This document shows, piece by piece, positions 1 to 64,000 of a stretch of DNA of 64,000 nucleotides (positions are counted from its first letter, which is position 1; every line of letters starts with the position of its first letter). This DNA comes from an uncultured Planctomycetaceae bacterium (GTDB lineage Bacteria > Planctomycetota > Planctomycetia > Planctomycetales > Planctomycetaceae), in contig CAWFGE010000021.1 in NCBI GenBank assembly GCA_963815195.1, positions 1-64,000 of the forward strand. Reading direction: 5' to 3'. The position numbers and the translations under genes are program-made. Below the pieces are notes generated by a model. The model did not search any database. It had not been told where the DNA came from and saw only the letters and a list, made by a program, of their open reading frames with translations.

Positions 1-190
1 GAGCCATTGCTGCCAGGCCGTGGGCCGCAGCGCGATCAAGGCGGGCTTTTCGGTGCTCTACCGTTCGATCTTCGACGTGGTCCGCGACTTCCTGCACGAG
101 GCCGCGTTCGATGGCGATGACAAAACGTTGATGCGATACCTCAAGCCCGACCTGTTGATCATCGACGACATGGGCATGAAACAATTGCCC
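1..190 (+). pseudogene. istB: IS21-family IstB ATP-binding helper, 5' part (runs off window start; interrupted at 190)
   Basis: Translation ...GFSVLYRS...YLKPDLLIIDDMGMKQLP carries the IstB Walker B motif; similarity stops after the CCC codon at 188-190. Confidence 0.9.
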
Positions 191-228
191 CTATCCATCA
201 ACACACTGCTCATGAATCGCCCCGAGTA

Positions 229-543
229 ATGATCTGCTATCGTTATCACGCTTTCTATGGCGAAGAGGTCGAGGTCGTTCGCCGATTTGATGCGGCTCAT
301 CATCTCGTACGACTGCGAGACGATGTGCAACTCGCGATTCCGTGTTGGATGCTTGATCCCATCGCCTGCGGTCATTGTCCTGATGCGGACCATCCGCGAA
401 TCGGGATCGCGGCTCTGCTTGAGCTTCGTCGACTTCTGGACCACCAACCATTGTTTCACGCGGAGGCAGACTCTACGACTGAGGGAAACTCAATTCCTCA
501 AGGAGATCCTCATGCCGCGAAACGAAGTCCACCCTCCTCCTAA
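229..543 (+). CDS. Small accessory protein of the recombinase element (resembles Y4bD/Y4pK-type proteins); true N-terminus probably supplied on circularisation
   Basis: YRYHAFYGEEVEV...IPCWMLDP...ALLELRRLL pattern typical of small ORFs that precede these recombinases. Confidence 0.65.
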   Translation: MICYRYHAFYGEEVEVVRRFDAAHHLVRLRDDVQLAIPCWMLDPIACGHCPDADHPRIGIAALLELRRLLDHQPLFHAEADSTTEGNSIPQGDPHAAKRSPPSS

Positions 544-700
544 ACAACAGGTGTTTGCGTTCGCGCGGCTTGATCTGTGGGACAAGCTCCCGCAAGCCGT
601 CCGCGATGAGTGCCAACGTTTAATCACACAGCAGTTGAAACAATCCTTCCCCTCTCAATCTCAACAGGAGAACGTCGATGAACGAGAAGATTCGATCTGA
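512..700 (+). CDS. Small hypothetical protein overlapping the recombinase start
   Basis: ATG at 512 (MPRNEVHPPP...LWDKLPQAVRDECQRLITQQL...DEREDSI); its 3' end overlaps the recombinase ATG, a usual layout for this element type. Confidence 0.55.
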   Translation: MPRNEVHPPPKQQVFAFARLDLWDKLPQAVRDECQRLITQQLKQSFPSQSQQENVDEREDSI

Positions 701-2750
701 ACACCGAGAGCGAACCGCTTTTGTCTATGTCCGGCAATCCAGTGATCACCAAGTGCGGGAGCACCGCGAAGGTCAAAAACGGCAATATGCTCTGGCGGAT
801 TACGCCAGGCAGCTCAAGTTCCGCAAGGTTACGGTGATTGATGATGATCTCGGCCGCTCGGGCAGCGGACTTCAAGACCGCCCGGGATTCGCAAGATTGC
901 TCACGGCGGTCTGCGAAGGCGAAGCGGGGGCCGTTCTGGCTTTGGAGGCTTCGCGTTTGGCGCGAAACAACCGGGACTGGCATCACTTGATTGATCTCTG
1001 TGCGATCACGGAGACGTTAATCATCGATGAAGACGGCGTCTACGATCCGCGCCAACTCAATGATCGATTGCTGTTGGGGCTCAAGGGCAGTTTGGCGGAA
1101 TTTGAACTGGGACTATTGCGGCAACGTGCCCGAGCCGCCTATGAACAGAAAGTTCGCCGGGGTCATATCCTTTGGGAACCTGCCGTGGGTTTCGTGAAGA
1201 CGGAAGATCATCGGGTGGAGATGATTGCCGATCGGCAAGTGCAAGACGCCTTGCGCGGAGTCTTTCGCAAGTTTCGCGAACTGGGCAGCGCGCGTCAGAC
1301 AGCGCTCTGGTACGCTCAAGAGCAACTGCGGCTTCCTGAAGCCGTCCCCGGCACCTCGGGTCGCGAGACTCAGTAGCATATTCCAGGCCGGCACCGCATT
1401 CTGCAAATCCTAAAGAATCCGTGTTATGCGGGAGCTTTTGCCTGGGGACGGACGGTCTCACAAACAGTGGTCGAGAACGGCCGCGCGAAGAGTAACGGTC
1501 GAAAAAAGCGGCCTCGTGAGGAATGGAAAGTCTTGATTTTGGATCACCATCCCGGGTACATCACTTGGAAAGAGTATTTGCAAAATCAACAGGTTTTGGA
1601 GTCGAATCGAAACATGCCTGACGGAACCACACGAGGGGCAGCCAAAACCGGACCCGCACTTCTGGCCGGATTGCTGCGTTGCGGTCGCTGCGGCCGGATG
1701 ATGTTTACCAAGTACGGCGGCGCGGACGGCAATGTGCCGCGCTATGTTTGCAGCGGCGGAAGAACGCATCGCGGTTCGGCTCCCTGCTTGGCCATCGGAG
1801 GTCTGCGTTTGGATGAAGCGGTCAGTGAGACCGTTCTGGATGCCATCCAACCCGCGGGAGTCCAAGCCGCCCTCGCCGCGATGGACCAAGTGCTGCATGA
1901 AGACGAAGACAAGCGGCGCTCCCTCGAACTGGCGTTAGAGAAAGCTCGGTATGAGGCGGGACGAGCCCAAAAACAATACGACTTGGTCGATCCTGATAAC
2001 CGACTCGTGGCGGCGGAACTCGAAGCACGATGGAACGCAGCACTCAAACATGTGGCGGAGATGGAAAAACGTTTGGCCGAGTTGGATTCCCACGTCACCG
2101 TTCTTAGCGACCAGGATCGGCAACAATTGCTCAAACTGGGGGCGGACTTGAAGAAACTCTGGAGCCACTCCGCCACATCCGCGGAAACCAAGAAACGCAT
2201 CTTGCGAACGGTTCTTGTCGAAATCGTCGTCAACAGCCAAGACGATCCTCCGCAACATGATTTGCATTTGCACTGGCAAGGAGGAGTGCATACCGAACTG
2301 TTCGTCCGCCGGAACCCGCGTGGCAAGCATGGACGCGTGACCGATCAAACCGTTCGCGAGTTGATCACCGAACTCTCGAAGGTTTGCGACGACCGCGCGA
2401 TTGCTTCGATACTCAACCGCTTGGGCTATCGAACGGGCCAGGGAAACTCGTGGATCGCCTCGCGAATCGGTCAGGTGCGCTACCAATACCAGCTACCGAA
2501 TTTTCGGAAGAGCGAAGACTGGCTGACTCTGAGCCAAGCCGCCGAAATCTCAAATGTCAGCTTCACCGCCATTCGCCGCCTGATCAAGCTCGGCCACCTC
2601 CCGGCCAAACAAGTTGTCAAGTACGCACCCTGGATCATCGAACGAAAGGATTTGGAATTACCGGCCGTCAAGCGAACCATCCAAGCCATTCATTCGGGAA
2701 AACGAAGCCCATCAACCGACCGCCGACAGAAGGAATTACCCTTAAATTAA
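678..2750 (+). CDS. Large serine recombinase (resolvase + recombinase + Zn-ribbon + coiled coil + C-terminal HTH) with one in-frame TAG at 1374-1376
   Basis: YVRQSS catalytic motif, DDDLGRSGSG, SRLARN, LKNPCYAG, LLRCGRCG Zn ribbon; ORFs 678..1376 and 1467..2750 share a frame and are separated only by the TAG. Confidence 0.9.
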
Positions 2751-2791
2751 ACCCTTATTGGAGAGATGTAGCACTATGTCGAAACATACCC

Positions 2792-3223
2792 AAGCGAAGC
2801 GGGGAATGTTTGTTCGAGATCATCCTCCGCCGGCACGAAGTCAAAAGCACGATGATGACTTCCAACAGACCGTTACAAGATTGGGGCAAGCTTATCGGCG
2901 ATGTTCCCGCCGCGACCGCAATCTTGGATCGCTTCCTGGAACACGCCGAGATCATCCAGATCACCGGCCAAAGCTACCGCCTTCGCAACAAAACCGCAGA
3001 GAAAAGCGACGCGGAGGAAACGACTCCCCAGGACACCAAAACCAACCAAGAAAAGAAGCCCAAACGGGACGCCAAAACCGGCCAAACGCAGACGGGGAAT
3101 CAAAGCCCCAAAACCGGCCAAAGTGCCCACCGGGTCCAGGGCGAGAAATCCGCGGAGAAAAACTGCCCGGAAAATAAGCAAGCCAAACGCTCAAAGGACC
3201 AGAAAACCCCACCTGAGGCTTGA
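2792..3223 (+). pseudogene. istB: IS21-family IstB, 3' part, with a Lys/Gln/Thr-rich tail
   Basis: KRSGECLFEIILRRHEVKSTMMTSNRPLQDWGKLIGDVPAATAILDRFLEHAEIIQITGQSYRL is a canonical IstB C-terminal half. Confidence 0.9.
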
Positions 3224-3310
3224 GCCATTGAGGTCAAGCATCCGATAGCAAAACTGCCACCGACAGAAAAACTGTGCGACAAAGTTGCGGCACTAATCAT
3301 TCACACCCCT

Positions 3311-3360
3311 GTCGGTTTTGAAGTGCCCACCCCTGGCCGGTTTTAAAGTGCCCGGTGACA
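3311..3360 (+). repeat. IS21 right end with tandem subterminal repeats, ending ...GGTGACA
   Basis: Two copies of GGTTTT(G/A)AAGTGCCC then terminal CA, typical of IS21 ends; lies just downstream of istB. Confidence 0.8.
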
Positions 3361-3730
3361 TCTCGGCCTTATGGGAACGGATTGACAACTTCGATCCTGA
3401 AGTCGCCCATTGGAATGTCTTTGCCACGACGGTGATCGAACGCCAGGTGGCCACGCTCTGTGAGCAGCGGCAGGCCGACAAACGCGGATTCGTCGATCCG
3501 CCGATTTCGCTCAGCACGATGATTCCCGATTGCGATGACGAGTTGGTTCCATTGGAGGATTTGATCGAGCCAACTCATCAGCAGGCCCGGATTGGGATCT
3601 CGCGTCCGAACGAACTCGAACTCGCGGAATTGCGTTGTGAACTGGACGACGAGCTCGCCCGTCTGCCCGACGAGCTACGCGAACTCGCAGAGCAGTTGAA
3701 ACACTTTTCGTTGATGGAAATCTCGCGCCG
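3361..3730 (+). pseudogene. Fragment of a sigma-70/ECF-like (prophage-type) factor, 5' cut by IS21
   Basis: LWERIDNFDPEVAHWNVFATTVIERQ...LARLPDELRELAEQLKHFSLMEISRR resembles sigma regions 2 and 4; no start codon of its own after the IS end. Confidence 0.55.
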
Positions 3731-3930
3731 GACATCCACACCAGTTCGCGAAGCGTCAATCTTCCGGGGTCGAGTCCGAGGATGCCGACGAGTTCCCAAA
3801 TGAGGCGATCAGCTTCTTCACTACGTCGTCGGGATCGACTTCCTCGATCTTCGCTTCCGCGTGATCCAGCAGTCGGTCCACCACCTGCGTCGTCTTTCCG
3901 ATCACCTTCTTGATCGCCGCCCGCTGGACC
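3724..3930 (-). pseudogene. Remnant of a phage tail-assembly chaperone (two overlapping frames)
   Basis: One frame reads RAAIKKVIGKTTQVVDRLLDHAEAKIEEVDPDDVVKKLIASFGNSSASS; the overlapping frame reads LIWELVGILGLDPGRLTLRELVWM, like G/GT chaperone pairs. Confidence 0.5.
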
Positions 3931-4262
3931 GGTTCCCCGGAGCGGTTTTGTTTGATGCACAGGTAGTTCTTGGAAAATTGCTTGAGCAGGGCACGCACCG
4001 TGGCCGACCGGTCCCGGAAGACGCCATCGTTGCCCCAGGCCAACAGGACATCCTCGACGCCGACCAGAGCCTTCATGATCTCCTGGTCGTTCCGGGGACC
4101 GATCGGATCCGCAACGGTGCGGAGGACGCTTTTGTTCGTGGCCCGCCATGCAAACAGGTTGACGAGCACGATCCCACCGTACTCCCAGAAGCGGGCCAGC
4201 TTGATGCATTTGCTGACGGTCGGGTCATCGACCGTGGCATCCGCCGTGGACGGATTCAAGCA
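3931..4262 (-). pseudogene. DUF1643-family protein fragment
   Basis: LNPSTADATVDDPTVSKC...GGIVLVNLFAWRATN...DPIGPRND...LAWG signature; both ends missing. Confidence 0.75.
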
Positions 4263-4940
4263 GACATCGCCGCAACGCCTCCGCGCTTCCCGGTGACTTT
4301 TGCTTTTGGTGTCTGACCACATGGCGACCACGTCTTGCCCAAAAATGCCGTTAAGGACACGTTTGCTTCGTCTTGGAAATAGAGAATCGCCCTGTATTTC
4401 TCGACAGTTTTTCGAATTTTCGGCACGTCCGTCCGCAGCCAGTCTTGTCGAGATTCCTCGTCAAGTTCGTAATACTGACGTTCTGGTTTCTGATAGGTTA
4501 GGCCCGCTTCTCGCAATCGTCGCCAAATCGTGTCGTTGGAAACACGAATCCGATATTGATCTTCGATCACAGCGTGCAGTCGGCCCACAGTCCACAAATC
4601 GGACTCGTATCCAAAATCTGAAGCTGGTTGAAGGACGATGTTTCGAAGTTCATCTTCTGTCAAATCTTCGAGGGTTCTCGGGCGACCGCTAGTAGGTCGC
4701 CGCCGCAATCCTTCTTCACCGTCTTCATGAAACCGTTTCACCCAGCGATATACCGTTGAGCGATCTGTCTCATACGCATCCGCTACATCCGACATCGACC
4801 GGCCTCGGAGAACCGCTCTTACGGCACGCACGCGCATCTCATATGTCGAATTCTTTCGCTCATCCATGATGAGCGAGTTATCTATATGTTACGCAATTCA
4901 GTCAAGACGAATTGTTGCATTACTTTTGCGGTGAGCCATA
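4256..4940 (-). mobile_element. Truncated IS630-family element: left end plus transposase N-terminal half (ORF 4256..4867)
   Basis: HTH and winged-helix regions, first catalytic motif YFQDEA, then an abrupt end; left end reads TATGGCTCACCGCAAAAGTAATGCAACA from a TA at 4939-4940. Confidence 0.85.
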
Positions 4941-5072
4941 CCCGAGGTGTTCGAACATGGCGGCTTTTCCCTCCCAGTCGAGAAATTTCCCCGACGCGCT
5001 GCCGAAGATCAGGAACGCGGACAAAAGCCCGCTCATCACCCAGCCGATGGTTCGTTTGGTTCGCGGTTTCAT
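4938..5072 (-). pseudogene. DoxX-like membrane protein, N-terminal 45 codons, cut by IS630
   Basis: Manual translation MKPRTKRTIGWVMSGLLSAFLIFGSASGKFLDWEGKAAMFEHLGY ends at the IS630 TA target; lies right after yciI. Confidence 0.7.
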
Positions 5073-5095
5073 TGATTCCAGTCTCCGATCAAAAT

Positions 5096-5452
5096 CTAAA
5101 GTTGGGGCAGTCCTTGGACTTCCATGAGGGGGCGGATCTCTGCGGTTCCTCGCCGGGCGCCCGGAATCCGCGCCGCGATCGCAATCGCCTCATCCAGGTT
5201 TTCGACATCGATCAGGAAATATCCGCCCAACAGCTCCTTCGTTTCCGCATAGGGGCCATCGTGGAGGAGGGGCTTGCCGTCGCGGACGCGAACGCAGGTC
5301 GCCGTGGACGGGGGCTGCAAGGGGGAGGCGTCCCGGTACTGCCCCTCCGCGTGGAGTTGGTGGCAGATGTCGATCGATTCCTGGAGGGCCACGCGGTGCT
5401 CATCAGGCGGCCAAGCGCCTTCTTCCGCGTAGAGCAGAATGAGATATTTCAT
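5096..5452 (-). CDS. YciI/DGPF-domain protein
   Basis: MKYLILLY...ATCVRVRDGKPLLHDGPYAETKELLGGYFLIDV...AEIRP. Confidence 0.9.
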   Translation of the reverse strand: MKYLILLYAEEGAWPPDEHRVALQESIDICHQLHAEGQYRDASPLQPPSTATCVRVRDGKPLLHDGPYAETKELLGGYFLIDVENLDEAIAIAARIPGARRGTAEIRPLMEVQGLPQL

Positions 5453-5512
5453 GGGTGAACCTTTCGTAAGAATCCGGTTGTAAACGCCAAAAACTCCGGC
5501 TTTCACTCATTG

Positions 5513-5539
5513 GTCGAATAAGCTGCGGCCGAATCGACA
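5513..5539 (-). promoter_or_regulatory. ECF42-type promoter TGTCGA-N17-CGAC
   Basis: Matches the TGTCGA/CG(A/T)C motif known upstream of DGPF genes; about 60 bp upstream of yciI. Confidence 0.65.
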
Positions 5540-5616
5540 GCGTCGCCGAGATTTTTTGAAAAAAAACGGATGCCACGTTGGGCGATATTCGTTGGCCCAG
5601 CCATATGGACTTGCGT

Positions 5617-7109
5617 CTAGACGTCTGGGCCCGTGTTCTGACGGCCCAATGCGCGGGCGATCAAATAGCCGATCGGCCTTGCTAATAACGTCGCCGCGAG
5701 GATCGCAATCAAGCTCACGCAGATCGGGCGGGTGAAGAAGGGTTCCAGGCTGCCTTGGCTGGCGATGAGGGCGGCGCGGAGTTTTTCTTCGACCAAAGGA
5801 CCCAAGATCAAGCCGAGGATCATCGGAGCCAACGGGACTCGGCAGGCTTCCAAAAAGAAGCCCACGATGCCAAAGGCAATCATCACATACACATCGAACA
5901 GGCTGTTGTGGAGGGCGAACGCGCCGACGATGGAAAACACCAGGACCGAGACCAACACAATGTGCCGGGGCAGCTTGAGGATCCACGCGAAGAACTTGAT
6001 GCCCGCATAGCCGCAGGGGATCAACAGGAACTGCGTGATGAGGGCGATGGCGAAGATGGCATCCAAAAGTCCGCCGGATTCCTTGAACAACATCGGCCCC
6101 GGCCGAATCCCCTGCGTCACGAGCACGCCGAGCACGATCGCCGTCACCGCGTCGCCCGGGATGCCGAACACGAGCGCGGGGATCCAGGCCCCGGCGACGG
6201 CCGCGTTGTTCGCGCTGGTGGGGGCGATCACGCCTTCGGTCGAACCGTGGCCGAATTCCTCGCCGTTTCGGGACGTCCGCTTGGCGATGCCGTAGGCGCC
6301 CCACGCCGCGATGTCGGCCCCCGCGCGGGGAGTGCGCCGATGATCGTCCCCACAATCGCAGATTTCAAAACGGTCCAGCGTTTGATCCAGATCTCGGCGA
6401 AGGTTTCACCGATCGAGTTGTTTTTCGCTTCGGAAGCAGCCGACATCGCGAGCCGCTCGGGATGCCGCACGTTCCGCAAAACTTCCGAAAGCCCAAACAT
6501 GCCGATCATCACCGGAATGAAATGCAGCCCGGCCCGAGCATCCACGTTGCCGAAGGTGTACCGCGAAACGTAAGTGACCTGATCCTGCCCCACCGTCGCC
6601 ACGAACATGCCCAAGGCGGCGGACAATAGGCCTTTGCTGGTCTGGCCCATACTGACGAGCGCGCTCATCGCCAGCCCCAAGACGGCGAGCCAGAAGTATT
6701 CGTAGTCGCCGAACTGGAGGGCAAACCTCGCGAGTTGCGGGGCGATGAAAATCAGCATCGTCACGCCGATGAGCCCGCCCAGGCCGCTGCAGAACAAATC
6801 GAGCAACAGGGCCAGTTGGCCTTTGCCTTTCTTGGCGAGTTCGTGGCCGTCCAAGGTCGCGGCGGCGGACGCGGGGGTGCCGGGGATCCGCAAATAGGTG
6901 GCCGGGATGTCGCCGGCGAAGATCGCGGTGAAGCTCACGCCGATAATCATCGCCAACCCCGCCGTGGGATCGAGGTGGTAACTGATGGGCACGATGAGCG
7001 CGACGGCCATCGTCGCCGTCAAGCCGGGCGTGGCTCCCACGAACGTCCCCAGCACCATGCCCAAAAACCAGGGCGTCAAAACCTGAAGTTGCAGCAAACG
7101 CCAGAGCAC
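5617..7109 (-). CDS. tctA: Tripartite tricarboxylate transporter permease TctA, frameshift near 6325
   Basis: GATPGLTATMAVAL, IPGTPASAA, SANNAAVAGAWIPALVFGIPGD, PMILGLILG; two frames join near 6320-6330. Confidence 0.85.
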
Positions 7110-7268
7110 CGATCGTGCCTTTCTTTCCGTCCGATTGCCATGCGCGAGCGATGGCCGTTACGATGGTTTTTAAGATAAGAATTATCGGCAAGGCATGATT
7201 ATGCCGCCTTTGTTCAAAAACGCCAGTTCATCCGGCTTGGATTTACAGAATAGGAAAACAGGAATCGC

Positions 7269-10200
7269 ATGAAAAATTGTTGCGCACTGTTTTGTGCCAT
7301 CGCGATCGCGGTGGGGTTGGTCGATTCCGTCCTCGCTCAAAATCTCGAAGAGCATCTGAAAACCGAATCGCCGGCGGATCTTGCGAAAGCCGCCCGGGAA
7401 TCGGGCGATGCCCAGCGCGGGGCGATCGTGTTTCATCAACCGTATGTCGCCTGCACCAAATGCCATCGCGTGGACGGCTCGACCAACGGTCTCGGTCCCG
7501 ATTTGACGAAGCTCGATCCCAAACCCGACGATGCCCAACTCGTCGAAGCCGTGCTCTCGCCCTCCAAAACCATTCGCAAAGGTTTTGAATCCATCACCGT
7601 GCTGACCCGCGCGGGGATCACGATCAACGGCATCCTCGTCAAAAAGGATGACAAACAAATCGTGCTGCGGGATCTCTCCCGCGACGGCCAGCCGGTGACA
7701 ATTAAAGCCGACGAGATTGAAGACAGCCTGCCCGGCAAAAAGTCCGCGATGCCCGAAGGCCTCGCCAACCAGCTCACCAGCCGGCAGCAGTTTTTGGACT
7801 TGCTCAAGTACCTCATGGAAATCCGCGACGGCGGCTTGCCCCGCGCCCAGGAACTCCAACCGCCGCCGGCGCTGTTTGCACTGCGGATCCCGGAATACGA
7901 AAGCCACGTCGATCACGCCGGCCTGCTTCGCGACCTCGACGGGAAAGCCTACAAACGGGGCGAGGCGATTTATCTAAGGTTGTGCATCAACTGCCACGGC
8001 ACCGTCGATCGGCCCGGCTCGCTGCCCACGTCGCTGCGGTTCGCCACGGGCAAATTCAAAAACGGCAGCGACCCTTTCACCATGTATCAAACCCTCACTC
8101 GCGGATTCGGGCTGATGGTCCCGCAAGCCTGGATGGTCCCGCAGCAAAAGTACGACGTGATCCACTACGTCCGCGAAGCCTACCTCAAGCCCCGAAACTC
8201 TTCGCAGTATTTTGAAATCACTGACAGCTACTTAAAGAGCCTGCCTAAAGGCGACACCCGCGGCCCCGCTCCGCGCGTGATCGAGCCTTGGGTCACGATG
8301 GACTACGGCAGCGGCCTCATTAACACCTACGAAATCGGCAAGGGCGGCCAGAACTTCGCGTACAAAGGCATCGCCGCCCGACTCGACCCCGGGGCCGGCG
8401 GCGTCTCGCGCGGGCGGGCCTTTATGATCTTCGATCACGACACCTTCCGCATGGCCGGGGCCTGGACGGGGCGGGGCTTCATCGATTGGAACGGGATCCA
8501 CTTCAACGGCCGGCATCAAACGCATCCCAGCATCGTCGGCGATGTGATTCTCGAAAACCCCGACGGCCCCGGTTGGGCCAACCCCGAAACCGGCTCGTTC
8601 GCCGACGATCAGCGAATCCTCGGCCGCGACGGCAAACGCTATGGCCCCTTACCCAAAGATTGGGCCAACTACCGCGGTCTCTATGACCACGGCGACAAGC
8701 TCATCATCTCCTACCAAATCGGCCAGACGGACATCCTGGAAATGCCGGGAATGATCGCCGCCCCCGAGCCTTCAATAGAAGCCAAAGGAAAGCAAGGGAA
8801 TGAGGAATCCAAACCCCCGGCCCCGATTTTCACGCGGACATTCAACCTCGGCTCACGGGATCGCGAAATGATTCTCCTGGTGGCCACTTCCCCCGAAGAA
8901 CGTCCCCAACTCAACGAACTCGAACACATGGTGCAGTTGGGATCTTCGAAGCCCATGCCTCCAACGGCGAAGGTGCAGTTTGATGGAACAAGCTACGCCG
9001 AGGTTCCCAAGGGCGAGGCGTTCGATATGACCCATCACGACTTCACGATCGCCGCGCGGATCAAGACCAAACAAGGCGGCACGATCCTCGCGAAGACCCG
9101 GCCCGAAGGCAATTGGATTCCCAACGGCAAAACCTTCTTCGTGCGCGGCGGGCGATTGTGCTACGACATCGGTTGGGTGGGGGCCGTGCAGTCCCGGCAA
9201 CAAATCCATGATGGAAAATGGCATGAGGTGGCGCTGCGCTGGTATGAGAAATCCGCGCTGGCGGAATTATTCATCGATGGCCAGCCCGCCGGCCAAAAAA
9301 CGCTCCGGCCCAAAGCCGACGTCGAACAGCACGTGCTGCGGGTGGGTTACACCTCCCCCAACTTCCCCGGGCCAAACACGTTTTTCCAGGGCGAGCTCGC
9401 GGACGTGCGGTTCTATCAAACCGCTTTGGACGATGAACAACTCAAATCCCCCCGCCAGACAAAAACCAGGCCGATCGCCCATTGGGATTTTACGTCCCCC
9501 GCGAAAGCCGGGAAGATTGCCGATGCGAGTTCCGAGCACCATGACGGCACCTGGCACGCCGCGGGCAGCGGTTCTTCAAAGGGTCACATCGTTGCGGGAT
9601 TGTTTGAGCCGATAAAGGACGCGAAATGGTTCGCCGACGGGCCGCGGTTGTGCTTGAAGATTCCAGCGGGAACGAAGCCGCTCAAGTTCACATTATGGAT
9701 GACGACCGCGAAACCGAATCAATCGCCGGCCGACATCGCAGCCCGACTGCCGATCGATCGCGAAACTGTTGATTTGAAACAGTTCACAAAGGGCGGTCCC
9801 GCACATTGGCCGCAGAAGCTCACCACCCTTCCCCAGCTTGGCCCGGCCAACGGACCGTTCGCGGTGGATGTGCTCACGATCCCCGAAGCCAACCCCTGGC
9901 TGGCCCAGGTGCGACTCACCGGGATTGATTTTTATCCCGACGGCGACCGGGCCGCGATCACCGCCTGGGACGGCGATGTCTGGCTGTTGAGCGGTTTGAA
10001 CCGCCTCGGTCAAAAGGACGCCAAACTCACCTGGCAGCGGATTGCCAGCGGGTTGTTTCAACCGCTGGGCGTGAAGATCGTCGAGGGAAAAATCCACGTC
10101 ACCTGCCGGGATCAGTTGGTGATCCTCCACGATTACAACGGCGACGGCGAAACGGATTTCTACGAATGCTTCAACAACGACCACCAGGTCACCGATCACT

Positions 10201-11206
10201 TCCACGAATTCGCGATGGGCCTGCAAGTCGATGAAGCGGGCAATTTCTATTACGCCAAGTCCGCCCGCCACGCGCTCCCTGCCGTCGTGCCGCATCATGG
10301 GACGCTCTTAAGGATTTCCAAAGATGGCTCGAAGACGGACATCCTCGCCACCGGCTTCCGCGCCGCCAACGGCGTATGCCTGAACCCCGATGGCACCTTC
10401 GTCGTCACCGACCAGGAAGGCCATTGGAATCCCAAGAACCGCATCAACTGGGTCACCGAAGGCGGGTTTTACGGCAATATGTTCGGCTACCATGATGTGA
10501 CCGATTCCTCCGACGAGGCGATGCAGCCACCGTTGTGCTGGATCACCAACAGCTTCGACCGCTCGCCCGCGGAGCTTCTGTGGGTGCCGAAGGATGCCTG
10601 GGGGCCGCTCGCCGGTTCCTTATTAAATCTGTCCTACGGCTACGGCAAAATTTTCGTCGTCCCGTTTGAAGAACTCGCCGGCCACAAGCAGGGCGGGATG
10701 TGCGAACTGCCCATCGGCTCCCTGCCCACCGGCGTGATGCGCGGGCGGTTCCATCCGAAAGATCGGCAGCTTTACACCTGCGGCATGTTCGCCTGGGCGG
10801 GAAGCGCCACCGCGCCCGGCGGTCTTTACCGCATTCGGGCCACCGGTAAGCCCATGCATCTGCCCATCGGCCTCAAAGCCAAACAAGGCGAGATCCAAAT
10901 CACCTGGACCGATCCCTTGGACCGCGCCGCCGCGTCCGATCCGAAACAATTCGCCCTCAAAACCTGGGATCTCAAACGGACGGCCAACTACGGTTCCAAA
11001 CATTACAACGAAAAACCCCTCGCTGTCACCGCCGCGAGTCTTTCCAAAGACGGCAAAACCCTGATCCTGAAAACCCCCGACCTGAAGCCCACCTGGGGCA
11101 TGGAAATCCGCTGCCGACTCCACGACAAAAATGGCCGCGAGTTCAGCCGGGTGATCCACAACTCGATCTTCCACTTGGGCCAAAAAGAAAAACCAACGGA
11201 GGAACA

Positions 11207-11210
<4 letters not shown>
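7269..11210 (+). CDS. Large secreted diheme c-type cytochrome / LamG / beta-propeller protein (planctomycete DUF6797-like)
   Basis: Signal peptide; CTKCH and CINCH heme motifs; GPDL...SxMPEGL heme-binding domain; LamG-like HDGKWHEV segment; C-terminal propeller ([16 protein letters not shown]). Confidence 0.8.
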
Positions 11211-11629
<419 letters not shown>

Positions 11630-11674
11630 CAAAGTGACGAGAGAGTTCTCGCAACTGGAATGGGATAAGCTTGC

Positions 11675-11795
11675 CGCCGGGTGCCACTGGCAACTTGTTG
11701 CCAGTGCCTTCGTATCGCTGGTTGAGGTTGATCTTTTCGGGTGTCAAATCTGGTTCGGGAAAGCACTGGCAGCAAGCTGCCAGTGGCACCCGGCG
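11675..11795. repeat. REP/MITE-like inverted repeat
   Basis: CGCCGGGTGCCACTGGCAACTTGTTGCCAGTGC ... GCACTGGCAGCAAGCTGCCAGTGGCACCCGGCG; each arm is itself a hairpin. Confidence 0.85.
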
Positions 11796-12018
11796 TGAGC
11801 GTTACATAACCGGCCTCTTGGATTTTGGGTTCCACACGACGGATATGGGCTGGCGTTGCAAGGCAAAGCCCGAATCGGTGGGCGGGCTCTTTGCCGCGCG
11901 CGACAGTTGCCGTCAGAACGGAATTTCCAAAACCCGTGCTTCCCTCGGCGGCTGATGCGAGGTAGTTTAGAGGAGGGATTTCCCATTTGACACAGGGTGA
12001 AACAAGGAGCCGCGAGCC

Positions 12019-13437
12019 ATGACCGATCTGGATCTTTGGATAAAACGGCACAATCGGCGGCTCGTGTTCGGGCTGTTTTTGCAGCGGGCGGGCGAGTGGC
12101 TCGCGGCGTTTTTGTTTCTGTTCGGGGCCTGTGTGCTGACCTCCAAGCTGTTTCTGCCGCAGTTCTGGCCGCATGTGTTGTGGCTGGGTTTGTGGGCGGT
12201 GCCGATTCTGCTGTTGGCCGCGCGCTCGGCGAGCCGGCGGTCTTTCTCGCACACGGATGCGGTGGCCCTGCTCGATCGGCAGCTGCGGGGCGGCGGGTTG
12301 GTGATGGCTCTTGCCGAAACCGACGATCCCGCCTGGCAGGACCGGCTGCCGCAGACTCCGGAACTCTGGAAGCGGAAGCTCCCCAAAATCCGCCCGGTGC
12401 GGTTCTTCCGGCTCGTCGGCTGGCCGATGGTGTTCTCGCTCGGGGCGCTGTTGGTGCCATTGAGGAATCCCAAACCCGCGATGGGCTTTTCGCCCGAAGT
12501 CGGACAGCAGGCGACCTCGCAGTTGGGAGACATGGTGGGCCTGTTGGAAGACTCGCACGTCCTGCCGCCCGAGGAAACCAAAGAGCTTAAAACCGTCATC
12601 GAGCAGCTTTCGAAGGAGACCGAGCATTCGCCGTTGACGAACGAGAAATGGGAAACCGTGGATCGGCTGCGGGAGGAACTCACCACGGAACTCCTCACCA
12701 ACGAACGCAGCCTGTCTTTGGCCCGCGAAGCGGCCGCGAAACTGCTCGCGGGTGAAGGCGAACAGGGCGGATTGACGCCCGGCCATCAAGCGGAACTCGA
12801 AAAGAAAGTCCTAGAGGCCCTCCAGGCCATGTCCGACCGCGGAGCGCTCCCGGAACTGCCCAAAGAACTCGCCCCGCATTTTCAACAGCTCTTAAAACAA
12901 GGCCAGTTGCAACTGGCGAAAGACCCCAAACTCCGGCGGCAACTGCTCAGCCAGATGCAGCAGCTTTTCAATCGGCGATCCGGAGACTTGCAGAAAGTCC
13001 GCTCCCAGTTTGACCGCGTCTTCGCCCAGAGGCCTGAGCGGTTCGCGGACCGAAGCCGCACGCCGGGGTCGGACGAGGACGGCTTCCCGGCTCCGGGCGG
13101 AACGGGCGGCGGACGAAGCGGCGGCCAAGTGCCTTGGGGCAAGGAAACCGACGAACGGCAGGAGAAGTTCAAGCAGATCGTCTTGCCGCCGGGCTTTTGG
13201 GACAACCCGACGAACCAGGTCACAGGCGTCACGCCCGGCAAAACCTCGCCTCGCCCAGAGATCCCTTCGCAGAACGTCTCGGACGCGCTGCCCAAGGAAT
13301 TTGGAGCCGCCTCCGGACGCGAAGTCCGCTCCCACGAACTCCGCCCCCGGCACCGCGATGTGGTCAAGAAGTATTTTCAACGATCGGCGGAAGACGGGGA
13401 GACGGGGAGAATTCCTGAAGAGCCGCGCACGAAGTAA
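12019..13437 (+). CDS. Hypothetical membrane-anchored protein with helical/coiled-coil region
   Basis: 472-aa ORF with RBS AAGGAG, three hydrophobic segments and a C-terminal ...VVKKYF. Confidence 0.7.
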   Translation: MTDLDLWIKRHNRRLVFGLFLQRAGEWLAAFLFLFGACVLTSKLFLPQFWPHVLWLGLWAVPILLLAARSASRRSFSHTDAVALLDRQLRGGGLVMALAETDDPAWQDRLPQTPELWKRKLPKIRPVRFFRLVGWPMVFSLGALLVPLRNPKPAMGFSPEVGQQATSQLGDMVGLLEDSHVLPPEETKELKTVIEQLSKETEHSPLTNEKWETVDRLREELTTELLTNERSLSLAREAAAKLLAGEGEQGGLTPGHQAELEKKVLEALQAMSDRGALPELPKELAPHFQQLLKQGQLQLAKDPKLRRQLLSQMQQLFNRRSGDLQKVRSQFDRVFAQRPERFADRSRTPGSDEDGFPAPGGTGGGRSGGQVPWGKETDERQEKFKQIVLPPGFWDNPTNQVTGVTPGKTSPRPEIPSQNVSDALPKEFGAASGREVRSHELRPRHRDVVKKYFQRSAEDGETGRIPEEPRTK

Positions 13438-13474
13438 GCGGATTCCGCCTCCCGCTTACTTCGTGCGCGGCTCT
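13419..13474. repeat. Perfect 23-bp-arm palindrome (REP-like or terminator) overlapping the stop codon
   Basis: AGAGCCGCGCACGAAGTAAGCGG-N10-CCGCTTACTTCGTGCGCGGCTCT. Confidence 0.85.
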
Positions 13475-13494
13475 CGTCCTCTTTTGGTTGCGGG

Positions 13495-14924
13495 ATGGAG
13501 ATGGGCAAATCTGAGCTTGAAACGACGCAGCTTCGGATCGATCCGGTGGTGGAGAGCGCGGAGGAAATCGTCCGCCGGGTCCGCGAAGAGTTGCCGGAGC
13601 ACAAAGGCTTGGACGGTGCCGCCCAAGGCGTCGCGCGGGCGGCCCGCGAGGCGCAGCAGATCTCGAAAAAGCTGAAGCGGCCCTGGGGCCTGCACCGGCT
13701 GCCCGCGATGTTCCTGGCGGTGACGCTGTTGGTGTTCGGCGCGTGGATCTATTGGCGGTTTCTGCACGTCAAGACATTGGTCATCGCCCTGCCGGAACGC
13801 GACGCGATCGAACTTCACGAGCGGGTCGTAGAAACCGGGCGGATCCACATTCGCGAACACAAGACGGTCGGTTCGCGCGAGGGGTTGGAACTGCTTAAAG
13901 AAGAGAAGGTGGATTTGGCGTTTATTCAAGGCGGCCTGGACATTCCGCCCGGCCTGCCCCGCCTGGAGATTCCCCAATCGGAAACGCTGCTGTTTTTTCT
14001 CAAAGAAGGCGTGAACGACCCGACAGAACTCCGGCGCATCTTGACGTCTTCAAAAGGCCAGGGCAGCCACACCGTCGCCCGGCAGTTCGCGGAGATTTGG
14101 CGAATCGCGGACCGCGTGGGCTATTTGCACGATTGGCGGGAGTTGACGGTGAATCCCGCGTACAAAATCCCCGGCGAGGTCGATGCGGTGTTCGTCATCA
14201 AGGATTTGGCGAACGAGAAAACCTACGCCGGCGTCCGCCGATTGCACGAAGCAGGCTTTCGCATGGCCGCCCCGAACATCGCGCGCGGGCTTTGGTTTTG
14301 GAATACTTGAAACCCACGGAGATTCCCGCGGGCTATCTGGAGACATCGCCCAAGTTGCCGCGGGAACCGATCGCGACATACACGGTCTCGACGTACCTGG
14401 TCGCGCGGAAAACCTTGACGCCCCGCTTGTTCGGCGAGGCGATCCATCTGCTCGATCAAAATACCAACACGCTCAGGCAGCTGAGCTTCGAGCCGACGCT
14501 CAGCCAGGCCAAGGAAGTGTTCGAGACGATCGAATCGTTCTTGGGGATCCTGATCTACATTGGGCTGGCGTTTTTGACGCTGTTGGGCATTGAAATCGCC
14601 ACCTACCGCCGGCGGTTTAACGAGCTCAACACGTTCATCAGCCTGATCAGCATGCACCAGAGCAACAAAGATGTGCTCGGCCTCGCCGATGAGAACCAGC
14701 GCGCGAAAAACCTGTTGTACCTCAGCCTGTGCAGCGATTTGTTGGGGATCATCGGCGTAATCACGGGCTATTATTCGCAAGAGAACTCTTCGCTGCTCTA
14801 CAACCGCCTGACGGAAATCATCTATCAGCGATCGAGCAGCTTAAAGCTCAACATCCAACTCAAGATCCTGCACGCGATGATCGAAACCAAAGAGCCGGAC
14901 CCCCTCGCCGCCGACGTGGAATAA
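13495..14924 (+). CDS. Membrane-anchored TAXI-like solute-binding protein, frameshift near 14280
   Basis: TVGSREGLELLKEEKVDLAFIQGG, KGQGSH and IPAGY...P...IATYTVSTYLVAR motifs across two frames; TM segments at both ends. Confidence 0.6.
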
Positions 14925-14968
14925 ACGGATCCAGGAACAGCGGGTATGGGATCACTGGGAAAACGAGC

Positions 14969-16877
14969 ATGAGCAGAACCAGCCGTTTGAGCGTCATCGG
15001 AATAGGGTTCATCGCCATCGCGATTTGCGGGGCCGTGGCGGCCTATGTCAATTGGCCCAAAGCGGAGACCCCTGCGGGCGATGCGCGGGCAATTCGAGAG
15101 CCGGAGCCGCGGAACATCGAGTTCGGAGACCATTTGACGCTGTGGTGGGAACGAATCCCCGACAAGGTCAAGGACAAGAGTTTTCAAACGGGCTCCAAAA
15201 GCAATATTCACCCGCGCGATTACGCCGGTCCCGAGGCCTGCCGGAAATGTCATTCCCAGAATTATCAAAACTGGTCACGCCACCCGCACAAGAAGATGAA
15301 CGCCCTGGCGATCAAGGAAAACGTACTGGGCGATTTTTCCGGAAACGCGAAGATCAACTATCTGGGCGGGACCGGGACGTTCACGCGAAAAGGCGGCCGG
15401 TATTTCATGAACCTCGAACGGGGCGACGTCCGTCTCGAATATGCCGTCACCCAAACGATTGGATCGAGGTTTTATCAGTATTACGTCGGCAAGTTATTGC
15501 GGGCCGCGGGCGTTGAGCCTTTCAACATTTACTACGCCACGGATCACCTGTTGCCTTTCGGCTATTGGCTGGATCGCCGGGAATGGGTGCCGGTGGTGCA
15601 TGTGCTGAACGAAGTCCCGGATGGCGAACGGATCGACCCTTATGATCTGACGGGGATTCCCGTGGACGGCGAGAACTACGTGGGCTATCACTTCGGCTGC
15701 AACTACTGCCATACCACGTTTCCGCTGGGCGACATGTTGATTCGCAATCCGGCTCTGATCGGGAGGCATGCGCCGGTGGGGCTGCATTGGGGCATCTCGG
15801 ACTATTTATCGGAAGCCCACCCAGACCTCTGGGAATCCGATCGGGATCCGAGTGCGCTGCCGCAGCAGGAGATGTTGGACCTCATGAGTTCCATTGTGCT
15901 TTTTGAAGCACCGGAACATGCGGTGACTCTGGGAGTGAGTTGCGAGGCCTGCCATCTGGGGGCCCGCGCACGCCAAGAATCCGAAAATCCTGCCGAAGTT
16001 TTTTCCGCAAAGCCCCCATCTCTATGCGGAAGCGAAGCAGGAGGGCTTCGATTTTTCAAGGAACCACCGGAACGTCAATTGGGCGTGCGGCCGCTGCCAC
16101 TCGGGAAACCGCCCGCAATTCGCGGCGGGCATGGCCACCTGGAACTCCACGGAATACACCGACGCGATGCGGGGGTCTTGCTACACGAAACTGGCTTGCA
16201 TCAAGTGCCACAATCCGCACGAAGGGATTGGAAAGAAATGGACGAAGTCGCCGGCTGAGGACGATGCGACCTGCCTCGCGTGCCACGCCCAATATGAGCC
16301 GGCAGACAAGCGGCTGGCCCACACGCATCATCCCGCGGGCAGTTCCGGCAGCCGCTGCATGAACTGCCATATGCCGCGAATCAACGAGGGCATGCAGGAC
16401 GTCGTGCGGACGCACATGATTTTCTCGCCGACGAATCGTGCCATGATCGAAGCGAATCATCCCAACGCGTGCAATCTCTGCCACACCAGGGAATCCATTT
16501 CCTGGACGCAGCGGCACCTCAGCGAATGGTACAAAGCGGAGTACGATTCGGGTCTGATTTCAAAAAACGACGCCGATGCCAAAGAGAGCGCCGCTTTGGG
16601 TTGGCTGGCAAGCGCCAACGAATCGGTGCGTCTTGTGGCGGGCGATGCGCTGACCCGTGCGGATTCCAAGTGGGCCTTGCCCCAATTGATCGAAGCCTTG
16701 GACGATCCGTTTCTGCTGAATCGCCAGTTCGGCGAGAAAAACCTGGAATCGCTGGCAGGCGTCCGTCTTAATGATTATGGATACCGCTTCTATATGACGC
16801 CCGAAGAGCGAAAAGGCCCGATCCAGAGAATCCGCCGGGCTTTGCTGCCCCGCGAGACGCCGCAGAAGTCCGAGTAG
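14969..16877 (+). CDS. Membrane-anchored octaheme c-type cytochrome with C-terminal HEAT-like region, frameshift near 15968
   Basis: CxxCH motifs CRKCH, CNYCH, CEACH, CGRCH, CIKCH, CLACH, CMNCH, CNLCH once the frames are joined. Confidence 0.85.
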
Positions 16878-16884
16878 GCAACGC

Positions 16885-17901
16885 TCAGTTTGCTTTCTCG
16901 AGAACGGCTTCGACGAGAAAGTCGCAAACGTAATCGGCGACTAAGCGGTGTCCCTCGGCGTTCCAATGGCCGTCGTCGTTGCCGCGCAACAAGGTTTCAG
17001 CCGGAATCTCGTGATCGGCGAATTCTTTGTCGAGATCGAAATAGGGGATCCCCATTCGTCCCGCCAATTCGCTCTCTAAGAATCGGTTTGCCTGGGCCAT
17101 AATCGGGTGGTCTTGGTATCTCGGCAGGAATTGCCCGAACTTCATCACGAGGAACCGGGCCTCGTGTTTCTGGCATTCGCGATGCATCTGCTCGATGATC
17201 GCAACGGTGATTTCGAGCGGGTTTTCCTGGACGTTCTTGGGTTCCGCGTTCGACGACGGACGGGGAACGGGCACGTTCGCCAGGTCGAGTTGGCGATTGA
17301 GAAAGATGGGCTTTTGCATGCCGTACTGCATCGACGCCGCGCTGTTGTGAATGTCGTTGACGATAAAAAATGCGAGAACGACCACGTCCGGCGAGTAGTC
17401 GAATCCTTCCTCGGTGAGGAACAAATATTCCTGGTCCGTGCCCCAGCCTGAGACGCCCGTGTTAATCACTTCATAACGGTTCGAGGCCGACTTGAGTTTT
17501 TCGTTCAGCAGCGTCTCCAAGCGGCCGGTGAAGATTTCGCCGTCGGCCACGCCGTAGCCCCAGGCAAAGGAATCTCCCAAAACGAGAATCCGCGTCACGC
17601 CCGGTGGCTTTTGGATGGGATGCTCGCGGTCGCGGAGGCCGTGGGAATTGATGGTCAACTTGCGGCCGTTGGTCGTCCCGGACCAATTGGGAATATTCCG
17701 CCAACCGAGCTTCGCGTCGTAAAGGTAGCGGTGCCCCGTCCGCTCATGTCCGGGTTCTTGCAGGTATATCGGCTCCTCGCTGAGCTGAAACCTGAGATTC
17801 CGCACACGGTCGCGCAACAGCGAATTGAAGGCGGCGACGGCGATTCCCGTTCCCAAGGCCATGGCCAGAATTCGGAAGACCCATTTCTTTCGCCGAGACA
17901 T
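16885..17901 (-). CDS. SGNH/GDSL hydrolase family protein
   Basis: INSHGLRD, LGDSFAWG, INTGVSGWGTDQE, DDGHWNAEGH; N-terminal TM anchor. Start uncertain. Confidence 0.85.
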   Translation of the reverse strand: MSRRKKWVFRILAMALGTGIAVAAFNSLLRDRVRNLRFQLSEEPIYLQEPGHERTGHRYLYDAKLGWRNIPNWSGTTNGRKLTINSHGLRDREHPIQKPPGVTRILVLGDSFAWGYGVADGEIFTGRLETLLNEKLKSASNRYEVINTGVSGWGTDQEYLFLTEEGFDYSPDVVVLAFFIVNDIHNSAASMQYGMQKPIFLNRQLDLANVPVPRPSSNAEPKNVQENPLEITVAIIEQMHRECQKHEARFLVMKFGQFLPRYQDHPIMAQANRFLESELAGRMGIPYFDLDKEFADHEIPAETLLRGNDDGHWNAEGHRLVADYVCDFLVEAVLEKAN

Positions 17902-18431
17902 CGCCGGCGGATTTGACGCGTGGGATTCCGCCCCAGCACTTTCGGGGGAACGGTGGTCAGACCATGGATTTCGTTCTGTGTATGGGGCGGGCGATATAGA
18001 TTTCACAGGCGTGGCCAAACCCAGGCCGACAGATTTGGGCCGGCGGCGCATTCGCACCGAGATACCTCCCATGCTATCCGGCGCCTGTCCCGCTGTCGAC
18101 ATTCAGGGTATGCAATCGATTGCGGCGGATACGGTTGTCGAATTGATCAACAGAGTGATGTCTGAACCGGCAGAATACGTGACCATAGAGCCGGTCTCTG
18201 GAATAAGCCCGAACGCGGTCTGGCGACCGCAACCGATGTCATGGCAACCGGCCGATCGATCAAACTCAAACACGGCAAAGACCGGCTTGAACGGGACGGC
18301 TCGGAAGTTGCATCGACGGAATATCGTTGGCAAGTGTCGCGATTAACGAAGGGCCGAAAGACGAGGGGCGGTCTGGGCATTCCCTTCTCGCGATAGCCGG
18401 GGCACATTCCACATTCTCGCGCGGATTGCGG

Positions 18432-18486
18432 TTGACGTGGCGAATTCTTTCGCTTACCATTCCAGAAATGCGAATTCTTTCGCTTA
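18432..18486 (+). promoter_or_regulatory. Sigma70 promoter TTGACG-N17-TACCAT with two palindromic operators GCGAATTCTTTCGC
   Basis: Operators at 18440-18453 (in the spacer) and 18470-18483, 30 bp apart, upstream of blaI. Confidence 0.75.
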
Positions 18487-18545
18487 TCCGGAAGCGTTCA
18501 TTGGGATTCGGCATTTGGGTTTCATTGGACCATGTGGGAGACATC

Positions 18546-18929
18546 ATGGCACGGCCTGCTTCAGCGCAACCGACGGCAGTCGAACTTCAGATCCTGAGCA
18601 TTCTCTGGGACCGGGGGCCGAGCTCCTCCCGGGAGATCCACGAGCGGCTTGCCGAATTCAAAGACACCAACTACTCCACCACCGTCAAGATGCTTTCGGT
18701 GATGCTGGTGAAAGGTCTCGTGATACGCGATGAGACGGTCCGGCCTCAGATTTTTCGCCCCGCGTTCAGCCGCGCCAAAGCCCAAAAACAAATGCTGAAT
18801 GATCTTATTCAGAAAGTCTACGAAGGCTCGGCGAAAAGCCTTGTGCTGCAGGCCTTGTCGTCCAAACGCGCCAGCCCGGAAGACCTGGACGAAATCCAAC
18901 GGCTGATCGATCAGCTGAAAAACAAATAG
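18546..18929 (+). CDS. BlaI/MecI/CopY family repressor
   Basis: PTAVELQILSILWDRGPSSSREIHE...YSTTVKML...YEGSAKSLVLQAL. Confidence 0.92.
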   Translation: MARPASAQPTAVELQILSILWDRGPSSSREIHERLAEFKDTNYSTTVKMLSVMLVKGLVIRDETVRPQIFRPAFSRAKAQKQMLNDLIQKVYEGSAKSLVLQALSSKRASPEDLDEIQRLIDQLKNK

Positions 18930-18974
18930 CGGCAGACAGAGTTTCTCAAATCGTTTACCAAAGCGAGAAATCCC

Positions 18975-19460
18975 ATGCAGATCATCGAACGACTCGGCTG
19001 GATGTTGTTCCATTCGGGATGGCAGATCCTGTTGATCGCCTGCAGCTACGGAATCATGTTAAGCGTCTTTCGCTTTCGCTGGACGTCAGCGCGTTACGCA
19101 ATCGGATGCCTTGCACTTGTTCTCATGGCGGTTGCGCCCGTCGTGACGTTCTTGCGTCTGTCTCCTTACAGCGGAGGTTCAGAGACGAGTTCCGTCCTCG
19201 CAGACGCTTTCCCACAGCCGGTTCCCGAGCGGAAGGCATTCAACGGAGGAGGCGAGCCGGCGGACAGGGCGTCAGGCGATTTGCAGCCTGGGGAATCGGT
19301 TGTCGCTGATGAACCTGGCGCCGGATTGGTGCCGCAGAATACAAACGCCGGGCCTGCCTGGATCAGATCGATTCGCTCGGCGTTCCCCTGCGCCGTTGCG
19401 TTCTGGCTCATGGGTGTTCTGGTTTTCTCCTTCCGGTTGGTGCTGGAAAGGCTTATGACC
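18975..19460 (+). pseudogene. BlaR1/M56 peptidase N-terminal fragment
   Basis: LGWMLFHSGWQ...SARYAIGCLAL...WLMGVLVFSFRL; lacks HExxH; similarity ends where a repeat element begins. Confidence 0.7.
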
Positions 19461-19627
19461 CAAAGGGGCAATGGATCGCAAGGGACTTGCGACGCAAATA
19501 ATGCGCGTCGTTGTTTCTTGACCTTTATCCGCGATCCATCCGCGATTCAGCCATTTTGGATTGCACCAAAACGGAAGCGGCCCTTCTTTGCGGAACTTTG
19601 CGTTCTTTGCCCCTTTGCGTTAAAAAA
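19458..19627. repeat. REP-like element of the (A)CGCAAAG/CTTTGCG family
   Basis: ACCCAAAGGGGCAA...GCAAGGG paired with CTTTGCG...CTTTGCCCCTTTGCGTTAAAA; related copies at 26744 and 42714. Confidence 0.65.
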
Positions 19628-19674
19628 ATCCCTTGACGGAACTGATCTGACGCCCAACGAATGACCGAAACGCC

Positions 19675-21903
19675 ATGACTCAAACCTCTCCCAAAGACAC
19701 CAAACCGCTGCGGCCCCTCAAAAGCGGCGGCGGTTGGAAAGCGATCAACTACAGCCTGAAGCTCGCCCGCCGGGTCGGTCTGTGGAATATGTGGAAGGCC
19801 CTCCGCTCCAAAAACGCCTGCAAGACCTGCGCGGTCGGCATGGGCGGGCAGTTGGGCGGCATGGTCAACGAAGGCGGCTATTTCCCCGAAGTCTGCAAGA
19901 AATCTTTCCAGGCGATGGCCTCCGACATGCAGCCCGCCGTCCCGCGCGAGTTCTTCGCGAAGTATTCTTTGCAGCAGCTCAAAGCCATGACGCCCCGCCA
20001 GCTCGAAGCCAGCGGCCGGCTGACCGAGCCTTTGTATCTCCCGGAAGGGGCGTCGCATTACCAGCCCATCGGTTGGGACGGAGCCTTGGGTTTGATGGTC
20101 GAGCGACTGAAAGCCGCGGGGCCAGAGCGGAGCTTTTTTTATGCGAGCGGCCGGTCTTCGAACGAAGCCGGCTTCCTCCTGCAACTCTTGGCCCGGTTGT
20201 TCGGCACGAATTATGTCAACAACTGCTCCTACTATTGCCATCAAGCCAGCGGCGTCGGCTTGGGCTCGGCCATCGGCACCGGCGCGGGGACCGTGCGGCT
20301 CGAAGACCTGGACGACACCGACCTCTATATCCTGATCGGAGCCAACCCCGCGTCCAATCACCCCCGGCTGATGCGGTCGTTCATGAACATCCGCCGGCGG
20401 GGCGGGAAGGTGATCGTCGTCAACCCCTTAAAGGAAACCGGCCTCGTCAATTTCCGCGTGCCCAGCAATGTGCGGAGCTTATTGTTCGGGAGCGAAATCG
20501 CCAGCCTTTACGTGCAGCCGCACATCGCGGGGGACCTGGCGCTGCTCGCGGGCATTGCGAAAATCATTCTGGAGCAAAACGCCCAGGACGCGGGGTTCAT
20601 CGAAGAGCACACCGAAAACTTCGCCGCGTTCGCCGAGCAAGTCCAAGAGACGAGTTGGGAGGACATTCTCACCCAAAGTGGCGTGGAGCGGGACACGATC
20701 GAGAAAATCGCGAAAGAATACCTCGCGGCGAAGAATGTGGTCATTGGCTGGTGCATGGGGATTACGCATCATCTGCACGGCACGCAGAACGTGCAGATGA
20801 TCGCCAACGTCGCCCTGCTCCGCGGCATGGTCGGGCGGCGGAAAGCCGGCGTGATGCCCATTCGCGGACACAGCAACGTCCAGGGCATGGGCACCGTCGG
20901 CGTCACGCCCGCCTTGAAAAAAGCCATCCTCGAGCGGTTCGAAGAACAGCTCGGCCTCGCCGTTCCTGCGTCGCCCGGCTACGACACGATGGCCTGCATC
21001 GAGGCCGCCCAGCGCGGGGAGATGGATTTCGCCCTCTGCCTTGGCGGGAATCTCTACGGCAGCAATCCCGACACCGGGCACGCCCGGGCAGTGCTCAATC
21101 GCTTAAAGACGGCGGTGTATCTCTCCACCACCTTGAACACCGGCCACGCCTGGGGCACCGGGCGCGAGACGTTAATCCTGCCGGTCTTGCCGCGCGATGA
21201 AGAACCCGAGCCCACCACGCAAGAGTCGATGTTCAGCTTCGTGCGGATGAGCGACGGCGGCCCCGCGAGATTCGCAGGCCCCAGGAGCGAAGTTTCCATC
21301 CTGTCCCACGTCGGCCGGCAGTTGTTCGCGCAAACCAATGGCAAAGTTTCGGAGCGGATCGATTGGCAAAAGCTCGAAAGCCACGCCGCCATCCGCGGGT
21401 TGATTGCGGATCTGATTCCCGATTACGCCCCAATGAAGCAGTTGGAACAATCGCGGGAGGAATTCCATGTGCCCGGCCGGGCCGTGGAAGATTACCGCTT
21501 CCCCACACCCAGCGGACGGGCGAAGTTTCATGCGATTCCCCTCCCCCAACCGCCTGCCTTAGAAGACCGGCAACTGCGGCTGATGACGGTCCGTTCGGAA
21601 GGCCAGTTCAACGCGGTGGTCTATGATGAGGAAGACATCTACCGCCGGCAGGAACGCCGGGATGTGATCTTGATGAGCGGGGCGGACATCGAGCGGTTCG
21701 GCTTCCAGCCCAACCAGCGGGTCAAGATTCAAAGCGAAGCCGGCGAGATGCGGTACATCCTCGTGCGGGAATTCGAAGTCCGCCCCGGCAATGCCGCGAT
21801 GTATTTCCCCGAAGCCAACGTGCTCGTTCCGCACAGCGTCGATCCGATGTCCAAGACCCCCGGGTTCAAACACGTCGTGGTCACGCTGCAAGCGGAACAG
21901 TAA
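19675..21903 (+). CDS. FdhF/YdeP family molybdopterin oxidoreductase
   Basis: SGGGWKAI, CKTCAVG, YASGRSSNEAG, NNCSYYCHQASG, PIRGHSNVQG, RSEGQFN, SKTPGFK. Confidence 0.92.
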   Translation: MTQTSPKDTKPLRPLKSGGGWKAINYSLKLARRVGLWNMWKALRSKNACKTCAVGMGGQLGGMVNEGGYFPEVCKKSFQAMASDMQPAVPREFFAKYSLQQLKAMTPRQLEASGRLTEPLYLPEGASHYQPIGWDGALGLMVERLKAAGPERSFFYASGRSSNEAGFLLQLLARLFGTNYVNNCSYYCHQASGVGLGSAIGTGAGTVRLEDLDDTDLYILIGANPASNHPRLMRSFMNIRRRGGKVIVVNPLKETGLVNFRVPSNVRSLLFGSEIASLYVQPHIAGDLALLAGIAKIILEQNAQDAGFIEEHTENFAAFAEQVQETSWEDILTQSGVERDTIEKIAKEYLAAKNVVIGWCMGITHHLHGTQNVQMIANVALLRGMVGRRKAGVMPIRGHSNVQGMGTVGVTPALKKAILERFEEQLGLAVPASPGYDTMACIEAAQRGEMDFALCLGGNLYGSNPDTGHARAVLNRLKTAVYLSTTLNTGHAWGTGRETLILPVLPRDEEPEPTTQESMFSFVRMSDGGPARFAGPRSEVSILSHVGRQLFAQTNGKVSERIDWQKLESHAAIRGLIADLIPDYAPMKQLEQSREEFHVPGRAVEDYRFPTPSGRAKFHAIPLPQPPALEDRQLRLMTVRSEGQFNAVVYDEEDIYRRQERRDVILMSGADIERFGFQPNQRVKIQSEAGEMRYILVREFEVRPGNAAMYFPEANVLVPHSVDPMSKTPGFKHVVVTLQAEQ

Positions 21904-21929
21904 GAGTCCGAGGTTGGAAATGGGAAAGC

Positions 21930-21961
21930 AAAAAAGCGAGGCCCCCGAGTGGGGCCTCGCC
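21930..21961. terminator. Hairpin between convergent genes
   Basis: AAAAAAGCGAGGCCCC-CGAGT-GGGGCCTCGC; U-tract on the minus strand. Confidence 0.65.
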
Positions 21962-22040
21962 GGTGGCGGAGAGATGATTGAAGGAGATGAGTGCATCGTT
22001 TTTTGCGGACCGGCGGCCGGCCGGTCTTCGGTGGCCGGGC

Positions 22041-23792
22041 TCAATCGGCTTCGATCGGGAAGGGCACGGGGCCGACGCCCGGCTTGCCCGCGGTCGCCGG
22101 GGCGAACTTTTCGGGTTTGATCTGCTCCGTGCGCTGGCCCAGCCGGGTTGAGCGGGCATTGAGCACCGCGCGGGCGGCGGCGCGGACTTCGTCTTCGCTG
22201 AGCCGGCGGAGGTTGCCGATGCTCACCAGGGGTTCCAAGATGCGAACCGCCCGGCCCACGGACGTTTCCAGAAGCGAGATTTCCATCAGGCTCCGGCGGA
22301 TGTCCTGAAGCGAAGCCACCTGCCGGCTGACTTCCGTGCGGAAGTCGTTCAGAATCTCCAGCGTCTGAACCGCGGTGACGACTTCTTCGCTTTTGCCCGC
22401 CAGGTTCTTGTTCATGCCCATCAAGGTCGTGAGATTCTTCTCGGCGGTCTCCACGGTCTTCCGGTCCACGTTGAGTTGGTCGCGAATGGCGATCAGGCGG
22501 GCGGCGTTGTCGTGGGCGGCTTCGCTGTCCGCACCTTGGATCACGATCGTGTCTTTCAGGGTTAACAGTTCCGCGGCGCTGTCTTGGGCGAGCTTGACGC
22601 CTGGGGACTTCGCGTTGATCTGGTTCTTGAGCGCCACGAATCGGCCGAAGTTCGCGTCCGCGGCGTCGAAGCCTTCTTCCGCGGTCGCCAGGTCGTCGCG
22701 AATCTCCATCAGCCGGCGGGCGTTTTCGCGGGCGACTTCGGTCCGGGAGCCGCGCTCGACAATCTCGTCTTTCAGGCCGACGAGTTGATCGGCGGATTTC
22801 CAGGCGTGATCCATGTCGGCGGCCCCGGCATGGACGGAATCTTTGAGGAGCACCAGATCGTTGATCGTCTCTTGGGCGTCGAGCACGTTCTTGCCGGCTT
22901 GGATCGCCGAGTCTTTCAAGGCGATGATCGCTTTCATCAGGATTTGGGCGTCTTTCACGTCGGCGGTGTTCGCGACGGCGGTGTCCTTGAGGGCGATCAA
23001 GTCGTCCAATTTGAATTGGGCGTCGATCACGTCCACGCTGCCTTCCTGCACCTGATCTTTGAGGGCGATCATCTTGTCGAGCTGCTTTTGAGCCTGGGCC
23101 ACGTCTTGGGTGTCGCGGTTGGCCGTGTTCTTGAGTGCGATGAACTCATCCAGCCGGGCTTGGGCCTGGCCGAGGTCTTCGGCTTCGCCCAGGAGTTGCA
23201 GCTTCAGGTTCCCGAGCTCCCGCACGGATTCCTCGGCCCGCGCGATGTCCCGGACCGCGGCTTGGGCCCGGTCTTTAAGGGCGACGATCCGCTGTAGCGT
23301 GACCGCGGCGCCCGAAAGGCTTTCGTCCTGGTCGATGATGTTCTGGTTCAAGGCGACGACGCCGGTGAGCACGTCTTCGGCCGCGATGGTGAGATCTTTC
23401 TGGTTCACCAGCGATTTTTGCAGGGCGGTGATCCGGTCCAGAGACGCATAGGCCCCCGGCGTTTTCGAGGCTTCGGATTGGACGTCCGAGCGGAAGCGGC
23501 TGATGGTTGGCAGGGCGGTGTTCACGTCTTCGATCTTTTGCGCCTGGTCTTTGAGGCCGGAAAGCAGGCTGTTGGTTTTCCAAGGCTGGTCGGCGACGCC
23601 CACCAGGCTGTCCACGTTTCTTTTGACTTTGACGAGTTCACGGTTGACGGTTTCCATCTTGTCGGACATGGGCCGCACCACAAGGAAGTGCATGCCCAGG
23701 AATCCGGCGACCAGTCCAGCGATTAACATGGGCCAACCCTGAATCCGGGCGTCCGAGGCGGCCGATCCGTTATTTCCGTCGTAATTTTGCAA
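22041..23792 (-). CDS. Membrane-anchored 24-aa-repeat helical protein
   Basis: TTG start with GGAGGAG 5 nt upstream; N-terminal TM; recurring (I/V)ALK(D/N) motif every ~24 aa. Confidence 0.8.
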   Translation of the reverse strand: MQNYDGNNGSAASDARIQGWPMLIAGLVAGFLGMHFLVVRPMSDKMETVNRELVKVKRNVDSLVGVADQPWKTNSLLSGLKDQAQKIEDVNTALPTISRFRSDVQSEASKTPGAYASLDRITALQKSLVNQKDLTIAAEDVLTGVVALNQNIIDQDESLSGAAVTLQRIVALKDRAQAAVRDIARAEESVRELGNLKLQLLGEAEDLGQAQARLDEFIALKNTANRDTQDVAQAQKQLDKMIALKDQVQEGSVDVIDAQFKLDDLIALKDTAVANTADVKDAQILMKAIIALKDSAIQAGKNVLDAQETINDLVLLKDSVHAGAADMDHAWKSADQLVGLKDEIVERGSRTEVARENARRLMEIRDDLATAEEGFDAADANFGRFVALKNQINAKSPGVKLAQDSAAELLTLKDTIVIQGADSEAAHDNAARLIAIRDQLNVDRKTVETAEKNLTTLMGMNKNLAGKSEEVVTAVQTLEILNDFRTEVSRQVASLQDIRRSLMEISLLETSVGRAVRILEPLVSIGNLRRLSEDEVRAAARAVLNARSTRLGQRTEQIKPEKFAPATAGKPGVGPVPFPIEAD

Positions 23793-24159
23793 GGCTACTC
23801 CTCCATCGGAACGAAAGGGGCGTTCTCTCTCTGAGCGCCGCAGTTTATGTAAATGGTGAAATCCGGGTAATTCGCGAGCAGTACTTATTCACCCTATGTG
23901 ATCCAATATCGCCATTTCCCCGATCGCAGTTGGGGGAAATTGGAGTGTTTGGGGAAAAGCAAGCCGGTTTGGGGGAGTTGGAAAGATTTGAGCTAACCTG
24001 CGGCCGGGTTGTAACGTTTGTGTGGTATTTCAGAGGCCGAAGATCAGTCGGAGGCGGGGCTTATTCTTGGATGGGGACCCAATAAAAAAGCATCAGCAAG
24101 GGGCCTTCGCCGACCCCCGGCTGATGCGGAAAAAATCTCAAACGTCTCGCCAGGCGCTG

Positions 24160-24215
24160 AAAAAAAGGACGAGTGAGCACATCGGCGATTGGGAGGAAGG
24201 CTCACTCGTCCCTTT
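24160..24215 (-). terminator. Probable terminator of the Tad gene
   Basis: GGACGAGTGAGC/GCTCACTCGTCC arms with an A7 run (U-tract on minus); a second hairpin lies at 24084-24135. Confidence 0.55.
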
Positions 24216-24237
24216 GGGCGGTCAGGAGGATGGGAAG

Positions 24238-25469
24238 TTATTGGATGAGCACGGGCTTACTGAAAATCGTGTCGTTGGCGATGGGAGCGCCTGAGGTGTC
24301 GTAGGTCACGTTTTCATCGATAAACGGACAGGGCTGCACAATGACGCCCTTGGGGTTCCCGACCAACTTCACATGCACAACCCGCACGCCGACAAATTTG
24401 ACAATTGTGTAGACGCAATTGTTGCCGTTGCCGGCCACGTAACGGAAGATCGGGATCGCGCGCATTTGGCCTTCGATGGTTCTCAGTTCGTCCTTGAATC
24501 CCGCACTAATTCCGGTATCGCCCGTGAGGTCCAGCGCCGCATCAGAACTCGCCTTGATTTCGCTGTTTGGAAAACAGGCCATGTCCTGGGAGTTCATTCC
24601 ATACAGGATTTGCCGCGCAATGTCGCTGCTGCTGTTCCCGCCCAGTCCGATATCCACGGTTCCCCGGTTTCCCGCCGGCTTGTTGGGATCGCTGGACGGG
24701 TACAAGTCCACTTCCAAAACGTTGTCCGGGCCCGACGAGACCCCGCCCGTCTCGGGATTATAACAATAATCGTCCGTGATCCCGGGGAACGTGGAATCGT
24801 TCGCACAGAGGTGGTTCCAGGTTTCCTCATCAAAGGCAAACGGCAAAATCATCGCGTGCCGGGCACTGCCGGTAGGGACGCGAAATCCATTGGCCGGAAG
24901 CATGGCGGAGACGGCTTTTGTGGTGAGCGTGGCGGTTTTCGTTCCGATGACGGGGGCGAAGAACAAGGGCAGCGGTCCATCGCCGTTGCTAACGCCGTCG
25001 CCCGACGCTGACTGGTCGCGGTGCAACGTCAGTTCGACCATGGTTGCGGGAGTCGCGCCCAGATTTTTTGCCAACTGCCGGTATTGGGATCATAGATCGC
25101 TTGACCAAACCGCAGGTCCCGGCCGGGATCGACGTAGATCGAAGACTGATCGCCGGCGCGATTCTTGCCGACCACGTATACGGCGGCCGTGGACGCCGCG
25201 TACTGCGCTTCGGCCGCGGTCATGGTCGCCCCGGTGCCAAGACCGTCCTTGAGATCGAGGACGGCGGCCCGGGCGCCCGCGTCGTTGGCGGATTCCAGTT
25301 GGGCCTTCGTCAGTGAGATATATCCCACGTCGACCGTAAAGGCCAGGAACCCGAACACCATAATCATCATGCCCGACGCGAGCAGAATGACCGCTCCCAA
25401 CCGCTTTTTGGGCGAGAGCCGCTCGAATCGGCGTCTTAAAGACAAAGGTTTCAATGGACGTTTCATCAT
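24238..25469 (-). CDS. TadG-like Flp pilus assembly protein, frameshift near 25060
   Basis: RLGAVILL...FLAFTVDVGY...AQLESANDAGARAA Tad N-terminus; LPLFFAPVIG; GNRGTVDIG; IVKFVGVRV. Confidence 0.8.
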
Positions 25470-25590
25470 GACTTTTCACTCCTCAACGAATTTGCGAGTC
25501 TCTCATCCCATCCAACCATCCCGGCCCCATCGCCCTCACAGGAAACCAGGGACTACAAGCCGTTCCCGCCGGGAAGGGCGTCGAGGATTC

Positions 25591-26244
25591 TTAAGGCGCC
25601 GTCTGTTCATACACAACCCGCTGGGTCGTGTCGGTACTGATCAGCCCGCTCTGCGAATAGTAGCGAACCTGTTTGAGCACGAATTTTTTCACGCGGTTCT
25701 CGCCGAAGCCCACCTTGGAATTCTTCACCGACACGTCCGGGGAATACAGAGTGAAGGCGGTCTGCGACGTGGACACGGACGTCTTAAAGTAGCCGATGCC
25801 AAACACGCCCCACGTGTTGGGCGAGCTTCCGTTCTTGACTTCGAAGACGATGTCCCCGCCCGTGAGCGTCATGGTCATTGAGTAGGTGATGACTTCGTCC
25901 GGGGTGCGCAGCGGCCCGGTCTTCGGGTGCACCATGTAGGTCAGATTGGTGTCGCTGCTCCAAATCTGGAGGCCCATGCCGCCGGCTGTGTAATCCGGCA
26001 GCGTGGAGTGGTTCATTTCGAAGATGCAGTGCACGTCTTCCAGGCGGTCCGTGGACGACATGGCGGTGATAATTTGGGGCGATTCCCCCGCCGGGTCGGG
26101 CGTACCGATTTGGACTTCCCAATCCTCTTCAACGCGAACGATGTCCTGGGCAGACGCCTGATCGACGAAGGCCAGGCCGGCGAGCACGGCGATTCCGGCC
26201 GAGAGGTACGACAACAGATGGCGGCTAAACAATCGTGGCAACAT
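25591..26244 (-). CDS. Secreted hypothetical protein
   Basis: Signal peptide ending ASA|QDIVRVEEDWE; beta-rich mature part. Confidence 0.75.
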   Translation of the reverse strand: MLPRLFSRHLLSYLSAGIAVLAGLAFVDQASAQDIVRVEEDWEVQIGTPDPAGESPQIITAMSSTDRLEDVHCIFEMNHSTLPDYTAGGMGLQIWSSDTNLTYMVHPKTGPLRTPDEVITYSMTMTLTGGDIVFEVKNGSSPNTWGVFGIGYFKTSVSTSQTAFTLYSPDVSVKNSKVGFGENRVKKFVLKQVRYYSQSGLISTDTTQRVVYEQTAP

Positions 26245-26272
26245 GGAGCAGTCTCCTCGGTTCAGAGAATCA

Positions 26273-26347
26273 TTCGGCAGCCTGGCGATCTCACGGCGAG
26301 ACCCACGGCTTTGCGTCCCCGCCTCAAAGCGGGTTTGCCTTTATCGT
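26273..26347 (-). ncRNA. Cyclic di-GMP-I (GEMM) riboswitch
   Basis: Minus strand GATAAAGGCAAACCCGC...GCGGGGACGCAAAGCCGTGGGTCT...GATCGCCAGGCTGCCGAA has the GGCAAAC, GGACGCAAAGC and GCTGCCG consensus blocks; about 28 nt upstream of the ATG. Confidence 0.9.
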
Positions 26348-26743
26348 GATCGCTCCGCGCGACGCTTCCCGCAGGAAATCCGCTTGGCGATCCGGCCCGC
26401 AAATCATTCCGCCGCCGGGGAAAACGCTCGACGGCGGGATGGAAATTCCAAAACTCGATTACGGCTTTCCAAACGAATGCCGTCACGTTCAATCTCAAAT
26501 GTAGGTCGCCGTTCGGGACAATCAAAAAATCTGCCGGTCTTTTGGAAAACATTTGTTGAATGCATTTCACCGGCAACGTGGATTGTGGCAGCCAGGCAAC
26601 ACCCGAAACCGGGACGCTGCTCAAACGCGACCTCGCCGGCCAGATGTCGGAAAAACGGCACGGCGACTTTTCTCCCAATAGGGACTCAGTTACACTCGCT
26701 CCAATGCACAATCCCCAAACATTGTGGACTGTCTCGATGGGTT

Positions 26744-26877
26744 TTTAACGCAAAGGCGCAAAGGCAAAACGAAGGCCGCAAAGAAAAACAAAAATCGACA
26801 TTTCGAACTCGCCTCCGCTTGGTTTCCGGGTTCCAATTCGTGTTTTCCTTTGCGCCTCTTTGCGTCTTTGCGTTAAA
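26744..26877. repeat. REP-like inverted repeat (CGCAAAG family)
   Basis: TTTAACGCAAAGGCGCAAAGG ... CCTTTGCGCCTCTTTGCGTCTTTGCGTTAAA. Confidence 0.8.
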
Positions 26878-26921
26878 TGCCTTTTCTGTTTTGGATTTGG
26901 CAACACGAAGGACGAACCGAC

Positions 26922-28232
26922 ATGGCCTACTTTCCCGACATTCCGAAAATCCCCTACGAAGGCCCGGAGACGAAAAATCGGCTCGCGTTCCGGCATTACA
27001 ATCCCGAAGAAGTCGTCGAAGGCCAGACCATGCGGGATCGGCTGCGGTTCAGCGTGTGTTATTGGCACACCTTCCGCGGCACCGGCTCGGATCCGTTCGG
27101 CGCCGCGACGCTTCAAAGGCCTTGGGACGACGGCTCCAACTCCGTCGAAAACGCCCTGAAGCGCGTGGACGTCGCCTTTGAGTTCATCGAAAAAGTCGGC
27201 GCGCCGTTTTATTGTTTTCACGACCGCGACGTGGCTCCCGAAGGCGCCAATCTCGCGGAGACCAATCAAATCCTGGACACCGTCGCCGCCAAATTGAAAG
27301 AGGCCCAGGAGCGGACGGGCATCAAGCTCCTGTGGGGCACGGCGAATTTGTTTTCGCATCCCCGCTACCTGCACGGGGCGGCCACCAGCTGCAACGCCGA
27401 CGTGTTCGCCTACGCCTCGGCCCAGGTGAAAAAGGCCATCGAAGTCACCCAGGCTTTGGGCGGTGAGAATTATGTGTTCTGGGGTGGCCGGGAAGGTTAT
27501 ATGAATCTTTACAACACCGACATGCGCCGCGAGATGGAGCATCTGGCGAACTTCATGCACATGGCGGTGAAACATGCCGAGTCGATTGGGTTCAAAGGCC
27601 TGTTCCTCTTCGAGCCGAAGCCCAAAGAGCCCACGAAGCACCAATACGATTTCGACGCGGCCGCGTGTTTGAACTTCATCCGGGCTTACGATCTGGAAGA
27701 GCACGTCAAGCTCAACATCGAGACCAACCACGCCACGCTCGCGGGCCATACGATGATGCACGAACTGGAATACGCCCGCATCCAGGGGGCGTTGGGCAGC
27801 ATCGACGCGAACACCGGCGATCTCTTGTTGGGCTGGGACACCGACCAGTTCCCCACGGACCTCTACCTCACCACGCAGTGTATGCTCATCATCCTGAAGC
27901 AAGGCGGCCTCGCGCCCGGCGGCGTGAACTTCGACGCCAAGGTCCGCCGGGAAAGCTTCGAGCCGATCGATTTGTTCCACGCCCACATCGGCGGCATGGA
28001 CGCGTTCGCGCGGGGCCTCAAAATCGCCGCCCGCATCCGCAAAGACGGCGTGCTCGACGAGATCATCGACCACCGCTACCGCAGCTACGATACCGGCATC
28101 GGGCAAAAGATCGACCAGAACGCCACGAGCTTCGCCGAGCTGGAAAGCTACATGCTCGAAAAAGGCGAAGCCGCCCCGAACGAAAGCGGCCGGCAGGAGA
28201 TGCTCGAGAACATCATCAACGATTACCTCTGA
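26922..28232 (+). CDS. xylA: Xylose isomerase (class II)
   Basis: [68 protein letters not shown]. Confidence 0.98.
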
Positions 28233-28249
28233 TCAGAGGATCGGTCGCG

Positions 28250-28297
28250 CCGCGAACCGGCACAGCGAAAACGCTGCCGCCGCTTCGCGGTTTTTTT
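28250..28297 (+). terminator. Rho-independent terminator after xylA
   Basis: CCGCGAA...TTCGCGG stem followed by T7. Confidence 0.7.
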
Positions 28298-28301
28298 ATG
28301 G

Positions 28302-28485
28302 ACTCAAACCGCAAGTTGGGGGGAGGGTGGCTGGGCGCAAAGGAATGGTTCGAACGAAAAACGCATTCCGAAATCTGGGGCCATGGGAATTGTTTCTCTC
28401 GCGTCCATCGCCCCAGGATTCGCTTGCCTAACTCGATTCATAGAGGAAGCTCCGCCCCAGCCACCCACCCGCCTACAGTTTGAGT
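28302..28485. repeat. REP/MITE-like inverted repeat
   Basis: ACTCAAAC...GGGTGGCTGGG paired with CCCAGCCACCC...GTTTGAGT. Confidence 0.75.
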
Positions 28486-28546
28486 TATGGAGAACGCGCC
28501 GTTTTTGGTGATGATCTCGGGAAACCGGCAACTTGCAAAAATCGGC

Positions 28547-28573
28547 GAACCTCAAAGGCCCGGCCCTCGTCTA
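28547..28573 (+). promoter_or_regulatory. Putative ECF-sigma promoter GAAC-N17-CGTCTA
   Basis: Generic ECF -35 AAC / -10 CGTC pattern ~20 nt upstream of the tRNA-Cys-like gene. Confidence 0.45.
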
Positions 28574-28593
28574 TCAAAGCAGACGCAAAACGC

Positions 28594-28666
28594 GACGTCG
28601 ATGCCTGATGGCCGGGCGGCTGCCTGCAAAGCAGCCTCAGAGTGGGTTCGATTCCCGCCGGCGTCT
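28594..28666 (+). tRNA. Non-canonical tRNA-Cys(GCA), no encoded CCA
   Basis: Acceptor GACGTCG/CGGCGTC, U73, anticodon arm GCTGC-CTGCAAA-GCAGC, T arm GTGGG-TTCGATT-CCCGC; A8 and G14 replace U8/A14. Confidence 0.8.
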
Positions 28667-28856
28667 CTTCCTCCTCATGGATTAGCCGGCGGGCGCTCGC
28701 CCTGGTTGTTTGGGCAACCGGACGCGAGCGACTCATCCAAGCCAATGAGGATTCAGGCAAGCCCCGATTGGTTTCGCACGTCCAGCGGCACTCTCCGCCC
28801 GCGTTTGGCGGTCGCGGGAGCGTGTTCCGAACATGGCCTCTAAACGGCGAACTCAA

Positions 28857-28932
28857 TCTGATGTAGCTCAATGGGAGAGCACCAGACCATCAAATCTGGA
28901 AGTTGCGGGTTCGACTCCCGTCATCGGCTCCA
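28857..28932 (+). tRNA. tRNA-like gene of undetermined identity (8-nt anticodon loop CCATCAAA), CCA encoded
   Basis: TCTGATG-TA-GCTC AATGGGA GAGC-A-CCAGA CCATCAAA TCTGG-AAGTT-GCGGG TTCGACT CCCGT-CATCGGC-T-CCA. Confidence 0.75.
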
Positions 28933-29108
28933 AGATGGCTCGTAACCATCCTGACCATGCAGATGCGAAAGCATCCACCAGCGGCCCGCGGGAGGCGGGC
29001 GTTCGTTTGATCCGCCTGGTTTGGCGGGATGTCTCTGGTTTCAGGGGGACCGTGCTCGTCCGCCGGTAACGGAACAACGAGCCGAATTCGATCAACCCGC
29101 TGGCAGGC

Positions 29109-29136
29109 TTGCATTGGGCGGGTTGTCCTTTATACT
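29109..29136 (+). promoter_or_regulatory. Putative sigma70 promoter of rpmB-gatCAB
   Basis: TTGCAT-N16-TATACT, 55 nt upstream of rpmB. Confidence 0.55.
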
Positions 29137-29191
29137 ACGGGTTTCCTCATCGGACGAAACAAGGCTTCACCATTTTTGATAAGGTCAGGCG

Positions 29192-29455
29192 ATGAGCCAG
29201 AGATGTGATGTTTGCGGAAAGTCCGCCCGGGTCGGCAACCGGGTCGAGCAGCGTGGGAAACCCAAATACCTGGGCGGGAACGGCCGCAAAACCACCGGAA
29301 TCACCAAGCGGAAATTCAGACCGAACCTGCAAAAAATCCGCGTGCAGGAAGGCGACGGCGCCGTCAGCAAAAAGGTCTGCACGCAGTGCATCCGCAGCGG
29401 CCGCGTGCAGAAAGCCGTCGTCCGCCAGCCGTTTACGTTGCCCAAGCAGTCGTAA
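29192..29455 (+). CDS. rpmB: 50S ribosomal protein L28
   Basis: MSQRCDVCGK...GN...TKRKFRPNLQK...VCTQCIRSG. Confidence 0.97.
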   Translation: MSQRCDVCGKSARVGNRVEQRGKPKYLGGNGRKTTGITKRKFRPNLQKIRVQEGDGAVSKKVCTQCIRSGRVQKAVVRQPFTLPKQS

Positions 29456-29464
29456 CATCCAGCC

Positions 29465-29785
29465 ATGCCTGAAGATGCGGCTGCCAGCGGAGTTCCGCTT
29501 TCACCCGACGAGGTGCGGAAGGTCGCCAAGCTCGCCCGCCTGAAATTGGCCGCGGACGAGCAGGAACTCTTCGCCGCCCAGTTGGGGGAAATCTTGGGGT
29601 ACGTCCATATTCTGGACCAACTCGACACGGCGAACGTGGAACCCTTGGCCCACGCGGTGGATGTCGCCAACGTCTTTCGCGAGGACGATCCCGCCGAGTC
29701 GCTGCCCCGCGAAGCCGCCTTGTCCAACGCCCCCAAAACCGATGGCCAATCGTTCCTGGTCCCGCCGATCTTAGACGCCGGCTGA
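29465..29785 (+). CDS. gatC: Asp/Glu-tRNA amidotransferase subunit C
   Basis: VRKVAKLARL...LDTANVEPLAH...NVFRED...LSNAP...FLVPPIL. Confidence 0.95.
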   Translation: MPEDAAASGVPLSPDEVRKVAKLARLKLAADEQELFAAQLGEILGYVHILDQLDTANVEPLAHAVDVANVFREDDPAESLPREAALSNAPKTDGQSFLVPPILDAG

Positions 29786-29891
29786 GCTGTTTTCGGAGCG
29801 GCGGCTTCCCGCCGCCGAGTCGGTCAATCCCCAATCCTCGGCGGCAAGATGCCGCCGCTACGAGATTGTGTTCGCGGAGGTTTGAATATCG

Positions 29892-31373
29892 ATGAGCACG
29901 GCCATCACCTCTGCCTCGGCGTCCGAACTCTTGAGCCGGCTGGAACAGCGCGAGATCTCCGCGGTGGAAGTCGCCCGCGCGTTTTTGGACCGCGTCCAGG
30001 AAACCGATGCCGGGATCGGGGCGTTTCTTTCAATCCAAGCCGATGAAGCTCTCGCCCAGGCGGAACGGATCGATCGAAAGCGAACCGCCGGCGAACCGCT
30101 CGGATCCTTAGCGGGGTTGCCTCTGGGCATCAAGGATGTGATCTGCACCAAGGGCCAGACCACGACCTGTGCCAGCCGGATGCTGGCGAATTTCGTCCCG
30201 CCCTACGATGCTCATGTGATTGAAAAGCTCAAGGCCGCCGATGCGGTGCTGTTGGGCAAATTGAACATGGACGAGTTCGCGATGGGTTCGTCCAGCGAGA
30301 ATTCCGCGTTCAAGCCGGTCCGCAATCCCTGGGACGCCGCCCGCACGCCCGGCGGATCGAGCGGCGGTTCCGCGGCCGCGGTCGCTGCGCGGATGATTCC
30401 CGTCGCGCTCGGCAGCGATACGGGCGGCTCCATTCGCCAACCCGCGGCGTTCTGCGGCGTCGTGGGTCTCAAACCCACTTACGGCCGGGTCTCGCGTTAC
30501 GGGCTCGTCGCCTTTGCGAGTTCGCTCGATCAAATCGGCCCCGTGGCAAGCGATGTCGCCGGGGCCGCCCTGTTGATGGAAACCATCGCCGGCCACGATC
30601 CCCGCGATTCCACCTCGATCAATCTCCCGGTCCCCCGATACCGCGCGACGTTGGAACAGCCGCTCGACGGTCTGAAAATCGGCATCGCGGCCGAGCATTT
30701 CGGGGAAGGTTTGAATCCGACGGTCGAAGAAGCCACGCGAACCGCGGTCAAGGTTTACGAATCCCTGGGAGCCGAGGTCCGCGAAATCCATCTGCCGCAT
30801 TCCCGTTATGCGGTGGCGACGTATTATCTGATCGCCCCCTCCGAAGCCTCGAGCAATCTCGCCCGTTACGACGGCGTGCATTACGGCTTTCGTTCGCCGA
30901 ATTTTGATCCGAAAAACATGATCGACATGTACGAGACCACTCGCGGCGAAGGCTTCGGGGCCGAGGTGAAACGCCGAATTATGATCGGCACCTACGCCCT
31001 CTCCGCGGGCTATTACGATGCGTACTACCTCAAAGCCCTCAAAGTTCGCCGGCTGATCCGGAGCGACTTCGACAAGGCGTTTGAAGCAGTCGATCTGATC
31101 GCCTCGCCCGTCACGCCCGCGCCGCCGTTTAAGATCGGCGAGTTGGTGGACGATCCGCTGGCGATGTATCTCTCGGACATCTATACCTTAAGCGCAAATC
31201 TCGCAGGGCTGCCGGGGATTTCGATTCCCTGCGGCCAGGCGACCGAAGACGGAAAGACGCTGCCTATTGGCCTGCAACTATTGGCTCCGCCGTTTGAAGA
31301 AGAACGCCTCCTCCGCGCGGCCCGCATGTACGAACGCGAAACCGATTGGCACAAACTGCAGCCCGAATTGTGA
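29892..31373 (+). CDS. gatA: Asp/Glu-tRNA amidotransferase subunit A
   Basis: [51 protein letters not shown]. Confidence 0.97.
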
Positions 31374-31524
31374 GATTGATTCGCAATCGTCGTGGAGAAG
31401 AATAATTGTCTCACTCATTAGCCGCAGGGGGGCACCGCCCGCAGGGTGGTCCGCCCCGGTTTCCTCGCAAAACCGGACGCCCGCGCGTTCCGGCTCATCG
31501 AAAAACACAACGGACCACGGACAA

Positions 31525-33040
31525 ATGAACGCGACCCTGATTGTTGGTCTGGAAGTTCACGTTCAGCTGCTCACGCGGACGAAAATGTTTTGCGGCTGCG
31601 TGAACCGCTTCAATCCCGACCAGCCCAATACGCAGACCTGCCCGGTCTGCCTGGGTCTGCCCGGGCAGCTTGCCGGTGATGAACCGCCAGGCGTTTCGGT
31701 CTGCGCTCGAAATCGGCGCTGGCTCTCAACTGCGAAATCGCCCCGTTCACCAAGTGGGACCGCAAGCAGTATTACTACCCCGACTTGCCGAAGGCTTATC
31801 AGATCAGCCAATACGATCTGCCCTTCAGCCACGATGGCTGGATGGAGGTCGAAGTGCCCGCGGGCAAAAACAGCGAGCCGGAAGTCAAACGTGTGCGGAT
31901 CATCCGAGCCCATCTCGAAGAAGACGCCGGCAAGAACATGCACGACGAGACCGGCGCGGGGGCGACAGCCGGGTCGACCTCAACCGTTGCGGCACGCCGC
32001 TGGTGGAGATCGTCTCCCAGCCCGATATCCGTTCGCCGCCAGGAGGCGAAAGCGTATCTGGAAGAACTGCGATCTGATGCTGACGTACCTGGGCGTCTCC
32101 GACTGCAACATGCAGGAAGGCAGCCTCCGCTGCGATGCCAACGTCAATCTGCACATTCCCGCCGACGATGGCGAGCACCATCGCCACGCCGATCGTGGAG
32201 GTCAAAAACCTCAACAGCTTTCGCGGCGTCGAGGCGGCCATCGAGTTCGAAGCCCAGCGGCAATGGTCGACGAATACCAAAAGACCGGCCGCAAGCTCGG
32301 CGACCCCGGCGGCGAAAAGGAGACCCGCGGCTGGGACGCCGAACCGCAGCCTGACCTTCTCCCAGCGAGGCAAGGAAGAAGCCGCCGACTACCGCTATTT
32401 CCCCGACCCCGATCTGATGCCCGTCACCGTGACGGCCGACAAAATCGAATCCGTCAAAAACCGGCCTCTGCGAGTTGCCCGCCGGCGCCGGCAGCGGATT
32501 CGCGAGACCTGGGAATTGTCCGCGTACGATGCCGCGGTCATCATCGATCAGGGCCAAGCCTTCGCGGATTATTTCGAGGCGGTCGCCAACAAGTGCGGCG
32601 ACGGCAAACAGGCCGCCAACTGGGTCACGCAGGATGTCCAGCGGGAATTGAACGACCGGCAGATTTCCATCGCGGAGTTTCCCATTGTTGCGGCGATTTT
32701 GGGCACGCTTTTGCAATTTTTGGCCGAGGGAAAGATCACCGTCAAAAGCGGCCGCGAAGTGTTTGCGGACCTGTTATCCGAAGCTGACGCCGGCAACAAT
32801 CTCGCCCCCGGCCGCATTGCGGAGATCATCGAGGAGAAAGGTCTCGAAGTCGTGTCCGACACGGGCGCATTGGAGGGCATTATCAATGCGGTCGTGGAGC
32901 GGAATCCAAAAGCGGTCGAGGATTTCAAGAACGGCAAACAGGCCGCGGTCGGGGCGCTGATCGGCCACGTGATGCGCGAAGTCAAAGGGGCGGATGCCAA
33001 GATCGTCCGCCAGATGCTCATCGATCGGATGAATCAGTGA
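31525..33040 (+). CDS. gatB: Asp/Glu-tRNA amidotransferase subunit B, several frameshifts between ~31660 and 32500
   Basis: [68 protein letters not shown] spread over different frames. Confidence 0.92.
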
Positions 33041-33124
33041 CGGGCGTCAGCCCCATGATCTCTTTGCGAAAGTGCACGTGTCGAGCGTTCAAAACGATCA
33101 TGGAGCTTACGCCCCACGCTCGCC
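33041..33124. repeat. REP-like inverted repeat overlapping the DUF971 stop
   Basis: GGCGTCAGCCCCATGATC ... GATCATGGAGCTTACGCC; a related half copy lies at 39760-39788. Confidence 0.6.
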
Positions 33125-33457
33125 TTGGTCAGCGTGTTCGCCCAGGAACCTGAGGTACTCCAGCGAATAGATGCCGGTGTTGTGGCCGTCGTTAAATTCG
33201 ATGCCATAGGCGTAATTTCCGACGGGCCGCATGTCGACGGGCCGGGGCGGTTGGGCCTGTTTGACGTCCAGGATGTTTAAGGGATTCTCTTCCGCGGACT
33301 CGGCTTTCTCGCGCTCGGCCCGGCAGGTGGCGCAGGGGCATTGCTCGCGGAGAAAACTCCACTTGAGCCGATGCGTCACCCCATCGTCCCAGGCAATCAC
33401 CAGAGAATCCCCCTCGGACTTGAGCGAAGTCGGCAACGGCGATTTGGCGCTGGACAT
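33107..33457 (-). CDS. DUF971 / GBBH-like N-terminal domain protein
   Basis: IAWDDG...LREQCPCATC...VGNYAYGIEFNDGHNTGIYSLEYL. Confidence 0.9.
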   Translation of the reverse strand: MSSAKSPLPTSLKSEGDSLVIAWDDGVTHRLKWSFLREQCPCATCRAEREKAESAEENPLNILDVKQAQPPRPVDMRPVGNYAYGIEFNDGHNTGIYSLEYLRFLGEHADQGERGA

Positions 33458-33646
33458 GATTTGATCTCGGCTTCTTCACGCGGGTTTGCAATAGGAGCGG
33501 GTTGGGGTTCATCATAGAAGCCCCAGAGAGAACGGTCCATTCTGGCACAGCAAACGGTTCGCCAAAGCGCCGACTTTCCGCGCCGCTTCCGTTATAGTTG
33601 CAGAAAGAACTCCCGTTTGCAGCCTTTGATCTGGAAGGAATCGCCC

Positions 33647-35059
33647 ATGCGGCCCTTTGTCCTCGTGTGTTTTTTTGCCATCCTTTTTAGTCCAAGCCCG
33701 TGGCTTTACGGGCAAAGCGCGCGGCCGAATTTTTTGATCATCCTGGCGGACGATTGCACGCACAGCGAATTGCCGGTTTATGGCGGGGCCAACGCGAAAA
33801 CGCCGAACATCGACCGCCTCGCGAAACAGGGGCTGGTGTTTAACCGGGCGTATGTGAGCGAAGCCATGTGCCAGCCCTGCCGCTCGGAGCTTTACACCGG
33901 GCAGCATCCGCTGCGGAACGGGTCATCCTGGAATCACTCGGCCAGCCGGCCCGATGCCACGAGCGTGGCTCAGCACCTGGGGGCGTTGGGTTATCGCGTG
34001 GGACTCGCCGGCAAGGTCCACGTCCAGCCGGCGAAGGTGTTTGCGTTTGAGCACGTCGGCGGCTACGATCCGAACTGCGTCCGCTCGCCCACGCTGCCCC
34101 ATACCACGGAACAGATCACCGGGTTCATGGAGCGGGACGACAAGCAGCCGTTCTGCCTCGTGGTGGCGCTCGTGGAACCGCACGTGCCCTGGGTCATGGG
34201 CGATCCGTCGCAGTATCCGCCGAGGAAACTTAAACTGCCCCCGAACCTCGCGGATACGAAAGTCACCCGCGAAGCCTACTCCCGCTACCTCGCGGAGATC
34301 ACTTACATGGACAACCAGGTCGGCGAGATTCTGGATGTGCTCAAAAACACAGGGCAAACCGACGACACGCTGGTCTTTTTCAGCTCCGAGCAAGGGGCGC
34401 AGTTCCCGGGCTGCAAGTGGACGAACTGGGACTCGGGCCTGCATACCGCACTCATCGCCCGTTGGCCGGGACATGTTCCCGAAGGAAAACGCACCGACGC
34501 CATCGTGCAATACGCCGACGTCCTGCCCACGCTGCTCGCACTGGCGGGCGGCGATGCGAAGAAGCACGCCTACGACGGCACGAGCTTTCTGGCGGCGCTC
34601 AAGGACCCGAATCAACCGCACCGCAAGTACGCGTATGCCCTGCATAACAATGTGCCCGAAGGCCCGCCCTACCCGATCCGCAGCATCAGTAACGGCGAGT
34701 ACCGCTACATCCGAAACCTCACCCCCGATGAGATCTACATCGAAAAACATCTCATGGGCTTAACAGGCCAGGGCACCTTGAACAATCCCTATTGGGGCAC
34801 GTGGATGTTCAATATCGACAACCCCCGCACGCTCAGCCTCGTCAAGCGCTACATGAAGCGCCCCGCCGAGCAGCTTTACCACACCAAGACCGATCGGTAT
34901 GAGATGACCGACCTCGCCGGCGATCCGAAGTATTCCAAAATCCAAGCCGAGCTGAGCGGCGAACTCGACCGCTGGCTCAAAGCCCAAGGCGACCCGGGCA
35001 TCCCTTTGGACACCTACGAATCCCTCGAAGCCGCCCGCAATGGGCAACATGCGTATTAG
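33647..35059 (+). CDS. Sulfatase (N-sulfoglucosamine sulfohydrolase-like)
   Basis: PNFLIILADD, TPNIDRLA, CQPCR (CxPxR), GKVHV, signal peptide. Confidence 0.92.
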   Translation: MRPFVLVCFFAILFSPSPWLYGQSARPNFLIILADDCTHSELPVYGGANAKTPNIDRLAKQGLVFNRAYVSEAMCQPCRSELYTGQHPLRNGSSWNHSASRPDATSVAQHLGALGYRVGLAGKVHVQPAKVFAFEHVGGYDPNCVRSPTLPHTTEQITGFMERDDKQPFCLVVALVEPHVPWVMGDPSQYPPRKLKLPPNLADTKVTREAYSRYLAEITYMDNQVGEILDVLKNTGQTDDTLVFFSSEQGAQFPGCKWTNWDSGLHTALIARWPGHVPEGKRTDAIVQYADVLPTLLALAGGDAKKHAYDGTSFLAALKDPNQPHRKYAYALHNNVPEGPPYPIRSISNGEYRYIRNLTPDEIYIEKHLMGLTGQGTLNNPYWGTWMFNIDNPRTLSLVKRYMKRPAEQLYHTKTDRYEMTDLAGDPKYSKIQAELSGELDRWLKAQGDPGIPLDTYESLEAARNGQHAY

Positions 35060-35092
35060 CAGCACGACACGTTTTCCGAATAGGAGTTTTCA

Positions 35093-36422
35093 ATGGTCAC
35101 GCATCTTCCCGTGGAGCGTTTGGTGAATCTGTTGGACCCGGCGGCCAATCAGATTTGGGGGATGTCCGTCCACGACGCGACGGCAATCGTGGGCAGCGGC
35201 GATGTGGAGCGGATTCGCGGGATCGACGGCCATTTTGCGCTGCTCCACAAAGACGGGCAGCGGATTCGCATGGCCCGCTCGCTCGCGCGGCCGATGCGGT
35301 ATTTTCTCGCGAAACGCAGCGAAGGTCCTTGCCTTGTCGTCGCGGAGCGGATCGATGAAATTCAAGAGTTCCTGAAAGAGGAAGGCCTGGGCGGGCAGTT
35401 CCATCCGTCGTACACCCGCATGGTCCCGGCCCATCATTTGACGGAACTCCAACTCATCGGCTGCCCGGATCCCAATCCCACCGTTCACCGGTTCTTCGCG
35501 CCCGGCAAAATCGGCTGCCTGCGGATCTCGACGAGATCGGCTCAGCTTATATCGGCCGGCTTGCCGAGGAATGCGGGCATTGGCTGGACGGGCTCGACCC
35601 GCGGGAGCCGATTGGCGTCCTGTTCTCCGGCGGCATCGACAGCGGCTCGGTGCTGTTGGTGCTTTATCATTTGCTCTTGGAGCGCGGCGAGCGCCCGCCC
35701 GGCTCAAGGCATTCACGCTGTCGATCGATGGCCAAGGTGCCGACGCCCGGCAGTCGGTCGAGTTCTTGAAGGCTGTGGATCTCGGCATGCTGCTCGAGGT
35801 GATCGAAATCCCGGCCGGCTCGATCGATTACCGCGAGGCGGTGCGGATCATCGAGGACTATAAACCCCTCGACGTGCAAGCCGCCGCGATGGGAAACGCC
35901 CTGTGCAAGGGCATTCGCGCGAGGTATCCGGATTGGCGCTGCCTCGTGGACGGCGATGGCGGGGACGAGAACCTCAAGGACTATCCCATCGAAGACAATC
36001 CCGAACTCACGATCCGCAGCGTGTTCAATAATGTGATGCTGTACCAGGAAGGCTGGGGCGTAAACGCCGTCAAGCATTCGCTGACCTACACCGGCGGCCA
36101 GAGCCGGGGGCATGTTCGTTCCTGGGCCCCGGCTCGGCGGCTGGGGTTTTCGGGATTCAGCCCGTATGCCCTGCCGAACGTGATCGAAGTCGCCGAGGGC
36201 ATTCCGTTTATCGAACTCACCGATTGGGACCACGAACGGCTGTATTCGCTCAAAGGCGAAATCGTCCGCCGAGGCGTCGAGGCCGTCACCGGGTTGGAGA
36301 TGCCGGTGTTCGCCAAACGGCGGTTCCAGCATGGCGTCAGCAAGGAGGCGGAGTTCGCGCGACTGTTCCCGCAGGATGAAGCCTCCTACCGCCAGGCCTT
36401 CGCCGAGATCTATGCTGGATAA
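35093..36422 (+). CDS. Asparagine-synthetase-like ATP pyrophosphatase, frameshifts near 35520 and 35695
   Basis: PP-loop EPIGVLFSGGIDSG in the intermediate frame, DGDGGDE, KRRFQHG; degenerate Ntn domain without Cys1. Confidence 0.8.
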
Positions 36423-37362
36423 CATTCCCTTCTATCAGGACGCGGAAATCCTCGCGGCCCGCCCGCCGCGGAACGTCTTGGGTCCCCGCCGGCCTTATGC
36501 GTTCCTCGTCGAACCGGAGCACAACGCCCGGGGCGAAGTTGTGGACGTGGCGACGCTGTTTCTCACCAATCGCGAATGCCCGTTCCGCTGCCTGATGTGC
36601 GATCTGTGGAAGAACACGTTGACGGAATCCGTCTCCCCCGGCGACATTCCCGCGCAGATTCGCTGGGCCCTCAAGCAACTCCCGCCCGCGCGGGAGATCA
36701 AGCTTTATAACAGCGGGAATTTCTTTGACAAAAAGGCGATTCCCCCGGAGGATTACGCCGCGATCGCGGAATTGGTGCGCGGGTTTGAGACGGTGATCGT
36801 GGAGAATCATCCCCAACTCGCGTGCGAGGCCTGCCGGCGATTTCGGGATCTGATCGCCCCGGCTCGGCTCGAAATCGCGATGGGCCTCGAAACCTGCCAT
36901 CCCGAAATCCTGCCCCGCTTGAACAAACGCATGACGCTCGCGGACTTCGACCGGGCCGCGGGTTTTTTGCAGCAAGCGGGGATCCGCCTGCGGGTGTTTT
37001 TGCTCTTAAAGCCGCCGTTTCTCGAGGAAGCGGAAGCGGTGGAGTGGACGCTGCGGTCTTTGGACTATGCCTTCGACCGCGGGGCCGAGTGTTGCTCGAT
37101 CATCGCCACCCGCGCGGGGAACGGGATCATGGATCAATTGCAGGCGCAGGGACTCTTTTTGCCGCCGCGGGGAAGTTTTTTGGAGCAGGTGCTGGAAGCA
37201 GGACTCCATCAAGAGCGCGGGCGGGTGTTTGTGGACCTCTGGGAAGTCGAGCCGTTTTTTGATTGTGTCCATTGCCGACCTGAGCGGATCGAACGGCTGC
37301 GGGAGATGAACCTTTGGCAAAAGGTGTTGCCATCGATCCCGTGCGCGGAGTGCGAAGCATGA
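36412..37362 (+). CDS. Radical SAM protein resembling the archaeosine RaSEA (TIGR01210-type) family
   Basis: CPFRCLMC, IKLYNSGNFFD, VENHP, LEIAMGLET, FLLLKPPFL. Confidence 0.85.
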   Translation: MLDNIPFYQDAEILAARPPRNVLGPRRPYAFLVEPEHNARGEVVDVATLFLTNRECPFRCLMCDLWKNTLTESVSPGDIPAQIRWALKQLPPAREIKLYNSGNFFDKKAIPPEDYAAIAELVRGFETVIVENHPQLACEACRRFRDLIAPARLEIAMGLETCHPEILPRLNKRMTLADFDRAAGFLQQAGIRLRVFLLLKPPFLEEAEAVEWTLRSLDYAFDRGAECCSIIATRAGNGIMDQLQAQGLFLPPRGSFLEQVLEAGLHQERGRVFVDLWEVEPFFDCVHCRPERIERLREMNLWQKVLPSIPCAECEA

Positions 37363-38873
37363 CCGCCCGCGATCGCTATGATGTCCTCGTTTTGGGTTCG
37401 GGATTCGGCGGCAGTCTGACGGCGATGATTTTAGCTCAGGCGGGGTTGTGCGTGGGAATGATCGATTCCCGCAAACATCCGCGGTTTGCGATTGGCGAAT
37501 CGTCGACGCCGAGCGCGGATCTGATTCTCCACGACCTCGCGAAAAAATATCATCTCACCGAGCTATTGCCGTTGTCCCGCTTCGGCACCTGGCGGGAGAC
37601 TTATCCCGAAATCCTCTGCGGCGCGTAGCGCGGGTTCACTTATGTCTGGCACGGCGAAGAAGACGGTTTCCAAGCCACTCCGGACCATCGGCACGAACTG
37701 TTTGTCGCGGCGAGCGCTTCCCGCGAGGTCGCGGATACAGAGTGGTATCGCCCGCAGGTGGATCAGTTCTTCGCGAAAGCCGCTCGAAACCGCGGGGCGG
37801 ACTTGTGGGAAGAAGCGAGGATCGCCCGCATCGAGCATCCCCAACCGCACGCCTGGCGAGTTACGATTCAATCTGGCGGCAAAGAGCGCCGGCTCGATGC
37901 GGATTTTCTGATCGATGCCACCGGACCGGCGGGCGTCCTGCCCCGGCATTTGGGGATTTCCGATCAAACCGATTCCCTGCTGACAAACTCTTCCGCCGTT
38001 TACGGGCATTGGGAGGAGATCGAACCCTTGGAGAATTGGTTAAGGCGGCGAGGGGCGAAGACGGACGATTATCCTTACCCGTGCGACGACTCCGCGATCC
38101 ATCACGTCTTCCCCGACGGCTGGACCTGGCAGTTGCGGTTCGAGAACGGGCTGACCAGCCTGGGCTCCGTGTTTGTTCCGGGCCGCGAAATCGATTCGAT
38201 GACGGAAGCCGATTCATTGTTGACGCAAAATCGCCTCGTGCTCCGCGAGATGCTCGCCGCGGCGAAACGGGCGGCGTTTCCGGGGCGGTTGTTTTGGACG
38301 GGGCGCATGCAGCGGCTCTGGGCCCAAGCCGCGGGCGAGGATTGGGCGGCCCTTCCGCACACCGCGGGCTTCATCGATGCTCTGCATAGCACGGGCATCG
38401 CCCACACCTTGAGCGGGATGGAACGGCTCTCGGAAACTCTCTTGGAATCGTCGCCCCCACACCGGCAACAAGCGTTGGAACGGTATTCGCGTCAAATCCT
38501 GGAAGAGTTAGCGCACATCGATTTGTTGGTCTCAGGGTGTTACTTCGGTCTCTATGATTTCCGGTTATTCAGCACCTGGTGCCACGTGTATTTCGCCGCC
38601 GCGACGACGTACGAAAAAAAACGCCTCGCCGATTCTTCCAACGACGTGGGCTTTCTGTGTGCCGGCGATCGCGAGTTCGCCCGGCGGGTTCGCGAGTTGC
38701 ACGCCTGGCTGCAAAGGTTTCATCAAAAATCTGAGAAACCGAACGACGCCGTGGTGCGGGAATTTGAGGAGTCCGTCAAACAACAGATCGAACCCTATAA
38801 TCACGTGGGATTATTCGATCCGCCGGTCCCGAACCTGTATTGGCACACCGCCGCGGAGAAGCGTGGCGACTAA
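37359..38873 (+). CDS. Flavin-dependent halogenase-like oxidoreductase with an in-frame TAG at 37626-37628
   Basis: GSGFGG, HPRFAIGES, LIDATG, GWTWQLRF, AGFIDALHSTG; same frame on both sides of the TAG. Confidence 0.85.
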
Positions 38874-39050
38874 AAGCGCGGGTTTCCACGGCCGGGCGAC
38901 TCGTGGACGAGTGCGTTCCCGAATCAAGGAATCAAGCGTCGCCGGGGAGTTTCTCTGGAGCGAAGCGCGGGAATGTGCTAGATTGCCCCCACGCGAGCGT
39001 GCCGGCGGATGGTGCGCGCGGAGACCCGTATTTGCAGGAGAGACGCGACG

Positions 39051-39683
39051 ATGTTGGGAGCCCACCTCAATCCCTTGGAATACCTGAGCCGCTGCTCGGA
39101 GGAGTTCGGCAAACTCGACCTTAGCCAGTCCGAAGGCCTGGCCCTGGAGATTTTTGACACCTACGAAGACGGGCGGTTTGTGTTCATCTGCGGCAACGGC
39201 GGCAGCGGGTCGAACTCGTCCCACTTCTGCGAAGACTTGGGCAAAAGCACGCTCGACCCCCAGGATTTTACGAACGACGATGTGAAACGCCTCAAGGTGC
39301 TCAGCCTCACCGACAACACGCCCTACATCCTCGCCTGGGGCAACGATGAGGGCTTCGACCGCGTGTTCGTCGAGCAGCTCAAAAACTTCGCGTCGCCCGA
39401 TGATGTGCTCGTCGCCATCAGCGGCAGCGGCAACAGCCCCAACATTCTGAACGCCGTCGAATGGGGCAACAAGCACAACCTCCGCACCTGGGGCATCACC
39501 GGCTACAGCGGCGGCAAGCTGCAATCCCTCGCCCGGCACAACCTGCACGTCCCGCTGGACGATATGGGCATGGTGGAATCCATCCACCTGTTGTTGTTCC
39601 ACTGGATCCTGAATGATGTGTATGCCCGCATCAACCAGGTCGGCCGCTATGCCGACGGGAAAAAAGGCTCCAAAGTCGCCTGA
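39051..39683 (+). CDS. gmhA: SIS-domain phosphoheptose isomerase-like protein
   Basis: [40 protein letters not shown]. Confidence 0.85.
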
Positions 39684-39791
39684 GGGCGGCCCTGCTAAAC
39701 CGGAGATGCGCAGATGCTGCGCGGCTCCTGGTTTCGCGGAGTTTTGGGTCGGTCAAAGTGACCGGGAGGCTGACACCTCCCGCTCGCCAAA

Positions 39792-42680
39792 TCAGCCGAA
39801 TTGCAGTTTGACATCCGTGATTTCGTAACCGTTCATGGGGACGTGGACCGCGGCGTTTTCGATGTCGAGGGTGTCCAGGGTTTGGCCTAGAAAGTCGCAG
39901 GCGGCCGCAGCGGTCGGGGTGCGGAAGCAATCGAGCTGCACGTGGCGGGAACGGCCTTCGGTCTCGGCGAGGCGGACGATGAAGCCGAACGGCTCGTCGG
40001 CTGCCGCGTCTTCGGGAAGGCCGCGAAGGCTTTGAATCTGCACATTCTTCGCGGCGAGATGGAAGAACCAGCCTTCGGGGCCGGTGCGCGGCGGGCCGGC
40101 TTCGGTGGGGATGACGAGCGCCGGCGTCATCGCATCCCGGGCCGCGACCTGCGGGTAGCTTTGATCGATGGCAATGTCGAACTTGAAGCTCCGCCGGCTT
40201 TCGCCCGCGGTGATCAATAACGTATCCAGCATCCTCAGGCCCGTCTTGCGGTGGAACGGCTGCCCGTGAAAGAGCACCGTGGTCCGCAGGTCGCCCTCGG
40301 CGATTTCCAGATAATCGGGGCTGTCGAACCGCTCGCCGCGAAAGCCGAACGCGAAATCCTGCACCGAACGGGTGAGCGCGGCCGTGCTGTCGTTCCAGGC
40401 GAAGCGGAGCGCGTAATAGTTCGTCCAAGGGTCGGCGTCGGGGACTTTTTGCAGGTCGAGTTCGATCTCGACTTCCACCACCGGCCGATGCCGCCAGACC
40501 CGCGTGGTCTGTTTGAAGAATGCCAAGGGCGATTCATCTTTTTGATCGACGATGTCCCCCGTGGTCACCACTTCGCCGAGCGTCGGGCCGGTGCAGGTGG
40601 CTTCGATGGACCCGCAGCGCATCTCGGAATAGAACGTTTTGATCGTCTCGTGCTCGTTTTGCTCGTTGGGATGGCCGAGGGGCACGCTGCGCTCGTGCGG
40701 AAAGCGGTAGCCGATCTGCTGGCTGATGCGGTTGGGGCTCCGGCCGTAGTTTTTGATCCGCCCGATCCCGCCGGTGGCATCGTTCATGTAGACTTCAAAA
40801 AAGTCGTTCCGCAGCATCAAATCTTCTACAAGCGGCGGCTCGCCTTTTTTGGCGGCGGGTTTGGGACCCTGGCCATCTTTGGGAACCCACACAAACCCGG
40901 AGCCCGGGATCTCCGCGACGACGAACCGGCGGTTGTCGTCGAATTGCACCGCCTTGATGCCCCCTCCCACCGGCGGCGGGGATTCCAACTGCGGCAGTTC
41001 CACCGAGACCGTCCGCTTGTGCGCCAACGTGTTGACGAGCAGAAAGCCGGCGTTCGATTCCGCCCCGGAAAGCACGACTTCCGCGAGCTGTTCCTCGGCT
41101 GCGGTTTGAAACTCCTGAAGCGCGAGTTCCGCGGCGGGAATCGCCTCGGCATGCTCGGCGGATTCTTCGCAATCGGGGCCGGCTTTCTCGACGATCTGTT
41201 CAATCGCATCGAGCCGGGATTGATCGACCCGTTGGCCTCGGAGAATTTGCGAAACCGCCCAGGCCCATTGGGCTCGCTCCAACTGCCTTCGGCGGAGGGC
41301 ATAGTTGGCCCAGCGACTGACGGGGTTCGGCTCTTGCCGGGCCGCGGCTTGGATGAAAAACGGCGGCAGGTACTCCTGCTGATCGAACACCGACAGCCGG
41401 CCGGGGTCGTCCGTGTTTTCCATGAAGTCGCCCATTGTCACAAACCGCCCGAGCACGGGGGCGTACTTCTGCATTCTGGCGAGATCCTCGAACCAGGGGG
41501 CTTTGACTTCCGGCCAGCGGGCAAACACGACCGCGGCCACCTGGTCGCGCTCCATCGACTCCGCCATGTGCTGGGCGAATTTTAAGTAGCTCAGCGACCC
41601 TTCGGCGGTCATCGGAAACCGGCCGAGGGCATTGATGATCGTCTGGTCGGCGCCTTCCCAGCGGATCTTGCTCTCGTCCTCGTCGGGATAAAGGCCATCG
41701 TCCATGACCAGATGCAGGGCCGAGCGAAAACCGAACTTTGTCAGAACCCCCGGAAGCAGCGTCGATAACCCATACCGCCGCCGGCCCCAGCAACTCGGCG
41801 TTCGGCCGAACAGCCGCCGATACGCCCTTTGGCCTTCCGCGAACTGCCAGAGCACGGCGCCTATGGGCATCAACGGGAACGGGGCATCTTCCCATTCCCC
41901 GCCGACGACGTTCAGCCGCCCCGCGTCCCAGGCTTCGCGAAGGGCGGCGATCGTTTCGGGCGATTTGTCGTGGATTTCCTGAAGCTCCTCCGCCGTCGCC
42001 ACGAGGTTGACGGGTTTCTCCGCCGCGGCCATTTTCAACAGCGGCTCGCGCTGCTCCTCGGCGATGCGGGGGATCAACAGGCACAGGTCGATCAGGTAGC
42101 ATTCGACGGGATAAAACCGCTCGCGGGCTTCGAGGAGCGATTCAAACGCCCCCCGCAGGTGGTTCCGCGCGGTGTCGAGATCGCCGGCGATCGCCGCCTC
42201 CGCCGCGGCGAGGCTTTCGCGCTCGAGTTGCACTTCATCGAGGTTGCTGTAGTAGTGCATGTGCCGGGTGAGAAGTTCCATTTGCAGATAGCACGTCCCG
42301 AGCGCAAGGAAATCCGCCGCGATGTCTTCATCGACCGGGGCGGGATTCTCCAGCGGGGCCAAGGCCTTCGCGAGCATGTCCGCACGGTTTTCCAGACCGG
42401 AAACGACGACGGCTCCCTGTTTTTCGGCATAGCCCACCCAACCCCCCGGCAGCCAGTCCTCGCAGGCGGTGGGCACCACGATCAGCCGATTCTCCAAAGT
42501 AGCGGGCGGCTCGTCCGAGCGGTCCCACCTCGGCAGCGTCTTCGCCTGCTGCAACAACAGCGGATGCCACACGACGGCAAAGGCGTTCAGCAAACTCGCC
42601 GCCGGCTGCTCTTGGAGTTCGGTCGGAAAATCTTCCAGAGAATGGCTGGGAATCAAAACGACAATATCGGTGTAAGTCAT
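39792..42680 (-). CDS. Hypothetical protein, possibly GH38/alpha-mannosidase-like fold
   Basis: Long ORF with C-terminal IVRLAETEG...CDFLG...YEI segment typical of GH38 C-termini; catalytic motifs not evident. Confidence 0.6.
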   Translation of the reverse strand: MTYTDIVVLIPSHSLEDFPTELQEQPAASLLNAFAVVWHPLLLQQAKTLPRWDRSDEPPATLENRLIVVPTACEDWLPGGWVGYAEKQGAVVVSGLENRADMLAKALAPLENPAPVDEDIAADFLALGTCYLQMELLTRHMHYYSNLDEVQLERESLAAAEAAIAGDLDTARNHLRGAFESLLEARERFYPVECYLIDLCLLIPRIAEEQREPLLKMAAAEKPVNLVATAEELQEIHDKSPETIAALREAWDAGRLNVVGGEWEDAPFPLMPIGAVLWQFAEGQRAYRRLFGRTPSCWGRRRYGLSTLLPGVLTKFGFRSALHLVMDDGLYPDEDESKIRWEGADQTIINALGRFPMTAEGSLSYLKFAQHMAESMERDQVAAVVFARWPEVKAPWFEDLARMQKYAPVLGRFVTMGDFMENTDDPGRLSVFDQQEYLPPFFIQAAARQEPNPVSRWANYALRRRQLERAQWAWAVSQILRGQRVDQSRLDAIEQIVEKAGPDCEESAEHAEAIPAAELALQEFQTAAEEQLAEVVLSGAESNAGFLLVNTLAHKRTVSVELPQLESPPPVGGGIKAVQFDDNRRFVVAEIPGSGFVWVPKDGQGPKPAAKKGEPPLVEDLMLRNDFFEVYMNDATGGIGRIKNYGRSPNRISQQIGYRFPHERSVPLGHPNEQNEHETIKTFYSEMRCGSIEATCTGPTLGEVVTTGDIVDQKDESPLAFFKQTTRVWRHRPVVEVEIELDLQKVPDADPWTNYYALRFAWNDSTAALTRSVQDFAFGFRGERFDSPDYLEIAEGDLRTTVLFHGQPFHRKTGLRMLDTLLITAGESRRSFKFDIAIDQSYPQVAARDAMTPALVIPTEAGPPRTGPEGWFFHLAAKNVQIQSLRGLPEDAAADEPFGFIVRLAETEGRSRHVQLDCFRTPTAAAACDFLGQTLDTLDIENAAVHVPMNGYEITDVKLQFG

Positions 42681-42713
42681 TGCGGGGAAGCACTTTCTAT
42701 TGGCGGCTTTTTT

Positions 42714-42947
42714 AGACCCAAAGGGTCGCAAGGATAACTTTGATTACCACGAAGACGCGAACAATAAAACACGTTTTCAACGGAATTCGCCAGCGTAGCC
42801 CGAAGTGCAAGCGAGGGAATACGAAGGCTTTACAAACCCTTGCTTGCGCTGCGGGCTAGTTTTCGGGTTAGGTCTTAGAGTTCGAATCCGCTTCCGTTGC
42901 ACAATCTTTGCCCTCTGCGTCTTGCCATTGCGGCTTTGCGTCAAAAG
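42714..42947. repeat. Nested REP-like repeats
   Basis: Outer CCAAAGGGTCGCAAG ... CTTTGCGTC element encloses TAGCCCGAAGTGCAAGCGAGGG ... CCCTTGCTTGCGCTGCGGGCTA. Confidence 0.65.
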
Positions 42948-43408
42948 TGAATGCAGGAGAAGTTTTGAATTTTCGGGAACTCTGGGGACTCAGGAAACGT
43001 CGCATATTCATGCGGGGTTGTTTTCAGTCCCGAATCCTCTCAATCCTTTCCAAAAATCACCAACATTTCGAACGAATGCCAACATCGGCTGCATATCTAC
43101 CGTAGGAACATGATATAGAAAACTTGATGCGACTTCATGGGGAACACCGGGGCGGTCCCGGTCCTTTCCTGGAAGATTGGCGGCTAATTTGCCGAGGTTT
43201 CCGTTTATTATTGACTTTTGCAAAACTGCTGTGTTAGCTTAGGTTTAGGAAAAAGTTTGCATTCTGCACACTTCTTGAGTCTCACGATCCTTTCAAAACT
43301 TCCTCCCCCGTCTGGGGGGAGTTAATTCACGATTAAAGTCCATTCGTTCCCGGGTTCGCCTGGAACCTGGGAATCATGCTGGCGTTTTTCTCTGGAGAAG
43401 ACAACACC

Positions 43409-45781
43409 ATGGCGGAAAATCAAGGTGTCTGGGGCATTGAAATTGGTCAGGCGGGCCTTAAGGCGATCCGCCTGCGTTATGCGGAAGCCGCCGAGCAGGT
43501 GTTGGCGGTGGCGTTCGATTATGTTCCGCACCCCAAGATTTTGAGTCAACCCGACGCCGTGCCTTCTGAATTGATCCCCCAGGCGCTCAGCAAGTTTCTC
43601 GAGCGCAACGATCTCAAGGGGGATAAGGTCGTGATCAGCGTGCCCGGGCAGACGGCTCTTGCGCGGTTCATCCAACTCCCGCCGGTGCCGGCTCCCAAGG
43701 TTCCGGAGATCGTCAAGTTCGAGGCCCGCCAGCAGATTCCGTTCGCCCTCGAAGACGTGATCTGGGATTATCAGGTGCTCTCGGTGGGCAGCGAAGAAGC
43801 GGACTTCATGCTGGATGCCGAGGTCGGGTTGTTCGCGATGAAGCGCGACCAGGTGCTGGAGCAGCTCAACCCGTTCACGGCGTTCAAGGTGGAAGTCGAT
43901 CAAATTCAGATCGCTCCCTTGGGGCTCTATAACGTCCTGTATTATGACCAGATGGGGCTCCGCCTGGACGGGGAAGAGAAAAGCCGCGACGAGCATTACA
44001 TCATTCTCGACATGGGCGCGGACAACACCACCCTCGTCGTGACCAATGGGGCGAAGATCTGGATCAGAAACGTCCCCGTGGGCGGGAACCACTTCACGCG
44101 GGCGCTGACCAAGGAAATGAAGCTGACATTCGCCAAGGCCGAGCATCTCAAATGCAACGCCACCAAGTCCCCCGATCCGCGGGCGGTGTTCAAGGCGCTG
44201 CAGCCCGTGTTTAACGACTACGTCTCGGAAATCCAGCGGTCGATCGGGTATTTTTCGAGCGTGAATCGCAGCGCCAAGATCAAAAAGCTGATCGGCGTGG
44301 GCAACGGGTTCAAGCTGGCGGGCCTGCAGAAATTCCTCCAGCAAAACCTGACGCAATTCGAAGTCGAACGGCTCTCGGGCTACAAGGCGTTGGTCGGCGA
44401 CAACGTGCTCAACGCGAACCTGTTCGAGGAAAACCTGCTCACCTTCGCCGTGCCTTACGGGCTGGCACTTCAGGGGCTCGACCTCACGAAGATCCACACG
44501 AGTCTGTTGCCGCCGGAGATTGCGACCGCCCGCAAGATCCGCGAGAAAAAGCCCTGGGCGGCGGCCGCGGCCGCCGCGATGCTGGTCGGCGTTTCGCTGT
44601 CGGCGGTCGGTTATGCCCGCGTGCAGGATTCGGTGAGTACGGAGCGGTTTGGAGAGGCCGAGCAAAAAGTCGCCGGCTTCAATTCCACCGTGACCAATTT
44701 CAAGACCGAGTACGAGACCCGGACGAAAAAGCACGATGAGATCGTGGCCACGGGGCGGGTGTTGATCGATCAACTCAACGCCCGCGAGAACTGGCTGGAA
44801 GTTTATAAGGCGATCAATGACTGCCTGCCTCACGAGGAGGGAAAAGACTTCGACGAGAAGAATATCGAGCTGCGAAACCTGATGAAGCTGAAAGTGATCA
44901 ACGTCCAGAAGCTGCCGGATCTGGATACGATGTGGTATGCGAAGCTGCTGCCCAACCAGTACGGTTCGATGCAGAAAAATGACCTCAAGCCGCCCAAAGG
45001 TCCGGGGTATCTGTTTACGCTGCAGGGATGCCATTATCACCACGAGGAAAAAAAGGAGATCATGCAGGCGGACACCTATGTGAAACACACGCTGCTAAAG
45101 AACCTCCAACAATGGGCCACGAAGGAGCACTATGCGCCGGTGCGGAAGATCGGGATCACGCATGCCGTCATGATCTATGCGGACACCAACCCGAAGCTTT
45201 ACTGGTACTCGCCGGACCTCCGCGAGCAAAGGCTGCTCATGGGTCAGCAGCCGGGGGTGGGAAACTTCGGCGGCACGGGAGACATGGGAGACGAGGCCGG
45301 GGCTCCGGCGGCCCCGATGCCCATGGGCGAGGAAGGCGAAGAAGGCGGCGTCAAGCCGGCCGACGTTTCCAATCGCCAGAAAATCCACCGCACCGAGTTC
45401 ATGATCCAGTTTGTCTGGCAGCCGGTGCCCAAGGATGAGCGAGAGGTCAACAACATCATGTACGACCAGCTCATCGCCTACCAGGCCCAGAACAAGAACC
45501 TGGATTTGCCGTTCGATCAAATCCAGCAGGCCGTGAACGAGAAGAATAAAAAAATCGCGGAAAGCAACGCGAAAACCCGGGACGACAACGCCACGTTGCC
45601 CGAAGGCGACGCCAGCCGGCAACCCCTACAGGAGCCGCTGAAAGTCACGCAGGAGCAATACGACGCCTTCAAGCAGAGGTTCATGGTGCCCGGAACGCCC
45701 GAGACCTATCCGAAAGGCGCGACGGCCCCGGCGGGCGGGGACAGCGCCGGTATGGACTCCGCGGCCGCCGACGGCCATTAG
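43409..45781 (+). CDS. pilM: Type IV pilus assembly protein PilM with long C-terminal extension
   Basis: WGIEIGQAGLKA, VKFEARQQIPF, LDMGADNT, GGNHFT, EIQRSIGYF, FAVPYGLALQG, then a TM segment and PilN-like region. Confidence 0.9.
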   Translation: MAENQGVWGIEIGQAGLKAIRLRYAEAAEQVLAVAFDYVPHPKILSQPDAVPSELIPQALSKFLERNDLKGDKVVISVPGQTALARFIQLPPVPAPKVPEIVKFEARQQIPFALEDVIWDYQVLSVGSEEADFMLDAEVGLFAMKRDQVLEQLNPFTAFKVEVDQIQIAPLGLYNVLYYDQMGLRLDGEEKSRDEHYIILDMGADNTTLVVTNGAKIWIRNVPVGGNHFTRALTKEMKLTFAKAEHLKCNATKSPDPRAVFKALQPVFNDYVSEIQRSIGYFSSVNRSAKIKKLIGVGNGFKLAGLQKFLQQNLTQFEVERLSGYKALVGDNVLNANLFEENLLTFAVPYGLALQGLDLTKIHTSLLPPEIATARKIREKKPWAAAAAAAMLVGVSLSAVGYARVQDSVSTERFGEAEQKVAGFNSTVTNFKTEYETRTKKHDEIVATGRVLIDQLNARENWLEVYKAINDCLPHEEGKDFDEKNIELRNLMKLKVINVQKLPDLDTMWYAKLLPNQYGSMQKNDLKPPKGPGYLFTLQGCHYHHEEKKEIMQADTYVKHTLLKNLQQWATKEHYAPVRKIGITHAVMIYADTNPKLYWYSPDLREQRLLMGQQPGVGNFGGTGDMGDEAGAPAAPMPMGEEGEEGGVKPADVSNRQKIHRTEFMIQFVWQPVPKDEREVNNIMYDQLIAYQAQNKNLDLPFDQIQQAVNEKNKKIAESNAKTRDDNATLPEGDASRQPLQEPLKVTQEQYDAFKQRFMVPGTPETYPKGATAPAGGDSAGMDSAAADGH

Positions 45782-45948
45782 TCCGCCACGTTTTGGCCCG
45801 GCGGAGCGCGAAAAGATTTTTGCGGCGGCCGGAACTTGTGAGATTTTGAATTCGTCCAACAGGTAAGAGGGATCGCGGAGCCGAAGCGTTGACTCGGTTT
45901 TTTCCGCTCCCTCGCGACTCCTCCATCAGAAAGACATCGAGGCCCGAC

Positions 45949-47922
45949 ATGGAAAAACTTCAGCCTCTCATCAAGCACAAATACTGGGTCATCGGCGGTG
46001 CGGCGCTCTTGTTGCCGTTCATCGGCTGGTGGGTGAGCACGGTCGCCGCCGCGAAACATATCGACGAACGCATTCAAACGTTGTCGGCGCTGAATGTGTC
46101 CTCGGGCAGCAACACGCCCAATAAGGACTACATCGATCACATCGAAGACGTCAACAAGGTCTTGGACGGTCGTCAGATGAAGCTGTCCACCCGGTTGTAC
46201 GAGGAGCAAGAACGCCTGCACACATGGCCGGGCGTTCTGCCGAAGTACATGAAAGACAAAAAATACCGCGAGCAGGCGGACGACCAGGCGCTCCGGCTTT
46301 ACGCCCGGTTTCACCTGAATGAGATCGACGAGATGCTGAAGTTCGTTCGCCAATACAATTCCTCTTATTCGACGGACGAAAAGGGCCGGCCAATCATTCA
46401 GGAAACGGGCGTGCTCGAGATCGATAAGCAAAACATCCCGCACGTCGAGCGGGCGCGATGGGAGAGAACCCGTCCCACCTCGGACGAAATGTGGGACACC
46501 CAGGAAGATGTGTGGCTGACGTGGGAGGTTTTGAAAGCCGTCAATGACGTGAATGCCGATGCCACCAAGATCAGCGATGCCCCGATTCGCCAGCTTTTGA
46601 CGCTCCAACTCCGCGGCGGTTCCCGCGCCGAAGAATCGGCAGCGCCCGCGCAAGGTTCGCCGATGGGCGACGGCGACGAGAACTCCGCGCCTTCCAGCGC
46701 TCCCGCTGGCTTTACCGGCGGAGACTCCACGGTGGATGGAATGGGCGGAGGATCGGGTCTCCCGTCTCTCCAGGTCAACCCGGATTCGGTGCTGGGTTCC
46801 GACGCGTTGCAAACCGCGTCCACCGGCGGAGACAGCGATTCCGCTCCCCCGCCCGTGGTGCCCGGCGGCGGTCCGATCGGAGGCGGCATGGGCGGCATGG
46901 GCGGCAACTCGCAACCCAAGCGGCGCTACGTCGATGATTCTCCCGACTTGCCCTACAAGACCCGCGGATTCTATCTCGAAGTCACGATGGTCCATGACAA
47001 GTTGCCCGAACTGCAAGCGGCCTTGGTGAGCATGGATTGGCCCACAGAGTTGTTGCTCGTCCAGCAGGTTTCCCTGCACGAGGACGAAATCGCGCCCGTT
47101 GTGGACAGTGATTCGAGCTCGACGATGCGGCGGGGTATGCCCAGTCGAATCGGCGGAGGCGGCGGACGCAACGGCGGAGTCTTTCCACAACGAACGCAAA
47201 TGCCCGGCTTTCCTCGCACGAATTCGAGATTTGGCGCTCCCGGCGGCCTTGGAGGCGGCGGACGCAACGGCGGATTCACGACGCCGCGAATGCCGATGCC
47301 GCAATTCAATCAAGGAGCCAGCTCGCGCAGCGGCGGGACATCGTTTAACCGCGGCGGGTTCAACAACCGCTTCCCCATGGCGGACCCGATGGGAGGCGGC
47401 CGAGGTTTCTCACCGATGGGCGATATGGGCGGGGACGATCAACGCGCCCCTGCGACCTCCTACGACATGGCCATGAGCGACCCGTACCTCGCGCATGTCG
47501 GAATCGTCGGTTTGATGACGATTTACCGCTCTCCGGAAGAGATGGCCGACAAAGGCGAGAACGCCGGGGCAACGGCCGATGCGGCCCCGTCCGCTCAAAC
47601 CGAACCTCAGCCCGTCCAAACGCCGGGCGGGAATGCCACGCCGGAATCCGCGGAACCGGGCACGCAAACTCCACCGGCCGCCACTCCGGACGGGAACGCC
47701 ACGCCGGAGAACCCCGCGAATCCCGCCACGCCCCCGGCGGCCCCGATGAATCAAACGCCCCCGGCGAATCCGATGAATCAAACGCCCCCGGCGAATCCGA
47801 TGAATCAAACCCCGCCTAATGCGGGCTCGGCTCCCAACACTCCGGAGCCTCCGATGAAAAACGACAACCCCGCTCCCGCTCCAAAATCCAATCCGCAGCC
47901 CGCGAAGCCGGCGGACGAATGA
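45949..47922 (+). CDS. Pilus-cluster hypothetical protein with Gly/Pro-rich low-complexity regions
   Basis: N-terminal TM; follows pilM; RRYVD...YKTRGFYLEV core. Confidence 0.75.
   Translation: MEKLQPLIKHKYWVIGGAALLLPFIGWWVSTVAAAKHIDERIQTLSALNVSSGSNTPNKDYIDHIEDVNKVLDGRQMKLSTRLYEEQERLHTWPGVLPKYMKDKKYREQADDQALRLYARFHLNEIDEMLKFVRQYNSSYSTDEKGRPIIQETGVLEIDKQNIPHVERARWERTRPTSDEMWDTQEDVWLTWEVLKAVNDVNADATKISDAPIRQLLTLQLRGGSRAEESAAPAQGSPMGDGDENSAPSSAPAGFTGGDSTVDGMGGGSGLPSLQVNPDSVLGSDALQTASTGGDSDSAPPPVVPGGGPIGGGMGGMGGNSQPKRRYVDDSPDLPYKTRGFYLEVTMVHDKLPELQAALVSMDWPTELLLVQQVSLHEDEIAPVVDSDSSSTMRRGMPSRIGGGGGRNGGVFPQRTQMPGFPRTNSRFGAPGGLGGGGRNGGFTTPRMPMPQFNQGASSRSGGTSFNRGGFNNRFPMADPMGGGRGFSPMGDMGGDDQRAPATSYDMAMSDPYLAHVGIVGLMTIYRSPEEMADKGENAGATADAAPSAQTEPQPVQTPGGNATPESAEPGTQTPPAATPDGNATPENPANPATPPAAPMNQTPPANPMNQTPPANPMNQTPPNAGSAPNTPEPPMKNDNPAPAPKSNPQPAKPADE
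47743..47816 (+). repeat. Coding 27-bp tandem repeat, ~3 copies (PMNQTPPAN)
   Basis: CCGATGAATCAAACGCCCCCGGCGAAT repeated. Confidence 0.9.
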
Positions 47923-47987
47923 GCGGTCGGTCTTTTCCCTGCAATCCCTCAAGCGCAATTCTTTAGTTCGCCTAGACGGAGTCGGTC

Positions 47988-50303
47988 ATGAAATTATCCG
48001 CAGAACGATTGAAGAGCATCGACTGGAAACAGTTGGGCGTAAATCACGGCGAGAAAATCACGCTCGCCGTGGTTGGGCTGGTGGTGGTGTTGATTCTCTT
48101 TACAGGGACTCGCTGGAAGACCTACCAGGAGAAACAGCCCGGCGACTTGCTGTCCAACGTGCAAACCCAGGAAGAGGCGCTGACCCAGGCGACCTGGCCC
48201 AAGTCGGAGCAGGAAATCTACACCAAACGCTACGATGTGCGCACGGTGTACGACAACTCGTATTCCGTGGTCAACGCGGGAAATTTTAAATACCCGCCGG
48301 GCCATCCGATGTTCTGGCCGCTGCACCGCCAGCAGGAACCCATCGAGGAACCGCAATGGCTCACCGTGCAATATGTGCTGGCCACCGCCGGGAATTTTGT
48401 GTTGGAACTGCCTCCGCCGGGACAAGAGCCGGTGTACGATGGGGCCGAGGCCCTTGCGGAGGCCAATAACGCCGGCAAGGCCGAAACGAGGGCAGAGGCG
48501 ATTCTAAAGCAGTTCGAGACTGGTGGCGGTCCCACCCAGGGTGGGCCGGAAGGCGTGGACGGCGGTTATGCCCCGGGCAATTCTCCGCCCAGGGCCAATA
48601 GGAATCCGATGCCGATGGGAGAGATGGGCGATATGGGAGACATGGGCGACATGGCGGACGGAGACATGGGCACGGGCGAAACCGGAGTCGTGGTCAATTC
48701 CCGCGGCGTGCGGTTTATTTCCGTGCGGGGCGTGTACCCTCTCCGGGAGCAGGCGAAGAAGATTCTCGAAGCCCGGCACGATCCCCGTCCGATCAATCCG
48801 CGGAGCCTGGTGCTGTTCAAGGATTTCGAGCTGCAACGGCAACAGGCCAAGCCGGGCCCGAATCCCTGGAGCGATGACGACAAGGATTGGAAAAGCGTGG
48901 ACCGGACTGCCATGGAAGAGATCCTCACGAAAGCGGCGAATTATTCCGAGGATGTGGTGGACATCAACGATACGGATTGGGTCTTTACGATGCCCTTGCC
49001 CATGCGGCTCACCGGGCGGTGGATTCCCTACTTCGTGGGGCATCCCAAGATCAAGACCCTGACCGAACGAGAGATCGAGATTCGCCGAATGCTGAACGAG
49101 CAGCTCGTGCAGCTGGAGAAGGAAGCCAAGTCGACGGCGGAGGACTCGGACTTGCCCGGCGGTTTTGCCGACTTTCAGCGGAATCTGGCGGGCATTCAAT
49201 CGGATGTGGCCGGCGACGAAACCCAAATGCGGCGTTTGATGTCGGGCATGCAGGAAATGTACGATCCGGAAAACCCGGGGGCATTTCAGAAGGAAGGCTA
49301 CGAAGGCATGACGCAGGGCATGCTCAGCCAAACTCCGGAGTACCTGCTATTCCGCTATCTCGATTTTGACGTGGAACCCGGCCAGGCTTACCGCTATCGG
49401 GTGCGGCTGAAAGTCTACAACCCCCACCACGATGAGCCTTTGGAAAACGTGGCCTCGCCCAAAGTCGTGGACGGCAAATACCGCGAGACCCCGTGGTCCA
49501 AACCCACCACGGTCGCCGTGATGCCCGAGGACACCAAATTCTTTGTCGAGGACATCACACCCCCGCGGGGACCGAACGAACCCAAAGCCAAAGTCGATTT
49601 CTTCCAATGGCTTTCGGACGTCGGCACCACCGCCCACAAGGAACTCGAAGTGCAGAAGGGCCAGATCATCGGGCAACCGAAACCCAAGACCAAGATCGAA
49701 GCGTCCGGCGAAGAGGTGGTCGTCGACCCGAAGGATGAGAAAATGGAAGTGGAAGTGCTGCGTCCCTTTCAAAGCTTCAAGCCCGAACCCATCGAGTTGA
49801 CCACCAACGACGCCGTTGTGGACTTGGTCGCCCCGCCGGCGAAATTCCAGCCTCGCGAATTCCACGCCGACTTGAAGATTTGGGACCAGCGGAAGGAATG
49901 GCAAGGCGTGGTCAAGCCGCTGAGCCAGATGCTTATCGTCAACGAGTATGGCGAGTTGGAGAACCGCAATCCGTTGGCCCAACTCCAGGACCATTCTCTC
50001 GCGACGGTGATTCTGGAACGTGAATATCGCGATTTTGAATACTTGAAGGACGCCGGCAAAGACGAAGCGATGGGCGAGGACGGCATGATGGGCGATGAGG
50101 CGACGATGGATGACATGAACCAGCAGCTCTACCAGGCCGGAGGAGCCGGCCGCGGAGGCAAAGGAGGTGGTGGCCGCAGCGGAAAGAGCGCCCCAGGTTC
50201 GGCGGGCCGCAGCAGCCGGGGTGGTTCCGCGGGACCCGGCGGCGGCGGACGCAGCGCAAATCCCCTCCGCAGAACACGCCGGCGTGCCAACAACGACGCC
50301 TGA
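47988..50303 (+). CDS. Pilus-cluster hypothetical protein
   Basis: NHGEK plus TM at the N-terminus; LLFRYLDFDVEPGQAYRYRVRL...NP FN3-like motif. Confidence 0.75.
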   Translation: MKLSAERLKSIDWKQLGVNHGEKITLAVVGLVVVLILFTGTRWKTYQEKQPGDLLSNVQTQEEALTQATWPKSEQEIYTKRYDVRTVYDNSYSVVNAGNFKYPPGHPMFWPLHRQQEPIEEPQWLTVQYVLATAGNFVLELPPPGQEPVYDGAEALAEANNAGKAETRAEAILKQFETGGGPTQGGPEGVDGGYAPGNSPPRANRNPMPMGEMGDMGDMGDMADGDMGTGETGVVVNSRGVRFISVRGVYPLREQAKKILEARHDPRPINPRSLVLFKDFELQRQQAKPGPNPWSDDDKDWKSVDRTAMEEILTKAANYSEDVVDINDTDWVFTMPLPMRLTGRWIPYFVGHPKIKTLTEREIEIRRMLNEQLVQLEKEAKSTAEDSDLPGGFADFQRNLAGIQSDVAGDETQMRRLMSGMQEMYDPENPGAFQKEGYEGMTQGMLSQTPEYLLFRYLDFDVEPGQAYRYRVRLKVYNPHHDEPLENVASPKVVDGKYRETPWSKPTTVAVMPEDTKFFVEDITPPRGPNEPKAKVDFFQWLSDVGTTAHKELEVQKGQIIGQPKPKTKIEASGEEVVVDPKDEKMEVEVLRPFQSFKPEPIELTTNDAVVDLVAPPAKFQPREFHADLKIWDQRKEWQGVVKPLSQMLIVNEYGELENRNPLAQLQDHSLATVILEREYRDFEYLKDAGKDEAMGEDGMMGDEATMDDMNQQLYQAGGAGRGGKGGGGRSGKSAPGSAGRSSRGGSAGPGGGGRSANPLRRTRRRANNDA

Positions 50304-50327
50304 TCCGGCCCCGCTCGGTTTCTTTCC

Positions 50328-50370
50328 AGGCCGCCCGCTTTCACGAAAAGCGGCGGCCTGGTTTATTTTT
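50328..50370. terminator. Terminator between convergent genes
   Basis: AGGCCGCCCGCTTT-CACG-AAAAGCGGCGGCCT followed by a T-rich tail. Confidence 0.65.
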
Positions 50371-51785
50371 CCTCCGCCGGAAGACTCAACGCGGGGCAGG
50401 CGACCGGCCGGGAATCGGCCGGCGAGACGCCCATCGAAACGCCCGCAATCGTTTCCCAAAGTTCCGCCGCCATAAAAAACGAGCCGGTGCCGCAAACGAG
50501 ATCGTCGGCGTCCGCCAGCCGCCGGGCGAGATTCCACGCCTGGGGCGGCGTGCTCGCAGAGTGCACGAAACGCCCGCTGAGGCGCGGGCCATCCGGGCCA
50601 GCTTGTGGGCGGACATCCCGCGGGGATTGCCGGCAAATTGCGTCACCACGACCGTGTCAAATTCCGGCAAAAGGAGCCTGAGCATTCCCGCCACGTCCTT
50701 GTCCCGGCTGGCGGCGAAAATCAAGATTCGCCGGCGCGCGGAGAACTCGCGGCCGAGCGTTTCCAACAAGGCCGAGATCGACGCCCAGTTGTGGGCCACG
50801 TCCAAGACCACCGTGGGAGCGGTCTGGACGACTTCGACTCGCAGCGGGCACCGCGTCTTCGCCAGCCCCGCGCGCACGGCGTGTTCTTCGATCCGCCAAC
50901 CTTGCCGGTTGAGGCATTCGATCACGCCGACCGCCAACGCGGCATTCCGCAACTGATGGCGGCCGGCGAGCGGAATCTGAAGTCCCTCGTAACGGGCCCC
51001 GTGCGTGCGGACGGAACAGACTTGGGCTGCGGGGAACCGGGCGGCCGCCGGTTCGGTTTGAAGCTCGATGTCCCGGTCCAACGATATCAGCGGGGCGTTT
51101 TGCCGGTGGCAGACGGCTTCGATGACCCGATGCGCTTCGGGGACCTGCACACCCGAGATTGCGGGCACGCCGGGTTTGATGATCCCGGCTTTCTCCCCGG
51201 CGATTTCCGCGAGCGTACTGCCCAAGAGCCCGGTGTGGTCCCGGCTGATGCTGGTAATCACGCTGGCCAGCGGCCGGCAGACATTGGTGGCATCGAGCCG
51301 GCCGCCCAATCCCACTTCCAAAACGACAATCTCGACGTTCTGCGACAGAAACCACAACCAGCCCATCGCCATCGTGATTTCAAAAAACGTCGGCGAGGAT
51401 TGCCCGGGCGGCCGGTCCATACGGTCGGCTTCTTCCGCCACCCGGACCACGAGATCGACAATGTCCCCACGGCCGGGCATCCGGCCGTTGACTTGCATCC
51501 GCTCTTCAAACGCCGAGATGTGCGGCGACGTAAACAGCCCCACGCGAAGCCCCGCCGCCTCCAAGATCCCGGCCACCATCGCCGCCGTCGTGCCCTTGCC
51601 CTTGGTCCCGGCAATATGAATTGCGGGAACCGCCTCTTGCGGATCGCCCAACTGGGCCAGCAAATGCCGAACGCGATCCAACTTGAAATCCCGCGTCGAA
51701 TAACTATCCGTCTGGCGCGCTCGTAGTTAATCCGCCCATACAGGTATTCGATCGCCTGTTCGTACGTCGTAATCCGGTGGTCCAT
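50363..51785 (-). CDS. folC: Folylpolyglutamate/dihydrofolate synthase, frameshifts near 51700 and 50570
   Basis: HIAGTKGKGTT, FTSPH, TFFE, EVGLGGRLDATN, EKAGIIK, LDVAHN, GTGSFF. Confidence 0.92.
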
Positions 51786-52086
51786 CAGCAGGAGGAAATC
51801 TCCAAAAAAAGGTCGGAACGAATTCGTCCAAAGTATATCGATTCGGCGGGCAGAGGAATATGCAGGCTGCGGCTTCAGAAAACTTGCGTCGTGGTACATT
51901 TTTGGTGATTTTTCGGCTCTTCCGGCGAATCGGGGGGGCGGACGCTGATGATCTTTTTGTGTGATGATCAACCGCGGATTTTACCTCCCCTGGGGACGAA
52001 TTCCGCCGCTGGCGTGGCCAAACCCGCCGGGATTGAACACAATGGCGGGGAACTCCCACTCCGCCACTTTCAACGAGGATCCGGCC

Positions 52087-53853
52087 ATGAAACATCGGGT
52101 GATTGTGTTGATCGTCATTGCCTTTGCCGTTGCCCTGGGCTCTTCACTCAAGGCCGACGACAAACTCCTCGACACGTTCGATCGGCAGCAGCTCACCGGC
52201 GTGTATTATTCGGAAGGGGCCAACGCGGGGGATGTCAACGGCGACGGGAAGCCGGACATGGTGTACGGCCCGTATTGGTTCGAGGGGCCGGACTTCAAAA
52301 CGAAGCACGAAATCTACGCCCCCGTGCCGCAGAACCGCGAAGGCTACGCGAACAACTTTTTCTCCTGGCTTTATGACTTCAACGGCGACGGCTGGAACGA
52401 TGTGTTCGTCGTCGGCTTTCCCGGCACGCCGGCTTATGTTTACGAGAATCCCCAGAAAGCCGGGCTCGATCAGCATTGGCCGAAGCACCAGGTTTTCGAT
52501 TGGGTCTCCAACGAATCGCCGCAACTGACGAACCTCACCGGCGACGACAAGCCCGAACTCGTTTGCACCCGCGACGGCTACTTCGGCTTTGCCACGGTCA
52601 ATTGGGACAAGCCGTTCGAGGCCTGGAAGTTTCATCCCATCTCCGCCCAGATCACCGCCCGAAAATTCGGCCACGGCTTGGGCGTGGGCGATGTCAACGG
52701 CGACGGGCGGACCGATGTGATTCATCCCAAAGGCTGGTTCGAACAGCCGAAAGACAACCCCGAAACCTCCCGCTGGATTTCGCACGAGGCGTCCTTCTCC
52801 AACGCCTACGGCGGCGCGGAGATGTATGCTTACGACGTGGACGGCGACGGCGACAACGACATCATCACCAGCCAGGCCGCCCACGACTTCGGCCTGAGCT
52901 GGTACGAGCAAATCGCAGAAGGCGGCGAGGCGAAATTCAAACACCATCTCATCATGGGGTCGCATCCGGCCGAGAATCGCTACGGGGTTTTGTTTAGCGA
53001 ACTGCACTCCGTCAACCTGGCCGACATCGACGGCGACGGCCTGAAGGACATCGTCACCGGCAAGACGTATTACTCGCATCACAAGCAAAGCCCGCTGTGG
53101 GATGCCGGGGCGGTCGTGTATTGGTTCCGCCTCGTCCGCGGGAAAGACGGCGGCGTGGATTGGCTGCCTTACCAAGCCGACGGCGAAGCGGGCATCGGCC
53201 GGCAGTTGTCGATTGCCGATGTCAACGGCGATGGACTGCCGGACATCGTCGTGGGCGGGATGAAAGGCGCCCATGTCCTCCGCCACCAGAAGACGAAGGT
53301 CGATCAAGCCGTCTGGGCCGAGGCTCAGCCGAAGGTGTACCAAGGCCCGCCGCCGCCGTCCACCGAAGGGGCCAAGGCTTTGCGCGGACCCAAGGCCGAG
53401 ATCGACAAACAAACCGGCAAGGTCCCGGGGGCGTTGGAAGGCGAATCGCTCAAAGCCCAGGCCACCTTTGGCAAAGCCCAACCCCAAGACATGTCCAGAT
53501 TCCAAAGCGACAAGTGGAGCGGCAACTCGCAACTTTGGTGGACCGGAGCCAGGCCCGGCGACACGTTGACGCTCGCGCTGCCTCAGCAATCGGGGCCGGC
53601 GGATTTGGAAGTCGTCCTCACCTGCGCCCGGGATTACGGCATCGTGCAGCTCGCGCTCGACGGTGAGCCCTTGGGCAAACCCGTCGATCTTTACAGCCCC
53701 GACGTCGTCACCACCGGCGTGTTGTCGTTCCCCAAGCTGGAACTCAAGCCGGGCCCGCATTCTCTCACCGTGCAAATCGCCGGCGCGAACCCGAAAGCCG
53801 TCAAGTCATACATGTTCGCCCTGGATTACGTGCGGCTCAAACAGATGGATTGA
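52087..53853 (+). CDS. Secreted FG-GAP/VCBS repeat protein with C-terminal carbohydrate-binding-like domain
   Basis: Repeated DVNGDGxxD motifs; signal peptide. Confidence 0.88.
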   Translation: MKHRVIVLIVIAFAVALGSSLKADDKLLDTFDRQQLTGVYYSEGANAGDVNGDGKPDMVYGPYWFEGPDFKTKHEIYAPVPQNREGYANNFFSWLYDFNGDGWNDVFVVGFPGTPAYVYENPQKAGLDQHWPKHQVFDWVSNESPQLTNLTGDDKPELVCTRDGYFGFATVNWDKPFEAWKFHPISAQITARKFGHGLGVGDVNGDGRTDVIHPKGWFEQPKDNPETSRWISHEASFSNAYGGAEMYAYDVDGDGDNDIITSQAAHDFGLSWYEQIAEGGEAKFKHHLIMGSHPAENRYGVLFSELHSVNLADIDGDGLKDIVTGKTYYSHHKQSPLWDAGAVVYWFRLVRGKDGGVDWLPYQADGEAGIGRQLSIADVNGDGLPDIVVGGMKGAHVLRHQKTKVDQAVWAEAQPKVYQGPPPPSTEGAKALRGPKAEIDKQTGKVPGALEGESLKAQATFGKAQPQDMSRFQSDKWSGNSQLWWTGARPGDTLTLALPQQSGPADLEVVLTCARDYGIVQLALDGEPLGKPVDLYSPDVVTTGVLSFPKLELKPGPHSLTVQIAGANPKAVKSYMFALDYVRLKQMD

Positions 53854-53940
53854 TCGCACGCCGTGTAACGCAATCCGGGTGGCACGTCCTTGAGCGCAGC
53901 GAAGGGCGTGGCGATCGCAAAAGCACGCCAACGTTTCAAA

Positions 53941-56252
53941 CTACTTTGAGTTCCCACGCGTCACGTAAACCGGCGAGCTCCAGGCTTTGGCGCGATCGAC
54001 TTGGATCACCCGCACCCAATACGGGCAGATGCCTTCCACGGGTTCGTCATCGCGGAACTCCAGTGCTACGGAGCGGGCGGCCGTTGCGCAAGGAGCCGGT
54101 CCGATCGAGACTCGCCGGCCCACGCCGCCCGCATCGACTTCCAAAGCGGTCTCGCGAACATCGCCCAAGGAAAAATCGAAAGAGCAGGGTTCGGTTTCAA
54201 ACCGCCCCCGCGCGGAGCGGTCGCCCTCCACTTCCAAGAGAAGGCCCGCATCGTTCCCCGCGGTGCACGATTGCCAGGACACGCGGCCGGGCGAATCCCG
54301 CTGCACGGCGTCGAGCGGGCTATGAAAACCAATGGGTTCCGCGCGGGTGATCGATGCCCCATCGATCAAGAGCGAGCCGTTCCAGTTTTGTTTCTGGAGC
54401 CGGGCGGTGCCGCGCTTGGCGGTGCCGCTCCACAGGACGCGAATCCGCCCCGAAGAGGCCGGCTCCAAGGGAGCCAGGTTCCAGGCGTGAATCACTTCGG
54501 TGCCCCGCAGAAAATCGACCCGCTCGATGGCGGCGGTTCCTGCGACGGCGATCCGAATCGACGGCGCGCGGGAAACCTGGACCGCGGATCCCATCGCGTG
54601 GCCTTCGACGGTCACCGAAAGGAGAATCCGCTCGCCGGTGGTCGCGTAGCATCGGCGGGCGGAGAGAGCTTCCCAGAGGGATTCGCGCGTGAGTTCTTCC
54701 GCGAGCACGGCCGTCAATCCGTTCGGAACATTTCGCATGACCCGCGAGCCCGGCCGGCAAGCACCGGGCCGGCCCATCACGCCGTCGGTGCCCGCGGTGA
54801 TTCCGACCTGGTATCCGCGATTCAGACAGTCCATCACAAACCATTCGGAGGTCCCGTGGGTGGAATGGATCTCGGCCAGGCGTTCGATGGCCGGCTCGTG
54901 CCAGTCCAGGTTCGTCATCCGCCCGCCCACGTGCATGTTGATGAGCACATCCTGATCGCGAAACGCGCGGTGAAAGTCGGGGGCGGTCGGAATGTCCGGT
55001 TCGGGATCGGGGTTTGTTTCCACGAAAAACCGGGCCGACCGGCGGAGGCGGGGCTCATCCTGGCGATAGAACACGTTCCGGTCGCCGCCGTCGCGAGTGG
55101 GCGGACTCCATTCGCAGCCGAGAAACGTCACATACCGCCCCGGCTCGTAAAACGCATCGGTCTCGGTCCGCGAAAATTCCCAGTCGGCCCGCGTCACATA
55201 ATGGTCGTTGGGCTGATGCGTGATGAACTCTAAGCCCGCAATGTCCCGCCCGAAGGCATAATGCTCAGCCAGCGAACCGGCTCCGCAACCGATGTCGCAT
55301 TGCCCCGCATGCAGATCGCCCCAGAACACCGACCGCTCGGGAGGCTCCGTGTGGATGCGAAACGGATTACTCACGGCTTTCAATCCTGAGCCCTTAATCT
55401 CCGCGACGATCCGATCAATCCCCGGGCATCGGCCAGAATCGCCGCATGGTACGCCCGGCCGTCCGCGGTCTTCTTGATGTCTTCAATCACCGCGGCCCGA
55501 TTGTCTTCTTCAAATGACAGCGCCGGCGGTTCATCGAGAACCGCAGCGTTGCCCCAACAATCCTCCGCGCGGACGATGATGCAAGATGTTTCCCCGACAA
55601 CCAGATCGGATGGAGCCACGGCAATGAGCTTCACCGGTTCGCGGGGGACCGTTTTCGCGGTTTGGGATTGCGGGCCGACGAGTTCCGTCCATTGGTCGGT
55701 CCCGGCGGGATCGATGAGCAAGAGAAAGCTTATCTCGTCAGCGGCCAACGTGGGTGCGCGCCAACCGGGACTGCCCGCGCTCTGGTCGCCGCACACCAGC
55801 CGCACGCAATCGCCCGCGGCCAGCTCCCCGCGGGTGACTTTCAGTTTGAGCGCGTGGTTGTAGGGTTCAATCCCGCCATAGGCGTTGTAGTGCGCTTGAA
55901 GCTCCGCCGGCTCCGCGTTGTCTTTCGCCGACTCCACCGAGAGGCTGAGGTATCCTTGCTGCGCCGGGTCGTTCGTTTGCAAATCGGACCAGTCGTAAGC
56001 CCACCGCCACATGAGCGCGAGTTGTCCGCCCGCGGGAATCGTCTGCGCGGCGATGTGGTATTCCACAACCACGGTCGTCAAGTCGCCCGCCGGGATCCGG
56101 CTGGGCATCCGCACCACGCCAAAGCCGTGCGCCGTCTTCCGCGCGGCGTCGTCGAGTTCCCAGGCGTGCCAGATGTTTGGCCGGCCGGCCCCGTAGCCGG
56201 TCCGCAGAATGCCTCGGTCTTTCAAGTCGTTTTTGTGTGTTCTCATGGGCAT
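53941..56252 (-). CDS. DUF3604/PHP-like domain protein, frameshift near 55420
   Basis: SNP...FWGDLH, GCEWS, GGDRNV, EIHSTHG, GTDG, GLTAV...RRCYATTG, AWSSPV. Confidence 0.8.
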
Positions 56253-56429
56253 GACTTCTGATTCGCTTCCAAAATCACGGTTTGGTAAGACACTTTGCAC
56301 TTTGCACTTTAACACGTTTTTCGCGGCTTTTGGAACGCTCCGATGTCGGAAGCGGCCCCTTCGCTGTATAGTGGCTGAAAACGTGGGGAGGGATTTCCTC
56401 GAAGAACATCTCCAATCGCTGCGCCCATC

Positions 56430-58121
56430 ATGAGTCGAACCGCCGACGATGTTTTCCTGCCCGATCCCGACCAGAATCGGCCGACCCGCGTGCGCTATCG
56501 CGTGCTCGCGGTCACGTTCGCGATGGCGTTCATCCTGTACCTGCACCGCTTCTGCATGTCCTATGCGCAGCGCTACGTGAAGGAAGACCTGGGGCTCTCG
56601 AACGACGAACTCAGCCTGTGCTTCTCGGCGTTTTTCTTCAGCTACGCCCTCGCGCAGGTTCCGTCCGGCTGGATGAGCGACCGCTTCGGCGCAAGATTGA
56701 TGCTGACGATCTACATCGTCGTATGGTCGCTGTGCACGGCGTGGATGGGTTGGGCAATGGGGTTTGTCTCGCTCTTGATAATCCGCCTCGCGACGGGTTT
56801 GGGACAGGCGGGCGCCTACCCGACCGCGGCAGCGCTCATTCCGCATTGGGTGCCCAATTCCGTCCGCGGCTCGGCGAGCGGATTTGTCGCCTGGGGCGGC
56901 CGGCTGGGCGGCGGCCTGGCGCCCGTGTTGACGACGAGCCTGATCGCGTTCTTTGTCCCGCTCGATTCTTCGCCGCTGTTGACCCAAGCGTCCTTATTGA
57001 ACGAAGCCGCGCTGCGCGAGCAAATCGACGACGCCGATAGCGAACCGCTGTCGTCCGAGGCCTCGACAGGAATCCCGGGCGATCAAGCGGCGCTTGAGCG
57101 GCTGGTCGCGCACCGGCTGGCCGCTGAGTCGGGGTCGCTGCTCCAGCGGCTCAATGCTCTGATTGAAAACGACAAGCCGCTATTGGCGGGCGATGTGCCG
57201 AACGTGCCGTTGGAGCGGGAAGCCCGCCGGCTGCTTCGGCAGGATTCGCTCGCGCCCGGGAGGTGCACCGCTTGAACCGGCTGGTTCTCGAAGCCGCGTT
57301 TCCCGAAGCCATCGGCAAACTTTACGTTCGCGGCTGGCGTCCGGTGATGTGGACGTTCGGCGGCTTGGGGCTCGTTGTGGCCGGCTTGTTCTGGTGCGTG
57401 TTCCGGAACCGGCCTTCCGAACATTCCGGGTGCAACGTCCAGGAACAGGAACTCATTCGCTCGGGGCGGGCTGTTCCCGATCGCCCCCAACCGGAAAGGC
57501 GATTGGAACGGCCGCCGATGCGGGCGATCCTCACCAGCCGGAGCCTGTGGCTGATGTGCATCGCCCAATGGGGATCGAACATCGGCTGGGTGTTTCTCGT
57601 GACCTGGCTGCCCCGGTTTCTTCTCGAGGAGCATGCGGTCCCGCTGTTGATGCGCGGCTGGATGTGCGCGGTCCCGTTGTGGGTCGGCTGGGGCGGGATG
57701 CTCTGGGGCGGCCGATTGTCCGACGTGATGGTCCAGCGGATCGGCCTGCGGTGGGGGCGGATCATGCCGCTCGCCAGCGGGCGGTTTGTGGCGATGACCG
57801 CCTACTTGTTCTGCCTGTTCCATCCGTCGGCGTGGACGTTGACAGACTCTGTTCGCCGTCGTCGCGTTCTCGAACGATTTGGGGAACGCCTCGTCCTGGG
57901 CCTACAAGCAAGACGTGGGCGGGCGGCACATCGGCTCGATCCACGGCTGGGCCAACATGTGGGGCAACCTGGGTGCGACGCTTTCCCCGCTGATCCTCAA
58001 CCAACTCGTTAGCAACTGGAGCTGGGACGCGGCCTTTTTGGCCTGCGCGGGAGCCTATTTCCTCTCGGCCCTCGCGACCCTCGGCGTCGATGCGACGATT
58101 CCCATTGGCGGTGAGGATTAG
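56430..58121 (+). CDS. MFS transporter (ACS-like) with an inserted soluble loop, frameshifts near 57265 and 57845
   Basis: RPTRVRYRVL, QVPSGWMSDRFGAR, GQAGAYP, GWRPV, GWANMWGNLG. Confidence 0.85.
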
Positions 58122-58156
58122 GAACAATTCCATCCGCATGCCCCTCGGGCCTGGTA

Positions 58157-58837
58157 TTAGAGCGAGGCAGTCCGATCACCCCAACGCGCATCGACCGAGG
58201 GGGCCATCAGATGATCGCGATCGTATTCCAACACGGACGCCACATAATCGTGTCCCGCGTTTTCCAAGTCGGAAATCTTCTGGTTAAAGACGGCGATCAC
58301 GCGATCATAAACGTCCGCTGCGCTCAAACCGTCGGCAAAGGCGCGATCGATTTCCGAATCACATTGAAAGAAAATATCCGAGTATGGCATGTTAAACGTG
58401 AAGTTTTGGTCGTACCCGAAATAGGCCCGGCAACCGTTGGCGACGAAATCCGGTCCAAGCTTCGCCGCCGTTTGGCAGGAGAGAAAATGCACGAGCTTGC
58501 CTTGGGCCTCGTCGGGCTGATAGTTTCCCACATCGAAAATGGGGTCGTAATGATCGCCCGTGTAAGTCGAGTAACTCCCGTGCCCGACGCCCGTCATATA
58601 AACCACGTCATTTCGGCGGGCTTCGGGCGCGACATAAATTCGCCGGGCCAGGAGGCCCTGACAGCGAATCAGCTGATAGCCTTTGGATTCGAGGTAGGGA
58701 TAAACGTGCTGCTCTCGATATTCGAAGGCGGCCTTGGTGACCGGTTCGTAATTCGAGTCGATCGCGAGCACGAATAAATCCACGTCCAATTCCACGCGCC
58801 GCGTTTTGGCGGAGCGTTTTTTCTTTTTTTTGCCCAT
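58157..58837 (-). CDS. Cytoplasmic caspase-hemoglobinase-fold (C25/gingipain-like) protease
   Basis: VYMTGVGHGS (His) and VHFLSCQTA (Cys) dyad motifs, AYFGY, terminal WGD; no signal peptide. Confidence 0.7.
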   Translation of the reverse strand: MGKKKKKRSAKTRRVELDVDLFVLAIDSNYEPVTKAAFEYREQHVYPYLESKGYQLIRCQGLLARRIYVAPEARRNDVVYMTGVGHGSYSTYTGDHYDPIFDVGNYQPDEAQGKLVHFLSCQTAAKLGPDFVANGCRAYFGYDQNFTFNMPYSDIFFQCDSEIDRAFADGLSAADVYDRVIAVFNQKISDLENAGHDYVASVLEYDRDHLMAPSVDARWGDRTASL

Positions 58838-59188
58838 TCAGGAGCCCCCTTCACTGGCGCGTTTCAGCATGCGGGAAATCATGCGCTGTTCAATTTCGAT
58901 CAACGTGCGCCCGACGGCTGTGTTGGCGCGAACTTCCTGAATGGCCCGCTGCTTGTCCACGACGCCGGGCCCAATCATGGACAACTCGAATTCGGGCTGC
59001 CGTTCGATGCGCTCGGCGACGAGTTTCGCCTGTTGATCCAGAGACATCTGGCCGAACGACAGCGCAGCCGCCTTTTGCTCGACCGCCTCCTTCAAAGTCA
59101 CCCACGCACCGTCGGGCGTCATGGAAACGGGAAGGTCCAATTGCGCCTTGGGGATTTCCGGTGTTTTGTTGGTTTTCTTCTTACCCAT
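58838..59188 (-). CDS. Small hypothetical protein coupled to the protease
   Basis: 116-aa ORF whose TGA abuts the protease ATG (TGAATG). Confidence 0.8.
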   Translation of the reverse strand: MGKKKTNKTPEIPKAQLDLPVSMTPDGAWVTLKEAVEQKAAALSFGQMSLDQQAKLVAERIERQPEFELSMIGPGVVDKQRAIQEVRANTAVGRTLIEIEQRMISRMLKRASEGGS

Positions 59189-59348
59189 GACGATCTCCGT
59201 GATTGGGCAACCTCGACCTCGCCTCGATCAAGAAATGCGGCTGGCGACTCACCCCACCTATATCCATTTGATCGTAACACGCAAACCTTCGAGATCAAGA
59301 AGATTTTGACCGTTCACGACGTGATCGAATGCGGAAAGCAGAGCGAGG

Positions 59349-60704
59349 CTACAAATCGATCCCCAGTTCTTCGATCTTGCGGTACAGACTGGAAAGGCCG
59401 AGTTTCAGGCGTTTGGCGGCTTCGCGCTTGTCGGGGCATTGGCGAAGGACGCGGGTGATGTGCAATCGCTCGTAATGCCTGAGCGCGGAGCGAAGCTCGT
59501 CGTTGTTCGGCAAGGGGCCGCCTAAGCCCAGGAGTTCCGGCGGCAGGTCTTTGGGGCCGATCCGCTCGCCGTCGCACATCATCACCGCCCGTTCGATGGC
59601 GTTGTCGAGCTGGCGGACGTTGCCTTTCCACTCGGCCGACATCAACAGCCGGATCGTTTCGCTCGTGGCCCCGATGACGCGCTTGCCCATCGACATCGAA
59701 TGTTTGCCGATGAAAAACTCGACCAGTTCCGGAATGTCGTCCAGGCGTTCGCGCAAGGGCGGAATATGGATCCGCATGCCGTTGAGCCGGTAAAACAGGT
59801 CTTCTTGAAATCGGCCGTCGGCGACGTCCTGCATCAAGTCGTGCGTGGTCGAGGCGATGATGCGGGCTTTGACCTGGGCCGTCTCGGAACCGCCGACGGG
59901 CATGATTTCCTGATACTCGATCGCCCGCAGCAGTTCCCCTTGAATGCCGGAAGGCAGGAGGGTGACTTCATCGAAATACACCGTGCCTTCGCCGGCGTGG
60001 CGGAAGAGGCCGGGCTGATCGCCGTTGGTGCCGGGCCGGCCTTGCGAGCCGAAGAGTCGGCTTTCCAGAAGCTCGACCGGGCGGGCGCCGCAGTTGACGG
60101 CGAGGAATTTCTCCTCGCGCTTGGGGCCGGCGGTGTGGATCGCCCGCGCGAAAAGCTCCTTCCCGGTGCCCGTCTCTCCCACGAGCAGCACGTTCGCATT
60201 CGTGGCGGCGACTTTGCGGATCGTCTCGTGCAGCTCCATCAGAGCCCGGCTGCTGCCGATGATCCGGTCCAAGCCCACGTGCCGGGCCAGTTCCCGGCGG
60301 AGGTATTGATTTTCCAAATGCAGCTCGCGGTAGCGAAACAGCCGTTCGAGCTTATTGTGGAGGTCCTGGAAGATCACCGGCTTGGTGAGGTAATCGAAGG
60401 CCCCGGCTTTGAAGGCTTCGACCGCGCTTTCCACCGTCGCATAGGCGGTGATGATGAGGACGAACGTGTCCATGTGCAGTTGCTGGAGGCGCCTGAGCAC
60501 CGCGATGCCGTCGCCGTCGGGCAGTTGGATGTCGCAGATGGCGACGTCGAAATCGCGTTCGCGGGCGTGTTGGAAGGCGTCTTCGGCAGTGGCCGCAGTC
60601 GCGACAAAAAAACCGCGGTCCGTCAGAAATTCTTGCAGGCTCTGACGGATAATGTCTTCGTCTTCGACAATCAAAATGGAACGGGAAGCTCTCATGGGAT
60701 TCAT
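59349..60704 (-). CDS. NtrC-family response regulator (REC-AAA+-Fis HTH) lacking GAFTGA
   Basis: ILIVEDE, DIQLPDGDG, GETGTGKE, YFDEV, DLFYRL, WKGNVRQL, SLYRKI. Confidence 0.92.
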   Translation of the reverse strand: MNPMRASRSILIVEDEDIIRQSLQEFLTDRGFFVATAATAEDAFQHARERDFDVAICDIQLPDGDGIAVLRRLQQLHMDTFVLIITAYATVESAVEAFKAGAFDYLTKPVIFQDLHNKLERLFRYRELHLENQYLRRELARHVGLDRIIGSSRALMELHETIRKVAATNANVLLVGETGTGKELFARAIHTAGPKREEKFLAVNCGARPVELLESRLFGSQGRPGTNGDQPGLFRHAGEGTVYFDEVTLLPSGIQGELLRAIEYQEIMPVGGSETAQVKARIIASTTHDLMQDVADGRFQEDLFYRLNGMRIHIPPLRERLDDIPELVEFFIGKHSMSMGKRVIGATSETIRLLMSAEWKGNVRQLDNAIERAVMMCDGERIGPKDLPPELLGLGGPLPNNDELRSALRHYERLHITRVLRQCPDKREAAKRLKLGLSSLYRKIEELGIDL

Positions 60705-60780
60705 TTTACGCTTTGAGTGGAACGGCGCTAAAGTCGGTGTGCGCGATTTTTCGAGGTTCCAAATGACGGAAAAAGGACCG

Positions 60781-61050
60781 AAGGTCCGGCTCTATGTCAG
60801 CCCAGGACGCAGTCCTGGGGAACGGGAACGAACAAAATGCAAAAGCCCCAGCGGGGCGGGCCTAAATGAATTTCGCAATCCTTCAGCCATACTTTTCAAG
60901 AACGCAACGTGGATGAGGACGCTCGCGACGGATTGCGTTATTGCAAATCTCTGGTTTAGGGCCGCCCCTCTGGGGCTTTTGTATTTCATGAATCACCCGT
61001 AACCCAGGCCGGCGCTGCGCTTGGCCTGGGCTGACATAGCGCCGGGCCTT
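60781..61050. repeat. Large nested REP/MITE-like inverted repeat
   Basis: AAGGTCCGGCTCTATGTCAGCCCAGG ... CCTGGGCTGACATAGCGCCGGGCCTT, with inner AAAAGCCCCAGCGGGGCGG/CCGCCCCTCTGGGGCTTTT. Confidence 0.85.
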
Positions 61051-61229
61051 TGACCCGAAATCCTTGTGCTCTCGACGTCTCGTTTGCTCACATAGCCGGG
61101 GGTTTCGTGCTTCGGATTTACGTCGGAAAACTTGCAGAATTGCGCACGGTGATTTAGCCGCCGGTTTTGTTTGCGGAACCGGCTCGCGCCGTGCCGCTCA
61201 TTTCTGACAGCCTCATAACGCTAAGTGCT

Positions 61230-62600
61230 TTACGTCGCAGGAACCGTTTTGGGCCGGGCGTCTTCGCTGGGAAGCGGTTCGACATTGGGATGGCTTTGGA
61301 TTTCCACGCTCGTAAAGCACACGGTGATGATCGTGCCCTCCGGCGAGGAGTCGGTGAGTTCGATCCGGCCGCTGCCGGATTCCTCCAGGATGTGCCGGCA
61401 CACAAACAGGCCGAGGCCCGTGCCCGCGGGCTTGGTCGTGTAGTAGGGTTGGAAAATCTGACCGCGGTCGGCTTCGGGGATGCCGCAGCCGTCGTCGGCG
61501 ACGATCACGCGGATCTCGCCGTCTTTAAGACAGGTCGAGATCTCCACGCCGCCGCCTTCCTGGGTGGCGTCGAGGGCGTTTAAGATCAAATTCAAAAACA
61601 CCTGCACCCATTGATCCTTGAGCCCGCACAACTTGGGCAGGCCGTTCGCATAGCGGGTCACGATTCGCCGGCCTTTTTTGCGCTTGTAATATTTGGCGAT
61701 GCTGAGCGCGGCTTCGACGACGGTGTGCACCTCGCAGCGGGTGGCCTCCGTGTTTGCGGGCCGGCTGAAATCGACGAGTTCCCCCAGAATCCGCTGGATC
61801 CGCCGGAGCTGCTCGTCGACCATGTTCAAACGCGTACGGGTGTAGTCGTCGTCGTGCTTCATGTTCAAAAGCTGCACGAGCGAACTGATCGACGCCAGCG
61901 GATTGCCGACTTCGTGCGCGATCCCTGCCGCGAGCAAACCAAACGCCGCCTGCTTTTCGTGCTGGACAATCAGGGCCTGCGATTCCTGGAGTTCCTGCGT
62001 GCGTTCGAGAATCCGCTGCTCCAAGAGGGCCTGGTTTCCCTGCAGCTCCTCGTTGAGGTCGGCGAGCTTTTGCTCGGCGGTTTTGATGAGTCCCGAGAGT
62101 GCCACGCTGGCCCACGTCACCCAGCCCATGAGCACCAACAGCACGAGTTGATTGGTGAGCGAATCCCCGCTTTGGAGCGTGCCGCCGGTGACCATCAGCG
62201 TGACATAGCTCGCCGCGTGGAGGCCGTAAGTCGCATAGGTGATCTGCGGCGCGTAGCGGATCGCGCACACGAGCAGCGAGAGGAAATAATAAAAGCGGAA
62301 CGGGCTGTGCGGGCCGGTGTCGAAGTAGCACAGAAGCCCGATGAACACGGCTTCCATCAGCGAGATCAACAGCGGGACATCGCTCAAAAAGATCCGGCCG
62401 CGGTAGCTGTACCACGCATCCAAAATCGCATAAACCGCCCCCAGGGTGAGGATCGCGTTCAGCTCGAGTTGATGCGTGCCGGGGCTGACGAAATTGACCA
62501 GCACGTATCCCACGCACAATCCGAACCAGCGGATGCGGACAGTGATCGCCTCGGCGGCGAGATCCCAGGGAAAGGTTTTGCGGGCAGCGGACGAAAACAC
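61230..62600 (-). CDS. Membrane sensor histidine kinase
   Basis: Multiple TM helices; AGIAHEVGNPL H-box, QVFLNLILNALDA, DDGCGI, GTGLGL. Confidence 0.93.
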   Translation of the reverse strand: MFSSAARKTFPWDLAAEAITVRIRWFGLCVGYVLVNFVSPGTHQLELNAILTLGAVYAILDAWYSYRGRIFLSDVPLLISLMEAVFIGLLCYFDTGPHSPFRFYYFLSLLVCAIRYAPQITYATYGLHAASYVTLMVTGGTLQSGDSLTNQLVLLVLMGWVTWASVALSGLIKTAEQKLADLNEELQGNQALLEQRILERTQELQESQALIVQHEKQAAFGLLAAGIAHEVGNPLASISSLVQLLNMKHDDDYTRTRLNMVDEQLRRIQRILGELVDFSRPANTEATRCEVHTVVEAALSIAKYYKRKKGRRIVTRYANGLPKLCGLKDQWVQVFLNLILNALDATQEGGGVEISTCLKDGEIRVIVADDGCGIPEADRGQIFQPYYTTKPAGTGLGLFVCRHILEESGSGRIELTDSSPEGTIITVCFTSVEIQSHPNVEPLPSEDARPKTVPAT

Positions 62601-62718
62601 AGCAGGCCACTCACGAGGAGCACTGAAGGGAGTCGGACTCTTCTATTATAGAAACCCCGCCGGGCAAAACCACTGCCAGGGCGCGAGCGAAACGCCTCCC
62701 GGTGCACGAGGGCGGCGT

Positions 62719-64000
62719 TCACTTAAGACGCATAAATATGCCAGTCTTTTTCGACGCGTTCTTTGCGCCGGACGGCAGGACGGTCGGATTCTCGAGAATC
62801 TTCTGCACCGCTTCGTCCAGCCCCTTTGCGGCGCCGGGTTTCTTTTCGCCCGGCCTGGTTTTCGAAAACAGGTCGCCGATCTTCTTCACCGACTCGTCCA
62901 GGTCTTTTCCGGTTGAGTGTTTGCCGTTGGATTCGAGATGAGTGATTCCGGGAGGCGGGCCGGCGAGCTTTTCCAACTGCTCCCGGCAATACGCCTGGCC
63001 GCGGATTCTCCAGATCGTCGCCAGGCTTTCCAAAAGCAGTTCGCGCGAAGGCGTGCCTTGCTCCTGGCGGATCTGTTCGATCATTTGGGGGACGGCGGGA
63101 TTCTTGGCCTGTTCGCCCAAGAGGAGCGTCAGCCGGGCGAATTCATCGTCGTCCAACTGGCGGACGGCATTCCCCAGGGACCGCACCAGATCCGAGAGCA
63201 GCGATTCCGCCGGCAGCAAGTGATCCATTTCCCGGCGGAAGTCGTCTTCGCCGAGCTTCTTCAAGCCGGCCCGCGCGAACTTCTGCCCGAAGCCGCGGTT
63301 GAGAAAGCCGAACACCCGGCTCGCGTACCAGCACGTCAACGGGCCGACCTCCGGCCTCTCCGGCAAGCGGTTGAGATTCAGGCCCGCTTCCAGAAATCGC
63401 CCGCGGCACATAAGAGCCAGGTTCCACGCCACGCGGGAGGGCCCCGACTCCGGCGGCACCATGAGCGCGTGCAGTCCATAAGCGTGCCGCGCGAGTTCCT
63501 TCCCCAGCCCGAAGGGCACGACTTTCTCCAAGCCGAACAGGCTGATATCCTCGGACGACAGGGGCAGGTGAAACGGGTTCGGTTCGTCCGACCGGGCATT
63601 CCAGTCCACCCACAGGCGGTCCAAGGGCTGAATCGCGTCCAACTGCAAAAGCTTCAAGCCGACACCGATCGGCGGCGGTTCCTGGCCGGCGATTTGATAA
63701 AGACATTCCGCTTCCCCCAAGGCAAACTCCAGCATGCTGCTCACGGGCCGCTGCGGATTGAACGCGGGATGAAAGTTTTTCGTTTTCTCATCCATGTGCT
63801 TGACGAAGCGGTCAAACGCCCCGGCCTGAAAATACACCGCCCCCGTTTCCCGGTCGAGTTTGGGAACGGTCTCTTTTTTCAGTTTGGCGAGGTCCACCTT
63901 CGGGTCTTTCGGTCCGATGCTCTGGATGCGGCCGGTGTTGGCGTCCACTTTCACTTCCCCGTCCCCGGCGACAATGGAAACCACATCCCCGTCGCGACGG
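62719..64000 (-). CDS. Hypothetical protein, 5' end outside the window
   Basis: Open frame of more than 420 aa running to the window edge; no recognised motif. Confidence 0.65.
   Translation of the reverse strand, partial: RRDGDVVSIVAGDGEVKVDANTGRIQSIGPKDPKVDLAKLKKETVPKLDRETGAVYFQAGAFDRFVKHMDEKTKNFHPAFNPQRPVSSMLEFALGEAECLYQIAGQEPPPIGVGLKLLQLDAIQPLDRLWVDWNARSDEPNPFHLPLSSEDISLFGLEKVVPFGLGKELARHAYGLHALMVPPESGPSRVAWNLALMCRGRFLEAGLNLNRLPERPEVGPLTCWYASRVFGFLNRGFGQKFARAGLKKLGEDDFRREMDHLLPAESLLSDLVRSLGNAVRQLDDDEFARLTLLLGEQAKNPAVPQMIEQIRQEQGTPSRELLLESLATIWRIRGQAYCREQLEKLAGPPPGITHLESNGKHSTGKDLDESVKKIGDLFSKTRPGEKKPGAAKGLDEAVQKILENPTVLPSGAKNASKKTGIFMRLK

Follow-up and report, generated by a model that had tools for sequence, protein, structure and literature searches.

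A spare tRNA-Cys and an apparently orphaned tRNA-like module in an uncultured planctomycete: likely front part of a class-wide Band-7 operon

A cassette of two tRNA-like genes and associated structured RNA, lying between a xylose-isomerase-like gene and rpmB in the genome of an uncultured Planctomycetaceae bacterium, is real and non-random. Taken as a whole, it is judged with somewhat better than even confidence to be the front part of a class-wide Band-7 operon, carrying a spare tRNA-Cys and a non-decoding tRNA mimic; this explanation is built on homology, conserved architecture, covariation and a common promoter motif. The first gene is a spare tRNA-Cys of the L-array family and probably functional. 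Comparative sequence evidence makes the second, called X here, an orphaned member of a band-7-associated tRNA-like RNA family, set within structured RNA whose pairs covary strongly. "The window" below is the whole stretch of 64,000 nt that was analysed, and coordinates without a contig or locus prefix are counted from its first letter.

Layout and borders of the cassette

The assembly that includes the window (G000) is 8.87 Mb in 25 contigs and 94.6% complete, with 97 tRNA genes and with tRNA arrays of 9 genes on contig C5, 12 on C8 and 21 on C12. In the window itself ARAGORN finds exactly two tRNA-like genes, tRNA-Cys and X, separated by a spacer of 189 nt (Table 1). An earlier note, made from the sequence alone, had described both genes and a promoter-like motif ahead of them, and the sequence, ARAGORN and Rfam all place them where it did. 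It had also seen no credible ORF in the cassette, and this holds: six ORFs of 74–128 aa overlap the region, none of them with a Pfam match at E ≤ 0.01. A small ORF after X was considered and rejected, an indel between G000 and its congener G001 shifting the frame and Pfam giving no match. A permissive Rfam scan of positions 28400–29250 gave nothing credible besides the two tRNA matches (next best E 0.25).

On the left the cassette is bordered by a dispersed MITE-like repeat with inverted ends. By blastn, its own genome has more than 100 copies of 66–88% identity, some of them in tandem, for example at C18:266109–266614 and C10:237772–238368. Homology to G001 extends from about 28522 to 29051, at 83–88% identity over the cassette. 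Among 40 related genomes searched at the DNA level, G002 has the cassette as well, and matches in other genera and families cover tRNA-Cys, X and about 100 nt downstream. The block comprising rpmB and its upstream region lies outside the element and is 92–95% identical to G001 contig C23, which has no cassette.

These comparisons trim what had been proposed for the regions around X. The spacer was described as about 190 nt of hairpins, and its length is as given, but about 50 nt of it (28681–28730) is a second dispersed repeat, with dozens of copies of 76–93% identity in its own genome, that is missing at the same place in G001. Some 180 nt of nested stems were proposed after X; the stretch 28933–29051 is indeed conserved, but the sequence from 29102 on is the rpmB upstream block. 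A link to translation genes, read from the proximity of rpmB, is accidental: G001 has the cassette and the rpmB upstream block on separate contigs, and the placement ahead of rpmB is not a conserved one.

Right after the xylose-isomerase-like gene (26877–28232) there is a terminator-like hairpin with a T run (28276–28299, + strand), which suggests that there is no read-through into the cassette from upstream. Elsewhere in the window, a c-di-GMP-I-GGC riboswitch aptamer (Rfam RF03167; 26272–26348, − strand; 65.2 bits against a threshold of 59) lies directly upstream of a 217-aa ORF without a Pfam match (25591–26244, − strand).

Table 1. Features of the cassette and its borders, with pair counts for the helices of X and domain D.
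Feature	Position	Strand	Basis	Details
Dispersed MITE-like repeat, ~170 bp	28302..28490	.	blastn, own genome	Cassette left border
ECF-type promoter-like motif	28547..28573	+		−35 GAACC 28547–51, −10 CGTCTA 28568–73
Array-type tRNA-Cys(GCA)	28594..28667	+	ARAGORN, Rfam	U73, no encoded CCA, A8 replacing U8
Dispersed repeat, ~50 nt	28681..28730	.		Between tRNA-Cys and domain U
Domain U, ~90 nt	28767..28857	+	MAFFT alignment, 36 sequences	
U closing helix, 11 bp	28767–77 with 28847–57	+	MAFFT alignment	
U pairing CCA with UGG	28782–84 with 28834–36	+	MAFFT alignment	
U pairing CGG with CCG	28786–88 with 28827–29	+	MAFFT alignment	
U variable hairpin; conserved single strand	28790–28822; 28837–46	+	MAFFT alignment	
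tRNA-like module X	28857..28932	+	ARAGORN, Rfam	8-nt anticodon loop CCAUCAAA, encoded CCA
D arm of X			Fitted alignment	100% of cells paired; compensatory change in 1/4 pairs (3 invariant)
Anticodon arm of X			Fitted alignment	98.9% of cells paired; compensatory change in 4/5 pairs
T arm of X			Fitted alignment	99.5% of cells paired; compensatory change in 2/5 pairs
Hairpin P1 (GAUGG, loop CUCGUAA, CCAUC)	28934..28950	+	Fitted alignment	97.1% of cells paired; compensatory change in 4/5 pairs
Hairpin P2, GAAA tetraloop	28962..28975	+	Fitted alignment	93.5% of cells paired; compensatory change in 4/4 pairs
Conserved motif (GGGAGGCGGGCG ... GAUCCGCC) and end of G001 homology	28976..29051	+	Invariant columns; G001	88% identity to G001
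Short hairpin within 28976–29051	29010–29030	+		
rpmB upstream block and rpmB (29192–29455)	29102..29455	+	Pfam Ribosomal_L28	Outside the element

The tRNA-Cys gene and its array relatives

The tRNA-Cys gene scores 39.1 bits with the Rfam tRNA model (gathering threshold 29; E 1e-4 over the 64-kb window). G000 has two more tRNA-Cys genes: the one at C8:272711 is the housekeeping copy, with a different, ordinary sequence, and the other, which closes the C12 array, shares 88% identity with the window gene. The earlier note took the window gene for non-canonical and named plain decayed tRNAs among the findings that would refute its reading. It belongs instead to a conserved array-type family in which the GCA anticodon and U73 are invariant (53 of 53 distinct sequences), the acceptor stem has seven pairs and the stems covary, and it is neither aberrant nor decayed. 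In relatives, the ordinary genes of a long array usually end with the array-type tRNA-Cys (..., Arg-TCG, Arg-GCG, Cys-GCA), and by ARAGORN X comes next; the arrays include an HNH endonuclease gene (PF01844). Array genes for tRNA-Leu, in the C8 and C12 arrays of G000 and at locus L017, are 74–78 nt long and are without the long variable arm expected of a bacterial tRNA-Leu.

The arrays correspond to the L-arrays of Santamaria-Gomez et al. (2021; PMC8421152). In the available text of that paper, Planctomycetes are among the phyla with L-arrays, and the L-array of Anabaena, its linked HNH gene and rtcB are co-induced by translational stress. The likeness to the present case lies in supernumerary tRNA arrays with HNH genes and in common regulation of array, HNH gene and rtcB, as well as in the 88% identity of the window tRNA-Cys to an array gene and in a promoter motif common to three arrays (below). 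There are also differences: besides X the window has a single true tRNA and no long dense run, and control in Anabaena is described as relying on 9-nt direct repeats, compared with an ECF-like promoter motif in G000. The terms "tRNA-like", "band 7" and "SPFH" do not occur in the main text of PMC8421152.

A promoter motif and a candidate regulon

The motif upstream of tRNA-Cys consists of GAAC (28547–28550), 17 nt and then CGTCTA. ECF promoters have a GAAC-type −35 and a CGTC-type −10 element about 16–17 nt apart. Among G000, G001 and G002, GCGAACC and TCTA are invariant and the 18 nt between them vary freely. The pattern GAACC-N14-17-[CG]GTCTA or C[CGT]TCTA has 25 matches in the whole of G000. 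Five of these stand 10–253 nt ahead of the C5, C8 and C12 arrays (measured to the first gene of each), a tRNA-like gene on C16 and the window tRNA-Cys; by estimate, about 0.06 such placements would be expected by chance. With its boxes conserved around a variable spacer, and with the same motif heading all three tRNA arrays of the genome, the ECF-like promoter proposed in the earlier note is supported.

A looser motif, [CG]CGAACC-N16-17-GTC, is not specific alone (203 matches compared with about 123 expected). It occurs 94 nt before archease-rtcB on C1, a site examined on a prior hypothesis. At a further site, spotted afterwards, it stands 88 nt ahead of the HNH gene at C8:492485, whose N-terminus matches that of the array-linked HNH proteins. 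The archease-rtcB pair (C1:68545–70553), on another contig than the cassette, stands behind GCGAACC-N17-GTC; its rtcB is read in two frames, the switch near 69.93 kb being due to a frameshift or to an error in the assembly. The presence of the motif before three arrays, the tRNA-like gene, the HNH gene and archease-rtcB suggests an ECF-controlled stress regulon that would join tRNA replacement and RNA repair.

The tRNA-like gene at C16:6206–6279 (L251 307–379) scores 47.5 bits with the Rfam tRNA model. In place of an anticodon loop it has a UUCG tetraloop, carried by a 6-bp stem, and it begins 72 nt after a GCGAACC...GTCTA motif; it is possibly another tRNA mimic of the putative regulon.

Module X and its family

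X scores 49.5 bits with the same model (threshold 29; E 1.4e-7 over the 64-kb window), with canonical D and T loops and six of seven acceptor pairs. It breaks tRNA rules, as had been noticed, in its 8-nt anticodon loop, which is the G001 loop plus one A, and in a U1.C72 mismatch. Family statistics were taken from 91 parsed distinct sequences, and triplets from the 86 of these with 7-nt anticodon loops; three more have loops of 6 nt and two, including that in the window, loops of 8 nt. The body of X stays the same while its triplet differs in almost every genome, with 34 different anticodons among the 86. Bacteria avoid A34 outside tRNA-Arg, and here it is found in 27 of 86 (31%). Acceptor pairs 5–7 are formed in 90 of 91 sequences, while pairs 1–4 are paired in 26, 33, 44 and 52 of 91, close to the 37.5% that chance would give. 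Position 73 is C in 39 sequences, A in 26, G in 16 and U in 10, and CCA is encoded in 32 of 91. With N73 and the top of the acceptor stem so unconstrained, X would have no constant aminoacylation identity. The drifting triplet, the variable N73 and the presence of only three conserved acceptor pairs bear out the non-translational reading offered earlier for this gene, and by these family data X is not a decoder tRNA.

Other features of the family are kept. The D-loop GG and T-loop UUCGA are conserved in the alignment, U33 is retained in 67 of 86 sequences and a purine at position 37 in 82 of 86, and none of the 86 has a stop anticodon, compared with 1.9–4 expected. U33, purine 37 and the absence of stop anticodons are not obviously needed by a pure structural mimic. 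A partner in cis for the anticodon loop was sought and rejected: the longest complementary match to a locus's own leader had a mean length of 5.06 nt, compared with 4.67 nt to the leaders of other loci, and had no fixed place.

Frameshift-suppressor tRNAs of the sufA6 and sufB2 type have 8-nt anticodon loops. The window X resembles them in having such a loop in an otherwise tRNA-shaped molecule and differs from them in that the extra base is specific to G000, in a family without fixed anticodon or identity elements. G000 has another tRNA gene with an 8-nt anticodon loop at C20:220635–220709 on the − strand (ARAGORN "cgct").

Covariation in the flanking domains

Domain U, upstream of X, was aligned for 36 sequences with MAFFT, blind to any structure. 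In this alignment 89.4% of cells are paired, compared with 77.3% after shuffling and 33–43% with the partners slid. Both sides have changed in 21 of the 24 pairs (119 cells), and none of 500 shuffles reached the observed values. The frequent G-U pairs in U point to an RNA read from the + strand. Pair counts for X and for the hairpins P1 and P2 in domain D, downstream of X (Table 1), come from an alignment fitted to a covariance model and so lean towards the model's own structure; P1 is also predicted on an unfitted MAFFT alignment. The earlier note had argued from intact stems for selection on structure and had asked for a covariation test on related loci. Such selection finds support, with U covarying by the shuffle test and P1 and P2 in the model-fitted alignment.

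Other candidate structures fared less well. The conserved GGGAGGCGGRCG...GAUCSGCC stretch gave no supported helix or terminator, helices 7 and 8 of the fitted alignment being weak. Pairing of the conserved UCUGA of U with the anticodon stem of X, inspected by eye in the alignments, had no covariation, and the distal GGCAGCAC...UGCAG motif does not have the spacing to be read as a sigma-54 or sigma-70 promoter. The G000 copy of this last motif lies in the rpmB block, so that the resemblance is probably due to chance.

The covariance model R1, built from X and the 90 nt or so that follow it (proximal D), scores 88–169 bits at 36 loci, compared with roughly 55–65 bits for ordinary tRNAs. At E ≤ 1e-17 it matches in 37 of 151 genomes of the planctomycete class and in one of 144 labelled only "same phylum". 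On viral contigs a loose pattern for U gave at least 120 matches, and R1 confirmed none of the 80 loci examined. No Rfam family matches X as a band-7-associated tRNA.

Linkage to Band-7 genes and its loss in this genome

At 24 of 37 loci X is followed by a gene of about 368 aa with an SPFH/Band_7 domain (PF01145, E 5e-31), starting 315–460 nt from the end of R1 in 20 loci and 809–1360 nt from it in four. For a test in the reverse direction, 80 loci from named genomes were chosen by their SPFH/Band-7 protein alone; the records are from Planctomycetaceae, Pirellulaceae, Pirellulales, Thermoguttaceae and others, including Planctomicrobium sp. SH664 and Adhaeretor mobilis HG15A2. An R1 match was found upstream on the same strand in 68 of the 80, at a distance of 289–500 nt in 57 of these, and three of the 12 misses have less than 350 nt of flank. 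Upstream of the 68 there is an array-type tRNA-Cys within 320 nt in 39 and a promoter motif directly before U in 11; the flank is too short in six, and the remaining 12 have some other arrangement. Among the first 37 loci, the promoter motif is directly before U in 14, a tRNA T arm is there in 16 and neither is in seven. No locus has both, so promoter and upstream tRNA are mutually exclusive, and in 12 of the 14 loci with a promoter before U it lies 27–29 nt before the CCAGCGGC anchor. This placement of promoter and tRNA, together with the spacing from X to Band-7, gives a unit of promoter, optional array, U, X, D and Band-7 gene. The unit is widespread in this class, and the cassette is fairly likely to be its front part. 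Where the earlier note saw a self-contained unit, the cassette would be the head of an operon, here without its Band-7 gene.

What follows the Band-7 gene is more varied. Of 69 loci where the flank reaches 700 nt or more, just four have RNA-repair genes within the next two ORFs on the same strand: an RNA ligase (L055), RtcA (L065), RtcB with RtcA (L090) and two RlaP genes (L114). The other 65 have unrelated genes there. Locus L061 has two copies of X plus D on one contig (1620–1781 and 4851–5017), flanking the Band-7 gene. At loci L038, L039, L042, L044 and others, the GGAGG ribosome-binding site of the Band-7 gene is directly preceded by a covarying hairpin, as read from the alignment, which may be a translational control element.

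In G000 the gene after X is rpmB, not Band-7. No Band-7 orthologue was found in the 94.6% complete assembly (tblastn best E 0.049), the ten Band_7 genes of G000 being other paralogues, so that the proposed partner of X is missing here. Without an adjacent Band-7 gene, although one is present with X at 68 of the 80 loci in relatives, the window X is an orphaned homologue. What the window keeps is the promoter with tRNA-Cys, U, X and proximal D, while distal D and the Band-7 gene are gone, perhaps through a deletion or rearrangement beside the MITE-like repeat. With the partner missing, X would either still serve the regulon as an orphan, archease-rtcB having the same promoter motif, or be a relic in the first stages of decay.

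Comparison with described tRNA-like RNAs

SPFH/Band-7 modules with "a novel tRNA-like molecule" as scaffolding cofactors were reportedly described by Burroughs and Aravind in 2016. In the available text of Wang et al. (10.1101/312249), which credits the prediction to Burroughs and Aravind (2016), the b7a-tRNA is strongly tRNA-like and adjoins a Band-7 protein and RtcB; it is described as not validated and as possibly functionally redundant with the Ro60-bound tRNA mimic YrlA. The occurrence of X at 68 of 80 Band-7 loci fits a band-7-associated tRNA, an identity that rests on this secondary description. Shared with it is a tRNA-like ncRNA beside a Band-7 gene in relatives; an RtcB, RtcA, RNA ligase or RlaP gene is adjacent in four of 69 loci. 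The window X differs in being without a Band-7 gene. Beyond that description, as far as the available text gives it, planctomycete X sits between covarying U and D, often ends an array and follows an ECF-like promoter. A literature search found no description of a U-X-D element in planctomycetes, and found b7a-tRNA named in 10.1101/312249 alone.

YrlA (Rfam RF02553), bound by Rsr/Ro60, is similar in having a tRNA-like D/T elbow in a larger ncRNA tied to RNA-repair genes. X differs from it as a contiguous cloverleaf with a full anticodon arm and no identified Ro-binding stem, and Rfam scans gave no YrlA match in the window. A sub-threshold YrlA match (31.9 bits against 69, E 3.5e-4) lies elsewhere in the genome, at C12:575834–575935 (L252 2935–3036), among tRNA fragments just after the C12 array.

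Proposed mechanism and alternatives

The full operon would consist of an ECF-type promoter, an optional long array usually ending in Arg-GCG and Cys-GCA, then U, X and D, and the SPFH/Band-7 gene. When the cognate ECF sigma factor is active, a transcript would start about 10 nt before tRNA-Cys, and RNase P and 3' processing would release a chargeable spare tRNA-Cys. U-X-D would be the band-7-associated tRNA, a tRNA mimic acting with the Band-7 scaffold, and by analogy with Ro60 and YrlA the two could serve RtcB or RNA-ligase repair of cleaved RNAs. The stress transcript, the release of tRNA-Cys and the pairing of mimic with scaffold are inferred from homology, promoter sharing and the literature. 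Against this reading stand the absence of a Band-7 orthologue in G000, the rarity of RNA-repair neighbours (the four of 69 loci above) and the split rtcB. A more specific form of it, put forward tentatively, is that U-X-D is an undescribed composite RNA of several hundred nt with an anticodon-free tRNA-mimic core, a partner or sensor of the Band-7 scaffold within one ECF regulon that would join tRNA replacement by L-arrays to RNA repair by archease-RtcB and HNH.

U-X-D could also act in cis, as a leader or processing signal at which RNase P and RNase Z cut the array transcript from the Band-7 mRNA, its hairpins setting the 5' end of that mRNA or controlling read-through. The G000 copy would on this view be left over from the operon, and may now pass transcription on towards rpmB. 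The fixed order and strand of X and Band-7, at 289–500 nt in 57 of 68 loci, would be expected of such a leader, as would a promoter that lies before U or before the array and never between, an unconstrained triplet and the covarying hairpin that directly precedes the GGAGG site. RNase P and RNase Z, however, need no anticodon arm, and X keeps one with U33 and purine 37; with only three conserved acceptor pairs it would be a poor RNase P substrate, and no conserved terminator/antiterminator pair was found. A role purely in cis is held to be rather doubtful.

The alternative that the cassette in G000 is a decaying relic without present function, kept only by recency, is regarded as unlikely. It would account for the loss of the Band-7 gene and distal D, the repeats inserted inside and beside the cassette and an 8-nt anticodon loop otherwise nearly absent from the family (two of 91). 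Yet all helices are intact in G000, and promoter boxes, tRNA-Cys, U and X are 83–88% identical to G001 while the promoter spacer and the linker from Cys to U have diverged freely. One difference between the two genomes in a U stem, as read from the alignment, is moreover compensatory (G-C in one, A-U in the other).

That X is a working decoder with an expanded loop, a +1 frameshift or UGA suppressor reading AUCA or UCA, is very improbable: the 8-nt loop, encoded CCA, six of seven acceptor pairs and canonical D and T loops in G000, and the lack of stop anticodons in 86 relatives, would suit it, but the loop is one base shorter in G001 and has 7 nt in 86 of 91 sequences, and the orthologues have 34 triplets, 31% of them with A34.

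Implications

According to the available text of 10.1101/312249, b7a-tRNA is only a computational prediction, and it has no Rfam family. To this the planctomycete loci add about 100 sequences with strong covariation and two flanking structured domains, as well as a promoter motif common to tRNA arrays, an HNH gene and archease-rtcB, and G000 is a natural case of the RNA persisting without the Band-7 gene. The composite-RNA reading, if true, would link two separate literatures and give b7a-tRNA a defined, covariation-supported structure. Cultured relatives with the full module are at hand in Planctomicrobium sp. SH664 and Adhaeretor mobilis HG15A2. It is now testable whether the spare tRNA arrays of these bacteria and their RNA-repair modules belong to a single stress response, and what role a tRNA mimic without a fixed anticodon may have in it.

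Follow-up and report, generated by a model that had tools for sequence, protein, structure and literature searches.

The window analysed here, a stretch of 64,000 nucleotides from an uncultured Planctomycetaceae bacterium, contains a cassette of three genes encoding an AsnB/beta-lactam-synthetase-like ligase, a RaSEA-like radical SAM enzyme and a predicted flavin-dependent halogenase (Table 1). The cassette is on balance probably, by a modest degree, a self-contained, conserved and co-inherited unit that makes or modifies a small aromatic carboxylic acid, with the breaks seen in the window being errors. Its product is best read as a halogenated small molecule of the amide or lactam type. Each of the three enzyme types is familiar from natural-product and RNA-modification chemistry, and no described pathway that unites them was found in the literature searched, in agreement with the earlier note on this DNA, which knew of none.

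Table 1. Features of the three-gene cassette in the window.
Feature	Position	Strand	Frame or evidence
Three-gene cassette: ligase, radical SAM, flavoprotein	35093-38873	+	sequence
AsnB/beta-lactam-synthetase-like gene, piece 1 (N-terminal Ntn-like domain, without Cys1)	35093..35504	+	frame 2
AsnB/beta-lactam-synthetase-like gene, piece 2, PP-loop SGGIDSGS	35505..35690	+	frame 1
AsnB/beta-lactam-synthetase-like gene, piece 3, C-terminal part of the synthetase domain, TAA 36420-36422	35691..36422	+	frame 0
Radical SAM gene, 316 aa, intact	36412..37362	+	TIGR01210/RaSEA and PF04055
Flavin-dependent halogenase-like gene, 504 codons, TAG-interrupted	37359..38873	+	G001 orthologue, PF04820
In-frame TAG, codon 90 of gene 3 (catalytic lysine position)	37626..37628	+	G001/PltM alignment

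The location of the three genes and their junctions, as given in the earlier note, can be read directly from the sequence. Genes 1 and 2 overlap by 11 nt (ATG of gene 2 at 36412, TAA of gene 1 at 36420-36422), and genes 2 and 3 meet in an ATGA (ATG of gene 3 at 37359, TGA of gene 2 at 37360-37362). Both junctions are also present in the same-genus genome G001 (locus L013: 4680-6008, 6001-6948 and 6948-8462). However, the outer two genes are interrupted and not single open frames, which leaves the radical SAM gene as the sole uninterrupted frame of the trio. Since two of the three frames carry interruptions, the description of the cassette as one translational unit fails for the deposited sequence. 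A scan for promoters and terminators gave background level only.

In DNA alignments with G001 and G003, gene 1 lacks one base after 35504 and a second near 35688-35690, while codon 90 of gene 3 reads TAG in the window and Lys in G001. Contigs of a near-identical population, X1, are intact at two of the three break sites: they carry an extra G behind 35690 and have GCT AAG in place of the window's GCG TAG (37626-37628 region). The first frameshift lies in 35503-35564, which X1 leaves uncovered, as it does 36072-36875 and 38216-38617. X1 is a close relative and not the same sequence (7 of 466 bases differ in one contig), and therefore a small probability of strain-specific loss is retained.

A genuine decay of the cassette in this strain, with both frameshifts and the premature stop as real mutations, nevertheless appears very unlikely. 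It would fit the three breaks within 3.8 kb, one of them exactly on the catalytic lysine codon, the dispensability of a cassette that was not found in 25 of 41 relatives, and the differences of the X1 contigs elsewhere, which may thus come from another strain. However, when this genome was compared with 400 kb of G001, 45 of the 127 orthologous pairs proved to be broken in it, with 36 frameshifts and 49 stops over 209 kb; at this rate, 0.41 per kb, 1.5 breaks would be expected in the 3.78 kb of the cassette (probability of three or more, 0.20). The sole gatB of the genome is split into four pieces, and breakage of 35% of the long orthologues together with gatB is not credible for a living cell. 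Furthermore, the pieces of the cassette genes are 76-90% identical to G001 and show no other decay. Stop-codon recoding was ruled out because the in-frame stops in the alignments with G001, counted separately as distinct codons (TGA 29, TAA 16, TAG 11), stand opposite many different residues, and programmed frameshifting was ruled out as the relatives carry a single frame. The two frameshifts and the TAG are therefore most likely errors of a noisy, low-accuracy assembly and not biology, so that this organism probably carries an intact cassette. Gene-level oddities in this genome should not be taken as biology, as the sequence is too noisy.

In a set of 41 related genomes, the radical SAM gene was detected in 15, the ligase in 13 and the flavoprotein in 15. 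All three genes occur in 12 of the 16 genomes with any of them, and 25 have none. The genes co-occur yet lie apart in G005, G010, G017 and G019, on different contigs in G005, G017 and G019. The radical SAM gene of G012 is not broken, as its two matches share one frame with an insertion between them. The adjacency of the trio exceeds chance: it is found in 7 of 12 loci of the relatives, and of 80 genome loci, 40 keep the order ligase-radical SAM-halogenase, as do 28 of 80 metagenome loci. When only the 36 metagenome loci with 2600 nt or more of downstream sequence are counted, 20 keep it. The ordered genome loci include Planctomycetota, Rhodothermales, Balneolaceae, Chitinophagaceae, Flavobacteriaceae, Vicinamibacterales and Acidobacteria, the order being common to Planctomycetota, Rhodothermales, Bacteroidota and Acidobacteriota. 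Ligase identity across the 80 genome loci is 61-82%, and at least 594 ligase-encoding stretches are present in one-genome-per-species contigs. According to record titles, cultured carriers include Novipirellula rosea JCM 17759, Fodinibius roseus DSM 21986 and Maioricimonas rarisocia. The cassette is under strong purifying selection, across phylum boundaries, and its distribution is patchy (found in 8 of 251 genomes sampled from the phylum). The three genes are thus conserved together, a point on which the earlier note had made its interpretation depend.

The ligase gene matches the intact G001 orthologue in three pieces (tblastn), covering residues 1-137 with 90% identity, 139-202 with 78% and 200-443 with 89%; Pfam Asn_synthase is detected on piece 2 with an E-value of 0.0051. 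The ligase scores 33 bits with PF00733 (cut-off 21), whereas the intact G001 protein reaches 32.5 bits with the equivalog model TIGR01536, far below the cut-off of 267, and it is therefore assigned to the superfamily only. A sequence search against solved chains gave no match at E-values up to 1, and the ESM Atlas returned only the names of the query protein's own family. The AlphaFold model (mean pLDDT 89.8) shows the two-domain fold of beta-lactam and carbapenam synthetases, and Foldseek ranks beta-lactam synthetase, human ASNS, E. coli AsnB and CarA as its best matches, with E-values of about 4e-14 and TM-scores of 0.63-0.66 over about 447 aligned columns for beta-lactam synthetase (1m1z, 1jgt, 1mc1) and 1e-10 for CarA (1q19). 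Identity in these structural alignments is only 16-18%. The PP-loop SGGxDS is invariant in 23 sequences (S179, G180, G181, D183, S184), and no conserved Cys is present in the first 40 alignment columns (21-23 aligned members); the N-terminus reads MVTHLPVERL. This bears out the earlier assignment as an AsnB-type PP-loop enzyme without Cys1.

With the beta-lactam synthetase of the clavulanate pathway and CarA, the ligase shares the AsnB fold with its PP-loop in a structural match over the whole length. In these enzymes the N-terminal domain is dead and the Cys nucleophile absent, and lactam formation depends on a catalytic Tyr-Glu dyad and a Lys. In the cassette ligase, K409 and a KRRFQxG motif are invariant or nearly so. 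It differs from both in the low structural identity, in invariant N-terminal residues of its own (R62, R69, F103, Y107 and P112) and in its neighbours, a radical SAM enzyme and a halogenase instead of clavam or carbapenem genes. It also shares the superfamily with the nitrile synthetase PesC, the C-terminal amidases TsrC and ScdTA, the lasso cyclases and Amm20. According to the available text of two sources, AsnB-like tailoring enzymes of natural products convert carboxylates to amides, lactams or nitriles (PMC13060819, PMC12715798), and PesC acts on a peptide with glutamine or ammonia as nitrogen source (PMC13060819). The cassette differs from PesC, as the ligase has no Cys1 and no precursor peptide was detected in 160 loci.

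The radical SAM enzyme contains the CX3CX2C motif ECPFRCLMCDLW, whose cysteines C56, C60 and C63 do not vary among 23 sequences, and a C-terminal CxxC...CxxC. Besides PF04055 (31.8 bits), TIGR01210/RaSEA is its only clear family match, which agrees with the earlier description as RaSEA-like, although the 101 bits of the window protein and the 98.6 bits of its G001 orthologue remain below the cut-off of 212. As this is less than half of the cut-off, the chemistry may differ from that of RaSEA. The best fold match of the AlphaFold model (pLDDT 95.6) is the radical SAM domain of Elp3. In the archaeosine pathway of Euryarchaeota, as described in the available text of PMC11298593, ArcS attaches lysine as nitrogen donor and RaSEA converts the adduct, both acting as a complex. 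The cassette resembles this system in pairing, by translational coupling, a radical SAM gene with the gene of an enzyme that has no ammonia source of its own, and differs in its scores (99-101 bits), in a partner of the AsnB type and not of the ArcS/TGT type, and in its bacterial hosts. A complex prediction for ligase and radical SAM enzyme, run without controls, scored 0.00 and is neutral on binding.

Gene 3 aligns with its G001 orthologue over 504 residues at 76% identity, interrupted by a single stop, and its pieces match PF04820 (Trp_halogenase). The G001 orthologue matches PltM, a phloroglucinol halogenase, with an E-value of 2e-42 and the tetracycline 7-halogenase CtcP with 4e-34 over about 410 residues, so that the earlier label of a flavin-halogenase-like gene holds. 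The FAD-binding motif GxGxxG is conserved (G13 and G15 in 32 of 34 sequences, G18 in 30 of 34; GSGFGGS in the window). CGSKRGFTY of G001 aligns with CGIKLGFSF of PltM, which places K90 at the position of PltM K87, and K90 is present in all 34 sequences within the conserved motif G-x-K-R-G-F-S-Y. K87 of PltM is catalytic and the K87A variant inactive, the position being confirmed by the mutagenesis primer, as reported in the available text of PMC6424973. We therefore predict a flavin halogenase of the PltM/CtcP type, given the invariant lysine.

A known signature of flavin-dependent halogenases is the WxWxIP motif. In the cassette flavoprotein, W256 and W258 are invariant and followed by L (31 of 34) and R (29 of 34) instead of I-P, giving WxWx[LI]R, and no pyoluteorin or tetracycline genes lie nearby. 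Together with weak matches to QhpG (59 bits, 4e-16), LodB, GoxB and UbiH-type hydroxylases, the L-R residues count against the halogenation step and would suit a hydroxylase or another monooxygenase, hence a hydroxylated and not a halogenated product. We consider this unlikely, but a serious minority option, since the two best solved relatives are proven halogenases, both Trp are invariant, and the lysine essential in PltM, according to the available text (PMC6424973), is invariant as well. A halogenase therefore remains the preferred assignment.

No conserved fourth gene stands beside the cassette, the next most frequent gene cluster occurring in 14 of 80 loci, so that an ArcS- or TGT-like partner enzyme does not recur next to it in these loci either. 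Likewise, no small ORF is conserved in 160 loci; the maximum is 6 of 160, resembling shadow frames of neighbouring genes. The earlier note had seen no precursor peptide or carrier protein, and none is conserved beside the cassette. A RiPP with a hidden precursor was ruled out on this basis, and the ammosamide and nitrilobacillin pathways were rejected as matches because both require a precursor peptide. PADLOC gave no match for any of the three proteins, which ruled out a defence system. The surroundings are housekeeping genes without a conserved regulator or transporter, and the genes inserted within the cassette are one-offs, namely an SMR exporter (in one Rhodothermales locus), a transposase and an amidohydrolase. 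In 14 loci that contain only a pair of the genes, the flanks consist of unrelated housekeeping genes.

In the route that we propose, the ligase, without a glutaminase nucleophile, would adenylate a carboxylate and couple it to an amine, yielding an amide or lactam, as fold and motif suggest. The RaSEA-like enzyme may then carry out a radical step on the adduct, possibly C-N cleavage by analogy, its homology lying below the family cut-off, and the halogenase would chlorinate or brominate an electron-rich ring, judging by its invariant catalytic lysine. A small molecule is favoured by the lack of a fourth gene and of a conserved small ORF, by the acidic proteins (median pI of all three 5.5-6.0), by the inserted SMR exporter and by PltM and CtcP, the nearest solved relatives of the flavoprotein, which act on free phenolics. 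Two points count against it: surroundings of housekeeping genes without regulator or transporter are unusual for a natural-product cluster, and the conservation of the ligase is more typical of core functions. The earlier note had proposed an undescribed small-molecule, cofactor or nucleoside system; its enzyme assignments and the absence of a known pathway stand, the function being one that we infer, while the tRNA or nucleoside option found no positive support because the proteins are acidic and no partner enzyme recurs beside the cassette.

The same surroundings and the high conservation of the ligase would also fit a cassette that modified a macromolecule, such as a tRNA or rRNA nucleoside, as with ArcS-RaSEA, or a protein-derived cofactor, as with QhpG and LodB, instead of making a free metabolite. 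This reading, which we regard as rather improbable, could further draw on the radical SAM enzyme having RaSEA as its one clear family match and a fold nearest to Elp3, a tRNA modifier, on the weak flavoprotein matches to QhpG (59 bits) and LodB/GoxB, and on distant ligase relatives that bear names from Berkelbacteria and Nanoarchaeota. These are lineages with small genomes and little secondary metabolism; a metagenome search for nearer relatives of the divergent Berkelbacteria-type ligase returned loci of the main family only. Against it stand the acidic character of the three proteins and the lack of a conserved target gene next to the cassette. The structural match of the ligase model to beta-lactam synthetase extends over the full length, so that no extra RNA-binding domain is seen. 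The flavoprotein is also far nearer to PltM/CtcP (2e-42) than to QhpG (4e-16), and the patchy distribution (8 of 251 genomes) argues against it too. A small aromatic product thus remains our preferred interpretation.

A more specific variant, equally improbable in our view, is that ligase and radical SAM enzyme form a glutamine-independent route to a primary amide or amidine, with the halogenase decorating the aromatic product. The Cys-less ligase would join the carboxylate, once adenylated, to an amino-acid amine, a donor that the invariant Arg and Tyr residues of its N-terminal domain could hold, and the RaSEA-like enzyme would cut the C-N bond of the donor so that only the nitrogen is left, comparable to ArcS-RaSEA with lysine. 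If true, the logic of ArcS-RaSEA would have been moved from archaeal tRNA to bacterial small-molecule metabolism. More generally, the cassette could reveal RaSEA-type radical chemistry put to new use in bacterial hosts, and a novel class of halogenated metabolites in Planctomycetota. Solving the cassette would also give a function to a ligase family of several thousand clusters at 90% identity, which currently bears only the name "asparagine synthase-related protein" (all of the 8000 candidates that were scored gave a match).

The ligase, radical SAM and flavoprotein genes at 35093-38873 (+) form a three-enzyme cassette which is real and conserved. Its two junctions, described in the earlier note as an 11-nt overlap followed by ATGA, are real; they were read from the window and are identical in the same-genus genome G001 (L013: 4680-6008, 6001-6948, 6948-8462). 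The coupled three-gene unit proposed in that note thus holds for the junctions, but not for the outer genes as open frames, as genes 1 and 3 are interrupted in the window. Translation of 35093-36424 in a single frame meets stops, and a tblastn search with the intact 443-aa G001 orthologue as query recovered gene 1 in three pieces. In a DNA alignment with G001 and the related genome G003, a single base is absent after 35504 and another near 35688-35690. Gene 3 shows 76% identity over 504 residues to the 505-aa G001 orthologue and contains a TAG at 37626-37628, where G001 has a lysine.

Features of the cassette and its flanks in the window
Feature	Position	Strand	Remarks
Sulfatase	33617-35059	+	flank
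Gene 1 (ligase)	stop TAA 36420-36422	+	11-nt overlap with gene 2
Gene 1, piece 1	up to ~35504	+	frame 2, 90% identity to G001
Gene 1, piece 2	up to ~35690	+	frame 1, 78% identity to G001; holds PP-loop SGGIDSGS
Gene 1, piece 3	up to 36422	+	frame 0, 89% identity to G001
Gene 2 (radical SAM)	ATG 36412, stop TGA 37360-37362	+	head to tail with genes 1 and 3
Gene 3 (flavoprotein)	start ATG 37359	+	ATGA overlap with gene 2 stop
SIS-domain protein	39009-39683	+	flank
GH38-like protein	39792-42731	-	flank; 979 aa
PilM-like protein	43376-45781	+	flank; 801 aa

The break rate was estimated from 185 ORFs of at least 300 aa from 400 kb of G001 (contig C25), compared with the whole of the window's own genome (G000). 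A frameshift or in-frame stop was present in the G000 copy of 45 of 127 orthologous pairs (35%), with 36 frameshifts and 49 stops in 209 kb, i.e., 0.41 per kb, at which 1.5 breaks are expected in the 3.78 kb cassette and three or more occur with a probability of 0.20. A changed genetic code in G000 was rejected, because the distinct in-frame stop codons, counted separately in the same alignments (TGA 29, TAA 16, TAG 11), oppose many different residues. The gene gatB (31540-33040, +), the sole locus in the genome matching GatB_N, is broken into four or more pieces that lie in different frames, a clear sign of many indel errors in the assembly; gatA (29892-31373), just upstream, is intact. Contigs of the public sequencing run X1, which are 98.5-100% alike to the window, span two of the three break sites, their coverage excluding the first frameshift site of gene 1, and show an additional G behind 35690 and GCT AAG (Ala-Lys) instead of GCG TAG. 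Since 11 further bases differ in about 2.3 kb, X1 represents a close relative and not the same sequence. Break rate, split gatB and X1 contigs together indicate that the cassette breaks most likely reflect errors in the sequence of a noisy assembly, and real strain-specific loss is very improbable. With this many errors in the assembly, the window does not offer a good example of the cassette, and, given the share of long orthologues interrupted, gene-level anomalies in G000 call for suspicion.

Of 41 related genomes, 15 carry the radical SAM gene, 13 the ligase and 15 the flavoprotein; 12 contain all three, 25 none and four only one or two, of which G020 is cut by a contig end and G016 and G024 are 78-79% complete. 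The genes lie apart yet co-occur in G005, G010, G017 and G019, on different contigs in all of these except G010. In G012 (100% complete, 740 contigs), the ligase was not found with the query used; its radical SAM orthologue (C463:7805-8806) has gained ~28 residues by an insertion or duplication that keeps the frame. A pattern search of one-genome-per-species contigs gave 599 matches, 594 of which encode the ligase. The best 80 of these 594 derive mostly from Planctomycetota, the others from Rhodothermales, Balneolaceae (Fodinibius roseus), Chitinophagaceae, Flavobacteriaceae, Vicinamibacterales, Acidobacteria and Pedosphaera. These 80 loci comprise 40 with the trio in the same order, eight with ligase and radical SAM and 32 with the ligase alone, five of which end less than 850 nt from the gene. 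The corresponding numbers for 80 metagenome loci are 28, 29 and 23, and 20, 10 and 6 for the 36 with at least 2,600 nt downstream. The three genes are kept together in both relatives and genome loci; their not being so would have refuted the proposal of the earlier note. An even sample of the phylum yielded the ligase in just 8 of 251 genomes, all within the window's own family; such a patchy distribution makes movement of the cassette from lineage to lineage probable.

The cassette is flanked by unrelated housekeeping genes, and none of the window's four flanking genes is kept beside it in relatives. No fourth gene is conserved, the next commonest neighbour family occurring in 14 of 80 loci. 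No small ORF recurs near the cassette in more than six of 160 loci, and those six resemble shadow frames of neighbouring genes, which agrees with the precursor peptide noted earlier as absent. G001 has a different gene upstream, whose N-terminus resembles isocitrate/isopropylmalate dehydrogenase as judged by eye.

The intact G001 ligase matches Pfam Asn_synthase weakly (33 bits) and fails the AsnB equivalog test, scoring 32.5 bits against TIGR01536, far under the cut-off of 267; no solved chain matched its sequence at E up to 1. With 23 sequences as input, AlphaFold gave a confident model (pLDDT 89.8, pTM 0.90). Across its full length the model matches beta-lactam synthetase (E about 4e-14, TM 0.63-0.66); human ASNS, E. 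coli AsnB, CarA and TsnB9 come next. The PP-loop residues are invariant in the family alignment, as are R62, R69, F103, Y107 and P112, which are peculiar to the N-terminal domain. The alignment shows no conserved N-terminal Cys, which bears out the proposed absence of the glutaminase Cys1. The family is compact, with just 760 representative 50%-identity clusters matching at E up to 0.001; at 90% identity it nevertheless divides into thousands of clusters, each bearing the name "asparagine synthase-related" or one like it. Two distant relatives, P0127 and P0221 (42% and 30% identity), carry the source names Candidatus Berkelbacteria and Nanoarchaeota.

In the radical SAM protein, CX3CX2C is invariant and the C-terminal CxxC...CxxC mostly kept. 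The sole clear family match is TIGR01210/RaSEA, whose equivalog test it fails (99-101 bits vs. a cut-off of 212); the second-best has an E-value of about 0.01. The best structural match of its model (pLDDT 95.6) is the Elp3 radical SAM domain, a likeness that is generic. The nearest solved relatives of the gene 3 product are the phloroglucinol halogenase PltM (2e-42) and tetracycline 7-halogenase (4e-34). The lysine whose codon has become TAG in the window corresponds in the alignment to PltM K87, described in PMC6424973 as catalytic, K87A being inactive. No variation occurs at this lysine or at either Trp of the WxW motif across 34 sequences (G001 and 33 orthologues from other loci), in which the motif is followed by L-R and not I-P. 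Judged by sequence, the flavoprotein has the main halogenase hallmarks, bar the I-P of the motif; it may hydroxylate instead of halogenating.

Full-text literature searching, supplements aside, found no published account combining the three enzymes, in agreement with the earlier note, and the cassette, which has no assigned pathway, brings known kinds of enzyme together in a new way. According to two reports, asparagine-synthetase-like tailoring enzymes amidate, lactamise or make nitriles (PMC13060819; PMC12715798), and both pathways begin from a precursor peptide; PesC takes nitrogen from glutamine or ammonia (PMC13060819), unlike the proposed ligase without glutaminase. The ligase would adenylate a carboxylate and, lacking a glutaminase, join it to an external or internal amine. 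The radical SAM enzyme would then work on this product, possibly by a C-N cleavage like that of RaSEA, which in PMC11298593 is reported to cleave the C-N bond of the lysine adduct that ArcS, its partner, produces, and the flavoprotein would halogenate an electron-rich ring.

A free small molecule is favoured over RNA or protein as target, because the proteins of all three genes are acidic, the nearest halogenases use free substrates, no target gene is kept beside the cassette and an exporter gene is inserted at one locus. A macromolecular target appears unlikely. In its favour, the cassette lies among housekeeping genes and comes with no regulator or transporter, and its ligase is conserved to a very high degree. 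The inserted gene encodes an SMR-type small membrane transporter and lies between the radical SAM and halogenase genes of a Rhodothermales locus (L065:10344-10688, +). Two metagenome loci, with translations judged by eye, carry other genes inside the cassette, one transposase-like (L178:8406-9086, -) and one amidohydrolase-like (L128:7419-9185, +).
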